Shown here: piece after piece, positions 1-55,460 of the stretch
Layout: the number at the start of each line of letters is the position of its first letter
How positions within the stretch are numbered: the first letter of the stretch is position 1
Source: a virus
Lineage: Duplodnaviria; Heunggongvirae; Uroviricota; Caudoviricetes
Direction: 5' to 3' (one strand)
Virus record (IMG/VR): IMGVR_UViG_3300018414_000006
Span: 64,001-119,460 of that record
DNA: 55,460 nt
The notes under the pieces: model-generated
What the model was told of the DNA's origin: nothing
Databases searched by the model: none
The model's input: the letters and a program-made list of their open reading frames with translations, nothing else
Made by a program: the position numbers and the translations under genes

Positions 1-753
1 ACTTATTTGTATGGAGATGCGCCCAATACATTGGAACAGTATAACGGTACTAATCCTCAAATATATCAGTTATACAATACTTTTACTGATATCAACAATT
101 ATGAACGAGGTTATGTTCGCTGGGTGGCCAACTCATTTCGAATCGGTACTGAAAATGCGGGAACAGGTATTGCGCGTGGACTATATTTTCAAACTCAGGG
201 AATTAATAGATGGGCAATTACTACCGGCGGCAGTTTGAATCCAGGTGCAGACAATACATATTCTGTAGGAACATCGGCACTTCGGATTTCCAAAGTCTAT
301 GCAGTAAGTGGAGTTTCCGTAGTTGCATTGGACAATACCACACATTCTAGTACTGGTATTGTAGGTGTCAATACTCTTGTTACAATAAGTATTCCGGGAG
401 GAAGTTTTACTGCGAACGGAGCTTTGAAAATAATTGTCATGTGGAATTGCACCAATAATGCAAATATAAAAACAATAACACTTACTTACGGTGGTTCCAC
501 TTTTCTCAGTCAAGCATTAGGCGCAGTTGCCGGAAGTCAGTCCATAACCATAATTCGAAACAATGGAGTTACAAACTCTCAAACAGGTTTTGGTGCGTCT
601 GCTTCAAGTCAATTTAGTAGCACAGGTGCAGTTCCTGTGAATACTACAATTGATACAACAGTTGCACAAAATCTGACACTTTCTGCAACACTTACAGTCA
701 CTACCGATGTAGTCAGCGTTAATTCTATTATTGTAGAATCAATAAATCTATAA
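1..753 (+). CDS. Tail fibre/virion structural protein, C-terminal part (5' truncated by window)
   Basis: Frame is open to base 1. T/G/S/N-rich beta-type sequence with the fibre-type motif LNPGADNTYSVGTSALRISKVY. Confidence 0.55.
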   Translation, partial: TYLYGDAPNTLEQYNGTNPQIYQLYNTFTDINNYERGYVRWVANSFRIGTENAGTGIARGLYFQTQGINRWAITTGGSLNPGADNTYSVGTSALRISKVYAVSGVSVVALDNTTHSSTGIVGVNTLVTISIPGGSFTANGALKIIVMWNCTNNANIKTITLTYGGSTFLSQALGAVAGSQSITIIRNNGVTNSQTGFGASASSQFSSTGAVPVNTTIDTTVAQNLTLSATLTVTTDVVSVNSIIVESINL

Positions 754-754
754 T

Positions 755-766
755 TGCAATTTTATA
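755..766 (+). promoter_or_regulatory. Putative phage late-promoter motif TGCAATTTTATA
   Basis: Intergenic, 26 nt before ATG 793. Same motif recurs before other late-type genes. Confidence 0.6.
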
Positions 767-792
767 GTATGTTCAGTTAAAAGGAATTAAAA

Positions 793-1539
793 ATGAAAAC
801 GGAAACTGTATCAATTACTGACTACAGAATGATGAATCCCACATTAGCCCGTGTTGTGATAAGCTATACAGGTCGGCAAGATGCGGAAAGTTTGCGAAAT
901 TCAATTCTCGCAAAATCAAATAATCTGGTAGCACCTGTTGAAAATTCTTTTCGTGAAATTCGTGCGGATGTGTCTGTCGGGTTCGTTAGATCCAACAAAG
1001 AACTTCGTTACGTAGATGATCCAAAACAATTGAGAGCTTCTTATCGAGTAATGTCCTCTAACATCATGATGGACAATAAAGATAAATCACTATGGGAAGT
1101 ACGCACAGGTAAGGGGGGAACCTTTCTTGCACGACAGGGTAATGAGGACTTGAGTGAATTGATTGAAGCATCGATTCACAGAAGAAATGACATTCCTGGG
1201 CTTAGACATGTTGCTTTGGCAAAAGCAGAACCCGGAGAGTTTGCATCTTTTGTTAGTAGCACTGGAGATATGGACTATGGATTTGTAACAGCATCAAATA
1301 CAGAAAAAGCACAAATTGTATCCTACATATTGAAAATGCCTATGACAGTGAATCAATCGTTAATTACTGCGCTTGCCAAAGTTCCAGTGAAAAAATCTTT
1401 TGTAAAAGAAATGGTGAAAGCGGGGTTGAGTCGTTCGGATAAGGATCAGGCCATAGAATACTGGAAAAGGTTATATTTCTATGACCCCAACTATCTCAAT
1501 GCTGTTATAGATCAGGTCAACGAAGGCACCACTGCGTAA
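793..1539 (+). CDS. Hypothetical protein, probably virion/head-associated
   Basis: 248-aa ORF with SD AAGGA, preceded by the late-type motif and followed by a terminator. No family recognised. Confidence 0.6.
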   Translation: MKTETVSITDYRMMNPTLARVVISYTGRQDAESLRNSILAKSNNLVAPVENSFREIRADVSVGFVRSNKELRYVDDPKQLRASYRVMSSNIMMDNKDKSLWEVRTGKGGTFLARQGNEDLSELIEASIHRRNDIPGLRHVALAKAEPGEFASFVSSTGDMDYGFVTASNTEKAQIVSYILKMPMTVNQSLITALAKVPVKKSFVKEMVKAGLSRSDKDQAIEYWKRLYFYDPNYLNAVIDQVNEGTTA

Positions 1540-1543
1540 AACA

Positions 1544-1578
1544 AAAAGCCCTGACTTCAAAAATTAGTCAGGGCTTTT
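1544..1578. terminator. Bidirectional intrinsic terminator
   Basis: Perfect 13-bp inverted repeat AAAAGCCCTGACT/AGTCAGGGCTTTT between convergent genes. Confidence 0.9.
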
Positions 1579-1594
1579 AATTATTTGTTTTCAG

Positions 1595-2035
1595 TCAATG
1601 CAATTTGCTTGTAGTTTTTTCTGAATATTCTTCTTCTAAATTATGCCCATCAATAGTTTCAATAAATTGTAAGTCTTCTTGAAGCATGCTCAATTGTTCT
1701 TTTTTATTCAAAAGACTTCTAGCTTCTGATAATAGTTCTTCCAAAGAATAGTAAGCATTATCGATCGGCTTTCCTGTAAAATCTCTTACTATCTTTCCAT
1801 GCTTCAGCAAAGATAGCGCATGCTCTGCCCCAGACACAAAAGCATCATACGCTATATAAAGTATTTCTTCAGACTTTTTTAATTGAATAAGTTTCAGTCG
1901 TTCTTCAAAATCAGACCTTAGTTCACAATATCCTGCAAAAATTGGTGCTTTGTGTTCATCTTCATTCAGGCACTCAAGTGACATGTTTTCAACATCTTGA
2001 ATCATTTCTGTAAGCTTTTTCATATTTTTCCTCAA
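1595..2035 (-). CDS. Hypothetical protein (ATG at 2023 is an alternative start)
   Basis: 146-aa acidic helical ORF coupled to the helicase stop and ending at the terminator. Confidence 0.6.
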   Translation of the reverse strand: MRKNMKKLTEMIQDVENMSLECLNEDEHKAPIFAGYCELRSDFEERLKLIQLKKSEEILYIAYDAFVSGAEHALSLLKHGKIVRDFTGKPIDNAYYSLEELLSEARSLLNKKEQLSMLQEDLQFIETIDGHNLEEEYSEKTTSKLH

Positions 2036-3366
2036 ATATCAGATTCTGCAAGATTTTTTATTTCATTCCTTGATTTATCTGATCGAATTTCACCTATGAC
2101 TTGATCTTGTGGAATGTCTTCTACACGCATGTGACTATAGTTAATTTTGACATTGAAAGGAAAGGCTCGGCTGTTGCGTGATTTTCCCTGTTCAATTCTT
2201 GTTATTCCGTTTTCTTTACTTTCTTCAGTTGCTTTCCATATCCACGAATTAGAACTGTGCTCATTAATTGCACGAGAATAACGAATTTTCATTTCTTCAG
2301 ATAGCTGACAAAGCAAAACATTAACGCAATCATCCACCTCTGCATTGATTTTAGCGTAACGTGCGATAGCACCAAGAACCTTCCATTGTTCGTCGCCATC
2401 CGCCCCCTTTAGCAAGGTGGTATAGTCAATTATTCGAACATCACATTTGTAGGCAGATGTGGCAGTTATGACTTCGTGCATAGTCATATCTTCTTCTGGT
2501 TTGAACATTGTATATCTACCGCCAGCATCTCTTACTTTTTTTCGCCATCTTCGCAAGCGTTTATATGCCAATTCTTTTTCGCCTGATGCTAATTTCTGAA
2601 GAAGAATTTTGGAAACGTCCATACGCGAAGCGTTAGCAAGTATACGTCCAGTCATTTCTCTTTTTGACATTTCCAGAGGAACAAGAAGTACCTTATAACC
2701 TCTTACCGCCATATGCATAGCAATAGCATTTGCTAATGTACTTTTACCACCACCTGAATTACTGGCTAAAGTTACTAACGATCCTCTAGCCCATCCTCCA
2801 CTTTCTTCATCAAACGCACGTATGCCTGTAGGAATAATTGATTCGCTGCTATCCCCCCAAAGAATATCTTCAATCATCTTTTCAGAATTATCATTTTTGC
2901 CAAAATGCTGAAAAGAATTCTGATTAGATTTTCTGGAACGCACAATGTTCAGGCTTGTAGCAACCTGTTCCATCAATTCATCAGTGTTGACTCTTTTGTT
3001 GCCATTCAATGCAGTATTGATGTAGGACGCTATATTGAACATGCCTCTATTCTGACGATATCGATTCAATATACGTGCAGCCTTTTGCGCATCTTCTATT
3101 GTCTGAATTGACACTACAGAATTTCTTAAATGAGTTCGCGCCTCATCACTTATATCGGGATCTTCGATAAGCAATCGATAGGTAGGAGGTTTTCCCGTTT
3201 CAAGCATATGTTTTCGTATGGTCTTGAACAGTTCAACAGACTCTTCAGAATAAAAATATGAACTGTCGATAAGACTCAATAATGTTCCTGCTATAGTTTT
3301 ATTCTTGTGGCACAATCCCCTCAATACTGCTAGTTCGGCACGCACACTTGTTATCTTCGTCGCCAT
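2032..3366 (-). CDS. dnaB: DnaB-like replicative helicase
   Basis: Walker A SNSGGGKST, LEMS motif, Walker B IIDY, LCQLS motif, DnaB-like N-terminal domain, SD AAGGAG. Confidence 0.9.
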   Translation of the reverse strand: MATKITSVRAELAVLRGLCHKNKTIAGTLLSLIDSSYFYSEESVELFKTIRKHMLETGKPPTYRLLIEDPDISDEARTHLRNSVVSIQTIEDAQKAARILNRYRQNRGMFNIASYINTALNGNKRVNTDELMEQVATSLNIVRSRKSNQNSFQHFGKNDNSEKMIEDILWGDSSESIIPTGIRAFDEESGGWARGSLVTLASNSGGGKSTLANAIAMHMAVRGYKVLLVPLEMSKREMTGRILANASRMDVSKILLQKLASGEKELAYKRLRRWRKKVRDAGGRYTMFKPEEDMTMHEVITATSAYKCDVRIIDYTTLLKGADGDEQWKVLGAIARYAKINAEVDDCVNVLLCQLSEEMKIRYSRAINEHSSNSWIWKATEESKENGITRIEQGKSRNSRAFPFNVKINYSHMRVEDIPQDQVIGEIRSDKSRNEIKNLAESDI

Positions 3367-3384
3367 ATGCGAGCACTCCTTCTT

Positions 3385-3780
3385 TCAATATTCGGAATAT
3401 CTAGCAAACATTTTTAGCAATGTGAATTCCTTTTCTTCGTCAAGTTTTATAAATACTTCAGTATGTAAATCTCCGTGAACATAGACCACAGGTCCATTGT
3501 TTTCTTCATCACACTTGACGTAAAACTCTTGAACTTCTTTTCTAATCTTCATTCCGTTCAAGTGATTAGTCAAAACACGAACCAGTATTTTTCTTGATTC
3601 TTCGTCATTGATCGCATGCTTGTTTACTACATATTCAAATAGACTATACAAATGATCTCCTATTAAAGCCAGATTCTCAAGCTGTTTCTGACTGTAAGCA
3701 TAATCAGAATTTTCTTTGACAAAATAGGGCATCTTTAATTCCTCAAATGATTTCAATTCGTTTTTTAACAATGGATTCAC
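3385..3780 (-). CDS. Hypothetical protein
   Basis: 131-aa ORF in the replication operon. Confidence 0.6.
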   Translation of the reverse strand: MNPLLKNELKSFEELKMPYFVKENSDYAYSQKQLENLALIGDHLYSLFEYVVNKHAINDEESRKILVRVLTNHLNGMKIRKEVQEFYVKCDEENNGPVVYVHGDLHTEVFIKLDEEKEFTLLKMFARYSEY

Positions 3781-4375
3781 TGAAATAAGCTATAGCATTT
3801 ATTGGCACATTAAGTCGCGTAAACAGAAAACTCATTGGATCTTCACCAGCATTTATGACTATTCGCGGTATGTTTGAAAACCTTTCTAGAAGATCTCTAG
3901 ACTTTTCCAATTTCATAGCGGTGGATGTGGAAGTTAGATTGGACAATACTAGCATAGTAGGACTTCCACCGTATGAGTATTCTTTTAAAAGCGGATTGTC
4001 ATAGCCTCCGTACATTGTTTCCCAAGATACTCTTGCATTAGGATTATTATCAATGTGCAGTTGAACAAGATAAGCGGCAAACAGCTTTGCTTTAGAATCA
4101 TCTGGCGATCCCCCAATTCCATAAATTACAGGGCGATTCGGCGACTCTATAAATTCTGACAAGCTTCTATTTTGTGTTGAAACTTCAATTATTTTGTCAT
4201 TGAGTTTTTCAGATTCTACGCCAAAAGGTAAAGGATTCCAGCGAAAACTACCCTGACGCCACACTGAAGCAGGTACTACACTATTTACATGTGAAGATCT
4301 TGTTACTGATATGACAGAGGGTAGATTATTGAATTTGTTTTCTTTAAATTTTCTGCCACCAGAAATTTCTTTCAT
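3743..4375 (-). CDS. Degenerate DnaC/IstB-like AAA+ protein (possible helicase loader)
   Basis: Strand-loop-helix IYGIGGSPDDSKAKLFAAYL at the P-loop position, MLVLSNL at the Walker B position, RDLLERFSNIPRIV like the DnaC/IstB C-terminal segment. Lies just upstream of dnaB. Confidence 0.45.
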   Translation of the reverse strand: MKEISGGRKFKENKFNNLPSVISVTRSSHVNSVVPASVWRQGSFRWNPLPFGVESEKLNDKIIEVSTQNRSLSEFIESPNRPVIYGIGGSPDDSKAKLFAAYLVQLHIDNNPNARVSWETMYGGYDNPLLKEYSYGGSPTMLVLSNLTSTSTAMKLEKSRDLLERFSNIPRIVINAGEDPMSFLFTRLNVPINAIAYFSESIVKKRIEII

Positions 4376-5919
4376 AGCTCAATTTTTGTTTGAATTTTAC
4401 TTTTGAAATACTCATTAAGAATGATTTCATCTCGTGAGGTTATATCAGGTTTAAACATTGGGCGCAATACATGAAAGTATTCAAATGCCAGACAGCGTTT
4501 TCGAACGGTCATGTTATCCATGAAAATACGTATAACTGGAGCTGGCTTATCATTCCAGGGAGTCAGAATACGTGAAAAGCGCTGTTCTGCATTTTCTTTG
4601 TTTGATCCCATGGTAACTTCATATAGGCAACTCGCTCTTGGAATATTTGTTCCTGTACTCAGAAGTTTTATATTGCCGACAAGAATCTTGATTTTGTAAT
4701 TACGTGCTGCATCAATATATACATCTCGAAGTTTTTTACCGCTTTTATGTTTTCCAATGAGACCTCCCCAGAAAGGATATGCCAATTTTTTGCCTGCCAT
4801 TTTGTTGATCAATTCAACAAGTTTTTTAATGGGTGCTACTTGAGCAAAAGGAATAAGAATCATGTGCCCTTCATTAGCATCCTTGATAGCCCATTTAGCA
4901 ATGAGTTTTAATCTGGACACATCTTTTTCAAGCGATGATACAAGACGTACCCAAGGTATCATTCCTTTATAGTCTTTACTATATTCCGTACGAACAAGCT
5001 TTATTGCAGGTTTCAACCTTCCAACTTTTGCTTCATAAATATTAGGACCTATAAGATTTCTCATTATAGAAAAACGCCCATCTTTTCTTGATGGAGTTCC
5101 TGACAGCCCTATGCACCACTCACAGTTTATTGCAGCCAATATGGTTGCATATTTTGGAGCGGCAGAAGTATGAACTTCATCCACACCAACCACAGGAAAC
5201 AGATTTTTTATTTTTTCTAACAGTTTCTGTCCATCTTCTGAATAGAATGTCTGCACTGTTACCAAACATATATCGTACTTCAGAAAATCTTCATATTTTT
5301 TGGCAAATCCTATCTGTGAAGGATCGCAATCGGTTAGTGCTTTTTGTGTGTCCGATCCGACAAATGTTTCTTTGAAACCGTTAAGCCACTCTCTTTGAGA
5401 AGCTAGGATAAGTGTTTTACGCCCTATCTTTGTTACCGCAGCACTAAAAATTACTGTTTTGCCTGTACGAGGTGGGCTTTTCATAACACCCTTTTTCTTT
5501 AGAATGATGGCACTGACAGCTTCTTTCTGATAGTCCCCCTTAAACGTACCAGTGAATCTTATTGGTCTTTTGAATTTTGTTTGAGGAAAATGCTCTTTTA
5601 CTACAAAATCTATTTTTGCATGACTAAGTATTCTTTCAAAACTTGATTGATCCCCGATAGGAGTTTTGAAATATTTATTTTTCCCTACAATAACATCGGT
5701 AGCAAGCTGCGCGCCTCCTTTAAATCCGGCACAGGTTTCACAGGATTCAGCTACAGCAGGATGCATCTGTTTTCGATCTTCCAGAAATTCACATTTCTGA
5801 CATGCCCTTTCTTCGAAAAACAATAATGTATACTTATTTATAAGTTTTTCACGTAGCTCAGGCGGAATATCTTTCTGTTTTGTATAGAGTGCCTCTCTAG
5901 CATGAACTGTTATAGTCAT
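4372..5919 (-). CDS. Superfamily II (UvsW/DExH-like) helicase
   Basis: SPPRTGKT, VDEVH, GLSGTP, STGTNIPRASC and QRFSRI motifs. N-terminal CxxC...CxxC. Confidence 0.9.
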   Translation of the reverse strand: MTITVHAREALYTKQKDIPPELREKLINKYTLLFFEERACQKCEFLEDRKQMHPAVAESCETCAGFKGGAQLATDVIVGKNKYFKTPIGDQSSFERILSHAKIDFVVKEHFPQTKFKRPIRFTGTFKGDYQKEAVSAIILKKKGVMKSPPRTGKTVIFSAAVTKIGRKTLILASQREWLNGFKETFVGSDTQKALTDCDPSQIGFAKKYEDFLKYDICLVTVQTFYSEDGQKLLEKIKNLFPVVGVDEVHTSAAPKYATILAAINCEWCIGLSGTPSRKDGRFSIMRNLIGPNIYEAKVGRLKPAIKLVRTEYSKDYKGMIPWVRLVSSLEKDVSRLKLIAKWAIKDANEGHMILIPFAQVAPIKKLVELINKMAGKKLAYPFWGGLIGKHKSGKKLRDVYIDAARNYKIKILVGNIKLLSTGTNIPRASCLYEVTMGSNKENAEQRFSRILTPWNDKPAPVIRIFMDNMTVRKRCLAFEYFHVLRPMFKPDITSRDEIILNEYFKSKIQTKIEL

Positions 5920-5933
5920 TGCATTCCTTGCTT

Positions 5934-6491
5934 CTAGACGACTTTACCACCAATTGACTGAGAAAGTTTCTCAATCAACTTGGTCATATTGGAAAGCTGA
6001 TAGCTTGCTTTATCTATATCATCAATGACTCTATCACACAAGTCTAAAAGATCCTTACCATCAACCACTATACTATTGGCTATTTGTTGAGTACGACGTA
6101 TAAAAGATTTTCGTTGAGCTTCAGTTGAATATTCACGAAGCTCTTCTTTGTATTCGGTTTGAACGTGATCTTGAAATGCTTCCATTGCTTTTTCAATGGT
6201 GCCCATATGAAAACTGGTTCGCGTGCGTAATTCAACCAGACGTGTTCTAGCAGACATATCACAGGCACTGGCTTCCATGACTGCGGATGGACTATATTTT
6301 TTTCCAGTGTACAGTTTTCTAGAAAGTCTTGTAGAGTTCAATGCAAAGATTTCTTTTCTATCTCTTTCGAGTGTGGACAGTCGTTCTTGCGCGGTTGTTA
6401 TAATTCTTTTAAATGTTTTATATTTTGGATCATTGCGTATTTCATTTAGCAGTTCTGCGATATCAATTTCTTCGGAGTCTCTTCGTGCCAC
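5934..6491 (-). CDS. Hypothetical all-helical protein
   Basis: GTG start with strong SD AAGGAGG. Coiled-coil character. Confidence 0.65.
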   Translation of the reverse strand: MARRDSEEIDIAELLNEIRNDPKYKTFKRIITTAQERLSTLERDRKEIFALNSTRLSRKLYTGKKYSPSAVMEASACDMSARTRLVELRTRTSFHMGTIEKAMEAFQDHVQTEYKEELREYSTEAQRKSFIRRTQQIANSIVVDGKDLLDLCDRVIDDIDKASYQLSNMTKLIEKLSQSIGGKVV

Positions 6492-6503
6492 CGTTATTCC
6501 TCC

Positions 6504-6908
6504 TTACTGTTCTTCCAGTATAACTTGCACTTCATCATTAACTTCTGGTGAAATGGCCAAAGTTCCACGATTAGGATAATTATAAATAACCAGCTTATCA
6601 GTTTTCAATGTTAGTTGTGCTGTCGTGGCTTTACCTGCACCATTATTTAAAAAGGTCACAAGATAGCCGCCATGATTCACTGTTCGAAACTCAGAAGTAA
6701 AATAATAGCCCACTTTCATTTTTTTATTGAGTAGCCAATAAATAGTGAACATGCCTACTGCTGGAATTTTTTCTCCAATTTCGACATGATCATCCTGAAT
6801 TTCCTGATTAAGAATCAGATGTCCACCATCTACCTGATAGAATTCATGAAGAGCTATGTGTGAAAAGATTTTTATTCTTTTTTTCAAAAGATTTGAAAAT
6901 AGCTGCAT
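6504..6908 (-). CDS. Hypothetical protein
   Basis: 134-aa ORF tightly packed in the operon. Confidence 0.6.
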   Translation of the reverse strand: MQLFSNLLKKRIKIFSHIALHEFYQVDGGHLILNQEIQDDHVEIGEKIPAVGMFTIYWLLNKKMKVGYYFTSEFRTVNHGGYLVTFLNNGAGKATTAQLTLKTDKLVIYNYPNRGTLAISPEVNDEVQVILEEQ

Positions 6909-6910
6909 TG

Positions 6911-7984
6911 CTAGTCATCCTGATTTAGGGAAACAAAAACATATGCAGTACTGGTTTTAATAGATATGAAAGACATATCATTCATGACTTTCATCAAAAC
7001 AGTATCTGCGCATTTGTTGATAGCTTCCAACAGATATTCATAATTAACTTTAAATGAAAGTTTTTTACCGACACGCGCCTTTAACACTGTTTTTGAAGTA
7101 CCTCCATTAGTAGTGACCTGTAACTGCACTTTGCCAGATGTGTCAGTCGCAATGCTTATTTCAGAACGTTCTTTAGCAGCTACCGCACGCGCATTTTCAA
7201 GAAATATCATTACATCCTGTTTGGATAATTCTATTTCTGAACCATCTGCTTTACTAGCCTCTTTTGCTTTATCAAAAACCTGATCAGTTGTAATAGAAGA
7301 ATCTTCTGTTTCAGGTAACGATAGAAACACTTTTACCAGTTTGTTTTTAACTATTAGCTGTGACCTGGTAACAGTTAGTGTAAAATTAATTTTGCTGAAT
7401 ACTTCCAGTATTGAAGAAAAAGTATCCAGTGGTAGTGTGAGATCCAGTTCACCAGTTATTTGTTTGTCTGTAATGAATGCCATGTGATAAGTATCGTAAC
7501 AGGCAACAAAAGCAGATTTACTGTTAAGACGTACAGATAGTGGCATATACGCAGTTATATCTGCCGTAGGTTTTAACGAAACAGTAGCTACTGCTGATTT
7601 TAACCATGACGCCTGATCCGCATTCAGCTTCCAAACTTTTCCTTTTTCGTCTTCTGTTTCTTCTATTGGCAATGCATCCACTGTAGCAAGAGAAGAATGA
7701 TAACGACCACTCTGAATATTGAGCATGGTTTTATCATAGACAATTTCCAGCTCATCCCTGCCTTTGATAGCGTCCCTAAGATTATTGGAACCAATGGCAA
7801 AAAATGCTTCGCCTGACACATCACCCGGAAGAAGTACTGCACATCGAGCAATTTCTGAAGCAGAGGACATGATCAGACTTTTGCCGTTTGCCTGCAATGT
7901 CACATTACCTGAAACAGGAGAAGCCAGACGAAGACAGATTTTTAAAGCTTCTTGAATAACATCAGCGGAAATTTTAGCTTTCAT
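6911..7984 (-). CDS. dnaN: DNA polymerase III beta-like sliding clamp
   Basis: ~357 aa with three-domain beta-clamp pattern; KVNYEYLLEAI matches the clamp FNxxYLxxAL motif. ATG 7984 follows AAAAGGT. Confidence 0.8.
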   Translation of the reverse strand: MKAKISADVIQEALKICLRLASPVSGNVTLQANGKSLIMSSASEIARCAVLLPGDVSGEAFFAIGSNNLRDAIKGRDELEIVYDKTMLNIQSGRYHSSLATVDALPIEETEDEKGKVWKLNADQASWLKSAVATVSLKPTADITAYMPLSVRLNSKSAFVACYDTYHMAFITDKQITGELDLTLPLDTFSSILEVFSKINFTLTVTRSQLIVKNKLVKVFLSLPETEDSSITTDQVFDKAKEASKADGSEIELSKQDVMIFLENARAVAAKERSEISIATDTSGKVQLQVTTNGGTSKTVLKARVGKKLSFKVNYEYLLEAINKCADTVLMKVMNDMSFISIKTSTAYVFVSLNQDD

Positions 7985-8092
7985 GTTCAAACCTTTTGGT
8001 ACTCGTATAATTTATATTGTTTGTGACTATCAAAAACACGTGAAGATGTTTATATGACGGGAAGGGTTTTTATACTCTATATTTATTTACTA

Positions 8093-8926
8093 TCAGACAA
8101 TTGTTAGGGTCAGTGATACAGGAGTTGATTGTACCGTGCCATTGAAACTGCTGCTTATGCTAAAGTTAAAAACATAGTCGCCTGTTTCGGGTTCGGAAAG
8201 TCTAAGAATACGAACCGTGTTAAACAATGTGCCTCCTCCCGGAACAATCGTTTGCCCACCATTACCTTGAACAATGGATGCTTTAAAGTAGCCTTCCGAA
8301 GGATTGCTGACTGTGCTAATGGATAAAGGAATGATTGTAGTACCTTCTCTTGATGGATCAGACTGTAACCAGGATTCAAACAGTGCTACCCAGTTGAAAT
8401 CAAAGAAAGAACACTCCTGTTCAAAAGAAGCAAGATTAAGACTACATGCCCAGCGTACTGATTGAGGAGTAACTGCGTCGGGTGGTTCTACTGATGCTGT
8501 TTTGAATTCGTAATGATTCATACCTGTTATAAGTGAACCAATATAAGCACCTGTATTGAAATGATGTTTCCACGTAACAACAGGCTGTGACCACCAGGAA
8601 TAAAATCCAAGTGTGTTGTTATCTACCACTGAAATAAGCTCCAAATAACCTCGCCAAGGCATTTTCCATTCTTGATCTGCGGGCCATTGTGCCGCAACGT
8701 ATTGTTGAACTCTTTGCGGACCTAGATTGGTTATCACCTGATTCGGTAGAGTTACTGTAGTAACGGGTACATTACCTTGTGATAGTTCATATTCCGTTTC
8801 TTCTCCAGTAAAAGAAGTTTCTACAATAGGAAAGAATCCAAAGATTTTTCCTGAAGGCATTACTACAGGCAAAACAGTTTGAATAGAAGGTTCTTCTAGC
8901 GGTAATCCAAATTGAACTTTAGACAT
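8093..8926 (-). CDS. Hypothetical protein with C-terminal Ig-like beta segment, probably structural
   Basis: P/T/S/V-rich, ends YVFNFSISSSFNGTVQSTPVSLTLTIV. Likely start ATG 8926. Confidence 0.5.
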   Translation of the reverse strand: MSKVQFGLPLEEPSIQTVLPVVMPSGKIFGFFPIVETSFTGEETEYELSQGNVPVTTVTLPNQVITNLGPQRVQQYVAAQWPADQEWKMPWRGYLELISVVDNNTLGFYSWWSQPVVTWKHHFNTGAYIGSLITGMNHYEFKTASVEPPDAVTPQSVRWACSLNLASFEQECSFFDFNWVALFESWLQSDPSREGTTIIPLSISTVSNPSEGYFKASIVQGNGGQTIVPGGGTLFNTVRILRLSEPETGDYVFNFSISSSFNGTVQSTPVSLTLTIV

Positions 8927-8936
8927 GACAATCTCT

Positions 8937-9311
8937 TTAAATAGGAACTTTGTTTTGAACTTTCGCAAAGGAAATTCTTGTGCCTTTGCAGGTTATACCA
9001 CAAACACAAATACCATTTGTCGGATCTGGTGTTGTTATCAAAAAATCGTTTGAATGCTCTTGTTCGGATACTGGTTCCCTCCAGCACACTTTGACTTCTT
9101 GTGTAGGAACTGAAACAAGATTTAATTTTTGTTGCTCCAGATTAAAAGGAGTGAATTTGAATTCTTGTGATTGTTCGACAAGTGTTACGGATATGGCAGT
9201 CTGTACAGGAACAAACTCTTCATTGGAAAGAACAAGACTATCATAGTCAACGTCAATTATTCGTTGAGTGAGTTCAGAAACAATCGGTATAAGAAATAGG
9301 CGAATGTACAT
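8937..9311 (-). CDS. Hypothetical protein
   Basis: 124-aa ORF with a late-motif variant 37 nt upstream. Confidence 0.55.
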   Translation of the reverse strand: MYIRLFLIPIVSELTQRIIDVDYDSLVLSNEEFVPVQTAISVTLVEQSQEFKFTPFNLEQQKLNLVSVPTQEVKVCWREPVSEQEHSNDFLITTPDPTNGICVCGITCKGTRISFAKVQNKVPI

Positions 9312-9348
9312 AATTATCCGTGAATCTAAAAAGTTAACGAAGTTGCAC

Positions 9349-9360
9349 TATAAAATTTAT
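9349..9360 (-). promoter_or_regulatory. Late-promoter motif variant (ATAAATTTTATA)
   Basis: AATTTTATA core overlapping the stop of the upstream gene, oriented toward ATG 9311. Confidence 0.35.
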
Positions 9361-10091
9361 GTTTGTGTTTCTTTGCTTTTGTCAAAAGACTTTTGAATAT
9401 AACGTAAATCAAAAGTCTCGAATCCTGTTTTTTCTGCCACTTCATCAACTGTGTTATGTGATAGTTGTTGAACAGCATTACGAAATTCTTGAATTTTTTC
9501 AGAAGTCATGATTTGGTACAGATCTTCAAGCTTCATAGACTTTTTCAGTTCACGTTTTAGCGCAGTTATAGAACCCTTGCCTGCTAGATATGAAATACAC
9601 AAAGTTTGAATTTGTTTTCGCAGTTCATAGGGATTTATTTTGTAGAAAAGTGCCAGAACTTCTTGCAGTACTGAAGCTTTTGATGCTTGATTTATGTATT
9701 CAGATAAAGCAGGTTCACTTTTCTTGAGAACCCAGTTGTCTTCCTGATTTGCACTAAACTGTAAAGCAGCTTTGACACGTTCTTCAAAAGTTTCTATGCC
9801 AAGAGCTTCTTTCCATAAGCCTTTGCTTATGTTGCAGTAAGACAGTTCAGATGCTGAATCGAAAACAAAATAGACAAGACGGTCTTTTTCAAGATGCACC
9901 TTGTCAATGGTTTTCACCTTGTCAATCAATACGGGCCACACTGGCTGCTCAATACACAGTCCATCTACATCGTAGCTTTCATATTTCAACCCGGTTCGCC
10001 AGCAAAGCGTGTGCGACATATTCAGATTTCTTAACAGATCTGAAAATTCAATCGGAGAACAATCAATGATACCAAATGCAAATAATGCCAT
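9357..10091 (-). CDS. Hypothetical protein with possible C-terminal helix-turn-helix
   Basis: 244 aa; C-terminal TVDEVAEKTGFETFDLRYI resembles an HTH. Confidence 0.55.
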   Translation of the reverse strand: MALFAFGIIDCSPIEFSDLLRNLNMSHTLCWRTGLKYESYDVDGLCIEQPVWPVLIDKVKTIDKVHLEKDRLVYFVFDSASELSYCNISKGLWKEALGIETFEERVKAALQFSANQEDNWVLKKSEPALSEYINQASKASVLQEVLALFYKINPYELRKQIQTLCISYLAGKGSITALKRELKKSMKLEDLYQIMTSEKIQEFRNAVQQLSHNTVDEVAEKTGFETFDLRYIQKSFDKSKETQT

Positions 10092-10129
10092 ATGTCACTC
10101 CTGTATTATCAATATTGCTAAAAGGATTG

Positions 10130-10942
10130 TTATTTGAACAATCTGGACCTGACTAATTTTTCTGCTTCTTTCATTCTTTCAACAGCAATATCAAAATATT
10201 CTTTTTCTTTTTCAATACCGATAAATTTTCTATTCGTATAAATGGCGGCTACTCCAGTCGTTCCACTGCCCATACAGTTATCAAGAATCACTTCATCAGA
10301 TAATGTGTAAGTCTTTATCAGATATTCCATTAACTTGACGGGTTTTTGTGTCGGATGAAAATTTGTACATATATTGTCTTGTTTAATTTTTAAAATAGAT
10401 TTTGGATAATTAGTCAATTCCTGAACAAATTCGCCGTATCCTGCTTCCTGAAACCTATTAAAAAATCTGTGTTTTGCATTAATATTAACTTTTTTACTAG
10501 GTGCAGTGTTATTGTGAGTTTTATTAATTTTTATAAGTCCTTGAGGATAATAAGGCATTCTTTTAGATGATTGACCTTCATGAAGTGTAACGCCTTCAGA
10601 AAATACAACAATATCTTCATGAACATTCAACGGTTTATTTTTGGCATGCACAAAATTACTCGGCCGAGGTTTTTCCCAAATCCAGCAATATTTAAACCAT
10701 TCACGATTTGAACAAATTAGATCAGTAGTAAAAGGTTGAGCTGCTGTTAGTACTATCGTTCTGTTCTTTTTCAGAACTCTTTTATACTGTTTCCATAACT
10801 CTTTCAGAGATATCACTGAATCCCATTTCAGATATGTTGTTCCATAAGGAAGATCACATAATATAAGATCAACAGAATTGTCTGGAATATTTTCCATCTT
10901 TTTCAGGCAGTCTCCAAGAGCAAGCCTGCAATTTTTAATCAT
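10130..10942 (-). CDS. Orphan DNA methyltransferase (N4-C/N6-A, beta class)
   Basis: Motif IV variant DLILCDLPY precedes motif I LDNCMGSGTTG; HPTQKPVKL. Confidence 0.92.
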   Translation of the reverse strand: MIKNCRLALGDCLKKMENIPDNSVDLILCDLPYGTTYLKWDSVISLKELWKQYKRVLKKNRTIVLTAAQPFTTDLICSNREWFKYCWIWEKPRPSNFVHAKNKPLNVHEDIVVFSEGVTLHEGQSSKRMPYYPQGLIKINKTHNNTAPSKKVNINAKHRFFNRFQEAGYGEFVQELTNYPKSILKIKQDNICTNFHPTQKPVKLMEYLIKTYTLSDEVILDNCMGSGTTGVAAIYTNRKFIGIEKEKEYFDIAVERMKEAEKLVRSRLFK

Positions 10943-10993
10943 TAGTATTTCTTCCTTCTATTAAAAAATGGTTTTGTTTTTGCATTATGAGTT

Positions 10994-13240
10994 TCATTGT
11001 TCGTAGGGTTTACCTTCAACAATAGTTGCTATTCCATTTTCCTTGATCACTGTAAAATTCTTTGCGTTCGGATAGTCTTCATCTTTTGGAGTAATCACAA
11101 TTACAGATGGAATCAGCGTGCTCAATACTTTTATAACCTCTTTAAGCATATCAACAGTTTCTTCAGACATGTGTGCAGACGGTTCATCAAGAATAATGGC
11201 AGAACAACGTTTATGCGATGGTACATACGCAAGCAATGCACACACCAGTATCAAAGTAAACAGTGTTGTTTCTGCGCCTGAAAGTTTTCTTACATCAGTT
11301 GTTATAACCTTGTTTCCACTTTTACGATGCACTAACAGAGAAACACGATTATCCCAACGAAACTCGAATCGGTAGTTTTCTATAAAAATTCTCGAAGCGT
11401 AAAGATTAACCCGTTTCATGAGATCATGACTTATTGCTTGAATGACCATTCTTTTGATATTTTTGTCCTGATATCCCTGAACGAGATGCCTGAGCGGTTC
11501 TTCATTTTTAAGCTTTTCTTTCAGTTCACGCAAGCGTGTCCGAATATCATTCAACTGATTCTTGACTGCATTGTGTACATCGAGTTTTGATTGAATTTTA
11601 GAAAACACTTCCTGAACCTGATTCATTTGCTCTGAAAGATCTTTGGAACTTTGTGCTTTCAGTATATCTTTTTTTGTCAGATTCTTGAAATCAATAACCG
11701 TATCAAGATGAGGTTTCATGTATTCAAGAAGTGCTTTTCGTTCTCGAATTTCTATCAACATTCTTTTAAGTACTTCCGTTTGAAGTTTTTTACCTTCAAA
11801 CGGTGCAGGCTCTTTTGGCAAGTTACGAATTTCTTCATGAATCTTGGCCATTGCCAGATATTTCTTTTTTGCTTTTTGTACATTCAACAGTTCCTGTTTT
11901 TTCAAAGTCAGTTCTGTTTTTATTTCTTTTCGCTTTTTGTATGCAATTAGATATTTTTCCGCCTCGTCATAAATATTCAATTTATGACGTATCTCTTTCA
12001 ACTTCTTCTGAATAAGTGCAGGACTCTTGATAGTCACAACCTGACCACACGTTTCACAGATACCCTTTTTGAACTTTTCCGCATGCTTCAGATGATGTGT
12101 ATAAACTCTTTCGAGAGTTTCGAGATTTCCTCGATCTTCATCTGGCGCAACTGTTTTCTCAGGCAGAGCCGGCAAATCATGAATTAGATTTTCAAGTTGT
12201 ACTGTTATCTGTTTTTCCTGTGCTCGATATTTTATATATTTTCTATAGGCATTATCTGTTTCTTTCAACGCATTGCCGTAGCCTGTTTCTTCAATCAGGT
12301 TCACCGCATCTTCGCTAAGATCTGAATATGCTTTTTCATAATTAGCATTATCACGACGATACTGATCCCAGGCTTCAGCATCCCTGGATTCCTCGATTGT
12401 CTGTTTCAGTTCAAACGCATTCAGCTTTTCGGCTTCTTCAAATTCTTCAAAACTGATATTGTTGTTACAGGCAATGTTGAGTTCTTTTATCTGCTTTTGT
12501 GCAGATTCAGCAAACCTTATTAACCGAAGTGTTTCTTGTACTTCAGTGAATACTGTTTGAAGATTTTTCATTCTTTCTTGAAGTTTTACAACACGTTGTT
12601 TATAATTGTCATAGTCTTTTTCTGACAGCAGATTTTCTTTCTGTTTTTTATATTGAATCAACAGTTCGTTATAAGCAGTTTTTACACGTTGTAACTTGTT
12701 CAACTCTGCTACATAAAGTTTTCGTTCATTATCTAGTTGATGAAGATTAAAAAAGGAAGTGAAAAAAGATTTACGCTGTGCTGAAGTGCCCATTACAAGA
12801 GGATGTGGAACACGCGAATCCAGATGAATGTACGTGCTATATTCTTCTTGTGTTATTGGCCATAGTTTTTCAAGATTGGCTTTTGCAATAGATGCAGTAC
12901 GATAATCTTTGTCTTCTCCATTCACCTTGATGGTCAGTTTTTCACTTTTGCCTAAAGCCTGCTTTCGAACAAGAACTTTCTGTCCACGCGCATTGATAAA
13001 TGCTAATGATCGATTGCCCGTACGAAGTCTGTCTTCTTTCTGTCCTACTATAGGATCATCGTAGAGAATGTCTGATACTGCTCCAAACATAAGGCTCTTG
13101 CCTACCCAGTTAGCATTTCTGGAAGATTTGCCACCAGAACGGTTAAGTCCATATATTACAGACAGTCCTTTTGGAATTTTAAACTGCACATTTTGCAATG
13201 GACCTACATCTCTAAGGTGAATGGTGTGAAGGATATTCAA
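10994..13240 (-). CDS. sbcC: SbcC/Rad50-like SMC-family ATPase
   Basis: N-terminal GLN...GKS Walker A, long coiled coil with zinc hook CETC, signature LSGAE, Walker B IILDEP. Confidence 0.88.
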   Translation of the reverse strand: MNILHTIHLRDVGPLQNVQFKIPKGLSVIYGLNRSGGKSSRNANWVGKSLMFGAVSDILYDDPIVGQKEDRLRTGNRSLAFINARGQKVLVRKQALGKSEKLTIKVNGEDKDYRTASIAKANLEKLWPITQEEYSTYIHLDSRVPHPLVMGTSAQRKSFFTSFFNLHQLDNERKLYVAELNKLQRVKTAYNELLIQYKKQKENLLSEKDYDNYKQRVVKLQERMKNLQTVFTEVQETLRLIRFAESAQKQIKELNIACNNNISFEEFEEAEKLNAFELKQTIEESRDAEAWDQYRRDNANYEKAYSDLSEDAVNLIEETGYGNALKETDNAYRKYIKYRAQEKQITVQLENLIHDLPALPEKTVAPDEDRGNLETLERVYTHHLKHAEKFKKGICETCGQVVTIKSPALIQKKLKEIRHKLNIYDEAEKYLIAYKKRKEIKTELTLKKQELLNVQKAKKKYLAMAKIHEEIRNLPKEPAPFEGKKLQTEVLKRMLIEIRERKALLEYMKPHLDTVIDFKNLTKKDILKAQSSKDLSEQMNQVQEVFSKIQSKLDVHNAVKNQLNDIRTRLRELKEKLKNEEPLRHLVQGYQDKNIKRMVIQAISHDLMKRVNLYASRIFIENYRFEFRWDNRVSLLVHRKSGNKVITTDVRKLSGAETTLFTLILVCALLAYVPSHKRCSAIILDEPSAHMSEETVDMLKEVIKVLSTLIPSVIVITPKDEDYPNAKNFTVIKENGIATIVEGKPYEQ

Positions 13241-13243
13241 GAT

Positions 13244-14140
13244 TTAACCTGCAAGTTCTTTGATCAGAAAATAAAGTTCGGATGAAAGCAGATCAGTAGC
13301 GGGTAATTGAAAAGTCAATGCTTGAGCATGTACCTTGATCAATCGTGCATTAACCGCAGCTAATGTACCTAGACTCAGTTTCATATCTTTTGTTGCCTGT
13401 TCAACTGCTTTGTTCTGTGCAGTCCACCATATTTTGGAATGCTTACCAACAACTGCACGATTAAGAAGGAAGGAACTGATCTGAGTAATTTTCTTGACGA
13501 ACATGAACTGATCAGTTACATCAAGCAGCGCTCTTTGTACTCCAGCAAATTTTAGCCCATAAAGACTTGTCATAAGCTCTACAGCAAGACGATCATCTGA
13601 AGATTCAGTTGAGGCAATAACTTCAGAAAGATCTTTGGCTGTTAATTCTTCTGGCGCATCTTCCAGACCATCATAATATTGCTGAAGACTTTGCATCAGA
13701 TTGCCAATAGTGCGCATTTCACCATTAGCATTTTTCACAAGTGACTTTAGAACAGACTTATCTTCAGTCAATACATAATTCATTTTTTCGCCCTTAGCAA
13801 TACGAATAGCCTGTTTCAACAGATCTGAATTGCTGTGCGGTTCAAGAATGAATTGAGTACATCTACTGAGAATTGCTTTTCCTACTGTAGCTCCAAATTT
13901 TGAAGGCTCACTCGAACAGATAATCCACATTGTTCCCGTGCTGGGTTCTTCTAATGGTTTCAACAAACAGTTATGCACTAATAGAGCACTTTCCTCATCC
14001 TGACATACGAAAAAATTTTCATTATCCTTTATTTGAAAATCATATACATCTCTAGGGGATTCAACAGCAAGTACGCTATTTGTAATTTTATTTCGTGTTA
14101 CACTAAATATGTCATTAATCATGTTAAATTCAAGTTCCAC
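13244..14140 (-). CDS. dnaX: C-terminal half of split DnaX-like clamp loader: C-intein (51-57 aa) fused to C-extein
   Basis: Block F DVYDFQIKDNENFFV and block G LLVHN, then extein CLLKPLEEPS ... ILSRC (SRC motif). Start is GTG 14140 or ATG 14122. Confidence 0.92.
   Translation of the reverse strand: MELEFNMINDIFSVTRNKITNSVLAVESPRDVYDFQIKDNENFFVCQDEESALLVHNCLLKPLEEPSTGTMWIICSSEPSKFGATVGKAILSRCTQFILEPHSNSDLLKQAIRIAKGEKMNYVLTEDKSVLKSLVKNANGEMRTIGNLMQSLQQYYDGLEDAPEELTAKDLSEVIASTESSDDRLAVELMTSLYGLKFAGVQRALLDVTDQFMFVKKITQISSFLLNRAVVGKHSKIWWTAQNKAVEQATKDMKLSLGTLAAVNARLIKVHAQALTFQLPATDLLSSELYFLIKELAG
13970..14140 (-). mobile_element. C-terminal fragment of naturally split intein (IntC)
   Basis: Ends His-Asn (Asn codon 13970-13972), followed by +1 Cys (13967-13969). 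Confidence 0.9.
14081..14092 (+). promoter_or_regulatory. Late-promoter motif TGTAATTTTATT, antisense inside IntC, pointing at the endonuclease
   Basis: Identical to the copy at 22481; 28 nt before ATG 14121. Confidence 0.5.
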
Positions 14141-15809
14141 GGAAGTTATTAAAAAAATGAAACAATATGGATATGCCCCACTTGAGAAAAACAGGGGATT
14201 GCAAGTAAAACAATTAATAAAATGTTTAAAACATAAAACAGAATTTTTAGGATATCCTTATTTTATATTAAATGGTAGTAAAGTTTTTGCCTGTGAAAAA
14301 TGTGGAAAAGAACATATAGACAATACAGATGCAGCAGGACTTAATTATTGGAAATTTCCTAATTTATTAAAATATGCGCTTCACAACCACGGAAGATATA
14401 AACATAAAATATTGAAGATTGAAACTGACACAAAAAGAGTAACATTATTATGCCATTCTTCACATAAGATATTTACAACAAATAAGATACTTGCAGAATT
14501 TAGACAAGGAAAAACAGAATGTTTTCATTGTTCTAATGAAACGAAAAAATTAAAATTTTTAAAAATTAAACAGAAAAATACAATTTACTACAATAAAAAT
14601 TATGAAAACAAGTATTATTCATATAGTGTAGAAGGCAAGGTCTGTAAAATACATGGCCTGCTTAAAAAAGGAACTACGAAATGTTATAGTTGCTTTCCGG
14701 CTAAGTATGTTTCGCCATTTAAAAATATGAACAAGGATAAAAGGAAAAATTTTTTGCATAATTTTTCCGTCAATAAAAAGAAATTAGAAGAAAGGTCCAG
14801 GGTCACTTCGTTATTTTTAAAGTTATATCCAAAACTAGACAATATAAAGTTATCAAAACTGCCAAAATCAAGAACTGAATGGCTATTTATTAATAATAAC
14901 GAAAAACTTGTTTTTCATTCTATTACTGGAAAATTAAGAGGTATCAATGAAAAATTTGGGCATACCTCAAAAAATCTTGAACTACATTTATTAAATGAAG
15001 GCATTCAAATGGCAAAACGATTAACACTTAATGACATTCTTTTTAGAATCGAACAAAAGTTTAAAGGAAAAATAAAAGTTTTACGTACCAAAACTATTGA
15101 AAAAACCAATACCAGTTCCCGTAAAATTTTACTTGAATTAAAACATACTTTTTGCGGATCTGTGTGGAAAACATATTCATATAAACTTTTTCAGACAAAA
15201 TATGGTTGTCCCAAATGCGCTTCAAAAATGGCAGGCAGGACCAACAGTCACAAAATGGCACCTTTGGAAAAGTATAGAAAAATACTTGAAAACCGTGTTC
15301 CACACATGAAAATATTAAAGAAGATTAAATCTGAAATTAAAACATCAACTGCATATAATTTTGTGGTTGAATGTAAAAGATGTAATACAAAAATGAATTT
15401 ATCTGGAAGAGATATTAGAACTATACACAGTTGTATTTCTTGTAATCCTAAATTAGGAAATTCTAGCCGGTCTCGTATATGTCAATCTTGGCTAATAGAG
15501 TTAGAAAAATTCTATGGTATAACCATACAAGGGTGCAACTCAAAAGAAAAATTGATACGTTCCGCAGAAAAAATATATCGTGTTGATGGTTTTCACAAAG
15601 AATCAAATACTATATTTGAATTTTTAGGCGACTACTGGCACGGAAATCCTGACTCTTCTTTTTACAATAAAGAAAAATACAATAAAACTTTTTCAAGATT
15701 AATTTGTTTACATAAAAAATACAATATTGTTTATGTATGGGAGAGTGACTATCTAGCAGGACTCCCCCATTCTGGATTTCTAGGAAGGAATCCTATTTTA
15801 TTTCTGTAA
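14109..15809 (+). CDS. Free-standing homing endonuclease, Vsr-like (EDxHD/PD-(D/E)XK) with zinc-ribbon repeats
   Basis: C-terminal YRVDGF...IFEFLGDYWHGNP. Repeated CxxC modules (CEKC, CFHC, CKIHG/CYSC, CPKC, CKRC/CISC). K-rich and very AT-rich. Lies between split-intein halves. Start may be 14121 or 14157. Confidence 0.82.
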   Translation: MSLIMLNSSSTEVIKKMKQYGYAPLEKNRGLQVKQLIKCLKHKTEFLGYPYFILNGSKVFACEKCGKEHIDNTDAAGLNYWKFPNLLKYALHNHGRYKHKILKIETDTKRVTLLCHSSHKIFTTNKILAEFRQGKTECFHCSNETKKLKFLKIKQKNTIYYNKNYENKYYSYSVEGKVCKIHGLLKKGTTKCYSCFPAKYVSPFKNMNKDKRKNFLHNFSVNKKKLEERSRVTSLFLKLYPKLDNIKLSKLPKSRTEWLFINNNEKLVFHSITGKLRGINEKFGHTSKNLELHLLNEGIQMAKRLTLNDILFRIEQKFKGKIKVLRTKTIEKTNTSSRKILLELKHTFCGSVWKTYSYKLFQTKYGCPKCASKMAGRTNSHKMAPLEKYRKILENRVPHMKILKKIKSEIKTSTAYNFVVECKRCNTKMNLSGRDIRTIHSCISCNPKLGNSSRSRICQSWLIELEKFYGITIQGCNSKEKLIRSAEKIYRVDGFHKESNTIFEFLGDYWHGNPDSSFYNKEKYNKTFSRLICLHKKYNIVYVWESDYLAGLPHSGFLGRNPILFL

Positions 15810-16092
15810 TAACAATTCCAGTACACTTGGACACTTTTTCTGAAGAAATATATCCATATTCTTCTGTATATACCGGATGATTTGCTGTTACATCAGCAAA
15901 TCCCCCCAGATTAACAGATTTTTCTACGGAAAAACTTTTTTTGCTTGCTAATATTTCTTTCCATTCGATTTTATTGGAACTATGATTAAAAGATAAAGCA
16001 TATATTTTTTCTCCTTTTTCAATACGATCATGCAATTCTTTGGCAGTTATTTTACCTACTGTAGTGATTATTTTAGTTTCTGCTTCTATGCA
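15793..16092 (-). mobile_element. N-terminal fragment of naturally split intein (IntN)
   Basis: Starts at Cys codon 16090-16092 after SAQ; TxxH block B present. Confidence 0.9.
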
Positions 16093-16464
16093 TTGTGCCG
16101 ATGCATTATTTGATACCAACTGTTGTGCTTCATCCACAACAATGATACGTTTGTTTTTCTGAGGTCTGAATTTTGAAATCTTGATCAATTCTCGAATGTC
16201 ATCGATACTTCGTTCATTGGCAGCATTGACTTCTTTATAATCCTGCATTCCTTCAACTGAACACTCATTGATAGCAGTAGCAATACATCTGGCAAGTGTT
16301 GTTTTTCCAGCAGATGGTGGTCCGAAAAAAGCAATAGCTGAAGGTAGCTTGTTTGTTTTGATCATTCCCTGAATACGTGTAACAACCCCGGTGTGGCCAA
16401 TAATTTTTTCCAGAGTGCGTGGCCTGTATTTTAAATGCAATGCGCTGGTTTGTTGCATAGTCAT
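15793..16464 (-). CDS. dnaX: N-terminal half of split DnaX-like clamp loader: N-extein (124 aa) fused to N-intein (99 aa)
   Basis: KYRPRTL, Walker A GPPSAGKT, EVNAA, Walker B VVDEAQ. Then intein block A CIEAETKI and block B VTANHPVY. Stop TAG at 15793. Confidence 0.92.
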   Translation of the reverse strand: MTMQQTSALHLKYRPRTLEKIIGHTGVVTRIQGMIKTNKLPSAIAFFGPPSAGKTTLARCIATAINECSVEGMQDYKEVNAANERSIDDIRELIKISKFRPQKNKRIIVVDEAQQLVSNNASAQCIEAETKIITTVGKITAKELHDRIEKGEKIYALSFNHSSNKIEWKEILASKKSFSVEKSVNLGGFADVTANHPVYTEEYGYISSEKVSKCTGIVITEIK

Positions 16465-16685
16465 TCTTCCCCTGTATAACGTTCAATTTCTTTATTGATA
16501 TAGATGCCCACCGCTTTTCCTATTTGAAGATACAACTGATTTCTCACTTGACCAATATCTTCATCATCATTCAGAATATGTGTTTCTGACAGAGTTACGG
16601 TAACAGGTTCATACTGACGAATCTGTACAGTTTTTGAAACTGTTAAAGTAATCGATTCCGGTATACATTTAGTCTTTGTAGACAT
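16461..16685 (-). CDS. Small hypothetical phage protein
   Basis: 74 aa, coupled to dnaX-N; ITLTVSKTVQIRQYEPVTVTL beta-hairpin type motif. Confidence 0.6.
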   Translation of the reverse strand: MSTKTKCIPESITLTVSKTVQIRQYEPVTVTLSETHILNDDEDIGQVRNQLYLQIGKAVGIYINKEIERYTGEE

Positions 16686-17343
16686 TTTTGTTCTTCATTC
16701 CATTTAATATATTGTTAACAGAATAATCAATCCTTGATTTATATTTTTTCAGGATTTTTTTATTATTCCAGTATCTTGCTTTTAATGAATTTATAAATTC
16801 ACCTAGCGTTCCGTTAAATTCTCCATGAGTAACACCAATTCCAGAAAAATTTTTATATATAGCAAGATCGTGCAATTCAATATTTTTGAATATCAATATT
16901 TCATTCAAATGTCCAACATATGCGTCTTTTGCAAGATAGAAAGTTCCAGACAGTTTAATATTTCCATATACACATGCATTATATATTAGTGAAATATCGC
17001 CCAATAAACAGGCATTATTGTATAAAGTAGAATTGTTCCATAAAGTTGTTCTATTTCTCAATTTTGAATTATCATGAATACTCGAATTTCCCCATAACTT
17101 TGCATGTTCAGATATAAAAGAGTTCTCATGCATGCTTGCATTACCTCTCACTCCTGAATATTCAATAGCACAGGCATCATCATAAATCCAACAGTTGCCA
17201 TTGTGTGAAAGATTATGTTCAGACTGCACCCATCCACCGAGGTCACCAGCCTTTACATTTGCAAAGTCTTTCAATGCCTGAATTCTACTAACCTTGATGC
17301 CTGTTACGATTTTATTTAATCGTGTGAGTCTGAATTTTCTCAT
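16669..17343 (-). CDS. Hexapeptide-repeat (left-handed beta-helix) protein
   Basis: GDLGGWVQSEHNLSHNGNCWIYDDA followed by six-residue xGNA/S-type repeats. Likely start ATG 17343. Confidence 0.7.
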   Translation of the reverse strand: MRKFRLTRLNKIVTGIKVSRIQALKDFANVKAGDLGGWVQSEHNLSHNGNCWIYDDACAIEYSGVRGNASMHENSFISEHAKLWGNSSIHDNSKLRNRTTLWNNSTLYNNACLLGDISLIYNACVYGNIKLSGTFYLAKDAYVGHLNEILIFKNIELHDLAIYKNFSGIGVTHGEFNGTLGEFINSLKARYWNNKKILKKYKSRIDYSVNNILNGMKNKNVYKD

Positions 17344-17371
17344 ATTATTTACTGAAATCATCTGAATCTGA

Positions 17372-18277
17372 CTAATTTTTCTGCTTCTTTCCTTCTGCCA
17401 TTTTACGAATTGGTAATCGATTCTTTTGCGTACCAGTTTCTTGTGCATTTCTAAGTAATTGTTTTATTTCAGAATCGGTTTTTTTGCACACATCACAATC
17501 AGGATTTTCGCAGTGACCAAACTTCAGAAGTGAGAGTGCTTCTTGCCGGCTAGTGCAATCAAGTGCAGCTCGATGCATTTTCTTGTAACCGGTCAATCGT
17601 TTTTTGACAGTTTCACGAATTTCATTCGTTAGATTCAAATGCCATATTGCGGGCGATTTCAGCGGGTTATCTCTAAGAATAAAGGCATTCATTATTCCTT
17701 CAATCTTTTTTCTGTATTGAAGTTCAAACAGCACTCCATAAGTTTCAATCTGTTCACGATACACAATTCCAGGATTTTTCTTTTTAGATTCAGCCGATGC
17801 AATTGAAGCTGTTTTGAAATCCAGTATCCATAGTTGTCCTTTACGATCAACGTATATAGCATCTATATGTCCTTTTATTCCTTTATAGTCAATTTCAATT
17901 TCATGATATTGAGTTGGAAAATCGCAGCATTCTATTCTACGGGACATTCGATACCATTTGCCACATTCCAGACAATGATAATCTGCAAGAAATCTTTCGC
18001 TTTGACTAAGATAACTTTGCAACACAGTATGCACGGCAGTACCTATATTGACATATAAGGAACTACCGAAATCCATTGTTTGAAACATGCCTCTGGTAGC
18101 ATGATTTATAAAAAATGATAAAGGGCAAAAGGGCAGTTGTGATGGTCGAAGATATAAAATTCTACCTGATTCGGTACGAAAGGCACGAATTACTGATTCA
18201 GCGGTTCTGTTATAGGTTCCAATGAAATCAGCAACTATGCTGTCTTTATATTTTGATAAAGGTCGAATGATTTTCAA
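17372..18277 (-). CDS. Cas4/AddB-like PD-(D/E)XK exonuclease
   Basis: KGHIDAI...ILDFKT, QIETY, N-terminal PSQLPFC plus C-terminal CxxxxCxxC (Fe-S staple pattern). TTG start with SD GAGGAG. Confidence 0.8.
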   Translation of the reverse strand: MKIIRPLSKYKDSIVADFIGTYNRTAESVIRAFRTESGRILYLRPSQLPFCPLSFFINHATRGMFQTMDFGSSLYVNIGTAVHTVLQSYLSQSERFLADYHCLECGKWYRMSRRIECCDFPTQYHEIEIDYKGIKGHIDAIYVDRKGQLWILDFKTASIASAESKKKNPGIVYREQIETYGVLFELQYRKKIEGIMNAFILRDNPLKSPAIWHLNLTNEIRETVKKRLTGYKKMHRAALDCTSRQEALSLLKFGHCENPDCDVCKKTDSEIKQLLRNAQETGTQKNRLPIRKMAEGKKQKN

Positions 18278-18300
18278 AAATGATTACTCCTCACTAACAA

Positions 18301-18312
18301 TGCAATTTTATA
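18301..18312 (+). promoter_or_regulatory. Late-promoter motif TGCAATTTTATA
   Basis: Between divergent genes, 23 nt before ATG 18336. Confidence 0.6.
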
Positions 18313-18335
18313 TTAAGAAAATAACAGGAGTTACA

Positions 18336-21300
18336 ATGCTAATTCAACTTACTGATGCTGGTGCAGCACTGATTGCGGCAAGCACCGAACCAATACAGCT
18401 TACCTCTTTTAAATTGGGAAGTGATTCGGGCTATATACCGCTTCCTTCAGATACTGATATACGTGGCAATCTTATTTACAATGGCGTTCCATCTTCGCCT
18501 TCTGTAGTAAGCGCAAATGTCGTTCGATATAGTATTTATCTGGACTATGATATTGGTCCTATTGAATTTGGTGAAGCTGGATTTTTTGTAAATAATATTT
18601 TATTTGCGCTGGCGGTAAGTTCGGAACCAATTTCAAAAACTTCTGGAGACACTGGCAGTAGCCTTCGTCTGGATGCCTATCTTTCTGTTGTCGGTACGAA
18701 CTATGAAATGTGGCTTGATTATGCAGAATCAAATAATCAATTTCAAATGTCTATTCTTGGTTCTGTTGATCAGTTGCCTTCTCCTCAGAATTCTACACCC
18801 AACGTTTACATAATTAGCGGACGAACTTCCGGTCAGTCTGCATTTCAAGCATACACTGATCGACTTGGCTTGTGGAATTTTGATGCATATCAGTACGCCA
18901 ATCGAGCCACTGCAACAGTTGTTGAATTTGCTTCTTCGTCAGTTACTATCAATCTGTCTGATTATATTGAAGGAATGTCGCCTTCCTACATTGGAGAAGT
19001 TATTCTTCAATTTGTCACAGGTGTTTTATACGGCACATGTCGCTATGTATCTAATGCAGTTATAAGCGGCAACAATGCAACTCTCAGTTTTGAAAATCCA
19101 CTGATGATGTTGCCTATAACAGGTGATCAATTTGTTATTTTCAGCAGACAGATATTATCGACTACTATAGCTAATCTTCCAGTTGCTACTACTTTCACAC
19201 TTGGCGGAATTATCGTAGGTGATACTTTAACAGTGAAAGAAGATGGAACATTAAATGTATCACCAAGTGAATATCCGGTAACTTCAGTTAATGGAAAAAT
19301 TGGTGATGTAATTCTTGAAGCCAGCGACATAGGTGGACTTGCAGAAGTTGCATTGACCAATCAATATTCCAGTCTTTTGGGAACTCCCGCTCCCTACGTT
19401 CTTCCGATAGCAACATCAACAACTTTAGGCGGAGTTAGAAATTCTGGCAGTGGAAAAATAACAATTGCAGGTGATGGTTCACTGGACATTGGATTTACAC
19501 CAGTTCTGTCGGTCAATGATATAACGCCAGATGCTTCGGGCAATGTTAATGTTACTGCTAATGAACAGGAAGTCATCGGGCTTGTAAATCCAGCACAGAT
19601 TGTTAATGGAACTGATTTTAATTCATTACAGACCACAGGTATGTTTTATGGTCTTGATAGTGATGCTTCTTCTTTTTTAAATGTTCCTAACACTTTATAT
19701 GGAGGTATTTTATATGTTTCTCCTTTCGCTGATAGTGCAAATGGCAGTGATGTACTTCAACAGTATTCTCAGCAAAATGGTCAGTTCCTTCGCAGGTTCT
19801 CTGTTTCCACAGACATCTGGACTCCTTGGGTTTCAACATCGGTAGGAAATACTATACCGTTTGCAACAATATCGGCACCGGGTGTTGTTCAGATTGGCGA
19901 AGGATTAAGTATCACTCCATTGGGAATATTATCGGCAAATATTCAAACTGTTAATGGATTAACTGGACCTGATGTTGCATTAAATGCTGAAAATATAGGT
20001 GCTTTGTCAGTAACTCAAGTCGGTACTGGTCCTGATCAGATTGTGATGCTGGACGATCAGGCCAGATTACCAGCAGTGGATGGTAGTCAATTAACTGGTA
20101 TTTCTGGAAATACTGTTTTTCCAAGCAGAGCAGCATTGATTGCTGAAATTGATAAAATTCAGAATTTCCAGGATGGTACTTTAATATTTGCTGGAAATAC
20201 GTTATATACCAAAAATTCAAATAGTACTGCTATTAATGATTTACCTGGACTAGAACCTGCAAATATTGTAACTCCTGATCATTGGGGTATTGTCACAAAT
20301 GTAGATCAGACTTCTCTTATTTCTTCTATGGTTTTATATGCAGCACAAAATGGCCGTGAGCTTGAATGGGGAAATGGCGAGTATCAATTTAGTCAAATTG
20401 CTATAACCAATGTGCCATACCCTGTTTTTAAATGGAGTTCAAAAAGTGAAAAAACTATTTTGCGTTCTACAAAAACAGTAGCCGATTCTGTGGGTTTTGT
20501 TCAAGGATATGGTGTCAATAAAGCAACCGGATACGCTACAGCAGGAGTGACTGCTGGAACTACTGAAATTTCACTTCCTGCCAATGTGGTATCAGCTATT
20601 GATTTAGAAAATGATATTTTAATACTTTCATCCACACGAGTTATTGAAACAGATGATAGAGGAGAATACACGCATGGCATAGTGGTAAAAGTGACACAAA
20701 TAATAAGTCCAGTTTCAGTACAGATTGACACTCCATTTTATGTGAATATGGATGTTGGTACAACCCCCGATATTATTGTAACGGCAGTCAATGCAACCGA
20801 TTATCAATTTACTTGTAATTCACTTATAGGACAGAGTGTTTCCGATGTTCGATATCAATTGGTATTTCAGATTTTAAATGGACAACCAAGCACTTTAGCA
20901 TGTCTGCCTTCTTATTTCGATTCTACTACTGGAACATTTACTTTTGCATATTCTTCGGGATTGGGGCAACCGACTGATTTTCCAACAGGAGTTATGGTCG
21001 GAGATGTATTAACTATTAATAGGCAGATACGCGCAGATGTGTACGCTGCATCCAAGGTCGATATTCAAAATATAACATTCACAAGAGCACCGCAATTAAA
21101 TGCATCTAGCGGTGATGCTGGATTTGTAGGATTGTATTTTCAACATACTGATACGCCAATCATTCAAAATTGCAATTTTGAATGGTTTTCAGAAGCCGCA
21201 GTACAGCTTAGTAATATCTACAATCCACAAGTTCATCAACTTCGAGTAAGGGGTTGCAATAGAGCATACGATACAACAAATGGAACAGGTTATGCAGTAG

Positions 21301-22457
21301 TTCTTCGAGGTTCCAATGGCGGCAATATCTCAAATATTATTGGAAATTCTTGCCGACGTATTGTTGATATTGGAGGTTACATGAGTAGCACGCTCAACAC
21401 AACAAGCTACTCCGTTAAAGTGAATGATATTGTAGGACTTGGTGGAGGAACCACTTTTACAGGAGTTCCCTTTTGGCCCAATGGTATTGATAATCAAACA
21501 GTTGCAGGATCTCATGGAGGTTCTTTTTTCAGTGAATATACAAACATAAAAGGTTACCAAACAACTGGCATCATGGTTATCAGGGGGGATTCTGAAAGAA
21601 TTTCAGGAGTCTTTGGTGTTGGTAAAATGTTGTATATGACATTTATTCAATATGGCGGAATACCTGCCATGGAAAATTTTTATTATACTAATGGACAAGC
21701 AAGTTGGATTTCAAACCTTGAATTAGACAGCTCTTTAACTGCACAAGGTAATCTTCAAGCTGTTATTCATCTGGATATATCAAATACCAAAAATATTGAA
21801 CCTCTATCATTATCGAATTTAACTATTCATGGAGTAGAACAAAGTATTATACAGCTCATCAATTCAGGTACTGTAGGTCCTATTACTCTTGGTGGGATAC
21901 TGGATATTCAAACCACTTATGGAACATTCAGTGAAGCGCCCTCTACTTTTGGGGTCATAGTTCATACAGGAGAAAATTCAGCCAGTTTGAGTGGTCCTAT
22001 AAAGTTTGGCAACCCTACTATTCGTAATCATCCTGCAAATCCTCAAAATTCTATAATTTATTTGAATGTAAATTCAATAACTATACCAGATGGACTTCCG
22101 CTTTATTATCCAGATGGGTCAATAAGGATATATGTTTCAGATAGTTCTGTAATTTCTTTGCCCACAACAGGACAATCAGTGGGTTGGTTAACTTTAAGAA
22201 GCAATAATCCTCCGGGGCGTCCTCAAAAATGCGCAATGATTGCATTGGCATTAGGCGCAGGACAGGATACTGTAACTTTTGGACTATCTACCGGAATGAG
22301 TTTTCTTAGTACTGCGTTGACTGGAACAACAGGTCCTACGGAACAGATTAATGCTTCTTATGGAAAATGGGGAATTAATGAATTTCCGGTACTTCAAATA
22401 GAAAACAGGACAGGCGAAAGAAGATTTTTAGTGATTAATTTCACAGAATGTTTTTAA
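18336..22457 (+). CDS. Long tail fibre / receptor-binding protein with C-terminal beta-helical (depolymerase-like) domain
   Basis: SD AGGAG before ATG 18336. N-terminal tail-collar type anchor (LTDAGAALIA...TSFKLG), fibre repeats (VTSVNG, PIATxxTLGG), knob motif NGTDFNSLQTTGMFY, pectate-lyase-like C-terminal region. Confidence 0.8.
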   Translation: MLIQLTDAGAALIAASTEPIQLTSFKLGSDSGYIPLPSDTDIRGNLIYNGVPSSPSVVSANVVRYSIYLDYDIGPIEFGEAGFFVNNILFALAVSSEPISKTSGDTGSSLRLDAYLSVVGTNYEMWLDYAESNNQFQMSILGSVDQLPSPQNSTPNVYIISGRTSGQSAFQAYTDRLGLWNFDAYQYANRATATVVEFASSSVTINLSDYIEGMSPSYIGEVILQFVTGVLYGTCRYVSNAVISGNNATLSFENPLMMLPITGDQFVIFSRQILSTTIANLPVATTFTLGGIIVGDTLTVKEDGTLNVSPSEYPVTSVNGKIGDVILEASDIGGLAEVALTNQYSSLLGTPAPYVLPIATSTTLGGVRNSGSGKITIAGDGSLDIGFTPVLSVNDITPDASGNVNVTANEQEVIGLVNPAQIVNGTDFNSLQTTGMFYGLDSDASSFLNVPNTLYGGILYVSPFADSANGSDVLQQYSQQNGQFLRRFSVSTDIWTPWVSTSVGNTIPFATISAPGVVQIGEGLSITPLGILSANIQTVNGLTGPDVALNAENIGALSVTQVGTGPDQIVMLDDQARLPAVDGSQLTGISGNTVFPSRAALIAEIDKIQNFQDGTLIFAGNTLYTKNSNSTAINDLPGLEPANIVTPDHWGIVTNVDQTSLISSMVLYAAQNGRELEWGNGEYQFSQIAITNVPYPVFKWSSKSEKTILRSTKTVADSVGFVQGYGVNKATGYATAGVTAGTTEISLPANVVSAIDLENDILILSSTRVIETDDRGEYTHGIVVKVTQIISPVSVQIDTPFYVNMDVGTTPDIIVTAVNATDYQFTCNSLIGQSVSDVRYQLVFQILNGQPSTLACLPSYFDSTTGTFTFAYSSGLGQPTDFPTGVMVGDVLTINRQIRADVYAASKVDIQNITFTRAPQLNASSGDAGFVGLYFQHTDTPIIQNCNFEWFSEAAVQLSNIYNPQVHQLRVRGCNRAYDTTNGTGYAVVLRGSNGGNISNIIGNSCRRIVDIGGYMSSTLNTTSYSVKVNDIVGLGGGTTFTGVPFWPNGIDNQTVAGSHGGSFFSEYTNIKGYQTTGIMVIRGDSERISGVFGVGKMLYMTFIQYGGIPAMENFYYTNGQASWISNLELDSSLTAQGNLQAVIHLDISNTKNIEPLSLSNLTIHGVEQSIIQLINSGTVGPITLGGILDIQTTYGTFSEAPSTFGVIVHTGENSASLSGPIKFGNPTIRNHPANPQNSIIYLNVNSITIPDGLPLYYPDGSIRIYVSDSSVISLPTTGQSVGWLTLRSNNPPGRPQKCAMIALALGAGQDTVTFGLSTGMSFLSTALTGTTGPTEQINASYGKWGINEFPVLQIENRTGERRFLVINFTECF

Positions 22458-22480
22458 CAAAATTGAGCTTTTGCACAACA

Positions 22481-22492
22481 TGTAATTTTATT
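22481..22492 (+). promoter_or_regulatory. Late-promoter motif TGTAATTTTATT
   Basis: At the start of the 300-nt intergenic region before gene 22760. Confidence 0.5.
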
Positions 22493-22537
22493 GCAGCAAG
22501 TTTAAAGCAATAATCAAATATCTTTTCTGAACAACCT

Positions 22538-22735
22538 TCAAGACCTTCTCGTTGTCTATAAAACGAGCTTGAGAATTAATTCTCTACTAGCAGTATTGAT
22601 TAGCAGTGCCCAAACAGAATTCTTAGATGTATTGATAATCGATAAGATTTTTGTTTCCCGTAACAGGGAAATAAAAAATGGTGAGAGCATTCTCTCACCC
22701 TGCTGTAGCGAAGGTTCCTATAGGAACAATTTTTT
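22538..22735 (+). ncRNA. Candidate structured leader or small RNA (tandem hairpins)
   Basis: Inverted repeats at 22538-22573, 22571-22584, 22621-22647, 22654-22671, 22680-22699 and 22714-22727; the last is followed by T6. Confidence 0.45.
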
Positions 22736-22759
22736 AATTTTCATGAAAAGGGTAATATC

Positions 22760-23647
22760 ATGGCTGAAGTAATGGACACCGTTGAAGATAAAGTTGGTGT
22801 AACTAATATCTTTCGTCCGGCAGATGGTCATCATGGTCTTGGAGGTCTTATGAATAATTGTTTTGGTAATAATGGTGCAGCTTGGGGCGTTGGCGGTCTG
22901 GTACTCGGCGCACTGATTGGCAATAATGGCGGTGGCCTGTTCGGTAACAATCGTGATGGCGCTACTACGGCATTGGCAGGTGTTGACGTTCTTCAAAATG
23001 AAATTCGTCAAACGGCTATTCAGGAAAAGTTGGGTTCTATTCAAACCGGTACTGCTGTTAGTGCAGCCGAAATTGAAAATGTTGTTACGACGCAAGCTAA
23101 CAATACCAACATGAACATCCTGACGCAAGCCCTGGCTTCGCAACAGTCGATGGGTCATTTAGCAATGGGTGTGGCTAATGCTGCTTCGTCGATCAAAGAT
23201 ACAGTAGTGTGTTCCAGTGCTGCTAATCTGGCTGCGACGAATAACGTCGGAATGAACGTGGAGCGTGCTCAATATGCCATCACGCAAGCTGTTAACAACG
23301 ATGGTGAAAAAACTCGTGCCCTGATCGTTCGTCAGTATGAGGACACGCTGAATCGTCAATTGGCTGATGCGAAGAATGAAATCATCGAACTTCGTCATGA
23401 AAGCCAACGTACCTCAGATCGTGACGGTATTCGTATCGAAATGATCAACAACCAGAGCCAGAATCAATTGCAATTCCAGCAACAGGCTCAACTGCAACAA
23501 CAACTTCTGGGCAGCCTGGGCGTTCTGTGCAACCAGATTAATAACGTTGAACAGGTTGCACGTGCTACCAACAGCAATATTATCGTTGGCAGTGCAGGTG
23601 CTCGCACCGGTACCCAAAACGCTAACCCGACTAACGTCAACGGTTAA
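22760..23647 (+). CDS. Uncharacterised Gly/Asn/Gln-rich protein with glycine zipper and coiled coil
   Basis: GLVLGALIG zipper, DGEKTRALI coiled-coil motif, Q-rich tail. Highly-expressed-type codons (AAC, ATC, CGT, GGT, CTG). Confidence 0.8.
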   Translation: MAEVMDTVEDKVGVTNIFRPADGHHGLGGLMNNCFGNNGAAWGVGGLVLGALIGNNGGGLFGNNRDGATTALAGVDVLQNEIRQTAIQEKLGSIQTGTAVSAAEIENVVTTQANNTNMNILTQALASQQSMGHLAMGVANAASSIKDTVVCSSAANLAATNNVGMNVERAQYAITQAVNNDGEKTRALIVRQYEDTLNRQLADAKNEIIELRHESQRTSDRDGIRIEMINNQSQNQLQFQQQAQLQQQLLGSLGVLCNQINNVEQVARATNSNIIVGSAGARTGTQNANPTNVNG

Positions 23648-23652
23648 AAACC

Positions 23653-24132
23653 ATGCAAGATCCCGCCCAATTAAAAATGATGTTGGATAATATCCAATCC
23701 CAGCTTGCTTCTGTTTCTATGCTGGCAGGGCAGGCGGCACAACCATCCTTCCCTGTAGCTCCACAAGTGCTACCTTCATTGCAGCCCAACGATGTAAAAG
23801 AGTTGGTTAATCAGATTATGGATGCTAGAGATGCAAAGGTCGCAGCAGAAGCGTTAAGAGCGCAGCAAAATGCTGGTGCTGTACCACCTGTACAAACTGC
23901 GGTTACTTCTCCTTCTGCACAAGTGCCACAAAAGCCCTTGATACCAAGTGGATCTCCCATAGAAGCTGTATTGGCAATGATTGGTCCAGCATTCACAGAG
24001 CAACAACAGGTATGGCTTTCTAAACCTCAAAACCTGATGGGTCTTCCGGGATTCCTCATGTCAAAGGATGGTAAAGCTCTACTCGTGATGGCGTTGGAAA
24101 CTTATCAGCAATTTTTAGGCGGCGGGGACTAG
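23653..24132 (+). CDS. Uncharacterised Q/P/A-rich protein
   Basis: 159-aa ORF 5 nt after the previous stop. Confidence 0.7.
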   Translation: MQDPAQLKMMLDNIQSQLASVSMLAGQAAQPSFPVAPQVLPSLQPNDVKELVNQIMDARDAKVAAEALRAQQNAGAVPPVQTAVTSPSAQVPQKPLIPSGSPIEAVLAMIGPAFTEQQQVWLSKPQNLMGLPGFLMSKDGKALLVMALETYQQFLGGGD

Positions 24133-24218
24133 TCATAATCGTATAGATTTTTATACGATGGGTGGGGAAATATTTCCCCACCTTCAAGACAAGTTCCGTC
24201 ACTAAACTGGTGGTCGAA

Positions 24219-24614
24219 ATGAATTCATATCCAATCAGGTTATTGATTGGCATGATGTCCCCGAGATATCTTTTGATTGATTCTGAAATATGGTCAGATG
24301 CTGCTATTATAGTTCTGCCCGATAAAGGCATGTTCATGAAAGATGCTGAAGATCAATGGAAAATGATTTTGCAGGAAGAGCATTTATCATTACTCGATTC
24401 ACGTAACGAGTTATGGATTGTGGAACCTGATGAAGGTTCTTACATTCTTCCTACTGGACCGTTAACTGTTAATCATGTTTTCAAAGATGCAGAACCAGTG
24501 TCAATATCCGGTGTAGGTATGTTTGGAATTGAACTTGAATTCACTGCATCTTCAAAAGATACATATGCTGTTATTGCGGAAAGAGTATCTGCCATGGATG
24601 CAGGATCATTCTAA
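24219..24614 (+). CDS. Hypothetical protein
   Basis: Likely ATG 24219 after GGTGGT; the ORF track extends it to GTG 24162. Confidence 0.55.
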   Translation: MNSYPIRLLIGMMSPRYLLIDSEIWSDAAIIVLPDKGMFMKDAEDQWKMILQEEHLSLLDSRNELWIVEPDEGSYILPTGPLTVNHVFKDAEPVSISGVGMFGIELEFTASSKDTYAVIAERVSAMDAGSF

Positions 24615-24626
24615 AAAGGGAAAGTT

Positions 24627-25214
24627 ATGAACACTTCTGTTAAAAGATTTTCTCCAGTGCAACACCTTCGAAGTAAAACTCCTGGAGCGATTCCAAAACC
24701 AGAAGATCTGTCAGAAGGGCAGATCGCAATTAACACTGCGGACAAGAAACTGTTTTTTCTTGCACAGGATAATACAGTAGCAGTAATTGAAGCAATTTCA
24801 GAAAAGAAAGCAGAACCATCTCTTAGCTATAAAGGAGTGTTCGATGCTTCTACCGGTACATTACCTGCAAGTTCGAGCAAAGGTTCATTGTATGTAACTA
24901 ATGTACCTGGTCGCATTTTCGTTAGCGGAAAGCAGATTATCTTAAAAAATGGTGACTGGTTAATTGGCAATGGTGCCACATTCGATGTAGTGCCCTTTGA
25001 AGCAAAGCCTGATAGTAATCTTGGGCCTAACAAAATTTTATTCACTGATGCGCAAGGAAAAATTACAGGAATAGATAAGATTCCTGAAAATAATCTTCCT
25101 GTAGCTTCGGATCAGAAGGCAGGAATAGTAAAAATTGGTGAAGGTCTTTCAAGTAACAGTGGAACTATTACTGTTGATCTTTCACAAATATCTTCGGATG
25201 CAGGCGAGTATTAA
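24627..25214 (+). CDS. Short fibre-related protein (Mtd/hyaluronidase N-terminal-like module)
   Basis: LRSKTPGAIPKPEDLSEGQIAINTADKKLFF, GDWLIGNG and LPVASDQKAGIVKIGEGL motifs. Confidence 0.6.
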   Translation: MNTSVKRFSPVQHLRSKTPGAIPKPEDLSEGQIAINTADKKLFFLAQDNTVAVIEAISEKKAEPSLSYKGVFDASTGTLPASSSKGSLYVTNVPGRIFVSGKQIILKNGDWLIGNGATFDVVPFEAKPDSNLGPNKILFTDAQGKITGIDKIPENNLPVASDQKAGIVKIGEGLSSNSGTITVDLSQISSDAGEY

Positions 25215-25252
25215 ATAAAAGGAGTTTCCTGTTTTTAGGAAACTCCTTTTAT
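25215..25252. terminator. Bidirectional intrinsic terminator
   Basis: Perfect inverted repeat ATAAAAGGAGTTTCCT/AGGAAACTCCTTTTAT between convergent genes. Confidence 0.92.
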
Positions 25253-25254
25253 TT

Positions 25255-26148
25255 TTAAAACAGACTTTTTGCTTTTGGCCATACAAAATTATGAAATTCA
25301 TAATAGCTTTTTTCAAGCTTTGAATTATTCGTTTTTATTTTGGGCAATTTCCATTCTGCAATTTCCTGGGGCGGCGAACAGGTAGTTGTCAATGTCACAA
25401 GTTTTCTATTTCTAATTAAAATATCCTGATTTCTTGTGATGAGATTTTTTCCTTCAGATGTTCGTTTGGCCCATTCAAGCACAGATCCGAATTCTGCCAG
25501 AATCTTTTTTACTTTCAAAGGTTTCATTTCAGAAATTCCGGGAATATTATCCTGTTTGTCCCCCAAAAGAATCTGATAATCTACCATCTGTTCTGGCAAA
25601 ACTCCCTTTTTCTTAAAAACATCTTCAGCCCTTATGTATTCGGGACGAGATTTTCCATCTTTGCCTTTACGTGCAGAATTGTATAGACAAACATTGTGTG
25701 TCAGGTATTGATAGCTATCTTTGTCTCCTGTGCCAATCACAACATTGTATTTCTTTTGATATTTATAAGCGATAGAACACAGAACATCATCTGCTTCATA
25801 GTTTCGCGGTTGATAGTAGCATACCCCAACAGAAGATAGAAGGTTGTACACATTTGGCAAACATGCATACATAAGATCCTTCTGTTCAAATGATTTTGAT
25901 TTATTGTTTTGTTCAGTATCACTAGTTTTACGCCGGTTTGCTTTATAGTCCTTATAAATTCTATAACGAAAAACACTTGGCCCGTCAAATGCTATCATGA
26001 TATAGGGTGACCTGACTCTTAAAGCATCACGAAAAATCATAGATAGAAAATGATAGGGCAATATTTCTTCTACAGGTTGATAACTTCTTAGTGTTGACAT
26101 TGCTCGGTACAGATACCAGTTTCCATCAATAGCAAATAATTTTTCCAT
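25255..26148 (-). CDS. 5'-3' exonuclease / flap endonuclease (Pol I N-terminal, T4 RNase H-like)
   Basis: IDGN, FDG...YKANR, YEADD, TGDKD and GDKQDNIPGI motifs. Confidence 0.92.
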   Translation of the reverse strand: MEKLFAIDGNWYLYRAMSTLRSYQPVEEILPYHFLSMIFRDALRVRSPYIMIAFDGPSVFRYRIYKDYKANRRKTSDTEQNNKSKSFEQKDLMYACLPNVYNLLSSVGVCYYQPRNYEADDVLCSIAYKYQKKYNVVIGTGDKDSYQYLTHNVCLYNSARKGKDGKSRPEYIRAEDVFKKKGVLPEQMVDYQILLGDKQDNIPGISEMKPLKVKKILAEFGSVLEWAKRTSEGKNLITRNQDILIRNRKLVTLTTTCSPPQEIAEWKLPKIKTNNSKLEKSYYEFHNFVWPKAKSLF

Positions 26149-26200
26149 AACAGTTTCCGTTTTAACTTTGTTATTTACTGTTCAATGTCGATTGTGTAAC

Positions 26201-26212
26201 TACAATTTTATA
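26201..26212 (+). promoter_or_regulatory. Late-promoter motif TACAATTTTATA flanked by AACTAC/GTAGTT inverted repeat
   Basis: Intergenic, 47 nt before the holin ATG. Confidence 0.55.
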
Positions 26213-26259
26213 TAGTAGTTCAATTATCAAGTTCAGGGGTATAAAATAGGGAGAAATTA

Positions 26260-26577
26260 ATGATAGAAAAAGATCCATTCGGCCATCCGTTGTTAACTTA
26301 CGTGTGGGTTATTGTACTAGCGGGGGTTGGTGGTACTGTTAAATACCTTAACTCAAGCGATCTTAAAGTCATGGTACTTATACGTGACGTAATAACAGCA
26401 GGATTTGTTGGCCTGCTCACTTTCTGGCTTTGTGAATGGACCAATATTGAAGGTCCACTTGCAGCCGTTTTAATTGCCACTTCAGGCTTTATGGGAACTC
26501 GTTTGCTCAAAGAACTGGAATCTTTCTATTATTCCAGATTTGGTATCAAGCCAAAAGCAGACGACTCGGAAAGCTAA
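26260..26577 (+). CDS. Holin (LydA-like)
   Basis: 105 aa, three hydrophobic segments, GFMG motif, charged C-terminus, first gene of the lysis cassette. Confidence 0.75.
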   Translation: MIEKDPFGHPLLTYVWVIVLAGVGGTVKYLNSSDLKVMVLIRDVITAGFVGLLTFWLCEWTNIEGPLAAVLIATSGFMGTRLLKELESFYYSRFGIKPKADDSES

Positions 26578-26592
26578 TTAAGGAGAATCAAC

Positions 26593-27054
26593 GTGATGTT
26601 AACTATGACCCGTCATCCCAGATTTAAAAGAATTGTGCATATATTTGACGGTTTATTTTCGCTGGGTTCCATTATGGTTGTGGGATTTTTACTTGTATTA
26701 GGCATGGTATGGTGTATTCAACCAGCACCAAGTGAAATGGTACAAGCGCACGGAACAACTTTAATAGCAAAGCCCGGTGACATTCTTGATGTAGCGTCAG
26801 GGTTAGGAATGAAAATAAATTCCAATGTTGCATTGTACAAATTCTGGATAATCAACAGCGAAGGTAAAGTGGTGTATCTTTATTCCACAAAGATATCGGG
26901 CAAAGGAGACAACTTCATGTTAAACCACGAAATAAAATTACCAGATGATCTTCCAAAAGGGAATTACGTAGCCAAGGCAGAATTGACCTATCCTTTTAAT
27001 CCATTCAAGGACGGCAAAATTGAATTTCAACTTGCTACGATTTCTATCATATGA
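26593..27054 (+). CDS. Membrane-anchored hypothetical protein in lysis cassette
   Basis: Single TM segment (aa ~22-42) followed by a beta-rich domain. Confidence 0.6.
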   Translation: MMLTMTRHPRFKRIVHIFDGLFSLGSIMVVGFLLVLGMVWCIQPAPSEMVQAHGTTLIAKPGDILDVASGLGMKINSNVALYKFWIINSEGKVVYLYSTKISGKGDNFMLNHEIKLPDDLPKGNYVAKAELTYPFNPFKDGKIEFQLATISII

Positions 27055-27069
27055 CAAAGGAATATAGCT

Positions 27070-27723
27070 ATGCCATTTACAGTCACAATAAGTCAATTAA
27101 AAAACTTCGCACCAACTGTTCCGAATCTGGATAAAGTTACAGATGCACTGAATGATACTATGACTCGGTACAAAATTACCGACAGCCCTAGGCGAGTTCG
27201 ATACTTTGTAGCACAATCTTTTTTTGAATCTGGTGGATACCTGCATTGGTCAGAAAATCTGAATTACACGACCCCCGATCGATTGGTAGCAGTTTGGCCT
27301 TCCAGATTTACACTCAATAAAACACCCGCCTCACCTTTTGCATGTGCCTCAAATTATACCTGCAACCCAGAGTCGCTAGCCAATCTTGTATATGCAAATC
27401 GTGGGGGCAATGGCGATGTTAACTCTGGGGATGGTTACAAATACAGAGGAAGAGGCGCGTTTGGATTAACTTTTAAAAACAACTACAATGCGTACTCTAC
27501 CAAAGTATATGGTAATAGTTCACGTATGTTAAATCCGGATCTGGTTGCTGAATTGCCTGATGCATTCATGTCGGCGGGCTGGTTCTGGGACAACAATAAT
27601 CTTTCCGCACTAGCTGATCAAGATGCTTTTACTAACGTTACCAAGATTATCAATGGGTCTACTTCAAGTGTAAATGATCGATTGTTAGTTTTAAAGAAAG
27701 TAAATTCCATCTTTCAATGGTAG
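27070..27723 (+). CDS. Endolysin, glycoside hydrolase family 19
   Basis: FVAQSFFESGG, ENLNY, YRGRGAFGLTFKNNY, AGWFW and TKIING motifs. Confidence 0.9.
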   Translation: MPFTVTISQLKNFAPTVPNLDKVTDALNDTMTRYKITDSPRRVRYFVAQSFFESGGYLHWSENLNYTTPDRLVAVWPSRFTLNKTPASPFACASNYTCNPESLANLVYANRGGNGDVNSGDGYKYRGRGAFGLTFKNNYNAYSTKVYGNSSRMLNPDLVAELPDAFMSAGWFWDNNNLSALADQDAFTNVTKIINGSTSSVNDRLLVLKKVNSIFQW

Positions 27724-28040
27724 GAAATTCTTGGCGTTTCAACATGAAAATTAAAGCTAATGCGCCATACTCTCTGTACATCCTTCCTGATGGGCATACT
27801 TCGGGCAATAATGTGCTTGATTCGTTTACAGACGACTCAGATAACATGATAACGTTCACGAAAGGAGCAATCATGAGACTTAAATCTTCTTTACAGGAAT
27901 GCTACACGGAAGAAGCGCTTGAACCAGATGGATTACCTCAACTTGAAGAGGCACATGATGCATATTCAAACTATGTTAAAAGCGCATTAAAAAGAATTGA
28001 AACAGATAGCAGTAGCATTGAAAATAAAAAGATGTACTAA
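27717..28040 (+). CDS. Hypothetical protein
   Basis: Overlaps the endolysin stop; alternative ATG 27744. Confidence 0.5.
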   Translation: MVGNSWRFNMKIKANAPYSLYILPDGHTSGNNVLDSFTDDSDNMITFTKGAIMRLKSSLQECYTEEALEPDGLPQLEEAHDAYSNYVKSALKRIETDSSSIENKKMY

Positions 28041-28076
28041 ACTACTTTTAAACTAGCTTTATTGATGAGGTCAAAA

Positions 28077-28298
28077 ATGGATATCGACACGGATCAGGCG
28101 TATGAGCTTCAAGATCTTGTTATGAGAAGTCAGATTCAAAATATACGAAACAATGTTGGCAGATCTTTACTGCCAAGTGGGTATTGCTACTATTGTGGAG
28201 AAGAAATTCATTCTCCTTTAATTTTCTGCGATGCTTTGTGTAGGGATGATTATGAAAAAGAAGAATATTTAAGAAAGATTGCGGGAAGGGTTGAATAG
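28077..28298 (+). CDS. TraR/DksA-like C4 zinc-finger protein
   Basis: SD GAGGT before ATG 28077. N-terminal DIDTDQAYE helix, CYYC-x10-CxxxC finger, C-terminal CRDDYEK. Confidence 0.65.
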   Translation: MDIDTDQAYELQDLVMRSQIQNIRNNVGRSLLPSGYCYYCGEEIHSPLIFCDALCRDDYEKEEYLRKIAGRVE

Positions 28299-28320
28299 TT
28301 AAAAATCCAGGGTACAAAAA

Positions 28321-31056
28321 ATGAAAAATGCTTTGATTATTGATATTTCAGCAAGATCCAGGGAAGTAGGGTTTAACAATTTACAAGGTAATTATTCCAG
28401 AAACAACCTTGTAAATCAGACATTGACGTTGAATCCAAATCAAAGGTACCCTGGACAGTCTGGTTTTAGCATACTGACTTTACAGGTTATCTCAGGTGGT
28501 CCTCTGCTACTTCAGGCTACAAAAGGTACTGATACAAATTATATTAATCAACTAATAAATCAAACTACCGTAATAGATCAAACAGTTGATCGATTTTACA
28601 TAACTAATACAGGAACATTGCCAGCTATAATCAATCTGACCTATAATGCTGCTACTTCAAGTAATGTGGTCACTTCAGTTAATGGCCAAACTGGAGATGT
28701 ACTTCTTGTTGCCGATGATATCGATGGTATATCTGAAGTAGGAATGACCGGTCAATATACAGATCTGCTAGGAATTCCCAAAACGTTTAATCCGGTAGTA
28801 GCTACTTCCAATACGTTAGGTGGAGTTATAGCTGGTTACGGAACGTCAATAAATGAAGACGGAAATCTTATAACCAGTTTGCACAATTATGCAGAACTTC
28901 GGGCGTATTCAGATAGTGCAACCGTTATAAATATTGCAGAACCACAATTCAGCGGTACTTTCATTGTAGATTCTTCTGATACAACCTCTGTAGATGATGG
29001 GGGTATTGTAATAGTTGATGTACTCAACAGACGATGGAAACGTCAGTTTGTAGATGCAATAAGTCTGGATTGGTTTGGTCCCGCAGGTGACGGAGTGACG
29101 CTAGATGATGTTCCAATACAGGCAGCAGTTCAATATGATTATCCAATTGAGTTGCGCGAAAATGCAGTTTATCTGATGAGTCAAACAGTGGTGAAAAATG
29201 GAGGAAGTTTCATTCTTCGTAATCCTGCTACATTCAAGTTAGCAGACAACATTATTGTAAATACAGATACTGACTATGCTCATTTTACTGCGCTATTTCG
29301 ATTACAAGGAATGTCAAGGGTTGATATTGGAACAAATATAACCTTTGATCATAATAAACTTAATCAGACATATCCTGCAACATACGCACGTCCTGGGCGA
29401 GGTTCAAATCCCTTTCGTCATAATGCTTCAGTAGAGATATGTCCTGATATAACAAATACATACCCTTCCCAAAATATACGAATTCATGGAGCTAAGTTCA
29501 TAAATAGCTACCTTAATGGATTAGCTTTGTGGCAGGTTAAAGATGCGTGGATCGGTGAATGTGTGATGGAAAATACTACCTGGAGTGGTATTTCTGGAGC
29601 GGGATTACGCAATGTGCGCTTTTTCAGAAATAATGCATATCGTTGCGGAGTATCCGCACAGTTTCCACAAACACAACAGACAGGGGATCGTTCAGGTATT
29701 CAGATAAGAGAATTTCCCATTGGATTCACTTTTGAAACTGAAGGCATACCCTGTATTGTGACTGGGGAATTTTCCAATGGTGGTATCAGCATGTTTGTTG
29801 ATTTCAGCGAAAATTATGGGGAAGAATGTGGAGTAGAAACCATTTTTGGACGTGCCATAAAAGGATTAAGTGGTGGCAGGAACAGATCATATAATTGCGG
29901 ATATTCACGTCCGCTAGGTTCTCCTTTCTATCCGGGGCATATATGGTTTGAAAGTGTAGAAGGTGCTAACACAGATAATGTCATCTATCAGGATAAAGTT
30001 GAAGATGGAGATATGAAGCCTGATGGAATAGTTGCTTATGCCATGACAGGTGACGCATCTGCACTTTTTCCATTTGTTGGCAATTATCACATGGATATAC
30101 GTGGCAGTAAGGTACATTCTGCCAAAGATGATCAGGGTAATCCTATTCCCGGTTTATTGTATAGAGGACTGCGTATTTCCTCTAATGTGAATGCCGATCA
30201 TGCAAATATTGATGGTACAGATAATGATGGCATTCTCATGACTAACATGAACAGTTTTGAGAATCCTGCGGTATGTACACATGATAGTTCTGCAAACAAT
30301 AGCATTATATTAAACACCAACCAAACTCAAGATCTGGCAGTTTCTGGTGGACCTATTGAAATTCAGAAATATGGTCCTGATACTGGTGGCGTTCCCACAA
30401 ATATATTTGCATTGAATTGTACTGTAGATGAAGGCAAACCTGTTCTTGTATTTAATGGAAACATCAATAACGTTGCATTTCCTCCAGTGAATGTTACTTT
30501 TTCACCGGGGCCAGGCAGTATAAATGCTACTAGCGAAATGGTATATCACAGTCAGGATGCACCATTCTATAGAATTTGCAAAAATACTTACATTGGAGAA
30601 AATGCTGTTGCTGCATTTCAAACAGTTTCTAATGCAGGTAACATGGTGGATATAGGTACTACAAGTAGTCTGTATTCTGGTTCTTATGGTGTGCCTTATT
30701 GTGCATTTATCTATGCGTCAGGAGCTAACACAGGCGGACTGTTTGTTACTGCTTTTGGTGGTCCCATTATATTCCGGCCACAAGCTTCCCGTTCGTTGTC
30801 GCTGTTTTCTTCTGGTAGAAGCAGATTCGGTATTACTGCGGCAGATGATGGAATAAACACTATTCAAACCGATGGATTGATTGGCCTTCATTCATATACT
30901 GTTGCAAATTTACCTGTGGGCATGAACGGATCTATCTGTTATGCAAGTAATGGATTAAAAGTGGGCGAATTACCAGGAGCAGGATCGGGAGTACCAGTGT
31001 ATTATTCAGGAGGTCAATGGCGAGTGTGGTCTACAGATCAACCAGTATCATCTTGA
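28321..31056 (+). CDS. Tailspike / depolymerase
   Basis: DDGGIVIV...RRWKRQF head-binding type motif, FGPAGDGVTLDDVPIQAA pectate-lyase-3 start, beta-helical body. Confidence 0.8.
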   Translation: MKNALIIDISARSREVGFNNLQGNYSRNNLVNQTLTLNPNQRYPGQSGFSILTLQVISGGPLLLQATKGTDTNYINQLINQTTVIDQTVDRFYITNTGTLPAIINLTYNAATSSNVVTSVNGQTGDVLLVADDIDGISEVGMTGQYTDLLGIPKTFNPVVATSNTLGGVIAGYGTSINEDGNLITSLHNYAELRAYSDSATVINIAEPQFSGTFIVDSSDTTSVDDGGIVIVDVLNRRWKRQFVDAISLDWFGPAGDGVTLDDVPIQAAVQYDYPIELRENAVYLMSQTVVKNGGSFILRNPATFKLADNIIVNTDTDYAHFTALFRLQGMSRVDIGTNITFDHNKLNQTYPATYARPGRGSNPFRHNASVEICPDITNTYPSQNIRIHGAKFINSYLNGLALWQVKDAWIGECVMENTTWSGISGAGLRNVRFFRNNAYRCGVSAQFPQTQQTGDRSGIQIREFPIGFTFETEGIPCIVTGEFSNGGISMFVDFSENYGEECGVETIFGRAIKGLSGGRNRSYNCGYSRPLGSPFYPGHIWFESVEGANTDNVIYQDKVEDGDMKPDGIVAYAMTGDASALFPFVGNYHMDIRGSKVHSAKDDQGNPIPGLLYRGLRISSNVNADHANIDGTDNDGILMTNMNSFENPAVCTHDSSANNSIILNTNQTQDLAVSGGPIEIQKYGPDTGGVPTNIFALNCTVDEGKPVLVFNGNINNVAFPPVNVTFSPGPGSINATSEMVYHSQDAPFYRICKNTYIGENAVAAFQTVSNAGNMVDIGTTSSLYSGSYGVPYCAFIYASGANTGGLFVTAFGGPIIFRPQASRSLSLFSSGRSRFGITAADDGINTIQTDGLIGLHSYTVANLPVGMNGSICYASNGLKVGELPGAGSGVPVYYSGGQWRVWSTDQPVSS

Positions 31057-31068
31057 GGAGTTTTCTTT

Positions 31069-31446
31069 ATGAAAGATGAATGCGGTATTATTTCTGTACC
31101 AATAGTATCCAAAAATGCTTTAAAATTATCACTTTCAATTTCAAAAGGTTTTGGAACTATAATCAGACAGGTTGGAACTTACGATAGTTTGTATCGAAGT
31201 AATGATATTATTGATCAGCGACTTGAACTGTTGCCTTCTAATCGGTTTGATACAAGTGCAGTAGAAGTCATAGCAATATTCAGCACACAGCCATTGATTG
31301 CTGTTTTAACAAGAGCAGAATATCAGAATTCAATAAATGTGAATTCGATGCTAGTGCTAGATACTCACTATGATAATATTTCTTTAGTAAATCTATCAAC
31401 TTCAAGTAACGCCATCATCAATATATCTTATATTCCATCTGCATAA
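31069..31446 (+). CDS. Stand-alone paralog of the tailspike N-terminal module
   Basis: Shares KNAL, Y-x-x-x-x-R-x-N, Q-x-L-x-L-x-P-x-x-R, PL and AIINxxY pattern with aa 1-108 of 28321-31056. Confidence 0.65.
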   Translation: MKDECGIISVPIVSKNALKLSLSISKGFGTIIRQVGTYDSLYRSNDIIDQRLELLPSNRFDTSAVEVIAIFSTQPLIAVLTRAEYQNSINVNSMLVLDTHYDNISLVNLSTSSNAIINISYIPSA

Positions 31447-31448
31447 AT

Positions 31449-31472
31449 AAGGGGCCACAAATGTGGCCCCTT
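31449..31472. terminator. Bidirectional intrinsic terminator
   Basis: AAGGGGCCAC/GTGGCCCCTT stem between convergent operons. Confidence 0.88.
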
Positions 31473-31477
31473 TCTAT

Positions 31478-32104
31478 TTATCGAAGGTCATGAACACTTT
31501 CAAATACTGTTATATCATTAAGAGTTTTTGCAGATTTGATAGATTCTCTTTTTGCTTGCATTGATGCAAGTTCTAGAAAATATGCTTTATTGTAAGAGTC
31601 TGCTTTGTCCACAATGCTTTGTGCCATTTCTTTGACAGTTATACCACGAGCATCTGCCAGAGTCTGTAAAAGTGAGGAAGTGAATTTTCCTGTTAGAACC
31701 TGTTCGGCTTCAGAAAGCTGAAGATTCCAGGATTCTTGTTCTTCAGGAAAATATTTACCATTTTTCAATTGCTCTATTGCATATGCAAATTGTGCATTCA
31801 CTTGCAAAAGAGCCTTATTCTGTAGTACCGAAAGATCCATTGCGCGAACGTCCGGTCCCAACACCCAGCCAATGCCATCATGATAGGCAATCTCTCCTGA
31901 AGAAGGAATTGGCGGTGGATATTCACTACTATTTTCTGGAGGTGTATTCTCGATTGGTAATTCGACAGAACTGCCTGAATATACCATTAGTTTTGAATTT
32001 GCTATTAGTGGAACGTAAGGGTACCAGATTTTTGTGGTAGGCGCAGGCGGCTCAATTGCGAATTGTTGTGATTCTTCAGCCATTGTTGTCGTTTCATGAG
32101 GCAT
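31478..32104 (-). CDS. Tail fibre assembly chaperone-like protein
   Basis: EEQESWNLQLSEA...LLQTLADARGITVKEMAQSIVDKA pattern; downstream of fibre gene. Confidence 0.65.
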   Translation of the reverse strand: MPHETTTMAEESQQFAIEPPAPTTKIWYPYVPLIANSKLMVYSGSSVELPIENTPPENSSEYPPPIPSSGEIAYHDGIGWVLGPDVRAMDLSVLQNKALLQVNAQFAYAIEQLKNGKYFPEEQESWNLQLSEAEQVLTGKFTSSLLQTLADARGITVKEMAQSIVDKADSYNKAYFLELASMQAKRESIKSAKTLNDITVFESVHDLR

Positions 32105-32118
32105 GATAGCTTTCTCTT

Positions 32119-32652
32119 TCAGGGAATAGATATGAGGTTGTTTGGAAAATCAGACACACTGCCGGAGTTCAACAAGTTCAATGTTTTTTTGCACTGTATT
32201 AAAAATTGAGCTACACCTTTGGAAAATTTCATAAATGAAGCAGTAGTTTTAAAAATGTGAGGATTTCCATCTTTGTCGGGCCATTCCAGAAAACTTCCTG
32301 TAGAAAATTCTCCGTACATACTGACGTATTGTGCTTCTTGGTTCAATTGAAGCTGACTTTGTGAATCAATACAATAAGTACCATTAAGACTGGATACTTT
32401 ATCACTGATAACAATCACTCCATTTTGAATAAGCTCAAGATACATATCTTCAGGCGTTGGTGTGTATTTTTGTATCTTTCCATAATTTCCTGCCAAAGCA
32501 TTATTATAAATCTCGGCACCGTGAATTTCGGGATCATTAGCAGTAGCAATAAATGGAACGGAATTTTCAAATTCCGCGAATCTGACCATACATGATATAA
32601 ACTGATTATTCTTATCTGCATAGCGTAATTCAGTAACTTCTATATAGTTCAT
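32119..32652 (-). CDS. Tail fibre assembly protein (DUF4376-like)
   Basis: VPFIATANDPEIHGAEIYNNALAGNYG motif. ATGA-coupled start at 32652 with SD GAGGA. Confidence 0.65.
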   Translation of the reverse strand: MNYIEVTELRYADKNNQFISCMVRFAEFENSVPFIATANDPEIHGAEIYNNALAGNYGKIQKYTPTPEDMYLELIQNGVIVISDKVSSLNGTYCIDSQSQLQLNQEAQYVSMYGEFSTGSFLEWPDKDGNPHIFKTTASFMKFSKGVAQFLIQCKKTLNLLNSGSVSDFPNNLISIP

Positions 32653-34199
32653 GCAATCCTCACCCAAACATTCCAATAATCGGAAGCAGCCGAAGCTGTA
32701 CCATTTGACAACCATGTACCAGGTCTTCCTGGAAGAGATCTGACAGTACCTTCTGGAGCAGCCTGACTACTATTACCCTGCAACACAATAAAAGCAACAT
32801 ACCCTATTCCGTTAACTGTTAACGGATTAAAATTTGAGGTTGACCAAAGGCCTGTGCCGCCCTGCTTGCCCCCCATAAGAAGTGGAAACCAGCTAGTCCA
32901 GCTTGAACCTGTCCAACTTCTATAGGCAATAGGTACACCATTGTTCCCTTGTGCGTCGCCGCCGCCAGTACTTTGTGGATAATAAATTTGCGTATAATCG
33001 CCATATGCAATTATCACTATATTGCCATCCCAGGCATATGGCATGTTGGCAGGAAAACCATAGGTAGCAGAAGCGGTGGTATACACACCACTAGCAAATG
33101 CAGTGGAATTTAAATCATCTGATCCAGTAAGAATTCTACCCGTGTTTTGTGATGGTGCATGCAGCAATCCTGCTGCCTGTATGGCACCATTTTGCACAAA
33201 AATTCCGAGACTTCCATAGGCTAATCCAGGAACATTATTTTGTGCCAAGGGTGGTTGCGCAGGAGGATCTACAATCTGATTATAAAAAAGAGTACCTCCA
33301 GCCTGATCACATCTATAGATACGTATATATTCTCCTGATGGAGAAGGCGCTACAGGTAAAGGATAATTATTATAGGTTCCATCGTTTGTTACATTGAGAT
33401 TAAATCGATAGTTTGTTCCGCTAGAAACTACTGAAGATACTGATCTTAGATATCCTTCAGGAGTCAATATGAGAAATCTTCGATTAGGAGCGGATAAATC
33501 TGAACTGTGACAATGAGAAGCAGGTACTTCAATCCAGGAAGTGGATGAAGCCATTACTGGATAGTAGCTACTGCCTATAGCTACATTGTAGTAGGGATTG
33601 TATTCATTGGTTACAGTCCATATAGTACTTGCAGAAGGCTGAAGTAAAGTATTTCCAAAGAAAGGTGACAATTCTCTAACCATAGTCAGCGGAATATCTG
33701 GATTGGCAGATTGCCCAGGAGGATAAACCTCAGACCATGAATAGGCTTCCCATACAGAAGGTGGACCACATAAAGTTGTAATTTGAAAAACAGCTACAGA
33801 TTGTTGAAGTTTCAACAGACAGTTAAGAGTGTACGAAGTTGCTACACCTGAACCCAATGAAGAGTACTTGGTTTGTGGCGTATCAAATACTGCCTTAGCA
33901 AACATAGTGCCATCGGATAAAAACAGTGCAACTTCTCCAAAATTAAACGGACCCGCATTAGGTGGTATGTCGCAAATAATATTGATTGTGTTGTTTCCCA
34001 CATTTTCATAAGAAGTAGGAGTTCCTTCAAATAACAGATTTCCGTTCAATCCGATGTCATTTATATCAGGAGTATAGCCATAACCATCTCCTATTTGAAA
34101 AGAAGTGATACTGATCCACGGACCTGTTGGGCTGGCAGTAGAGGCAACTGCCAGCCCAAGATTGGTAATAAGAAATTGCGGTGTAGCAATGCTGCTCAT
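32649..34199 (-). CDS. Baseplate-proximal tail fibre
   Basis: N-terminal collar/anchor domain (ITNLGLAVA...ITSFQIGDG...FNFGEVALF) paralogous to the 18336 fibre; knob-like C-terminal region. Confidence 0.75.
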   Translation of the reverse strand: MSSIATPQFLITNLGLAVASTASPTGPWISITSFQIGDGYGYTPDINDIGLNGNLLFEGTPTSYENVGNNTINIICDIPPNAGPFNFGEVALFLSDGTMFAKAVFDTPQTKYSSLGSGVATSYTLNCLLKLQQSVAVFQITTLCGPPSVWEAYSWSEVYPPGQSANPDIPLTMVRELSPFFGNTLLQPSASTIWTVTNEYNPYYNVAIGSSYYPVMASSTSWIEVPASHCHSSDLSAPNRRFLILTPEGYLRSVSSVVSSGTNYRFNLNVTNDGTYNNYPLPVAPSPSGEYIRIYRCDQAGGTLFYNQIVDPPAQPPLAQNNVPGLAYGSLGIFVQNGAIQAAGLLHAPSQNTGRILTGSDDLNSTAFASGVYTTASATYGFPANMPYAWDGNIVIIAYGDYTQIYYPQSTGGGDAQGNNGVPIAYRSWTGSSWTSWFPLLMGGKQGGTGLWSTSNFNPLTVNGIGYVAFIVLQGNSSQAAPEGTVRSLPGRPGTWLSNGTASAASDYWNVWVRIA

Positions 34200-34215
34200 G
34201 TAGTATCCCTATAAG

Positions 34216-34599
34216 TTAGGAAAGTCCTTCAAACAAAACTATAAATTTTCCAGAAGTAGCAGTAAGATTATTTAAATACATGCAATCTGTTCGAATGAAA
34301 AAATTCAAGTTTCCCGCCACACCAGTAGTTGGCAGAGGTGTATCGGTACGTAAAGTTATACCAGAGTTGCCAAAAGTTATTAGCGGTGTAGTGTTGCCTC
34401 TCTGTACAATGCCTGAAAAATAATTGGACACTAACGCATCTTTTTCAAAAATGGTTAATTTAAAAACAGTCTGCCCTTCAGACACTGGAATGGGTGTTAT
34501 TGTAGTAGGTTGAAGCATACACAACCATTGATTAGTACCTGTCTGAAATATAACAGGTCCATTTAGAACCATGGAATCAATGAAAGGATATTTGTTCAT
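34216..34599 (-). CDS. Hypothetical baseplate-region protein
   Basis: 127 aa; no clear SD, and the reading frame is open upstream into the previous gene. Confidence 0.55.
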   Translation of the reverse strand: MNKYPFIDSMVLNGPVIFQTGTNQWLCMLQPTTITPIPVSEGQTVFKLTIFEKDALVSNYFSGIVQRGNTTPLITFGNSGITLRTDTPLPTTGVAGNLNFFIRTDCMYLNNLTATSGKFIVLFEGLS

Positions 34600-34652
34600 A
34601 TTGTCGGCTTTGACACTGCCAAGAGAACTTCCGCCAACCCTAATTGTATTGT

Positions 34653-35489
34653 CTATACCAAATCTATAACAGGAGGTTCTCCTGCTCCTCCAGTAAATCT
34701 TTGTACATTGGAAATTACTATAGAATTATGAGTCCATAATCCAAGTGCCACAACAGTAGCATTTGTATATCCAGGAATCAGTTCATCAACTATAGGTAAA
34801 TTAAAAGAAAATTCAATAGCATGAAGTACAAGATTATAGTTTGCTATTTCATAGAAAAAACTTGTTAGGGTAGCAGGATCAATGGATCCTAGATCTCCAT
34901 TCTGTGCAACTATATCAACATGAGTTGTGGGATACCAGGTACCTCCTTCCCATATAGGTGTACCTATTTCTGCATCACCTTCTGCAACAAAATTTACATA
35001 GTCTTCTGTCCAGAGTTTAGTAACCTGTAATGAGGTTGATAAACAATAGTTAATAAAGTCTATAAAAGATTGTGTACCTTTTTCAAACCAGTACATGCCT
35101 AACCATCTGCTTATAGTCTGATAGCTATCATTGCTTATAAGACCGGCAGAAGTCAGTTTTAATCCGAGCATGTTCACCTGACGCACAAGTATTTCACGCT
35201 CTGGTTGTGGCCATGCTTCAAAAGGAATCATTTCTGAACTATCAATATAGTTCGTTTCCAATGCCACATTAGTAGGCCACATATTACGCAGGCCACCAAC
35301 TATTTCTGTTTTACGATCTACATTTTGATCAAATACAGTATCTATAGCATCTGCATAAGCTACAAAATAATCATTAGAAGACAGATAGGGAGGAAGTAAT
35401 ATAGATCGAGGAAGTCTATATCCAAGTCGTTTATTCTGCGCAATAGTATTGTCGGGTTGATCTTCAACATACGTATATTCTGTTGTCAT
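34653..35489 (-). CDS. Baseplate wedge protein (P2 gpI / T4 gp7-like)
   Basis: Synteny after the gp6/J-like gene; WFEKGTQSFIDFINY motif. Confidence 0.55.
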   Translation of the reverse strand: MTTEYTYVEDQPDNTIAQNKRLGYRLPRSILLPPYLSSNDYFVAYADAIDTVFDQNVDRKTEIVGGLRNMWPTNVALETNYIDSSEMIPFEAWPQPEREILVRQVNMLGLKLTSAGLISNDSYQTISRWLGMYWFEKGTQSFIDFINYCLSTSLQVTKLWTEDYVNFVAEGDAEIGTPIWEGGTWYPTTHVDIVAQNGDLGSIDPATLTSFFYEIANYNLVLHAIEFSFNLPIVDELIPGYTNATVVALGLWTHNSIVISNVQRFTGGAGEPPVIDLV

Positions 35490-35498
35490 TTATACTCC

Positions 35499-37298
35499 CT
35501 AATCAGTAACAGAGCGCGATGGATTGCTGCCACCTATTTGCTGCTGACGTTCAGAATAGAATACATTTATAGTTAAATTGTTGAGCTGATTATATCGTAT
35601 TGGAGTATCTGCAATTGCGTTTGGAGGATTACCGGATGGCACAATAGAACCATCATCAATAAATTGTAATTGAGTTGCAGGAACTTCTGCAAGAAGCCCA
35701 AGTGAACTAGCTGATCTACCCCATATCTTGTAAGATTGCGCATTATAGATAGCAGGCCAGTTCAATTGAATTCCGTAAGTATTTACAGAAGTAACAATCT
35801 GAGGAAATACCCAATTAGTAGGTGTTCCCTCTTCGCCAGTATTCAATACCGTAGATATTCCATAAGCGTATACCAATGATCCCAAACTTCCACCGGTCGG
35901 AAGTAGTGTGTATGTTGCTTGAGGACTTTCAGGGGCAGTAACGATCATAGAGCCAGTGGGTGAATTAACAATGACATATGAGACAAGTCCGGGAGAACCA
36001 AGGAATATGGCATCTACAAGATCTGAAACATAAAAATTCGTCATCAAAATACCCGGTCTTGGAGCAAACAGATTCTGTATAGCAGTTATTGAATTCTGTT
36101 GTACAAGTGTAGGAACGGCAGAGTTAAAACAATATACATCAAGTGAAACGTCCCTCGGAACAGCAATTGCATCTTGCCAAAGAAAATATGCTGCATACAT
36201 TGTTACAGTCTGACAATAATCAGTGAATTCCTTTTTTTGTGCCTGTGTCCAGGGAGAAGTTGTCAATGCCGAAACTCTTATGACATTCATCCATCGATAG
36301 TCACTTGGGTTAATTTCTCTTTGTGCTTGTGTCACGGCATCTACAATTCCAGGAAAAGTTGCAATTATAGCCTGATATTGTGACTTGGTTACAGCAGAAC
36401 TATACGTACCGAAAGCACCGCTAGCCGCATTCTTGTAAGCAATAACAGGTTTATCGTTTGAACCACCAGAAGGATTATCAAGAAAAGTACCAGAAATCTG
36501 TGAAAATCCTGCAATTGCAATAGTTTTGTTTATTGTGCTAAGTGTGTTACCTGCAATTCCCGATGTTATTGGATAAGTTATGGTCACTACATCATTGATT
36601 CCCGGAATAGATCCAAAAAATCCATTCAAACCACCGCTATTACCAAAAACTATCAGTAGCCTGCCGTCGTGTAATGTCTGATCCGAAAAAGCAGGAAGGC
36701 CGCTGTAATTCCACAAAGTGCCATAAGATTTTGGAATGAAAACTCCATTTATCTGAACATAGACATCCTGATCAGATATGGTAAATCCATCTTGCAGTGA
36801 AGTAAATGTCTGGCGATCCTGTCCTAGTCCATTTAACGTATAACTGTAAATTTGACCTTCTGACAGGTATATGGTTTGTGGAATATTAGCAAGCAAAGTT
36901 ATCTGTTGTGGATTGAAAAAATAACTACTTCCACTAGTGAATTGAGTAAGCGGCGGCAACGATACACTTACGGGAGAAACTAACGATACAGGAACAGTAG
37001 CTGGAAGATATCTGCTTATACGTAATCCCTGCATTTGTGCAATGGAAAGAATTGCATCATCGGAAAGTGCAGTTTCTGCAAAACAGTCTTCATAAGAACG
37101 TAAAAGACGTCCCTGCGCAAAAGTAGCTACAGTTGATATAAACTCAATCAATGTTTCAGAAGTCTGTGTGGTTAAATTTCCTTGCCAAACAGGATCATTT
37201 ATAAGAGCTGTTTGAAACTGTGTTACGAAATCATCAAAATCCACTCCCAAATCAGAGAGCGTTAGTACGGGATTACTTGCGGTAGAAGGTGTAGACAT
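35499..37298 (-). CDS. Baseplate wedge protein (T4 gp6 / baseplate J-like)
   Basis: AETALSDDAILSIAQMQG, IVFGNSG, PSGGSN, SAVTKSQY (cf. RAVTxxDY). Confidence 0.8.
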   Translation of the reverse strand: MSTPSTASNPVLTLSDLGVDFDDFVTQFQTALINDPVWQGNLTTQTSETLIEFISTVATFAQGRLLRSYEDCFAETALSDDAILSIAQMQGLRISRYLPATVPVSLVSPVSVSLPPLTQFTSGSSYFFNPQQITLLANIPQTIYLSEGQIYSYTLNGLGQDRQTFTSLQDGFTISDQDVYVQINGVFIPKSYGTLWNYSGLPAFSDQTLHDGRLLIVFGNSGGLNGFFGSIPGINDVVTITYPITSGIAGNTLSTINKTIAIAGFSQISGTFLDNPSGGSNDKPVIAYKNAASGAFGTYSSAVTKSQYQAIIATFPGIVDAVTQAQREINPSDYRWMNVIRVSALTTSPWTQAQKKEFTDYCQTVTMYAAYFLWQDAIAVPRDVSLDVYCFNSAVPTLVQQNSITAIQNLFAPRPGILMTNFYVSDLVDAIFLGSPGLVSYVIVNSPTGSMIVTAPESPQATYTLLPTGGSLGSLVYAYGISTVLNTGEEGTPTNWVFPQIVTSVNTYGIQLNWPAIYNAQSYKIWGRSASSLGLLAEVPATQLQFIDDGSIVPSGNPPNAIADTPIRYNQLNNLTINVFYSERQQQIGGSNPSRSVTD

Positions 37299-37299
37299 G

Positions 37300-37716
37300 T
37301 CATACAGCCTGTAAATTGTAAGAAGCGCTTTGTTTTAACGAACTGAGTTGTGTAGTATAGCTTAATCTTAAATTGTATCCAGGAATACTCAAATCCGGTT
37401 GTACAAAGGAATTAGTCATGTCTATAGTAATCCTTGGTTCCCATTGAGCAAGTGCCTGAAAAAATGCCACTCTTATAGAACGAGAAGTAACATCATCTAT
37501 AGGCTCTTGAAGAAATTGATACCACAAAGTACCGTACTGAGGCTGAAATGTTCTGCTACGCGCACCTATAGGACAATTGAGTAAATTAAAAATGCTGTTA
37601 GCTATTGCTAGTTCATCAGGCACACGACCCGGAAGACTATTTACGGTGAACTGACTATTAACGTCAATCCAGGTTGCTCCTGTGAGTGATAGTTGAAATA
37701 GTGTAGGCTGTGTCAT
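37300..37716 (-). CDS. Baseplate protein gp25/gpW-like
   Basis: AIANSIFNLLNCPIGARSRTFQPQYGT...QWEPRI pattern. Confidence 0.82.
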   Translation of the reverse strand: MTQPTLFQLSLTGATWIDVNSQFTVNSLPGRVPDELAIANSIFNLLNCPIGARSRTFQPQYGTLWYQFLQEPIDDVTSRSIRVAFFQALAQWEPRITIDMTNSFVQPDLSIPGYNLRLSYTTQLSSLKQSASYNLQAV

Positions 37717-37722
37717 AGTTCA

Positions 37723-38472
37723 TCACGTTGGTATCTGAGGTATTGGCGGATCGGTATAGTTAGGAGTACCGTTATCATCGTATTCATGTCGATGTTCATT
37801 ATAGATAGTTCTCATATTTCCCATTGTTTGACTATTTCCGGTAGAAGTCTGATCCGTTATGTCACCGGCAGCAGATATAGTAGAATCTGCTTCAAGGGGT
37901 CCATGAAAAGTATGAGTAGAAGCAGTGTAGGTAGCAGTGCCTTCAGCAGTAAAATTGATGTTGGCTGAAGCATTAATTGAAATATTGCCTTTGGCCTGTA
38001 ACGTCAAATCCCCCGAAGGAAAATATTCAACAGAAGAGCCGCTGGAATGTACAAATTTCCAGGTACCTGCATTCATATCTACAATTAAAATTGTTCCTGA
38101 CGGGTCCTGAAATCCCCACACTGTAGGGGACATAAAAACAGGATTGACTGAAGGTTTGGTATGTACATTACTGTACAGTGGACGATGTTCATCTCCATCC
38201 TGCAATTCTACTTTTACGGTAGCACCTATTGGAGGCACTCCATATATTCCGTAAGGTCCTGTTTCTGATTTGCCAAAACCGAAAGGTGACTCTCGATGAG
38301 GTCCAATCCAGGGAACCTCTCCTTCAGTTGAATTATAAAGACCTGGTACATTCGCTTGAATACGTCCTAATCCCTCGGGATCGTTATTTGCTGTTACTGT
38401 TCCAATATAAAATTTGTTGTCATAAGATTCTACATGATTCAAAGAATCATTGACTGTATTGAATCCACCCAT
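37723..38472 (-). CDS. Baseplate central spike (gp5/gpV/VgrG OB-fold plus beta-spike)
   Basis: VTANNDPEGLGRIQANVP, VPPIGATVKVE, terminal HxH (NEHRH). Confidence 0.82.
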   Translation of the reverse strand: MGGFNTVNDSLNHVESYDNKFYIGTVTANNDPEGLGRIQANVPGLYNSTEGEVPWIGPHRESPFGFGKSETGPYGIYGVPPIGATVKVELQDGDEHRPLYSNVHTKPSVNPVFMSPTVWGFQDPSGTILIVDMNAGTWKFVHSSGSSVEYFPSGDLTLQAKGNISINASANINFTAEGTATYTASTHTFHGPLEADSTISAAGDITDQTSTGNSQTMGNMRTIYNEHRHEYDDNGTPNYTDPPIPQIPT

Positions 38473-38475
38473 AAG

Positions 38476-39597
38476 TCAGCCTTGATCATAGTTGAGATTG
38501 GTGCCCTGACGTGTACCAAGAATTTTTTCTACAAAACGTGCGCCCTGAATATATTGTGCTTTAGCTGCAACTATATAATCTCCTGAATAAGCAACATCCT
38601 GCATTTGCTGTGTGGTGTCCACCGAAAATGTAAACTTATCCAATAAGTTAAGTTCACTGGGAATAAAAAGTTCAAATTCCACAGTCATCGAATAAGTATT
38701 AGCAAATCGAATATTCTGATAGATTGCCTGATCATAGTTTTCATGAGTGTTGCCAACATCAATACCGCCAAAAGTTTTGTATCCTGTTACGATATTGTTT
38801 TTTATTGCAGTATTGAATAATGGGCCTTTAACATCTGGTGTGAACGTGACAGACTGAAAACTATCAAAAGTAGTTTCTGACAAAAGACTTTGTGTATACC
38901 GGCTATGTTGATAGCCTGTCATGCGGTTAGACAATCCAGAAGTTGCACGAGGCGCATAATTTATTACAGGATACGTTCCCTGTGTCGCTTGCCCAAAAGT
39001 GAGAGTTTTTTTGCTTGGTGGCAATGTGGTTATATTTTTGTAGTGTAACTTTCCATCCAGCCCTGTTCCTAACACCATGTAGGAACTATCATTCACATAT
39101 CCCCTACTAGCTATTTTGGTAGCAAATTCACCGTAAGTACGATTACGTGGAATCCATAATTGATTGTCATTAGTGACGTCACCGTCATAAGTAAATCCGC
39201 AAGTTGCTGAGATTGAAGAAATTATATCAGCAGAGGTGCCCCTCATAGAACTGGTCAGTGTTCCAGCCCAATATTTGGGCACTGCCAGATAGCCATCCAC
39301 TTCATAGGAAAATTCTGTTCCATTAAAAGTCTTTTTGTGATGGAATTTCCGAAAGTCATAAGTTTGCGTAGTAGCTTGCCATGGTTTAAGAGAAATTCTT
39401 ATAGGAATACCATCTTGAAGACTCAAAGAATCAAAAACATGCATCACATCAACAATACGAAAATGGCAGGTGGGTAATAGCTGACGTGTAGACATTCCCA
39501 GATGCAGAAAATCCAATACATTCATGGTATCAAGAGGATACTCTACATCATTAATGAATATCGAGACTTCGAGTCGATCTGATAGTACGTAGCCCAT
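38476..39597 (-). CDS. Baseplate hub protein (gp27/gpD-like)
   Basis: Size and synteny upstream of the spike gene; beta-rich. Confidence 0.55.
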   Translation of the reverse strand: MGYVLSDRLEVSIFINDVEYPLDTMNVLDFLHLGMSTRQLLPTCHFRIVDVMHVFDSLSLQDGIPIRISLKPWQATTQTYDFRKFHHKKTFNGTEFSYEVDGYLAVPKYWAGTLTSSMRGTSADIISSISATCGFTYDGDVTNDNQLWIPRNRTYGEFATKIASRGYVNDSSYMVLGTGLDGKLHYKNITTLPPSKKTLTFGQATQGTYPVINYAPRATSGLSNRMTGYQHSRYTQSLLSETTFDSFQSVTFTPDVKGPLFNTAIKNNIVTGYKTFGGIDVGNTHENYDQAIYQNIRFANTYSMTVEFELFIPSELNLLDKFTFSVDTTQQMQDVAYSGDYIVAAKAQYIQGARFVEKILGTRQGTNLNYDQG

Positions 39598-39607
39598 TTT
39601 TTCCTCA

Positions 39608-39955
39608 TTATATGGTCAATGATGTGTACGTATTCACCTGTCTTCCAAGATACGCAATAACCTGTGCTTTAGTAGGAATCAATAAAATCATACCAGTAGC
39701 AATATCAGAAATCGGATCTGTGAGTCCGTTGAATGCTAATAATACTCTCCACAAGGAAGTATCCCCAAGCAGACGATACGCCAGTCCAGGAAGATTAGCA
39801 GCATCAACCGCTGTTAACTGAATCTGCTGTGAGGATTGAATATTAAATCTTATGTTTTTGTATCCACTACTAAACACATTCCAATAACCTGTATTATCTA
39901 ATGTTGTATAGCGTGAAAAATTATAGTCTCCAGTGTATCCTGTTACAGACGACAT
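39608..39955 (-). CDS. Baseplate gp53 / tail X LysM-like protein
   Basis: LPGLAYRLLGDTSLWRVLLAFNGLTDP...GMILLIP. Confidence 0.75.
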   Translation of the reverse strand: MSSVTGYTGDYNFSRYTTLDNTGYWNVFSSGYKNIRFNIQSSQQIQLTAVDAANLPGLAYRLLGDTSLWRVLLAFNGLTDPISDIATGMILLIPTKAQVIAYLGRQVNTYTSLTI

Positions 39956-39965
39956 TTTAATTTCC

Positions 39966-40829
39966 TTAAATGTTCAGTAAAGTTTCATTTGGGCCTAGTG
40001 AGGCTCCTGTATTGGAATTAGGACTTGTAGCATTTGAGCCAGCAGGCCCCAGAAAAATGCTATCAATATCACTTTGAACAAGCATGAATAAGGGTTTAAA
40101 CGCCACTTGTACCGTAGCATGATGTGGAAGATTTGTAGTAGCATCAAAGTTTGAGCTTTCTGTTATCTGTACACTGGTAATAACTACTGAATCAAAATAC
40201 AGATAATTTCCAAACTGAATAACTATGGGATTTGTTACCTGTGACTTCCAATAAGCAGAAGTTCCCAGATTTGGGTTTTGCTGGTTGGGTGCCGGAACAT
40301 TAACATTAGTACCATCATTAGTAGAGGTATTGGTATTGTTCATGGTTGCGGCAGTAGATGAGGTATTTCCAGATAAAGCATTGGAAATAGAAGTTCCTAT
40401 AGAACTAAAAGTATTTGATAGTTGCGTGCCGGCTGAAGATGCTATTTGCCCCAATCCTGATAAATTCAAAGAAGGCCCTGGTGATTGAAGCATTCCCTGC
40501 GCACTTACAGACGGAGTAGCCATTTTCATCAGATTAACTATAGGCACACGAACATCGGATACGGGATCCGTTTCAGTGTGAAACTCAAGATCTATCATTA
40601 TGTCATGACTTGAACTGCCTTGCCACAGTTGCGCAGTCAGTGCAGGAGAAGTGAATTTTGTACCGAACAGACTGGAAAATTTATCAATAAAACCTTTATC
40701 CTTTACAAGACCCTGTGGCAATGTAGTGGAATAGTCTGCACTGCCAGATAAAGATATTTTTTCAGGCATGGGTGCATTAACAACAGTTGTTCCCTGTTGT
40801 ATCAGAATCATGTAACTGGTATTTTGCAT
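39966..40829 (-). CDS. Tail-tube initiator/baseplate protein (gp48-like)
   Basis: Synteny; IVIQFGNYLYFDSVVITSV motif. Confidence 0.5.
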   Translation of the reverse strand: MQNTSYMILIQQGTTVVNAPMPEKISLSGSADYSTTLPQGLVKDKGFIDKFSSLFGTKFTSPALTAQLWQGSSSHDIMIDLEFHTETDPVSDVRVPIVNLMKMATPSVSAQGMLQSPGPSLNLSGLGQIASSAGTQLSNTFSSIGTSISNALSGNTSSTAATMNNTNTSTNDGTNVNVPAPNQQNPNLGTSAYWKSQVTNPIVIQFGNYLYFDSVVITSVQITESSNFDATTNLPHHATVQVAFKPLFMLVQSDIDSIFLGPAGSNATSPNSNTGASLGPNETLLNI

Positions 40830-40847
40830 GTTAATTCTTTTAGTCAG

Positions 40848-42257
40848 TTAATCAATTGCCAATGCTATATATGTATTGGAAGGCCCTTTGATTATGGTTT
40901 TTTGAGATGAATTTTGTACAGCATTTATAGAAGTTGAATTATTCGATACAGTATTGCTTGAACCTGCTACGTGTTGTGTTGTCTTTACTGGAACAGTTAT
41001 AGCAGGAGTTTGCGCAAGTTTTGTTTCAACCGGTACTGTTTTTCCAGTATACCGATCTCGTTCCAGTTTAAGCATAGAAGCTACTTCATTAGCAGATATG
41101 GTCGCATGGTTTGTAGAACTTTCATAATAACCTTTTGTACCATCTGTTACATAGTCAATTACCTGTTCTCCATTTTTCTGTTTTATTTTTCGATGAATGT
41201 GTATTCCAGGTGGTGCAGCCAATGATGCCCATTCCATAGATGCTGCCAAAACAGCTCCAGACAGATCATCTGTTTTACCCGTTATGTATGCCCAGATTTT
41301 AGGACGTTTGCTACTAACAAGATACTGAAACATGTTATCCTGCATCTGCTTGTCAAACATTTCTTTACCACTAAGTCCCATTCCTTTGACTACATCCTTC
41401 ATGGTTTGTCGAATAATCTGATATCGACCGGCAGCATCAAAATCTTCATTGGCCTGATGTGACATAATTTCACTAACAGTCATATGCTGAAGATCAAGAA
41501 CTGCCGAACTGCCTCTGCCGGGGCCATCTATGTGAACAGAGTTATAACCACCCTCACCTTTAGAAACAAGATCGGCAAATCGGGTAACACTAAGTTTTTC
41601 TTGTGTAAAAATTTTTCCCACTTTCTCAGGAAAGGTTTCTGCGTGCGCAGTGACTTCATGGGGGAGTGTACCCTTGGTTTTTGAAAGTTGTGCGGAAGAC
41701 CCTGTAAATTTTTCATACAGAAATACACCTAATGCTACAAGTCCACCTGCAACAGCAACAAATGGCCACAATTCAGGATTAATACCTATAAATCCCAAGA
41801 TAACTTCCAGTACGGGTTCTACAACCCATTCAATCATGATTTGAATGGACTTCTTGATAATTTTTTCTGTTATCCATCTAACCGATTTGAAAAGATACTC
41901 TCGCACCTTTTTATAGATGAATTTTTTAATATGCTTTTCTATCCAATGTTCTACTTTATCTTCTGCCCAGTGTACAAATCTATCAAATAGAGAAGGTTCA
42001 TTTTTTCCAAGTTCGCCTTCAATGTTCATAAACTCAAGTGCGCCCTTTGTTGCAAAGATGCGTTCATCCTCTTCACGTTGGCGTACTTCATGAAGCATCC
42101 ACGGAACTACAGAAGAAAATTTTGAAGTAACGCCCGTACTTTGTTCATTGGGTGGAAATACTATTCTTTCCATCACTTCATCGAGATTTTTGTATTCCTG
42201 AAAATCCTGTTCCTTTTTTAGTGGCACAAGTCTAGCAGCATCCATAAGGCTTGCCAT
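40848..42257 (-). CDS. Virion-associated muralytic protein with TM segment (tape-measure associated)
   Basis: SKGEGGYNS, AAGRYQII..T, F....QD and EWASL lysozyme-like motifs; hydrophobic segment LWPFVAVAGGLVALGVFL. Confidence 0.7.
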   Translation of the reverse strand: MASLMDAARLVPLKKEQDFQEYKNLDEVMERIVFPPNEQSTGVTSKFSSVVPWMLHEVRQREEDERIFATKGALEFMNIEGELGKNEPSLFDRFVHWAEDKVEHWIEKHIKKFIYKKVREYLFKSVRWITEKIIKKSIQIMIEWVVEPVLEVILGFIGINPELWPFVAVAGGLVALGVFLYEKFTGSSAQLSKTKGTLPHEVTAHAETFPEKVGKIFTQEKLSVTRFADLVSKGEGGYNSVHIDGPGRGSSAVLDLQHMTVSEIMSHQANEDFDAAGRYQIIRQTMKDVVKGMGLSGKEMFDKQMQDNMFQYLVSSKRPKIWAYITGKTDDLSGAVLAASMEWASLAAPPGIHIHRKIKQKNGEQVIDYVTDGTKGYYESSTNHATISANEVASMLKLERDRYTGKTVPVETKLAQTPAITVPVKTTQHVAGSSNTVSNNSTSINAVQNSSQKTIIKGPSNTYIALAID

Positions 42258-42269
42258 TAGCGCACTCCA

Positions 42270-44009
42270 TTAAACTGATAAAAAAGAGGAGTTCATCAAT
42301 GTTAACTGATCATCCACAGAGGATTGAAATCCAGGAGGACTGAAATTAAAAGATCCCGAAGATCCTTTGGGCGAGTAAGTTTCACCGCCTACTGAATAAC
42401 TAGGTGCAATATTTGGTACAGAAAATCCGGGAGCATAACTAACAGGATTTGCAGAAGTAGAATATGTTCTTCCCGAAACAGTGAAAGTTCTGTTGGTCAG
42501 TCCCCTGCTTAAATAAACATTGTTTTGAAAATTACTGTTGCCTTGAATTGTATTGCTGTCTATAGATGAAATCTGTGGAGAAGATGCCATCTCAGAAAGT
42601 TCAGAAATACTTTTGGATGGTTTGTTAAATGAAGGTTCATAAGATTTTGTGGTACCTTTAGCAGGTGACACAAAGGACTCACCTGCATCCAGAGTGTCTG
42701 GTGTATTAAGAGGCAATGAAGTTGGTGCAGGAGGCATTCTTTTTTCATGATGAATGCCTAGAAAATCTGCAATTTTATCTGCCAGATAATCACCAACACC
42801 CGCTATCCACGTTTCCATTTGTGGAAGATTGAAATTTGCTATTTTGTTGGCAATCCAGTTACCTACATCTTTCGCATCTTTTACAACTTCAGTTACTGCT
42901 TCGCTGGTCCATTTTTTTATATTATCCCAGGTAAACAATTCTTCAATGTTTTGTGCAACGGAAGTCCATAGAGTGGGTGTTAGCAACAGAGACATCAATC
43001 CAAGTTTTAGTGCTTCTAACCAGTTATTGCCCTTTACTTTTTTTGCTTTAGATTTGGTTGTGTCATGTTCACTTCCTATCCATCTAGAAAAAGACTTCCA
43101 CCAGTTATCTGCTTTTCTGGTTTCTTTTTTATCCACATCTTCCAGACTCGGAGTGTTTGTAGTAGAAGACATTGCACCCCTAGGGGATACCATATCTTTC
43201 AGGACATTCAATTTCTCCGGCAGTGTGACGCCTATAAATTCCTGCATCATGCGCAGTAATCTTTGTGGAAGATCTTCGTGAGTTACAGTTGATGTGGTTT
43301 CACCAGCGGTAAGTAACGGAGCGGCAATTGCCGCTGGTAGAAAGTGTGATTCTACATCTATAACATTAGTTTCTTTTTCCGGACCTGTAAGTAGCGACAT
43401 TCCACGATCTGCGATCGTTGGATACTTTTCTGAGTATGCACCTGACTGATTTTCACTACGATTTTTTACTACAAAATTTTGTAAGCCCTCGATTATTCTA
43501 TTGGCTATTGAAGTTTCGCGCGCTTCCCAAAAACGTGCATCTTCAAGACGTTCTACCAAAAGATCATTAGCTGCTAATAAATCATCGGTAGTAGGTAAGT
43601 CTTTTGGAGGAAGAAAGCTTTTGAGATCAGTGAACTTTATTCCAATACTACGATCCAGTTCATCAGTGTGTTCATAAATCTCAAGCGATAGAATTTCTTT
43701 AATGTCTTGAATCAGTTTTGGAAATTGAATACTAAGTGCAGTATTCAATTCTTTTTCAAATGCGCTAATTCCATCTTCAATTTTTATGTTGCCAGCTTTT
43801 ACAACAGACTTTGCCTGTTCTTCAGCAGATTTCACAGCGGCATCAAAAACTTCTTGCGCCAGTTTCGATAGAGAGCCTAACACAGAAGACAATTTAGCAA
43901 TATCACTTGCATTTACATTTCCTTGTATAAGTTTATTTAAAGGAATGTCTGCCCTATTTTGCAAAGCACGCCATTTGTTTTTTTCTTTATCTGATCGAAA
44001 CTGGAGCAT
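42270..44009 (-). CDS. Tape-measure-like protein
   Basis: Helical, with a hydrophobic segment and spaced Trp repeats, directly downstream of the chaperone genes. ATG 44009 follows SD AGGTG. Confidence 0.5.
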   Translation of the reverse strand: MLQFRSDKEKNKWRALQNRADIPLNKLIQGNVNASDIAKLSSVLGSLSKLAQEVFDAAVKSAEEQAKSVVKAGNIKIEDGISAFEKELNTALSIQFPKLIQDIKEILSLEIYEHTDELDRSIGIKFTDLKSFLPPKDLPTTDDLLAANDLLVERLEDARFWEARETSIANRIIEGLQNFVVKNRSENQSGAYSEKYPTIADRGMSLLTGPEKETNVIDVESHFLPAAIAAPLLTAGETTSTVTHEDLPQRLLRMMQEFIGVTLPEKLNVLKDMVSPRGAMSSTTNTPSLEDVDKKETRKADNWWKSFSRWIGSEHDTTKSKAKKVKGNNWLEALKLGLMSLLLTPTLWTSVAQNIEELFTWDNIKKWTSEAVTEVVKDAKDVGNWIANKIANFNLPQMETWIAGVGDYLADKIADFLGIHHEKRMPPAPTSLPLNTPDTLDAGESFVSPAKGTTKSYEPSFNKPSKSISELSEMASSPQISSIDSNTIQGNSNFQNNVYLSRGLTNRTFTVSGRTYSTSANPVSYAPGFSVPNIAPSYSVGGETYSPKGSSGSFNFSPPGFQSSVDDQLTLMNSSFLSV

Positions 44010-44027
44010 ATAGTCACCTGTCAAACG

Positions 44028-44222
44028 TTATCCAATGTAATTCTTGCCATCTCTAGCAGCTTCAATTCGTTTTTCTCTACGCAAGTATGCTTCTTCAGAA
44101 AGTTGCTGAAATCGATAGAGTGGCATATCTTCCGGAGGGTAAAATCCAAACTCAGAAGCTATCAATAGATAACGGTCCATCGTTTCTTTAGAAGTTCCCG
44201 TGCTGAAGAAACGACCAGGCAT
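44028..44222 (-). CDS. Small tail-assembly ORF overlapping the chaperone end (alternative ATG 44180)
   Basis: +1 frame relative to 44188-45291; position typical of the second tail-chaperone ORF. Confidence 0.5.
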   Translation of the reverse strand: MPGRFFSTGTSKETMDRYLLIASEFGFYPPEDMPLYRFQQLSEEAYLRREKRIEAARDGKNYIG

Positions 44223-45291
44223 CGAGGGTAAGCTTAGTTACCCTTTGATGCCCACACTCCTTGCACGTTACTTGAATAGTTTCCTGAACACCATAATTTT
44301 CAATCAGGGACTCGTACTCTTGAACCTGTTGCACAACATCACCAGAAGCTTCTTCAAAAAAAGAAATACGTTCTTCAAGATTGAGATATTTATGTTTTCC
44401 CTGAATGTGTGTAGCGAGCTGCGCCATGAAAGCAAATTCATCTCGCAATGCTGCATTTTTCATTTTTGGATTTTCTACAAACTCCATAACGTCACTCATT
44501 CGTGGGGGATTGAACATGAATGGTGATGTTTCACTAAATTTGAATATCTCTGGATCAGGTATATGTTCGAGTTCTACTGTTTTGAGTTCTGTGTTGCGTA
44601 TGATCTGACGTATTTCTAAGGATTCTTTAGGCAAAAGCCCCTGTTCTACTTTTGCATGATGCTCAGGATTATTACATTTTGTCTCATGCGTGAAGTTTGA
44701 CTTAGTAAAAGAATTCAATCTAAGCCAATACAGTACAAAGTAAAAATCCGGTAGTGTAAGCTCAAACGCGAGGCCAGGTTTATTGTATTCCGTTGAATAA
44801 ATAACAGAAGACACTGCTTCTATAACCGGCAGCATGGATCGTTGAGAATGTGCAGCCTGTAATTTTGCTAAATGTTTGGCTTTGAAAGGGACAATGTAAA
44901 GATCTTTAAATGAATAAAAAGCAAATCTTGAAGGAAGTGCCAGACTCAAACCTTCCGCGTCAGAAGTGGCTCGATTGAATCCATGAATAGGTGGATTTAA
45001 AACAGAGTTTGTTGGAAGTTCTGAAGATTCGCCATTTCTAAGTCTGTTAAGTGATTCCTGATAAACACGATCAAATTCAGTTTGGCGAGAATCTTGAACA
45101 GGTTGCGCAGTTTCGGTATTAGGAGAGGTATATGAAACATAAGGTTTTGTTGGTGCTGTCGCCATTGCCACAGACTCGACTGGCTGCGCAGCAATTTTTG
45201 AGGATTTTAACGCACGTGCTTTATTTGAAGATTGTTTTTTATTTAATGTTTCTTGTGGGAACGGTATGTATGTTTTAGTATTCATTGTCAC
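44188..45291 (-). CDS. Baseplate hub / tail assembly chaperone (T4 gp26/gp51-like)
   Basis: DFYFVLYWLRLNSF, C...C and CKEC zinc ligands; located upstream of the tape measure. Confidence 0.6.
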   Translation of the reverse strand: MTMNTKTYIPFPQETLNKKQSSNKARALKSSKIAAQPVESVAMATAPTKPYVSYTSPNTETAQPVQDSRQTEFDRVYQESLNRLRNGESSELPTNSVLNPPIHGFNRATSDAEGLSLALPSRFAFYSFKDLYIVPFKAKHLAKLQAAHSQRSMLPVIEAVSSVIYSTEYNKPGLAFELTLPDFYFVLYWLRLNSFTKSNFTHETKCNNPEHHAKVEQGLLPKESLEIRQIIRNTELKTVELEHIPDPEIFKFSETSPFMFNPPRMSDVMEFVENPKMKNAALRDEFAFMAQLATHIQGKHKYLNLEERISFFEEASGDVVQQVQEYESLIENYGVQETIQVTCKECGHQRVTKLTLDAWSFLQHGNF

Positions 45292-45303
45292 ACTCAGGAA
45301 GGG

Positions 45304-46482
45304 TTAAAACAAACTGGACAGTGCATTTCCAATACTGTTAGATATGCTTGAAAATCCAGTAGAGGCCAGATTTTTTACTGCTTGAACTCCAGAGTTAATA
45401 GCTCCAGTGAGTACATTGGAAACTGGATTATTAACAATTGCTTGTGTAAGATCTTCAGGAACACTGAGAATATTTATGAAAACATCACCAACACTAAACG
45501 TTACATGATGGCTCAGTGCATTTGATGTATTACTATCTAACTGAAAAGAATCAACAGTTTCGGGCCAACATTCAATGTATTCCAAAATACACAGTGCATT
45601 TTTTGAAGGATCAAGTAAGTATACATAAATTGGAAGTTTATAATCCGAAGGTTTGCCCCAACTACCACCTAACTGTGCCTGATTATTAGCACTAAATGGG
45701 GCCAACACTGCATTATTCCATGCTTGCAAATATGTTATAGAAATATTTGATACATCTGCATATAATCGCAATGTTAAAGAATCAATTTCGTAATTAGATG
45801 GATAATGCCTACTTCGCCCTTCTCTGAATATTGACATTTTGGAATATCTTCGAAAAGGACAAATAGCTTCTTCTACATAGTACCAGGGCAGTTGCGCTAC
45901 AGACGGGTTTGCTACAGCACCTCCCATAACCGAAGAAAGTGCATTGCCAATGACGTTACTGCTAGCCGATGCTATAGAAGATAGTATTCCATTACCTATG
46001 TTAGCAATTGTAGAAACTCCAGAAGAAGGGGTACTCAGATTACTGATGGGCGTAATAACTGGTAGCTGTGCATACCATAAAAAAGACAGCAAAGGATCAG
46101 CTCTTGCTTGAGCACCAGCAAGCGCATCACCTGGATTAACACCACCTGAACTACTGAAACTTGCAAAGTATCCTGGAGAAGCTAATGAAAGTCCGGAAGT
46201 TGCACCTACGCCCCCTAAAGCATTTCCCAGAATGTTAGCAGGATTCAACGCACTTAAAGCACCACTGACATTACCAGATACAACATCCTTGACGGCTGTT
46301 ATAGCAGCGCCAGCAGTACTTTTTACAGTATTAGAAACTACATTAGCCGCAGTGTTGGCAATAGTATTTTTGGCATTGGCTACTACTGTTTGAACACCTG
46401 TATTAATCGCAGATTTATCTCCACTTATATTATTTGTGACCTGACTGGTAGCTTGACTTACGATATCCTGTAAAAAACTCAT
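45304..46482 (-). CDS. Tail tube-like / gp54-like protein with low-complexity N-terminus
   Basis: YVEEAICPF, LTLRLYAD, LEYIECWPETV tube-fold motifs. ATG 46482 follows SD AAGGA. Confidence 0.6.
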   Translation of the reverse strand: MSFLQDIVSQATSQVTNNISGDKSAINTGVQTVVANAKNTIANTAANVVSNTVKSTAGAAITAVKDVVSGNVSGALSALNPANILGNALGGVGATSGLSLASPGYFASFSSSGGVNPGDALAGAQARADPLLSFLWYAQLPVITPISNLSTPSSGVSTIANIGNGILSSIASASSNVIGNALSSVMGGAVANPSVAQLPWYYVEEAICPFRRYSKMSIFREGRSRHYPSNYEIDSLTLRLYADVSNISITYLQAWNNAVLAPFSANNQAQLGGSWGKPSDYKLPIYVYLLDPSKNALCILEYIECWPETVDSFQLDSNTSNALSHHVTFSVGDVFINILSVPEDLTQAIVNNPVSNVLTGAINSGVQAVKNLASTGFSSISNSIGNALSSLF

Positions 46483-46505
46483 GAGGTGTCCTTTTAATGA
46501 CACTG

Positions 46506-46627
46506 AAAAAGAAACGACATGCGGAATACCCCGATTCCTTGATCTGACAGATCAGTCGTTTCAAAACAGACAGTTCAGACCACCCTTCCCATGGAAACAT
46601 CAATCTGAATAATGCCGGCTCGGGGTA
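46506..46627 (-). ncRNA. Candidate cis-regulatory RNA (attenuator/riboswitch-like leader) or small RNA
   Basis: 8-bp closing helix 46527-46534/46620-46627 enclosing three hairpins; alternative 8-bp helix 46511-46518/46555-46562 followed by U5. G-U pairs favour the minus strand. Confidence 0.55.
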
Positions 46628-46635
46628 AATTAATC

Positions 46636-46647
46636 TTAAAAATTGCA
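46636..46647 (-). promoter_or_regulatory. Late-promoter motif variant TGCAATTTTTAA
   Basis: Ends 8 nt before the first helix of the structured leader. Confidence 0.45.
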
Positions 46648-46727
46648 ATGAATGTTAATTTAACATAAAGTAATAACGTTTGAAATTTATTCAAAAACAA
46701 TTGACACTCACAATGCAATCTTGCATT

Positions 46728-47228
46728 CTAGGATCCCCAGATAAGTGCAAGAGCTGGATCTACAGGAATATAGCCGTTTGGGGCTGGCCTACGAATTGTG
46801 TCAATGCTCATGTTAATTCGTCCTTGTGGTGGCAGATAATATCCAGTATTGATAGAATCTGAAGGTACTGTCAGATTTTTGTGAGCAACTGCTACATAAA
46901 GATCGCGCAGAATAGTTTCTTCCGACCATTCTGGAACATCTGGATATTTATTACCAGAACGATATACTAACCATAATCGTGCAAGTTGCAAGGTCGGAAC
47001 TCTACGCATACCAAGCCCAGAAAGCAGAGGATCAATAAGATCAGAATCACAACACACAACAATTTCATCCACTGCATTTCTGCCTACTGCTTGAAGTGCC
47101 AAGCAATCTCTCAATAGCTGACCTTCTATTGCAGGAGTATATTTGTCAAACACAACTCCCGCATATTTAATTCTACTCATCTGAGGCTGTTCTGTTAAAG
47201 CCGGCCTGGAAACATAGGTAGAAGTCAC
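46728..47228 (-). CDS. Hypothetical protein
   Basis: 166-aa ORF in the portal operon. Confidence 0.6.
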   Translation of the reverse strand: MTSTYVSRPALTEQPQMSRIKYAGVVFDKYTPAIEGQLLRDCLALQAVGRNAVDEIVVCCDSDLIDPLLSGLGMRRVPTLQLARLWLVYRSGNKYPDVPEWSEETILRDLYVAVAHKNLTVPSDSINTGYYLPPQGRINMSIDTIRRPAPNGYIPVDPALALIWGS

Positions 47229-47229
47229 A

Positions 47230-47514
47230 TTAGACTCCTTTAGCTAGTTGATTTGCTTGATCCATAGTTAAGGTGAAAACCCGATTAGGTTCACCTTTAA
47301 ATATGAGTCTAATATCTTTTTTGTTAACTGACGGTCGTACTCCAAATCGGGTTCCCTTTTCAACTACAAAAGGTTTTCCCCGATATTGAAGAGTGACTGG
47401 TTGCTTACCCTTGAAGGTGAAGAACTCGTAATTTTCTTCACCCTTGATTGCTGCGGTTGTATGTGGAACACTACTTGTATCAGTAGTTCCTGGAGTTACT
47501 AGGAAAGAATACAT
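47230..47514 (-). CDS. Hypothetical protein
   Basis: ATG 47514 after SD GAAGGA. Confidence 0.6.
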   Translation of the reverse strand: MYSFLVTPGTTDTSSVPHTTAAIKGEENYEFFTFKGKQPVTLQYRGKPFVVEKGTRFGVRPSVNKKDIRLIFKGEPNRVFTLTMDQANQLAKGV

Positions 47515-47527
47515 ATTCAAATTTCCT

Positions 47528-49414
47528 TCAATCTGGCAAAGTGGTGCGTCCTAATTTTTCACGATTTCTACGTTTTAGCTGTTCTCTATATTCAGGATCT
47601 CTGTCTGCCTGTTGTGCAATTTTCATTATTGCGTCATTGCTTTTAGCTCTTCTAAACGGCATTGCGGCAGAAGGTATATATTTCACTTTGCCGGTTTTCG
47701 TTAAAGTCCAGGTATCACCAGAATCCCCAAAGTCTCTTGCCAATAATGGTTTCCGAGGATTGGCTATAATATTTCTTAACGATTGTGTTGTGACTGTTTT
47801 GCCCGGTTGAACGTTTGCTCCTGTATATTCAGGCTGACCTTCATTTTCTAATTCAGTGGTATCGTTATCATCGAATTCACTATCCACTTCAGAATCATGT
47901 GAAGTGTCCTTACCCGTAAATTCCTTGAATTTTTTTCTAAGCTCTGGATCTTCTTTCAGTTCACGTATAAGAGTTTCTGGATCAAGGTGAGCTGCGGACA
48001 TCCACATTTTAAGTGGAACAGGAACCCCTTTTTCTGAAGCTTTTTCTAACAGCTCAAACATATTGTCTTCGCCACGTGTCTCAAGTTCTTTAGTCCATAT
48101 AAGCTCAGGCATTTTCAGATTATTACGATTGTTTCTATTGAACAAAAAGTCCTGAATGCTATGAGATTGTGCTTTTTTATTTGGATCTTTATAGAGTCCA
48201 TTAGCTACTGCTATAAGTGGAAAAAGTTTTGCATAAAAAATGCGATGAGTCAGATCAACACGAAAGCTGTTTTCCGTTTCAAGAAATGTAGAATATGCAG
48301 ATTCCGCACTGGCATAGTTGGCATCATTTGCCATAAATGCTTCACTGACTCCTAACGCACGAAGTTTATAAGGTACCAGAATATCAGACATATCAGTCCA
48401 TTTCCAGAAATCCCCGCCTGGGCGAATATCTGCTGCTTGAACTGCGCTACGTGTAGAGATCCATCCACCCAGTGGATCATATTCAGCCGACTGAAATGTT
48501 CTAACAAGTTCATCCAGTTCTTCTCCCGTTGGAGTCCAGTCCCCATCTCCCGCAGTTATATGCGTCATTGCACGTTGACGCCTTTGTGCTTCAGTAAGTG
48601 TACCTCTGAATAATGTTTTTTCTATGAGATACATCGGCAAAAGACGATGAAGATAGGAAGTATAGGCACGGTCCGTTGTGGATCTTCTGGGAATAAAAAG
48701 AGAAGTCATAGGACTAAGAGTAAACGATCCACTGCGAAGCATTTCTATAAATTGTTGCGGCATTGAATTAAGATACCGCATAGCAAATTCTGAAGTGTCA
48801 TGCAAAAATTGCTGTGTTGCCTGACCTACTCTAACATTTATAGTAGGATCGATGCCCCAAAAAGGACTCGGAATAACTGCACACTGTAAAGCATCATGAA
48901 TGAGTGTATCTATAAACTTCTTTTTTCTCTGATCAAAAACCAATGATCCACAAAAGAAACCATCCGTTAAATGCGCGTTAGTTATTAGCGGAAGCAATTG
49001 ACGAAGATCAAGCTGTTCTAATGCTTCGTCATATATATTAAGTTCGTGTTGTTCAAGTCCACGTAATTCCCAATCGGAAAAGGGAAAAGTAGATTTAATA
49101 TCAACAACAGAACCTGCCACATTATCATGAAGGTACATATCACGATAGAATAAAGCAAGCGTAGAGGTGTCAATCAAATGAGGATCTGCCGGAATCAGAC
49201 CCGTCATATAGTATTGATACTGACTCTGCCAAAATCCATTCATTGCTACATTGGCACTACCAGTTCCACTACCGAAACTTCCGCCAAGTGATGCTGTAAT
49301 TTTGGTAGTATCCTTGAAATTTCTTGGTTGTGCTGAAGCTATCAAATTTCTTGAATCAGGAGCCATGTTTATGGTGCTTCCTGAAACTCCTAATATTCTC
49401 TTTTTTGCAAACAT
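47528..49414 (-). CDS. Portal protein
   Basis: 628 aa near the terminase, with portal-like architecture (LYRDMY..D.VAGSVVD, clip region, KLRALGVSEAF, ANYASAE); acidic C-terminal linker. Confidence 0.65.
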   Translation of the reverse strand: MFAKKRILGVSGSTINMAPDSRNLIASAQPRNFKDTTKITASLGGSFGSGTGSANVAMNGFWQSQYQYYMTGLIPADPHLIDTSTLALFYRDMYLHDNVAGSVVDIKSTFPFSDWELRGLEQHELNIYDEALEQLDLRQLLPLITNAHLTDGFFCGSLVFDQRKKKFIDTLIHDALQCAVIPSPFWGIDPTINVRVGQATQQFLHDTSEFAMRYLNSMPQQFIEMLRSGSFTLSPMTSLFIPRRSTTDRAYTSYLHRLLPMYLIEKTLFRGTLTEAQRRQRAMTHITAGDGDWTPTGEELDELVRTFQSAEYDPLGGWISTRSAVQAADIRPGGDFWKWTDMSDILVPYKLRALGVSEAFMANDANYASAESAYSTFLETENSFRVDLTHRIFYAKLFPLIAVANGLYKDPNKKAQSHSIQDFLFNRNNRNNLKMPELIWTKELETRGEDNMFELLEKASEKGVPVPLKMWMSAAHLDPETLIRELKEDPELRKKFKEFTGKDTSHDSEVDSEFDDNDTTELENEGQPEYTGANVQPGKTVTTQSLRNIIANPRKPLLARDFGDSGDTWTLTKTGKVKYIPSAAMPFRRAKSNDAIMKIAQQADRDPEYREQLKRRNREKLGRTTLPD

Positions 49415-49433
49415 GGATTACCTGATTTGTTAT

Positions 49434-50042
49434 CTATCGTTGCAAGAAACTGATTGTTTCATTACGTATTTCAGTGTATCGAGAATTGACCATATCCGCC
49501 AGTCGATTTCTGCTATCAATCTGTGCTCTTCTAAGAGCACTGTACGTTTCGTCAGATAATAGATCTTTTACCTCTGCGGATACTGTTGCGTATTCTTCCA
49601 CGATTTTTGTTGCAATGTCCAAAAAAGCAGGTCGAATTATATTTTCGACAATTGATTGACCTATAGCACCTCTATCCTGCGCATTGTTCAAATCTGTTAC
49701 AAGTTCTCGAATAGTTTGAATAGTACCATTAAGCGAATGCGCGCCATATCTGCCCTTAGACCGACGTATGCCAGTTTCCATTTGAGGAATAAGGTCAATC
49801 AACATCTGAACAAGACGACGATTTAACATCTGTGTGGCACGTGCCACATTATCATCTTCAAATAGATTTTGAAGTTTTTCAGCATCATCTCCAATGATAG
49901 AAACTATTTCTTTTTTATCTATCTTGGACAGTTTTTTTGCTGATACAGAAGATGCAATGCGTCGGTTTTTTGGTATTGTTGGTTTTTCGTCATGACGTTC
50001 TGTAATTTCAAAATTCACATTTCTTGATCTCATCTGCTTCAT
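49434..50042 (-). CDS. Hypothetical helical protein (terminase small subunit candidate)
   Basis: All-helical 202 aa in the packaging cluster; function inferred from position only. Confidence 0.45.
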   Translation of the reverse strand: MKQMRSRNVNFEITERHDEKPTIPKNRRIASSVSAKKLSKIDKKEIVSIIGDDAEKLQNLFEDDNVARATQMLNRRLVQMLIDLIPQMETGIRRSKGRYGAHSLNGTIQTIRELVTDLNNAQDRGAIGQSIVENIIRPAFLDIATKIVEEYATVSAEVKDLLSDETYSALRRAQIDSRNRLADMVNSRYTEIRNETISFLQR

Positions 50043-50263
50043 GTTGAAAACTCTTCGTCACTAACAGGCAATGCAATACGATGCTCATTACAAACCAGTA
50101 CCGGATAACCATTAGCCATGGCTCTATTCATTGGCTTTTGACATTCGGGGCATAATCCAGCACCTGCAACTTCAGCCGACATATTTATTCGAGCCTGTAC
50201 TTTTTCTTTAGCTTTAGTTTTTGTTACGCCCGCTCGCAAAAAAGCCTGTGGTAATTTCATCAT
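50039..50263 (-). CDS. Small zinc-ribbon protein
   Basis: CPEC...CNEH ligands. Confidence 0.6.
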   Translation of the reverse strand: MMKLPQAFLRAGVTKTKAKEKVQARINMSAEVAGAGLCPECQKPMNRAMANGYPVLVCNEHRIALPVSDEEFST

Positions 50264-50868
50264 GATACTTTCCTGTTAATCAATCTCAAGCAGGAAGTTT
50301 TTTCTACCTGCTTCACTATAGAACGACAATCATAATTCAGATTTTGTTGAATTCCAATTTCAAGACCATAGCAACCTATAAAGCTTGAATCCAGTTGGTG
50401 CGGTGTGGTGCGACATGTTTTATAAAGATCATTCAATTTCAATGAATCGTTTTTAAAACGTCGATGCCAATCATTTTTCCATGTTACAGGAGTTATCAAT
50501 AAAATAGGCAAGCTATATCTTCCACCAAGAAGACCTAACATGAGATTAACCAGTTCAATGGTCGATCCTTTAAGTCCTCGTGATTGAAAACGTTCTGCAA
50601 CTATTCCATGTGGTTCGTAAAGTTTAATCCAGCGACCAACTTCATCAAGAAAAACATTCCGTTGTGCGTTAAAAAAACGTATGTCTGCTAAAGGACTGGT
50701 CACAATGGAGTTAACAGACACACATATTTCTTCAGTAGCAGGATGATAACTGACAAGAGAAATTCCCATATTCCTGCTTCCGGGATCGAGCGCAAGAATT
50801 CTTTTTGTATTTTGTGTGATTTTTATCAAAGGTAATTCATAGGATGCATTAGCTAATTTCTTTTTCAT
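50260..50868 (-). CDS. ruvC: RuvC-like Holliday junction resolvase
   Basis: ILALDPGSRNMG, VAERFQ, HQLDS acidic motifs. Likely start ATG 50868. Confidence 0.75.
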   Translation of the reverse strand: MKKKLANASYELPLIKITQNTKRILALDPGSRNMGISLVSYHPATEEICVSVNSIVTSPLADIRFFNAQRNVFLDEVGRWIKLYEPHGIVAERFQSRGLKGSTIELVNLMLGLLGGRYSLPILLITPVTWKNDWHRRFKNDSLKLNDLYKTCRTTPHQLDSSFIGCYGLEIGIQQNLNYDCRSIVKQVEKTSCLRLINRKVS

Positions 50869-50894
50869 TGGAACATTTCTTTTTCCTTGTATAC

Positions 50895-50906
50895 AATAAA
50901 ATTGCA
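50895..50906 (-). promoter_or_regulatory. Late-promoter motif TGCAATTTTATT
   Basis: Directly after the terminase stop, 26 nt before ATG 50868. Confidence 0.6.
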
Positions 50907-50908
50907 GT

Positions 50909-53122
50909 CTAGCGAAGTCCTGTAAAGGGGCGTCCAGATCTACCCAATAATGCCGGTGTGGGCATTCTTGTTTTATTTCCGGAAAAACCATAATTAAATT
51001 CTTTTGCTTCTACAAGTCTTTCCATGACTTTTGGTTGATGAATTGTAGAAATTAATAAAACAACAGTTCTAAATCCATCATCTGTAAAACCATCACCTTT
51101 TTCAGGACAGCGTAACTCTCCAACATTTTTGACGGTACACATTTGCAGAAACAGATGTTCTACAGGATTACCTGTCATTTCTGTTCGCCAGTCATCGATA
51201 TTGCCATCAAGTATGCGTTGTTTTGTTCCATCATTTATATTCGGAAAAATCACATTTCCAGAAGTGATCATAGCTACAGCAGTGTTAAAATCTTTTCGTT
51301 TAGGTGAATATTGTTTAGGCAAACATCGAATCTTCTGAAGTGGATTGTTGCCCATGTCCTGTTTGATTCTATACAGTAGGTCGATACTTTGCCATTGATC
51401 TGCAACCAACCCAACAGCGTTAAGATCCTTTGCAATTTGCAATATTGCAAAGTTGTATAAAAGATTGAAATTTATTTTTCTTCCTTCTTGAGGTATGCAC
51501 TCAAGCAAAGTTGTTACTTTAGTTTTACCGTCATTAAAATCATAGTGACCACCCCCTATAAAAAACGAATTATTTGTATGTCCTGCATCAATTGCAATTA
51601 TAGAAGGCCAGCGAAAAGAACGAATTCGTTCTACTTTACCATACACTTCTCCGGGAGAATCAAATTGATATATAAAGTTATGACTATTTTGTCCCCCAAC
51701 AAATATTTTTTCTTTGAATGCTTCAGGATTCATGAACCGAGAATGAACAGTTGGTGCAATAGCACCCCAATCTCGATTTGCTTTTTCGGGATTTGATATA
51801 AAAGCAGAAGCAATAATTGGAGTATCTCGCTCCATAATGGGATTTATTTCCCAAGTTGGGCAATTTACTCCCAGGATAGTGAATGTACCTTCAGGCGTTC
51901 TTGCCTCTCTTAAAAGACGCATCATTTTATCCCTTATTGAATAGGGAGAAGATACACTCATCATCAATGCAGGTGGAGCTGTAAAATATCCCCTTTTTAA
52001 AGCAGAATTATAAAGTGCATTAATAGTTCCAAGACTACTAAAAAGTGATCTGTGAGCTTCATCTGCATTTGCACGTTCTCCCGATTGTTCTTCCTCATTT
52101 CCTTTCGGAAGAGGGAAAAGTCCTAATTCATCTAAACCTCCTAAAAATCTAGTATCGCCACGAAGAGTATTTGAAGTAGGCCCAGAAGGATAGAGTTTTA
52201 TATTTTTGTAATGAAATGCTGTGTATATGCCAGATATTTTATATAGTTCTTTACCATATCTTTGTTTATAATAATCCAGTAATTTTTGTAGTTCGATGAA
52301 CCAATCATTTTCTTCCAAAATGCATCTTCTAAAAGGTGTCCAAAGATTGCCTAGTGCTTTATTGAAGTTCAGACTAACAAAAGTTCCTGTCAACTGTGTC
52401 GATGATTGCATTCCTTTTGTTAAAGAGGCATATGAAGGAAATTTCAACATTCTATGAAGAAGATAGGGAGCAGCTTGAGTAGCAAGCCAGGAAGATTTTC
52501 CTGAACGTTGCCCAAGAACCATAGCGATTTGCATGTAGTTTTTCAGGCCATGATTCTGAATCAATTCCCATTTGTTTCTTTTACATTTTGGACATTTGCC
52601 ATATTCCAGAAAAATCAAATGCTCTTTAAGATTTTTAGATGAGTAATCTTTAGGTACATTCTCAAACACCATCCATTTTTTATTAGAACAGCAAGGGCAT
52701 ATCTCAGCCATAAGCATTGAGGTAATCCACAGTTGACGCGACCAAGGAGGATTGGCTTTTTTACCTACCAGATTGAAAGCAAAGTCGTAATAGTTTTTTG
52801 CTAGAGGTAGATCACGAGTATCAATTTTTAAATCATGAAGTGTTCCAGTAGTTTCGTCTTCCATATCATTCATATATTTATGAATATCAAAGTCATCTGA
52901 AGTTATGAGCACATCACTTTCTGACTTTTCATAACCACCACCTTTGATAATATATTCGTCTTCACGAATTTCTTTGAAATTCTTTGTGGTAACACTACCT
53001 AGCTTTATTGCTTTTTTCATTCGACGATCATGAATTTCTTGCATTTCTTGCGAGGTTAGAAGATCAGGAAACAATTCATCGGCTCTAGTTTTCATCAAAC
53101 GTGAAGTATCGATTTTATTCAT
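50909..53122 (-). CDS. terL: Terminase large subunit
   Basis: Walker A LGQRSGKS, Walker B GGLDELG, nuclease IAIDAG and FTDD motifs. Confidence 0.85.
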   Translation of the reverse strand: MNKIDTSRLMKTRADELFPDLLTSQEMQEIHDRRMKKAIKLGSVTTKNFKEIREDEYIIKGGGYEKSESDVLITSDDFDIHKYMNDMEDETTGTLHDLKIDTRDLPLAKNYYDFAFNLVGKKANPPWSRQLWITSMLMAEICPCCSNKKWMVFENVPKDYSSKNLKEHLIFLEYGKCPKCKRNKWELIQNHGLKNYMQIAMVLGQRSGKSSWLATQAAPYLLHRMLKFPSYASLTKGMQSSTQLTGTFVSLNFNKALGNLWTPFRRCILEENDWFIELQKLLDYYKQRYGKELYKISGIYTAFHYKNIKLYPSGPTSNTLRGDTRFLGGLDELGLFPLPKGNEEEQSGERANADEAHRSLFSSLGTINALYNSALKRGYFTAPPALMMSVSSPYSIRDKMMRLLREARTPEGTFTILGVNCPTWEINPIMERDTPIIASAFISNPEKANRDWGAIAPTVHSRFMNPEAFKEKIFVGGQNSHNFIYQFDSPGEVYGKVERIRSFRWPSIIAIDAGHTNNSFFIGGGHYDFNDGKTKVTTLLECIPQEGRKINFNLLYNFAILQIAKDLNAVGLVADQWQSIDLLYRIKQDMGNNPLQKIRCLPKQYSPKRKDFNTAVAMITSGNVIFPNINDGTKQRILDGNIDDWRTEMTGNPVEHLFLQMCTVKNVGELRCPEKGDGFTDDGFRTVVLLISTIHQPKVMERLVEAKEFNYGFSGNKTRMPTPALLGRSGRPFTGLR

Positions 53123-53745
53123 TTTTCTTTTTTCTCTTGAAGTTTTGCATTCATATCAATATTCATTGGTGTAGGAAAATAGATTTCTGTTTTAGGCGCA
53201 GTTATTTTTAAAATATGTTCTACTGAGGATTGAGGAAGTTTCATGTATTGAGCAATGTACTTAGCCATACGAATCCTTCCAGCTTCTTCAAGCATGTTTT
53301 TAAATTGCACAAAAGGCTTATTATCAATTTCTGAATCAAGTAATCGTTGAACTATATCTAATGCCTGTGCAGTTCCCGCTTGAGCGGCTAATGTACGTGG
53401 ACCTAATTCAACCAGAAAAAACTCTCGTATCTGTTTTATAAATCCAGATAACTCTAGAGGCAATTCCTTTTCCAGACAATTCAGACGTTTATCAACTTCT
53501 GAATTGTGTGCAAGCAGTGCCGGAGATTGATGTACTGCATGTTTTCTACTATCAGAATCAGTTGCAGGAGAATCACTCGGCTGATAGAAAAATCGAGATC
53601 TGTGTTTTTTCTTTATAAGTTTATGTTCTTTTTGCGACTTATTAACAGATGAAGGTTTTGCCAGTACAGAAAGAGCCGCAAGCAGATCATCCTGCTTGTC
53701 CTCTTCTTTTTTTGACAAACTGAGATTATTACTTGCGGTAGTCAT
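53119..53745 (-). CDS. Hypothetical protein
   Basis: 208-aa ORF coupled to terL. Confidence 0.6.
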   Translation of the reverse strand: MTTASNNLSLSKKEEDKQDDLLAALSVLAKPSSVNKSQKEHKLIKKKHRSRFFYQPSDSPATDSDSRKHAVHQSPALLAHNSEVDKRLNCLEKELPLELSGFIKQIREFFLVELGPRTLAAQAGTAQALDIVQRLLDSEIDNKPFVQFKNMLEEAGRIRMAKYIAQYMKLPQSSVEHILKITAPKTEIYFPTPMNIDMNAKLQEKKEK

Positions 53746-53767
53746 AAGGATCCAATTAAATTTCGTC

Positions 53768-55183
53768 TTATACGGAAGACTTGATATTTTTTGTTTTTAT
53801 ATACAAAGTTTCGCCTACGCCAGTACGTATCTGACGAAAACAGAAGTTTCTTAAATCCATTGGTTTGTATCCCAATGCATTGCAGATTTTGATTTTTTGT
53901 TCCTTATTACCTAGTATCCATTTTTTCAATGTCATCCAATCAATATTTCTTTTAGCTTTACCCAATTCCTCTAATTCAAGAAAAATCTTTTCGCGGCTAC
54001 GATGTTGAAGCTGACCGGTATCTTTCAGATACGATATAGTATCAAATACAGGATCAATGCCGCATGCTTCTCCTGCTGCATTTTCAACCCATAAACGAAT
54101 CCATATTTTTCTTCCGGGCTGACTCAATTTATTTTTCTTTGTAACTACCTGTACATACCTATAACGATCATTTCCTTCGATTGTTGCAGAAGGTTCCAAT
54201 TCTAAACGTTCCTCAGTATCAAATTTTGGAGTGAATGGCATTCCAGAACTACGTGAAGTCCACCAGGTTCGCACATCAGAATAAAACTTTAGCGCATTGC
54301 CGCAGGCTTCTTTTTCTTTAGGACCATACATAGCCATAGGAATTTCACGTAACTGATTAATACCAACTAACGCAACCATTTTTCTGGCAAGTTTCGGTTT
54401 AATACGAGGAAGATGTTTAGCGAAAAATCTAGCATGAACTCCCAAAGAATTATCAGCAGTTTCATCATCATTGGAGTCAGGGTTCATGGTAGGCCAAGAA
54501 TCATTAAATATAATTCCCTGAAGTTTACCGTCTTGTGCTGGTACCCACAATCCTTTTCCGTATTTTTTTCTCATTACAGGATCAGCATAACTTCCTACAG
54601 TAGCTTTATGTTTTTTGTTGTTTTCATCAAAAATATACCACCAGCCTTTATTAACATATTTTTTGTCAGGCATCTCTCTAAGAACCGCAGAGGTCCAATC
54701 AAAAAATTTCTCTCCTACCGATTCCGCAGTGTAACGAACAATTGGGCGTACTATCCATTTTCCTGTGACAGGATCCCGTTTACCAAAAATTTCAGTAGTT
54801 GATTTTTTAACATCCATTGTTTTTAGAATATTCCCAACATACGGAATAGAATTGGATGTTGATCCTTCATAATCAAAAAGTGCGATAAGACCAATAGACT
54901 GTTTTACTGCCGCTGCCATAATTGATAGAGCGCCTGTAGTTTTTGCACTCTGTTCAAATCCAGCATGCCCGTACATGGCTGGACGTATTCCACCACCTAA
55001 AAGCAGATCATATTGCAATAATCCAGTAGACATTGGTTCTACCATAGTCATAAGATCCGTATCTACACCTTGTCTTCTACTAATTTCATCAAGAGTATCA
55101 TGAAACATAGAAGAATAATCAAATGCGACTTTATTATTTTTTATTTCTTCATCATCTTTTACAAGTTTTTTTCTGGTAGCCAT
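53768..55183 (-). CDS. recA: RecA/UvsX-like recombinase
   Basis: STGLLQYDLLLGGG, Walker A variant GFEQSAKTT, FDYEG, DS, INQLRE, GNALKFYSDVR. Confidence 0.88.
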   Translation of the reverse strand: MATRKKLVKDDEEIKNNKVAFDYSSMFHDTLDEISRRQGVDTDLMTMVEPMSTGLLQYDLLLGGGIRPAMYGHAGFEQSAKTTGALSIMAAAVKQSIGLIALFDYEGSTSNSIPYVGNILKTMDVKKSTTEIFGKRDPVTGKWIVRPIVRYTAESVGEKFFDWTSAVLREMPDKKYVNKGWWYIFDENNKKHKATVGSYADPVMRKKYGKGLWVPAQDGKLQGIIFNDSWPTMNPDSNDDETADNSLGVHARFFAKHLPRIKPKLARKMVALVGINQLREIPMAMYGPKEKEACGNALKFYSDVRTWWTSRSSGMPFTPKFDTEERLELEPSATIEGNDRYRYVQVVTKKNKLSQPGRKIWIRLWVENAAGEACGIDPVFDTISYLKDTGQLQHRSREKIFLELEELGKAKRNIDWMTLKKWILGNKEQKIKICNALGYKPMDLRNFCFRQIRTGVGETLYIKTKNIKSSV

Positions 55184-55207
55184 TCAATTTGACCTGAAAG
55201 TAGAAAC

Positions 55208-55248
55208 AAAAAAGCCCGACCAAAGAACAGGGCGTTCAAGGGCCGGGC
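55208..55248 (-). terminator. Intrinsic terminator
   Basis: GCCCGGCC/GGTCGGGC stem (one G-U) with inner GAAC/GTTC, followed by T6 on the minus strand, downstream of the partial ORF. Confidence 0.75.
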
Positions 55249-55282
55249 CAGTGGTTTATCTAATACAAGTTAATTCTGACTA

Positions 55283-55460
55283 TTAACGACGTGCTGTCTT
55301 CCTAACTGCGGGACGATCGCGACGTGGTGGTTCGTCTTCAAAATCATCTTCTTCAAAATCTTCAACAGTCTTTTTCTTAGCTACCTTCTTAACTGCTGGT
55401 TTACGACCACGTGTAGGAGGTTCATCAAAATCATCTTCATTTTCTTCGCTTTCTTCTGAA
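55283..55460 (-). CDS. C-terminal fragment of an acidic/basic low-complexity protein (probable SSB tail), 5' truncated
   Basis: Reads SEESEENEDDFDEPPTRGRKPAVKKVAKKKTVEDFEEDDFEDEPPRRDRPAVRKTARR-stop (TAA 55283-55285). Not in the ORF track. Confidence 0.7.
   Translation of the reverse strand, partial: SEESEENEDDFDEPPTRGRKPAVKKVAKKKTVEDFEEDDFEDEPPRRDRPAVRKTARR

Follow-up and report, generated by a model that had tools for sequence, protein, structure and literature searches.

How is a homing-endonuclease gene expressed when it lies backwards inside the gene that it interrupts, and does this orientation act as a switch on the interrupted gene? The question is raised by a phage locus within a window of 55,460 nucleotides (the whole stretch of DNA that was analyzed, from IMG/VR record IMGVR_UViG_3300018414_000006), in which a plus-strand nuclease gene separates two minus-strand pieces of a clamp-loader gene.

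A clamp-loader gene divided by a split intein

The layout is that of a ‘fractured gene’, a phage clamp-loader gene broken in two by a split intein. On the minus strand, the N-half ORF (15793–16464, 223 aa) encodes the N part of the clamp loader followed by IntN, and the C-half ORF (13244–14140, 298 aa) encodes IntC followed by the C part. The two gene parts are adjacent and have kept their original order and orientation. The N-extein (16093–16464, minus strand, 124 aa), which carries a P-loop and a Walker B motif and ends ...VSNNASAQ, covers positions 2–113 of the PHROG 5846 ‘clamp loader’ profile (E = 1e-36) and also matches Pfam AAA and DNA_pol3_delta2. The C-extein (13244–13969, minus strand) covers profile positions 112–356 (E = 5.5e-41).

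Both intein halves were recognized by NCBIfam models. IntN (15793–16092, minus strand, 99 aa, with its stop codon at 15793–15795) scored 26.8 bits against TIGR01445 intein_Nterm (cut-off 24.5) and matched the NrdJ-1 split intein (PDB 8ubs, E = 1.2e-6). IntC (13970–14140, minus strand), which is 51 aa long if read from ATG 14122 or 57 aa from GTG 14140, scored 19.3 bits against TIGR01443 intein_Cterm (cut-off 15.6). The junction residues fit a split intein: IntN begins with Cys1 (CIEAET...), while IntC ends ...LLVHN, its terminal His-Asn being followed directly by the +1 Cys of the C-extein (CLLKPLEEP...). Trans-splicing of the protein would join the two clamp-loader halves. A blastn search of GenBank phages with positions 13000–17000 of the window returned zero matches.

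The nuclease gene on the opposite strand

A first-pass annotation of this DNA had placed an antisense endonuclease in the gap of the intein, and checking of the sequence bore this out: a free-standing homing-endonuclease ORF (14109–15809, plus strand, 566 aa from ATG 14109) lies between the two minus-strand halves. The 17-bp overlap of its stop with that of IntN, also claimed at that stage, is present at 15793–15809 as a convergent overlap of the two 3′ ends, which measures 8–62 nt in relatives. Reverse-complement sequence at the cassette ends would supply IntN with its stop and IntC with its start. In the phage's own genome fragment the nuclease domain was found only once.

The 5′ end of the gene is less simply described. 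The palindrome CATG at 14120–14123 is indeed common to ATG 14121 on the plus strand, in the nuclease frame, and ATG 14122 on the minus strand, in the IntC frame. This back-to-back pair is not conserved, the divergent starts being 4–42 nt apart in relatives. The nuclease start codon may be ATG 14109 or either of the alternatives ATG 14121 and ATG 14157. The last of these was the gene caller's choice (protein P0001, 550 aa) and is the only one preceded by a Shine-Dalgarno sequence, a weak one (GGAAG); none was found before ATG 14109 or ATG 14121. Overlap of the nuclease 5′ end with the IntC start, as originally proposed, thus holds for a start at 14109 or 14121 and is lost with 14157, which leaves a gap of 16–34 nt.

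Domains and predicted fold of the nuclease

Searches with the whole nuclease protein gave nothing significant in Pfam, PHROGs or NCBIfam; Pfam GpA_ATPase, P18 and DUF723 fell below their cut-offs and were discarded. The C-terminal domain (residues 441–566; 15429–15806, plus strand) was modeled with a pLDDT of 89.6. The top two Foldseek matches among 350,542 chains were 1vsr (E = 0.014) and 3r3p (E = 0.023), both with a probability of 0.98 and with E-values that are weak. VIA comparison gave Z = 8.5 against 1cw0 (97 residues aligned, rmsd 2.9) and Z = 8.1 against 3r3p (91 of 97 residues aligned), and RAP-domain proteins, which have the same fold as Vsr, scored equally or higher against the model. 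Assignment of the predicted domain to the Vsr/I-Bth0305I type is supported at the level of the fold only. Across 33 relatives, D493, E504, D508, H511 and E545 show little or no variation and are candidates, judged by conservation, for the composite catalytic motif (Glu, Asp, His, Asp) and for counterparts of Vsr D51/H69/D97. Weak matches to Pfam PF18741 (MTES_1575) were seen in 11 of the 33, and the C-terminal part is common to 1386 representative proteins (E ≤ 0.001, protein-set search).

The N-terminal region of about 440 residues (14109–15428, plus strand) consists of repeated small beta/zinc-ribbon (treble-clef-like) modules with six CxxC pairs, at residues 62, 138, 192, 367, 422 and 442. 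Its model has a mean pLDDT of 79 and a pTM of 0.35. Its BFVD matches, with E-values down to 4e-17, are viral proteins named as homing endonuclease, group I intron protein or treble-clef zinc finger, and the region is presumed to recognize DNA. PDB matches to eS27 and to an antibody chain, obtained with 3-row and 33-row profiles, were set aside as chance or as a generic zinc ribbon.

The predicted architecture resembles that of I-Bth0305I and the ‘EDxHD’ family (Taylor et al. 2011, PMC3239194; PDB 3R3P) in its C-terminal Vsr-type fold, its large N-terminal region of presumed DNA recognition and perhaps its conserved Asp/Glu/His positions. Nevertheless, at the sequence level the PDB searches, with a single-protein alignment and with the 33-row profile, gave nothing significant for Vsr or I-Bth0305I. 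Moreover, the last conserved acid is Glu here (WE), and the zinc-ribbon/treble-clef modules stand in place of the NUMOD/HTH motifs of that family (PMC3239194).

Conservation of the layout and the empty site

The same antisense layout was found in eight other metagenomic phage loci (the P0002 contig, L002, L007, L008/L009, L010, L011, L012 and L013). Nuclease homologues of 23–46% identity occur in this layout, and the ORF was intact, at 560–608 aa, in all seven loci whose DNA was checked. A syntenic relative, L001, in which the order of tail fibre, Cas4-like nuclease, clamp loader and SbcC is conserved, has an uninterrupted 377-aa clamp-loader orthologue, to which the C-extein of the window is 64% identical. 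This uninterrupted gene marks the empty site, and 32 of 48 nt there agree with the extein ends when these are joined, which defines a candidate cleavage site. Targets for homing are therefore available.

These observations bear on whether the nuclease is still a homing enzyme. It might instead have been domesticated, no longer homing but kept by selection on the phage, for instance because it excludes related co-infecting genomes or degrades DNA. The ORFs are intact across loci whose nucleases share only 25–47% identity, and pairs with more similar nucleases tend also to have more similar C-exteins (r = 0.65, for pairs that are not independent), as expected after long vertical residence. Nevertheless, an intein-less allele persists in the syntenic relative, and all nine homologous nucleases occupy exactly the same insertion site, which is typical of site-specific homing. 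Mechanistically, moreover, cutting the empty allele of a competitor is the same act as homing. Domestication is accordingly considered unlikely.

A promoter-like box within the IntC codons

A motif, TGTAATTTTATT, had been noted at 14081–14092, 28 nt ahead of the nuclease start; this distance is correct with respect to ATG 14109. The full box, TGTAATTTTATTTCGTG (14081–14097, plus strand), lies within IntC codons T15–T20 (numbered from GTG 14140), and in the minus-strand reading no in-frame IntC start codon was found downstream of it.

The motif is commoner than chance predicts. The sequence TGYAATTTTAT occurs six times in the window against 0.38 expected, a count reached by none of 100 shuffles. 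The form TG[TC]AATTTTAT[TA] has 11 sites in the genome, 10 of them in non-coding DNA (about 7.5% of the genome), all co-oriented with the next gene. The box at 14081 has a PWM score of 24.2, within the range of the eight intergenic exact-match sites (20.8–27.6). Copies precede genes for a tail spike, a tail-fibre cluster, the prohead protease and a RuvC-like resolvase, and variant boxes precede the endolysin/tail cluster and the tail-tube operon. Three of these copies allow direct comparison: at 18301–18317 (plus strand) the AATTTT core is 32 nt before the tail-spike start ATG 18336 (PHROG 14558), at 50890–50906 (minus strand) it is 27 nt before the resolvase start, and the box at 22481–22497 (plus strand) is upstream of a plus-strand cluster that includes a tail-fibre-like gene. 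An 11-mer copy at 42768 on the plus strand, in a minus-strand gene, was dismissed as chance; it deviates past position 11, and the plus-strand ORF downstream of it has no family match.

As the box is a real enriched motif, a late-type promoter within the IntC codons is plausible. The first-pass annotation had called it a late-promoter motif. It is a genuine, gene-proximal motif, and the label is reasonable in so far as virion and lysis genes follow it; the label is not exclusive, since helicase, ATPase and unknown-function genes are also preceded by the box.

A group-wide promoter consensus is not established. The PWM from the window detected no box in the loci of L001, L002, L008, L009 or L010 and one weak, non-promoter match in L007, and YAATTTTAYA occurs once in a 217-kb GC-rich relative, before its tail-fibre gene. 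A looser core, [AC][AC]TTT[TG]A[TA], begins 30–38 nt before the nuclease ATG in six of eight loci, at a chance of 0.1–0.8% per locus for a pattern that was defined post hoc. At L007 and L008 this core falls within the spacer, and at the window locus, L002, L010 and L012 it falls within IntC. In four loci part of the box is an IntC Lys-Ile or Gln-Ile codon pair, and these four therefore do not count as independent evidence. In L007, whose clamp-loader C half is 47% identical to that of the window, the only two plus-strand genes are the nuclease gene and an orthologue of the tail spike (37% identity), and each has a divergent spacer of 32–35 nt that contains AAATTTTATA.

The box at 14081 might yet not be a working promoter, being a by-product of IntC coding, a chance occurrence or a regulator site, with the nuclease silent or expressed in some other way. 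It encodes Asn-Lys-Ile-Thr, and AAAATT (Lys-Ile) recurs in the IntC of L002 and L010; however, the IntC residues at this position are not conserved, and in L007 and L008 the core is outside IntC. Chance is difficult to reconcile with the finding that this is the sole PWM hit of at least 20 inside a real gene in about 221 kb of coding strand scanned, and the probability of such a hit within 90 nt upstream of the nuclease ORF is below about 1e-3. The left and right halves of several copies form an imperfect palindrome, as a regulator site might, but the co-orientation of all copies with the downstream gene argues against a symmetric operator. The missing Shine-Dalgarno sequence between the box and ATG 14109 or 14121 would fit a silent nuclease, against which stands the intact ORF at every locus checked. 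Overall, a non-functional box is thought rather unlikely.

Proposed mechanism of homing and timing

The reading preferred here, and probable on balance, combines a clamp loader split for trans-splicing with a homing nuclease that has its own box promoter and whose backwards orientation avoids translation from the operon RNA. The nuclease would cut intein-less clamp-loader alleles of co-infecting relatives, and repair of the double-strand break would copy the cassette into the cut allele. A copy of the phage box TGYAATTTTAT(T/A), located where IntC begins and its codons are poorly conserved, would give the nuclease gene a promoter of its own. Because the gene is backwards, RNA of the early/middle clamp-loader operon would contain its sequence in antisense form only, and synthesis of the nuclease would have to wait until this promoter, which is probably late, fires. 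Orientation would in this way be an alternative to the hairpins that hide the ribosome-binding site in same-strand fractured genes.

A precedent for such timing is said to exist. According to work by Edgell and Belfort, the endonucleases Aeh1 mobE and T4 I-TevI reportedly lie in early/middle genes, have late promoters of their own and are made late. Both are reportedly on the sense strand, with a hairpin at the ribosome-binding site that keeps early read-through RNA untranslated; at the present locus, orientation itself would block translation from the operon RNA.

Is the antisense arrangement a switch?

A stronger proposal came with the first description of the locus, namely that late antisense RNA from the nuclease gene collides or pairs with the clamp-loader operon RNA and so couples homing to shutdown of clamp-loader synthesis. 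Its starting point is that the operon RNA would arrive at IntC, the C half and sbcC only after 1.7 kb of read-through, a need suggested only by scans of the nuclease gene in which neither a sigma-70-like site nor a copy of the box turned up on the minus strand. The sigma-70 scan yielded 25 sites against 24.7 expected and is uninformative. The convergent geometry with overlapping 3′ ends is kept in all nine loci, and no convincing plus-strand terminator was seen past 15809, so that, should the box fire, antisense transcription would probably run on across the N half. A hairpin at 15774–15793 was rejected as a designed terminator: it is weak, it coincides with conserved codons for the C terminus, and termination there would come ahead of the stop codon.

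Nevertheless, any insertion in reverse produces convergent overlap automatically, so that no regulatory role has to be assumed, and clamp-loader protein made earlier would last into late infection. The common CATG gives way to spacers in relatives, as described above. No structured RNA element was found: folding of both strands at the nuclease 5′ and 3′ ends gave z-scores of +1.0, +1.1, +0.4 and +0.2, no better than shuffles, and no 5′ hairpin at the nuclease gene was supported. The switch is for these reasons judged improbable. The wider version, in which the backwards orientation is adaptive and regulatory and the IntC-embedded late promoter both times the nuclease and throttles the split clamp loader late in infection, is regarded as very doubtful. 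If true, it would make the mobile element part of the phage early-to-late switch, conserved over many phage lineages.

The early-region operator pattern TGTTG-N8-CAACA was not enriched in the window. Near the locus it has one match, at 16121, with one mismatch.

Comparison with known systems

In the fractured genes of Dassa et al. 2009 (PMC2677866), all three coding regions are on one strand, with a 5′ spacer and hairpin. The present locus shares with them the coding overlap of endonuclease and intein and, putatively, a late-promoter element associated with the endonuclease, and the NrdJ-1 intein described there is detectably related to IntN (PMC2677866). It differs in that the endonuclease is antisense and overlaps IntN tail-to-tail, no hairpin was found and the promoter-like box is inside IntC codons; in addition, the clamp loader is absent from the eight host enzymes of that study (PMC2677866).

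Endonuclease genes opposite the intein strand also have precedents. Actinobacteriophage inteins with anti-sense Vsr-like and LAGLIDADG HENs were described in 2025 (bioRxiv 10.1101/2025.01.02.630785), and that source attributes to Gorbalenya 1998 an anti-sense LAGLIDADG in the Synechocystis dnaX intein, so that a clamp-loader gene appears to have been an earlier host of an anti-sense HEN. Those inteins remain contiguous, with a frame that is open across the antisense gene; in the present case the frame is closed, and two genes stand in place of one host gene. The same work states that split-intein Vsr-like HENs are known only in the context of Dassa et al. (bioRxiv 10.1101/2025.01.02.630785). 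No endonuclease on the opposite strand between the halves of a split intein came up in a search of the literature.

Conclusions

What is new at this locus is that a mobile element of a known kind has a conserved backwards layout; a regulatory switch is not demonstrated, and the current understanding of inteins and homing is unaltered. The NrdJ-1-related split intein and the zinc-ribbon plus Vsr nuclease are possible tools. In this locus nature provides a case of a promoter-like element that shares sequence with codons of the other strand. The phage clamp loader is added to the host enzymes known from fractured genes, and the arrangement now includes an endonuclease gene on the opposite strand. 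At least nine diverged phage lineages keep this layout with the nuclease still intact, longer than a simple homing cycle of invasion, fixation and decay predicts. The arrangement suggests a hairpin-free route by which a selfish nuclease may escape synthesis from the mRNA of its host gene.

Arrangement and conservation of the cassette

On the 119,460-bp viral contig (38% GC, about 50% complete), of which the window is the second half, a clamp-loader ATPase is made up jointly by two minus-strand ORFs. The N half (15793-16464; PHROG 5846 profile positions 2-113) ends in a 99-residue IntN with Cys as its first residue, which scores over the TIGR01445 cut-off and resembles the split intein of NrdJ-1 (8ubs, E 1.2e-6). 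The other ORF (13244-14140) opens with an IntC that scores over the TIGR01443 cut-off and closes with His-Asn, then Cys, before the C half (profile positions 112-356). Between them, on the plus strand, lies a 566-aa nuclease ORF (14109-15809). Its 17-bp overlap with the IntN stop (15793-15809), noted in the first-pass annotation, was found in the sequence as described.

Each full-length nuclease homologue examined showed the same site and orientation. The loci were the contig of homologue P0002 (the closest relative) and L002, L007, L008/L009, L010, L011, L012 and L013 from related metagenomic phages. The 3' end of the nuclease gene is overlapped by an opposite-strand AAA/DNA_pol3_delta2 ORF of 219-225 aa, and its 5' end lies back to back with the start of an opposite-strand ORF of 286-303 aa. 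Overlap at the 3' end ranges from 8 to 62 nt across loci, and the divergent starts are 4-42 nt apart (L010 start re-read). Homologous intein halves occupy an identical insertion site in all loci, and the nuclease ORF is intact (560-608 aa) in 7/7 loci with DNA. Pairwise identities of the nuclease (25-47%) and the C-extein (34-58%) are correlated (r = 0.65, pairs non-independent). In L001, a syntenic 217-kb relative, the clamp-loader gene is uninterrupted (377 aa); the empty site, VSNNAAAQ|TLLKTLEE, is identical at 32/48 nt to the joined extein ends of the window. Sites of this type are the expected homing target.

Replication and recombination genes of these phages host several inteins. L013, which has the same clamp-loader cassette, carries a RecA-like gene (L013:8515-9827) with Pfam matches to Intein_splicing (weak) and LAGLIDADG_3 (faint). 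On the P0002 contig, the clamp-loader N half is followed immediately by two radical-SAM genes, which the window lacks at that place.

The nuclease protein

No curated family in Pfam, PHROGs or NCBIfam names the 566-aa protein. An exhaustive HMMER search found 1386 similar representatives at E <= 0.001, most with similarity confined to the last 100-250 residues. A 33-row alignment of this C-terminal part showed conservation of VDG, the Glu of an FEF tripeptide, GDxWHGNP and WE, corresponding to D493, E504, D508, H511 and E545 as numbered in the 566-aa protein. With the AlphaFold model of the domain (pLDDT 89.6) as query, the two top Foldseek hits were Vsr of E. coli (1vsr) and the catalytic domain of I-Bth0305I (3r3p), both at probability 0.98 though with weak E-values (0.014 and 0.023). 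VIA-align gave Z 8.5 against 1cw0 and Z 8.1 against 3r3p, with RAP-domain proteins of the same fold alongside. The earlier description as Vsr-like is thus correct at the level of the modelled fold, but sequence profiles do not reach from the domain to Vsr or I-Bth0305I.

Residues 1-440 form a series of small, repeated beta modules that carry six CxxC pairs, an architecture different from the NUMOD/HTH N-terminus of I-Bth0305I (PMC3239194). A model of the entire protein matches viral entries that bear the names treble-clef zinc finger, homing endonuclease or group I intron protein.

A promoter-like box and the start codons

The sequence TGTAATTTTATT was confirmed at 14081-14092, 28 nt 5' of ATG 14109. 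The window holds six copies of the motif TGYAATTTTAT where 0.38 would be expected, and TG[TC]AATTTTAT[TA] has 11 sites genome-wide. Non-coding DNA, which makes up about 7.5% of the genome on a crude ORF map, holds ten of the 11, all oriented toward the next gene. At the nine sites measured, the box starts 28-107 nt 5' of the mapped ORF start, the exception being the resolvase site, which is misplaced on the map. From the AATTTT core to the start is 32 nt for the tail spike and 27 nt for the resolvase. The copy at 14081 is the 11th site, with a typical PWM score (24.2; set, 20.8-27.6).

Behind these boxes lie the tail spike, a cluster with a tail-fibre-like gene, the prohead protease, a RuvC-like resolvase and, behind variant boxes, an endolysin/tail cluster (box at 26204) and a tail-tube operon (box at 46644). 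The motif called a late promoter in the first-pass annotation is real, but an ATPase and a large helicase also follow it, as do genes without known function; "late" is a fair but provisional label for the class. A literature search turned up no promoter analysis of this group of phages.

The box at 14081 necessarily lies within the IntC frame, because there is no in-frame start codon downstream of it; the possible IntC starts are limited to ATG 14122 and GTG 14140. The residues over the box, Thr-Arg-Asn-Lys-Ile-Thr, are variable among relatives. L007 has only two plus-strand genes, the nuclease gene and a tail-spike orthologue (37% identity), and each is preceded by a 32-35-nt divergent spacer with AAATTTTATA. 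A core, [AC][AC]TTT[TG]A[TA], a pattern picked after viewing the data, begins 30-38 nt 5' of the nuclease ATG in 6/8 loci. It falls within IntC in four, where part of it is a homologous codon pair (Lys-Ile or Gln-Ile), and within the spacer in the other two; its spacing to the nuclease start is maintained while its placement relative to IntC codons varies. The full box PWM of the window did not recur in the relatives' loci. The L007 spacers and the core spacing add weight to a promoter reading of the box at 14081, which is plausible.

Among the nuclease starts, ATG 14109 gives the longest ORF and ATG 14157, chosen by the gene caller, is the only candidate with a (weak) SD. ATG 14121 is 37 nt from the AATTTT core, the same spacing as in L002 and L010, and retains N-terminal residues alignable with P0002 and homologue P0008. 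The shared CATG reported earlier is present (14120-14123), with ATG 14121 (+) and ATG 14122 (-) both in frame as candidate back-to-back starts, but is not kept in relatives.

Other box sequences were observed. Alignment with L001 and L007 places the true start of the tail-spike ORF, listed from 18222, at ATG 18336; the Cas4-like nuclease ORF begins with TTG 18277, and the 58-nt divergent region between them (18278-18335) holds TGCAATTTTATATTAAG. The variant ATAAATTTTATAGTG at 9340-9356 (-), ahead of ORF 8937-9311 in the replication-gene block, is nearly identical to the box 5' of the L007 nuclease gene. An 11-mer copy at 42768-42778 (+), within minus-strand gene 42270-44024 and 61 nt 5' of an antisense 150-aa ORF without family match (42829-43281), is probably due to chance. 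In GC-rich L001, the sole TAATTTTACA in 217 kb (L001:3680-3700, -) is directly upstream of the tail-fibre orthologue. Outside the window, a box copy precedes the prohead-protease gene (L005:12388-14370; genome 52388-54373), which has an extra segment, residues 128-208, matching part of a PHROG with the annotation anaerobic ribonucleotide reductase.

Proposed expression and homing

Neither a minus-strand promoter within the nuclease gene nor a good plus-strand terminator 3' of it was found. On this negative evidence, the C half is likely supplied by read-through, and antisense RNA across the N half is likewise likely. A weak hairpin with a T-run at 15774-15803 (+) was rejected as a terminator, as RNA would stop ahead of the stop codon; it lies within the last 12 nuclease codons, which encode the family-conserved tail SGFLGRxxIxFL. 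The first-pass annotation proposed a switch in which late antisense transcription of the nuclease gene shuts off clamp-loader synthesis. This is speculation, and we regard it as improbable.

The evidence best supports a homing cassette of the ordinary kind, unusually oriented. The clamp loader would be rebuilt by trans-splicing of its halves, while the nuclease, driven by its own late-type promoter, would cleave empty alleles in co-infecting relatives. Because the nuclease gene runs backwards, operon RNA would yield no nuclease. Same-strand fractured genes have hairpins that hide the RBS; none was found at the nuclease locus, and orientation may fill that role here.

In the fractured genes of Dassa et al. 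2009 (PMC2677866), all three coding regions are on one strand and the listed host genes do not include a clamp loader, whereas here the nuclease is on the opposite strand and the host gene is a clamp loader. A 2025 preprint (bioRxiv 10.1101/2025.01.02.630785) describes anti-sense Vsr-like and LAGLIDADG endonuclease ORFs within inteins, and cites an earlier example, the dnaX intein of Synechocystis with its anti-sense LAGLIDADG; the inteins it reports are contiguous, while the present one is split. A literature search found no opposite-strand endonuclease gene between split-intein halves. The antisense cassette is real and conserved, and is a variation on the known fractured-gene theme.

Follow-up and report, generated by a model that had tools for sequence, protein, structure and literature searches.

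The late leader of phage lambda consists of the PR' promoter, the 6S RNA and the terminator tR', which is read through by Q. To our knowledge, 6S RNA has neither a conserved purine loop nor a conserved pseudoknot between 5' end and terminator loop. In phage HK022, the put RNA provides RNA-dependent processive antitermination. The T4 gene 32 leader pseudoknot and the hairpins of T4 genes 25 and 38 set translation and need no terminator, and the loops of the phi29 pRNA pair between molecules, with the RNA binding the portal. Pseudoknotted aptamers are found in several transcriptional riboswitches, including the fluoride, ZTP and preQ1-I types (e.g., PMC11077080), and a bipartite system of conjugative elements, ConAn, is described as another case of processive antitermination (PMC8191782).

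The DNA analyzed here (the window, 55,460 nt) makes up the final 55 kb of an IMG/VR record of 119 kb, the completeness of which is put at ~50%. All genes from 46482 down to 31478 share one strand and form a ~15-kb baseplate operon, the products of which include matches to PF12322 (T4_baseplate) and PF04717 (Phage_base_V), i.e., baseplate and spike domains. The first of them is a tube-like protein with 46% identity to BcepSauron gp255 ('tail tube initiator'), 43% to phiRSL1 ORF208 and 32% to a Motura 'baseplate protein', and since these are its best named relatives the source phage belongs to the phiRSL1-like jumbo myophages, as an uncultured and AT-richer member. The same strand carries, further upstream, the genes for the portal, a 96-aa protein and a 166-aa protein. 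The RNA described here, RNA1, lies in the 245-nt spacer (46483-46727) between the last of these and the operon. When the minus strand was read directly, all the helices that an earlier note on this DNA had drawn were located, and the features of the region are as follows.

46728..47228, minus: 166-aa gene 5' of the leader; its stop lies 80 nt before the promoter motif
46635..46648, minus: promoter-like motif with the sequence TTGCAATTTTTAAG, a variant form of the recurring G[CT]AATTTTAT[AT]G / CAATTTnATAG
46620..46627, minus: P1a, the 5' strand of pseudoknot helix P1, UACCCCGA; pairs with P1b
46574..46609, minus: hairpin H1, UUCAGAU (46609-46603) / GUCUGAA (46580-46574), with a 22-nt loop
46581..46590, minus: conserved motif GGGAAGGGUG in the H1 loop, stacking directly on the 3' arm of that hairpin
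46563..46573, minus: U-rich linker CUGUCUGUUUU from H1 to the terminator; consensus (U)GUUU in alignment A3
46555..46562, minus: 5' arm of the terminator outer stem, GAAACGAC, a covarying stem
46540..46554, minus: small hairpin within the terminator, UGAUCU (46554-46549) / AGAUCA (46545-46540), lineage-specific
46523..46538, minus: inner hairpin GGAAU/AUUCC, loop CGGGGU
46527..46534, minus: P1b, UCGGGGUA, the core of which is the CGGGGU loop of the inner hairpin
46511..46518, minus: 3' arm of the terminator outer stem, GUCGUUUC; pairs with GAAACGAC
46506..46510, minus: U5 tract directly 3' of the stem, read from the sequence
46486..46503, minus: pre-AUG hairpin GUGUC/GACAC, partly holding the Shine-Dalgarno (SD) sequence (AAAGGA, 46491-46496)
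45304..46482, minus: first baseplate-operon gene, tube-like protein (phrog_45, 2.9e-15)

P1 is 8 bp long in the window and starts 7 nt after the end of TTGCAATTTTTAAG; shuffled sequences match its score at P = 0.005. H1 carries an inner pairing (UUUCC/GGAAG), and the only exact copy of GGGAAGGGUG in the 119-kb record is the one in the leader. From motif to U tract the RNA measures 129 nt (roughly 46634 to 46506). A terminator-like branched stem with a U tract is indeed present between a recurrent promoter motif and the baseplate operon, which it directly precedes, as had been claimed: the two marks of an intrinsic terminator, a stem and a U tract on the transcribed strand, are seen as an 8-bp stem followed by U5. 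A simple terminator scanner made no call here, because the loop is branched and 36 nt long. The U tract had been placed ~25 nt before the SD; the actual distance is ~10 nt to the SD and 24 nt to the ATG (46482). Relatives likewise have a small hairpin immediately 5' of the ATG. The window also has an extra 80-nt spacer (46649-46727, minus) between the upstream stop and the motif, which relatives are without; it contains a small hairpin (ATGCAA/TTGCAT) followed 15 nt later by a T5 run.

A search with the tube-like protein returned 99 homologues, the closest at 58%, and the loci compared comprised 37 from IMG/VR and 23 from metagenomes, plus loci from assemblies. No close relatives were found by a DNA search of phage GenBank records, and a single-protein scan of IMG/VR found no relatives. 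More than 35 distinct relatives, all of them phiRSL1/BcepSauron-like jumbo phages, have the RNA at the same place and share its plan and helices, so that the conservation in related phages on which the earlier note had staked its proposal was found. The position is constant, between a ~160-aa gene and the gene for the tube-like first baseplate protein, and is invariant though the proteins are only 25-58% identical.

The plan is the same in almost all relatives. CAATTTnATAG is found 5-15 nt past the stop codon of the upstream gene and is followed by a short 5' segment; next comes a hairpin with a large loop, the 3' side of which reads G(U)GGGAAGGGUG and abuts the 3' arm; a U-rich linker then leads to a GC stem of 7-11 bp around a small hairpin adjoining its 3' arm, and a run of T4-6 terminates the element, with at least four T directly past the stem in the 35 relatives compared. 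Every one of these parts is present in the window. Members of the family measure 95-198 nt, with a median of 124, when counted from the motif through the U tract, GGGAAGGGUG is found with two changes or fewer in nearly all relatives, and the small hairpin by the 3' arm, with its loop complementary to the 5' end, was seen in the 28 relatives folded as well as in lineages added later. Of the three junction arms recognized previously, H1 is conserved and covaries, whereas GUC-GUU/AAC-GAC and UGAUCU/AGAUCA are absent from relatives; at the position of the latter some relatives have a different extra hairpin and most have none. The palindrome GCCGGC, once suggested as a dimerization site, is missing from all relatives and is lineage-specific.

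A covariance model, R1, was made from the 3' two thirds of the motif-to-U-tract part (74 positions) and recovers the held-out members L024, L041 and L023. It gives exactly one significant match in this genome (46507-46590, minus, 38 bits, E 3e-7) and a single match apiece in phiRSL1 and in three large metagenomic genomes; the copy in BcepSauron has diverged too far for the model. A pattern scan for phages with the window's own P1 sequence gave 11 chance matches, all scoring 14 bits or less with R1. Three carriers of RNA1 can be cultivated: phiRSL1, BcepSauron and Motura. Structure, covariation, strand, a single copy per genome and a fixed position are properties read directly from the family. 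Searches of Rfam (Rfam 15) gave no match on the window, nothing beyond noise at E<=10 in 46300-46900 and no match on the leader in 15 relatives, ARAGORN predicted no tRNA or tmRNA, and literature searches turned up no description of the element; the earlier view that it belongs to no known riboswitch, tRNA or ribozyme family was upheld by Rfam and ARAGORN. On the comparative evidence RNA1 is a genuine family of structured RNAs, hitherto uncatalogued and restricted to phiRSL1/BcepSauron-like jumbo phages.

Two other interpretations of its parts were tried and rejected. GGGAAGGGUG was considered as part of a small ORF or as an SD sequence, and there is no conserved start codon downstream of it. 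In some members the terminator domain resembles a tRNA (7-bp stem, 4-bp stem and UUCGAGU loop), a reading rejected on two grounds, the covariation of that loop with the 5' end and the lack of any ARAGORN prediction.

Lineages differ in several details around the shared plan. In L008, L016, L019 (phiRSL1), L021, L042, L047 and L067 the loop region of H1 has an extra hairpin with covarying arms and an invariant GUUAGGU loop, which turns the H1 loop into a multi-helix junction. L068 (1320-1425) and L045 (1312-1418) keep the motif, P1 (CCTCG/CGAGG), the hairpin and the terminator, and GGGAAGGGUG is missing from the loop; this lineage is abundant, its tube-like protein being listed in 184 blocks of the collection. 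Group I introns (RF00028, 81-84 bits) occur in genes upstream of the leader in L011 (1766-2054) and L021 (539-828). Homing endonuclease genes adjoin the leader in L002 (3267-4004, BcepSauron gp254) and in the upstream regions of L020, L021, L028 and L067; by type they are GIY-YIG (BcepSauron gp254 by eye, L067 by Pfam) or carry HNH-like C/H motifs. They are inserted either in the gap between the upstream gene and RNA1 or in that between the RNA1 terminator and the baseplate gene, and RNA1 is always retained.

Alignment of full-length leaders with MAFFT followed by RNAalifold recovered only five terminator pairs because insert lengths vary, and anchored helix searches with permutation controls (Python) were used instead, together with R1. 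Each of the three helices (P1, H1 and the terminator stem) covaries in 32-36 distinct relatives. The segment that follows the motif can pair with the apical loop of the inner hairpin, and this complementarity is kept as the sequence varies by lineage (P1 5' segment / loop):

many lineages: CTCGAA / TTCGAG
L008, L016, L042, L047: TGGACG / CGTCCA
L021: TGGGCG / CGCCCA
L067: TGAACG / CGTTCA
phiRSL1: TGAGCG / CGCTCA
L032: AGCCCA / TGGGCT
L026: GTCCCAT / GTGGGAC
L041 (closest relative): GTTCGAA / TTCGAAC
BcepSauron: TCCCGTGA / TCGCGGGA
Motura versus L060: GTCAC / GTGAC versus GTCGC / GCGGC
this window: TACCCCGA / TCGGGGTA

When the 31 nt past the motif were compared with the apical loop of the last hairpin in 35 distinct sequences, the sum for own partners was 197.5 against 155.1 +/- 5.7 for permuted ones (z 7.5), and none of 20000 permutations scored as high. 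When the TGGACG subclade was aligned with MAFFT, pairing was seen in 92.9% of P1 cells, with compensatory changes in two pairs, slid controls giving 31-48%; the three unpaired cells represent a one-column misalignment of L021. The arms of H1 covary across 32 relatives (own 7.34, permuted 5.05, z 11.6). For the outer stem, 86.5% of cells are paired and 39 are double-changed, against 14.5 +/- 4.4 in shuffles (0/500 as high), with a covariation score of 0.554 compared to 0.255 in shuffles. Covariation of P1 and of the long-range terminator helix ('fold B'), the check that had been proposed for them, is therefore seen for both in the family. The strand from which the RNA had been drawn is also supported, since the operon strand folds better than its complement in 35/35 family members, by a mean of 8.75 kcal/mol.

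The two helices had been described as belonging to mutually exclusive folds, A (with P1) and B (with the terminator), which does not hold: they share no nucleotides, and both covary. Along the RNA the order is P1a, H1, terminator 5' arm, P1b and terminator 3' arm, that is, A-B-A'-B', and the helices can coexist, P1b being the apical loop of a hairpin that the terminator encloses. Programs limited to nested folds therefore split such a pseudoknot into two 'alternative' folds. GGAAU/AUUCC had further been thought to sequester the 3' strand of P1, and it does overlap the two end pairs of the 8-bp helix, whereas the 6-bp core is free and compatible with both the inner and the outer stem. On comparative grounds, both helices are real and coexist as one pseudoknot ending in a predicted terminator.

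The motif ahead of RNA1 is not confined to this locus. G[CT]AATTTTAT[AT]G recurs 20-45 nt before start codons in this genome, with sites at 756(+), 9359(-), 18302(+), 22482(+), 26202(+), 34250(-) and 50905(-) of the window and at 47122, 56554 and 58804 (+) in genome coordinates. AATTT is invariant in 28/28 orthologous leaders, and in the genomes of five relatives CAATTTnATAG (one mismatch) is ~5x enriched over the reversed pattern (11/2, 13/2, 25/10, 10/2 and 6/2). In phiRSL1 it is found in the spacers ahead of ORF108, ORF129, ORF130 and ORF145, and the genes behind it include replication-type ones (topoisomerase IB, helicase). The earlier description of a 'late-motif variant' is right about a recurrent motif, and the label 'late' is not established, because of these replication-type genes. 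P1a begins 1-7 nt past the motif in most members, and we infer that transcription starts just after the motif; if CAATTT acts as a -10 hexamer, P1a would be close to, or right at, the RNA's 5' end. In Burkholderia phage Matilda, at the counterpart of the BcepSauron gp253-gp254 spacer, an RNA of ~130 nt would start just after CAATTTTATAG. In principle, the recurrent motif might mark a site of RNA processing instead of a promoter. An attempt to place start sites from phiRSL1 gene starts was abandoned, the annotated GTG/TTG starts being too uncertain. Since phiRSL1 has no RNA polymerase gene and is rifampicin-sensitive (PMC5468394), a hairpin with a U tract, the host type of intrinsic termination, is a relevant signal in these phages. 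A second long leader follows the same motif at 22481-22759 (+) of the window (MFE -73.6, z -5.4, no shuffle as good), with a GGUUCC/GGAAC hairpin and T6 ~35 nt upstream of its ATG (22760); it gives no match to R1.

With middling confidence, we propose that RNA1 is a promoter-proximal attenuator gating the 15-kb baseplate operon, its default product being a short RNA and read-through probably depending on a factor that docks on the loop. Host RNA polymerase would start transcription just after the phage-specific promoter motif, and the first nucleotides made (P1a) would pair with the apical loop of the small hairpin inside the branched GC stem; with the U tract following that stem, the whole fold would be a single pseudoknot ending in an intrinsic terminator. 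H1, between P1a and the terminator, would display the conserved purine loop GGGAAGGGUG. By default, a short, end-protected RNA would be released, its 5' end tucked into the terminator loop, and read-through would set, or be gated for, baseplate expression, probably modulated by the factor docking on GGGAAGGGUG. The order of signals is that of a promoter-proximal terminator before an operon (motif 46648-46635, U tract 46510-46506, ATG 46482), and no promoter motif was found between the U tract and the ATG; operon expression would therefore come only by read-through, and it is for this reason that the element is read as an attenuator. Against this reading, only 4 of the 8 outer-stem pairs are G-C in this AT-rich phage, and they enclose a 36-nt branched interior; a weak outer stem with a branched interior makes a poor intrinsic terminator. 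Termination at the U tract and a gating factor are presumed, and the gating step is a conjecture because there is neither a conserved anti-terminator helix nor a candidate binding protein. Quite tentatively, the P1 link and the invariant GGGAAGGGUG loop might together form a sensor, through which a phage or host factor (protein, polymerase or small molecule) would decide between stop and entry, in relatives in series with a second leader element (element 2, see below).

The attenuator proposed here is similar to lambda PR'-6S-tR' in having a constitutive-looking promoter and an intrinsic terminator within about 100-200 nt, with a long morphogenesis operon next; by analogy, its default product would be a short RNA and the operon would need read-through. 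RNA1 differs in heading the baseplate operon only, whereas the lambda leader heads all late genes. It shares with put and ConAn a structured RNA just past the main promoter of a long, terminator-containing operon. There the polymerase is what the RNA acts on, and the terminator is a distinct element, while the fold of RNA1 includes the terminator hairpin; their sequences are not similar to that of RNA1.

RNA1 might instead be a free-standing, trans-acting sRNA with its own promoter and terminator, stabilized by the pairing of its 5' end with the terminator loop, an explanation we regard as unlikely. GGGAAGGGUG would then be a seed or a protein-sponge site, the targets would be in host or phage, and the place before the baseplate operon would merely be inherited gene order. 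The promoter-to-terminator architecture and the size range suit such an RNA, as do the conserved single-stranded loop motif (the putative seed) and the retention of RNA1 where a homing endonuclease gene splits it from the baseplate gene (BcepSauron, L020). However, no convincing GGGAAGGGUG target was found in the 119-kb phage record, where the seven matches at one mismatch or fewer equal the estimated chance number, and the position is invariant among such divergent proteins. Polymerases must also pass the terminator anyway if the operon is to be expressed, there being no promoter after it.

It is rather improbable that RNA1 serves chiefly as a 3' end for the head-completion operon upstream, with the knot shielding that mRNA from exonucleases and insulating the baseplate genes, and the AATTT motif a processing site or an incidental promoter. 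Consistent with this, the motif follows the upstream stop codon so closely in relatives, and the distant lineages L029 and L038 have only a plain hairpin and a T-rich tail at the same place; CAA/UUU within the motif would also fit the loose preference of RNase E. Yet the motif is a recurrent, gene-proximal one that also points at genes without RNA1, its conservation at this locus is stricter than a processing site would require, and in the window it is 80 nt from the stop codon. In sequence terms, the attenuator would look no different from a free-standing sRNA or from a 3' end that stabilizes the upstream operon.

The reading first offered for this leader, a ligand- or protein-controlled switch in which the choice between exclusive folds A and B decides termination, is very unlikely. 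With pseudoknots forbidden the folds are near-isoenergetic, fold B being the RNAfold MFE structure (-36.9 kcal/mol) and fold A the centroid (-35.5), and the conserved nucleotides in loop and junction are aptamer-like. In this phage, moreover, the linker can alternatively pair with the terminator 5' arm (GUC-GUU/AAC-GAC) and so sequester it. That arm is the only true competitor of the terminator 5' arm, however, and it has no counterpart in relatives; across 35 sequences the upstream segment showed no conserved anti-terminator pairing beyond that of permuted controls with either the 5' arm (z 0.65) or the 3' arm (z -2.3). P1, for its part, pairs with the terminator loop and not its arms, so the helices can form together. 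Nor does anything point to a ligand: the fold is conserved and covarying with no feature marking a ligand pocket, the genes downstream encode baseplate and spike proteins and belong to neither metabolism nor transport, and no Rfam riboswitch matches. Like RNA1, known riboswitches of the pseudoknotted kind place a pseudoknot close to an intrinsic terminator within a 5' leader, and their loops contain conserved nucleotides. In them, a pseudoknot strand overlaps or competes with the terminator stem, whereas in RNA1 that strand is the terminator apical loop and there is no conserved competition; RNA1 also precedes structural genes. A ligand riboswitch is unlikely.

Folding energy was dropped as support for any of these structures, shuffles folding equally well: the leader is no more stable than its dinucleotide shuffles (z -0.79; 50/200 shuffles equally good). 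Judged on this single leader sequence, the element is indistinguishable from chance, and the claim stands on comparative evidence only.

Nearly all relatives have a second conserved leader element (element 2) between the RNA1 terminator and the ATG (e.g., L004:2400-2500, L014:2415-2500, L041:2445-2530 and most others), which is absent from the window, where the small SD-holding hairpin directly after the U tract takes its place. In element 2, a strand beginning (U)ACCC has two alternative partners, a proximal one immediately ahead of an invariant GAGGUUCAA (z 11.1) or a distal one some 25-35 nt upstream of the ATG (z 6.9); covariation is also seen for a loop-to-downstream helix (z 8.8). It may be an H-type pseudoknot or a long hairpin, and is a genuine candidate for a two-state element. 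The T4 leaders are similar to the present case in being structured leaders before phage structural or replication genes, and the pre-AUG hairpin, like element 2 in relatives, sits where T4-type translation elements act; RNA1 differs in lying upstream of a terminator-like signal.

Finally, intermolecular pairing of P1a with the terminator loop, by which RNA1 would form rings or chains in assembly in the manner of phi29 pRNA, is barely credible: although the 5-8 nt complement between two exposed segments covaries, the sequence cannot separate cis from trans, the gene lies between portal-side and tail genes, and phi29 pRNA is likewise a phage RNA of about 120-170 nt with a short covarying complement of this kind, pairing within one molecule is simpler, virions of the clade have given no evidence of RNA, the terminator and promoter context suit a regulatory leader, and phi29 pRNA has no terminator-integrated fold and a different genome position.

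Gene regulation in phiRSL1-like jumbo phages is almost unexplored, and according to the cited literature these phages depend on the host polymerase. RNA1 adds a conserved, single-copy RNA family with at least 35 distinct members and compensatory changes, situated at the entrance to the baseplate operon. Its predicted fold is unusual, an intrinsic terminator with its own loop tied to the 5' end of the RNA, and it corrects a tempting misreading, as the folds that appear 'alternative' to a nested-structure predictor are one pseudoknot. If the P1 link controls termination, RNA1 would be a new design among attenuators and antitermination RNAs; if it is a stable small RNA instead, it would be one of few sRNA families conserved across a jumbo-phage clade. 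With three cultivable carriers, the RNA1 family is directly testable.
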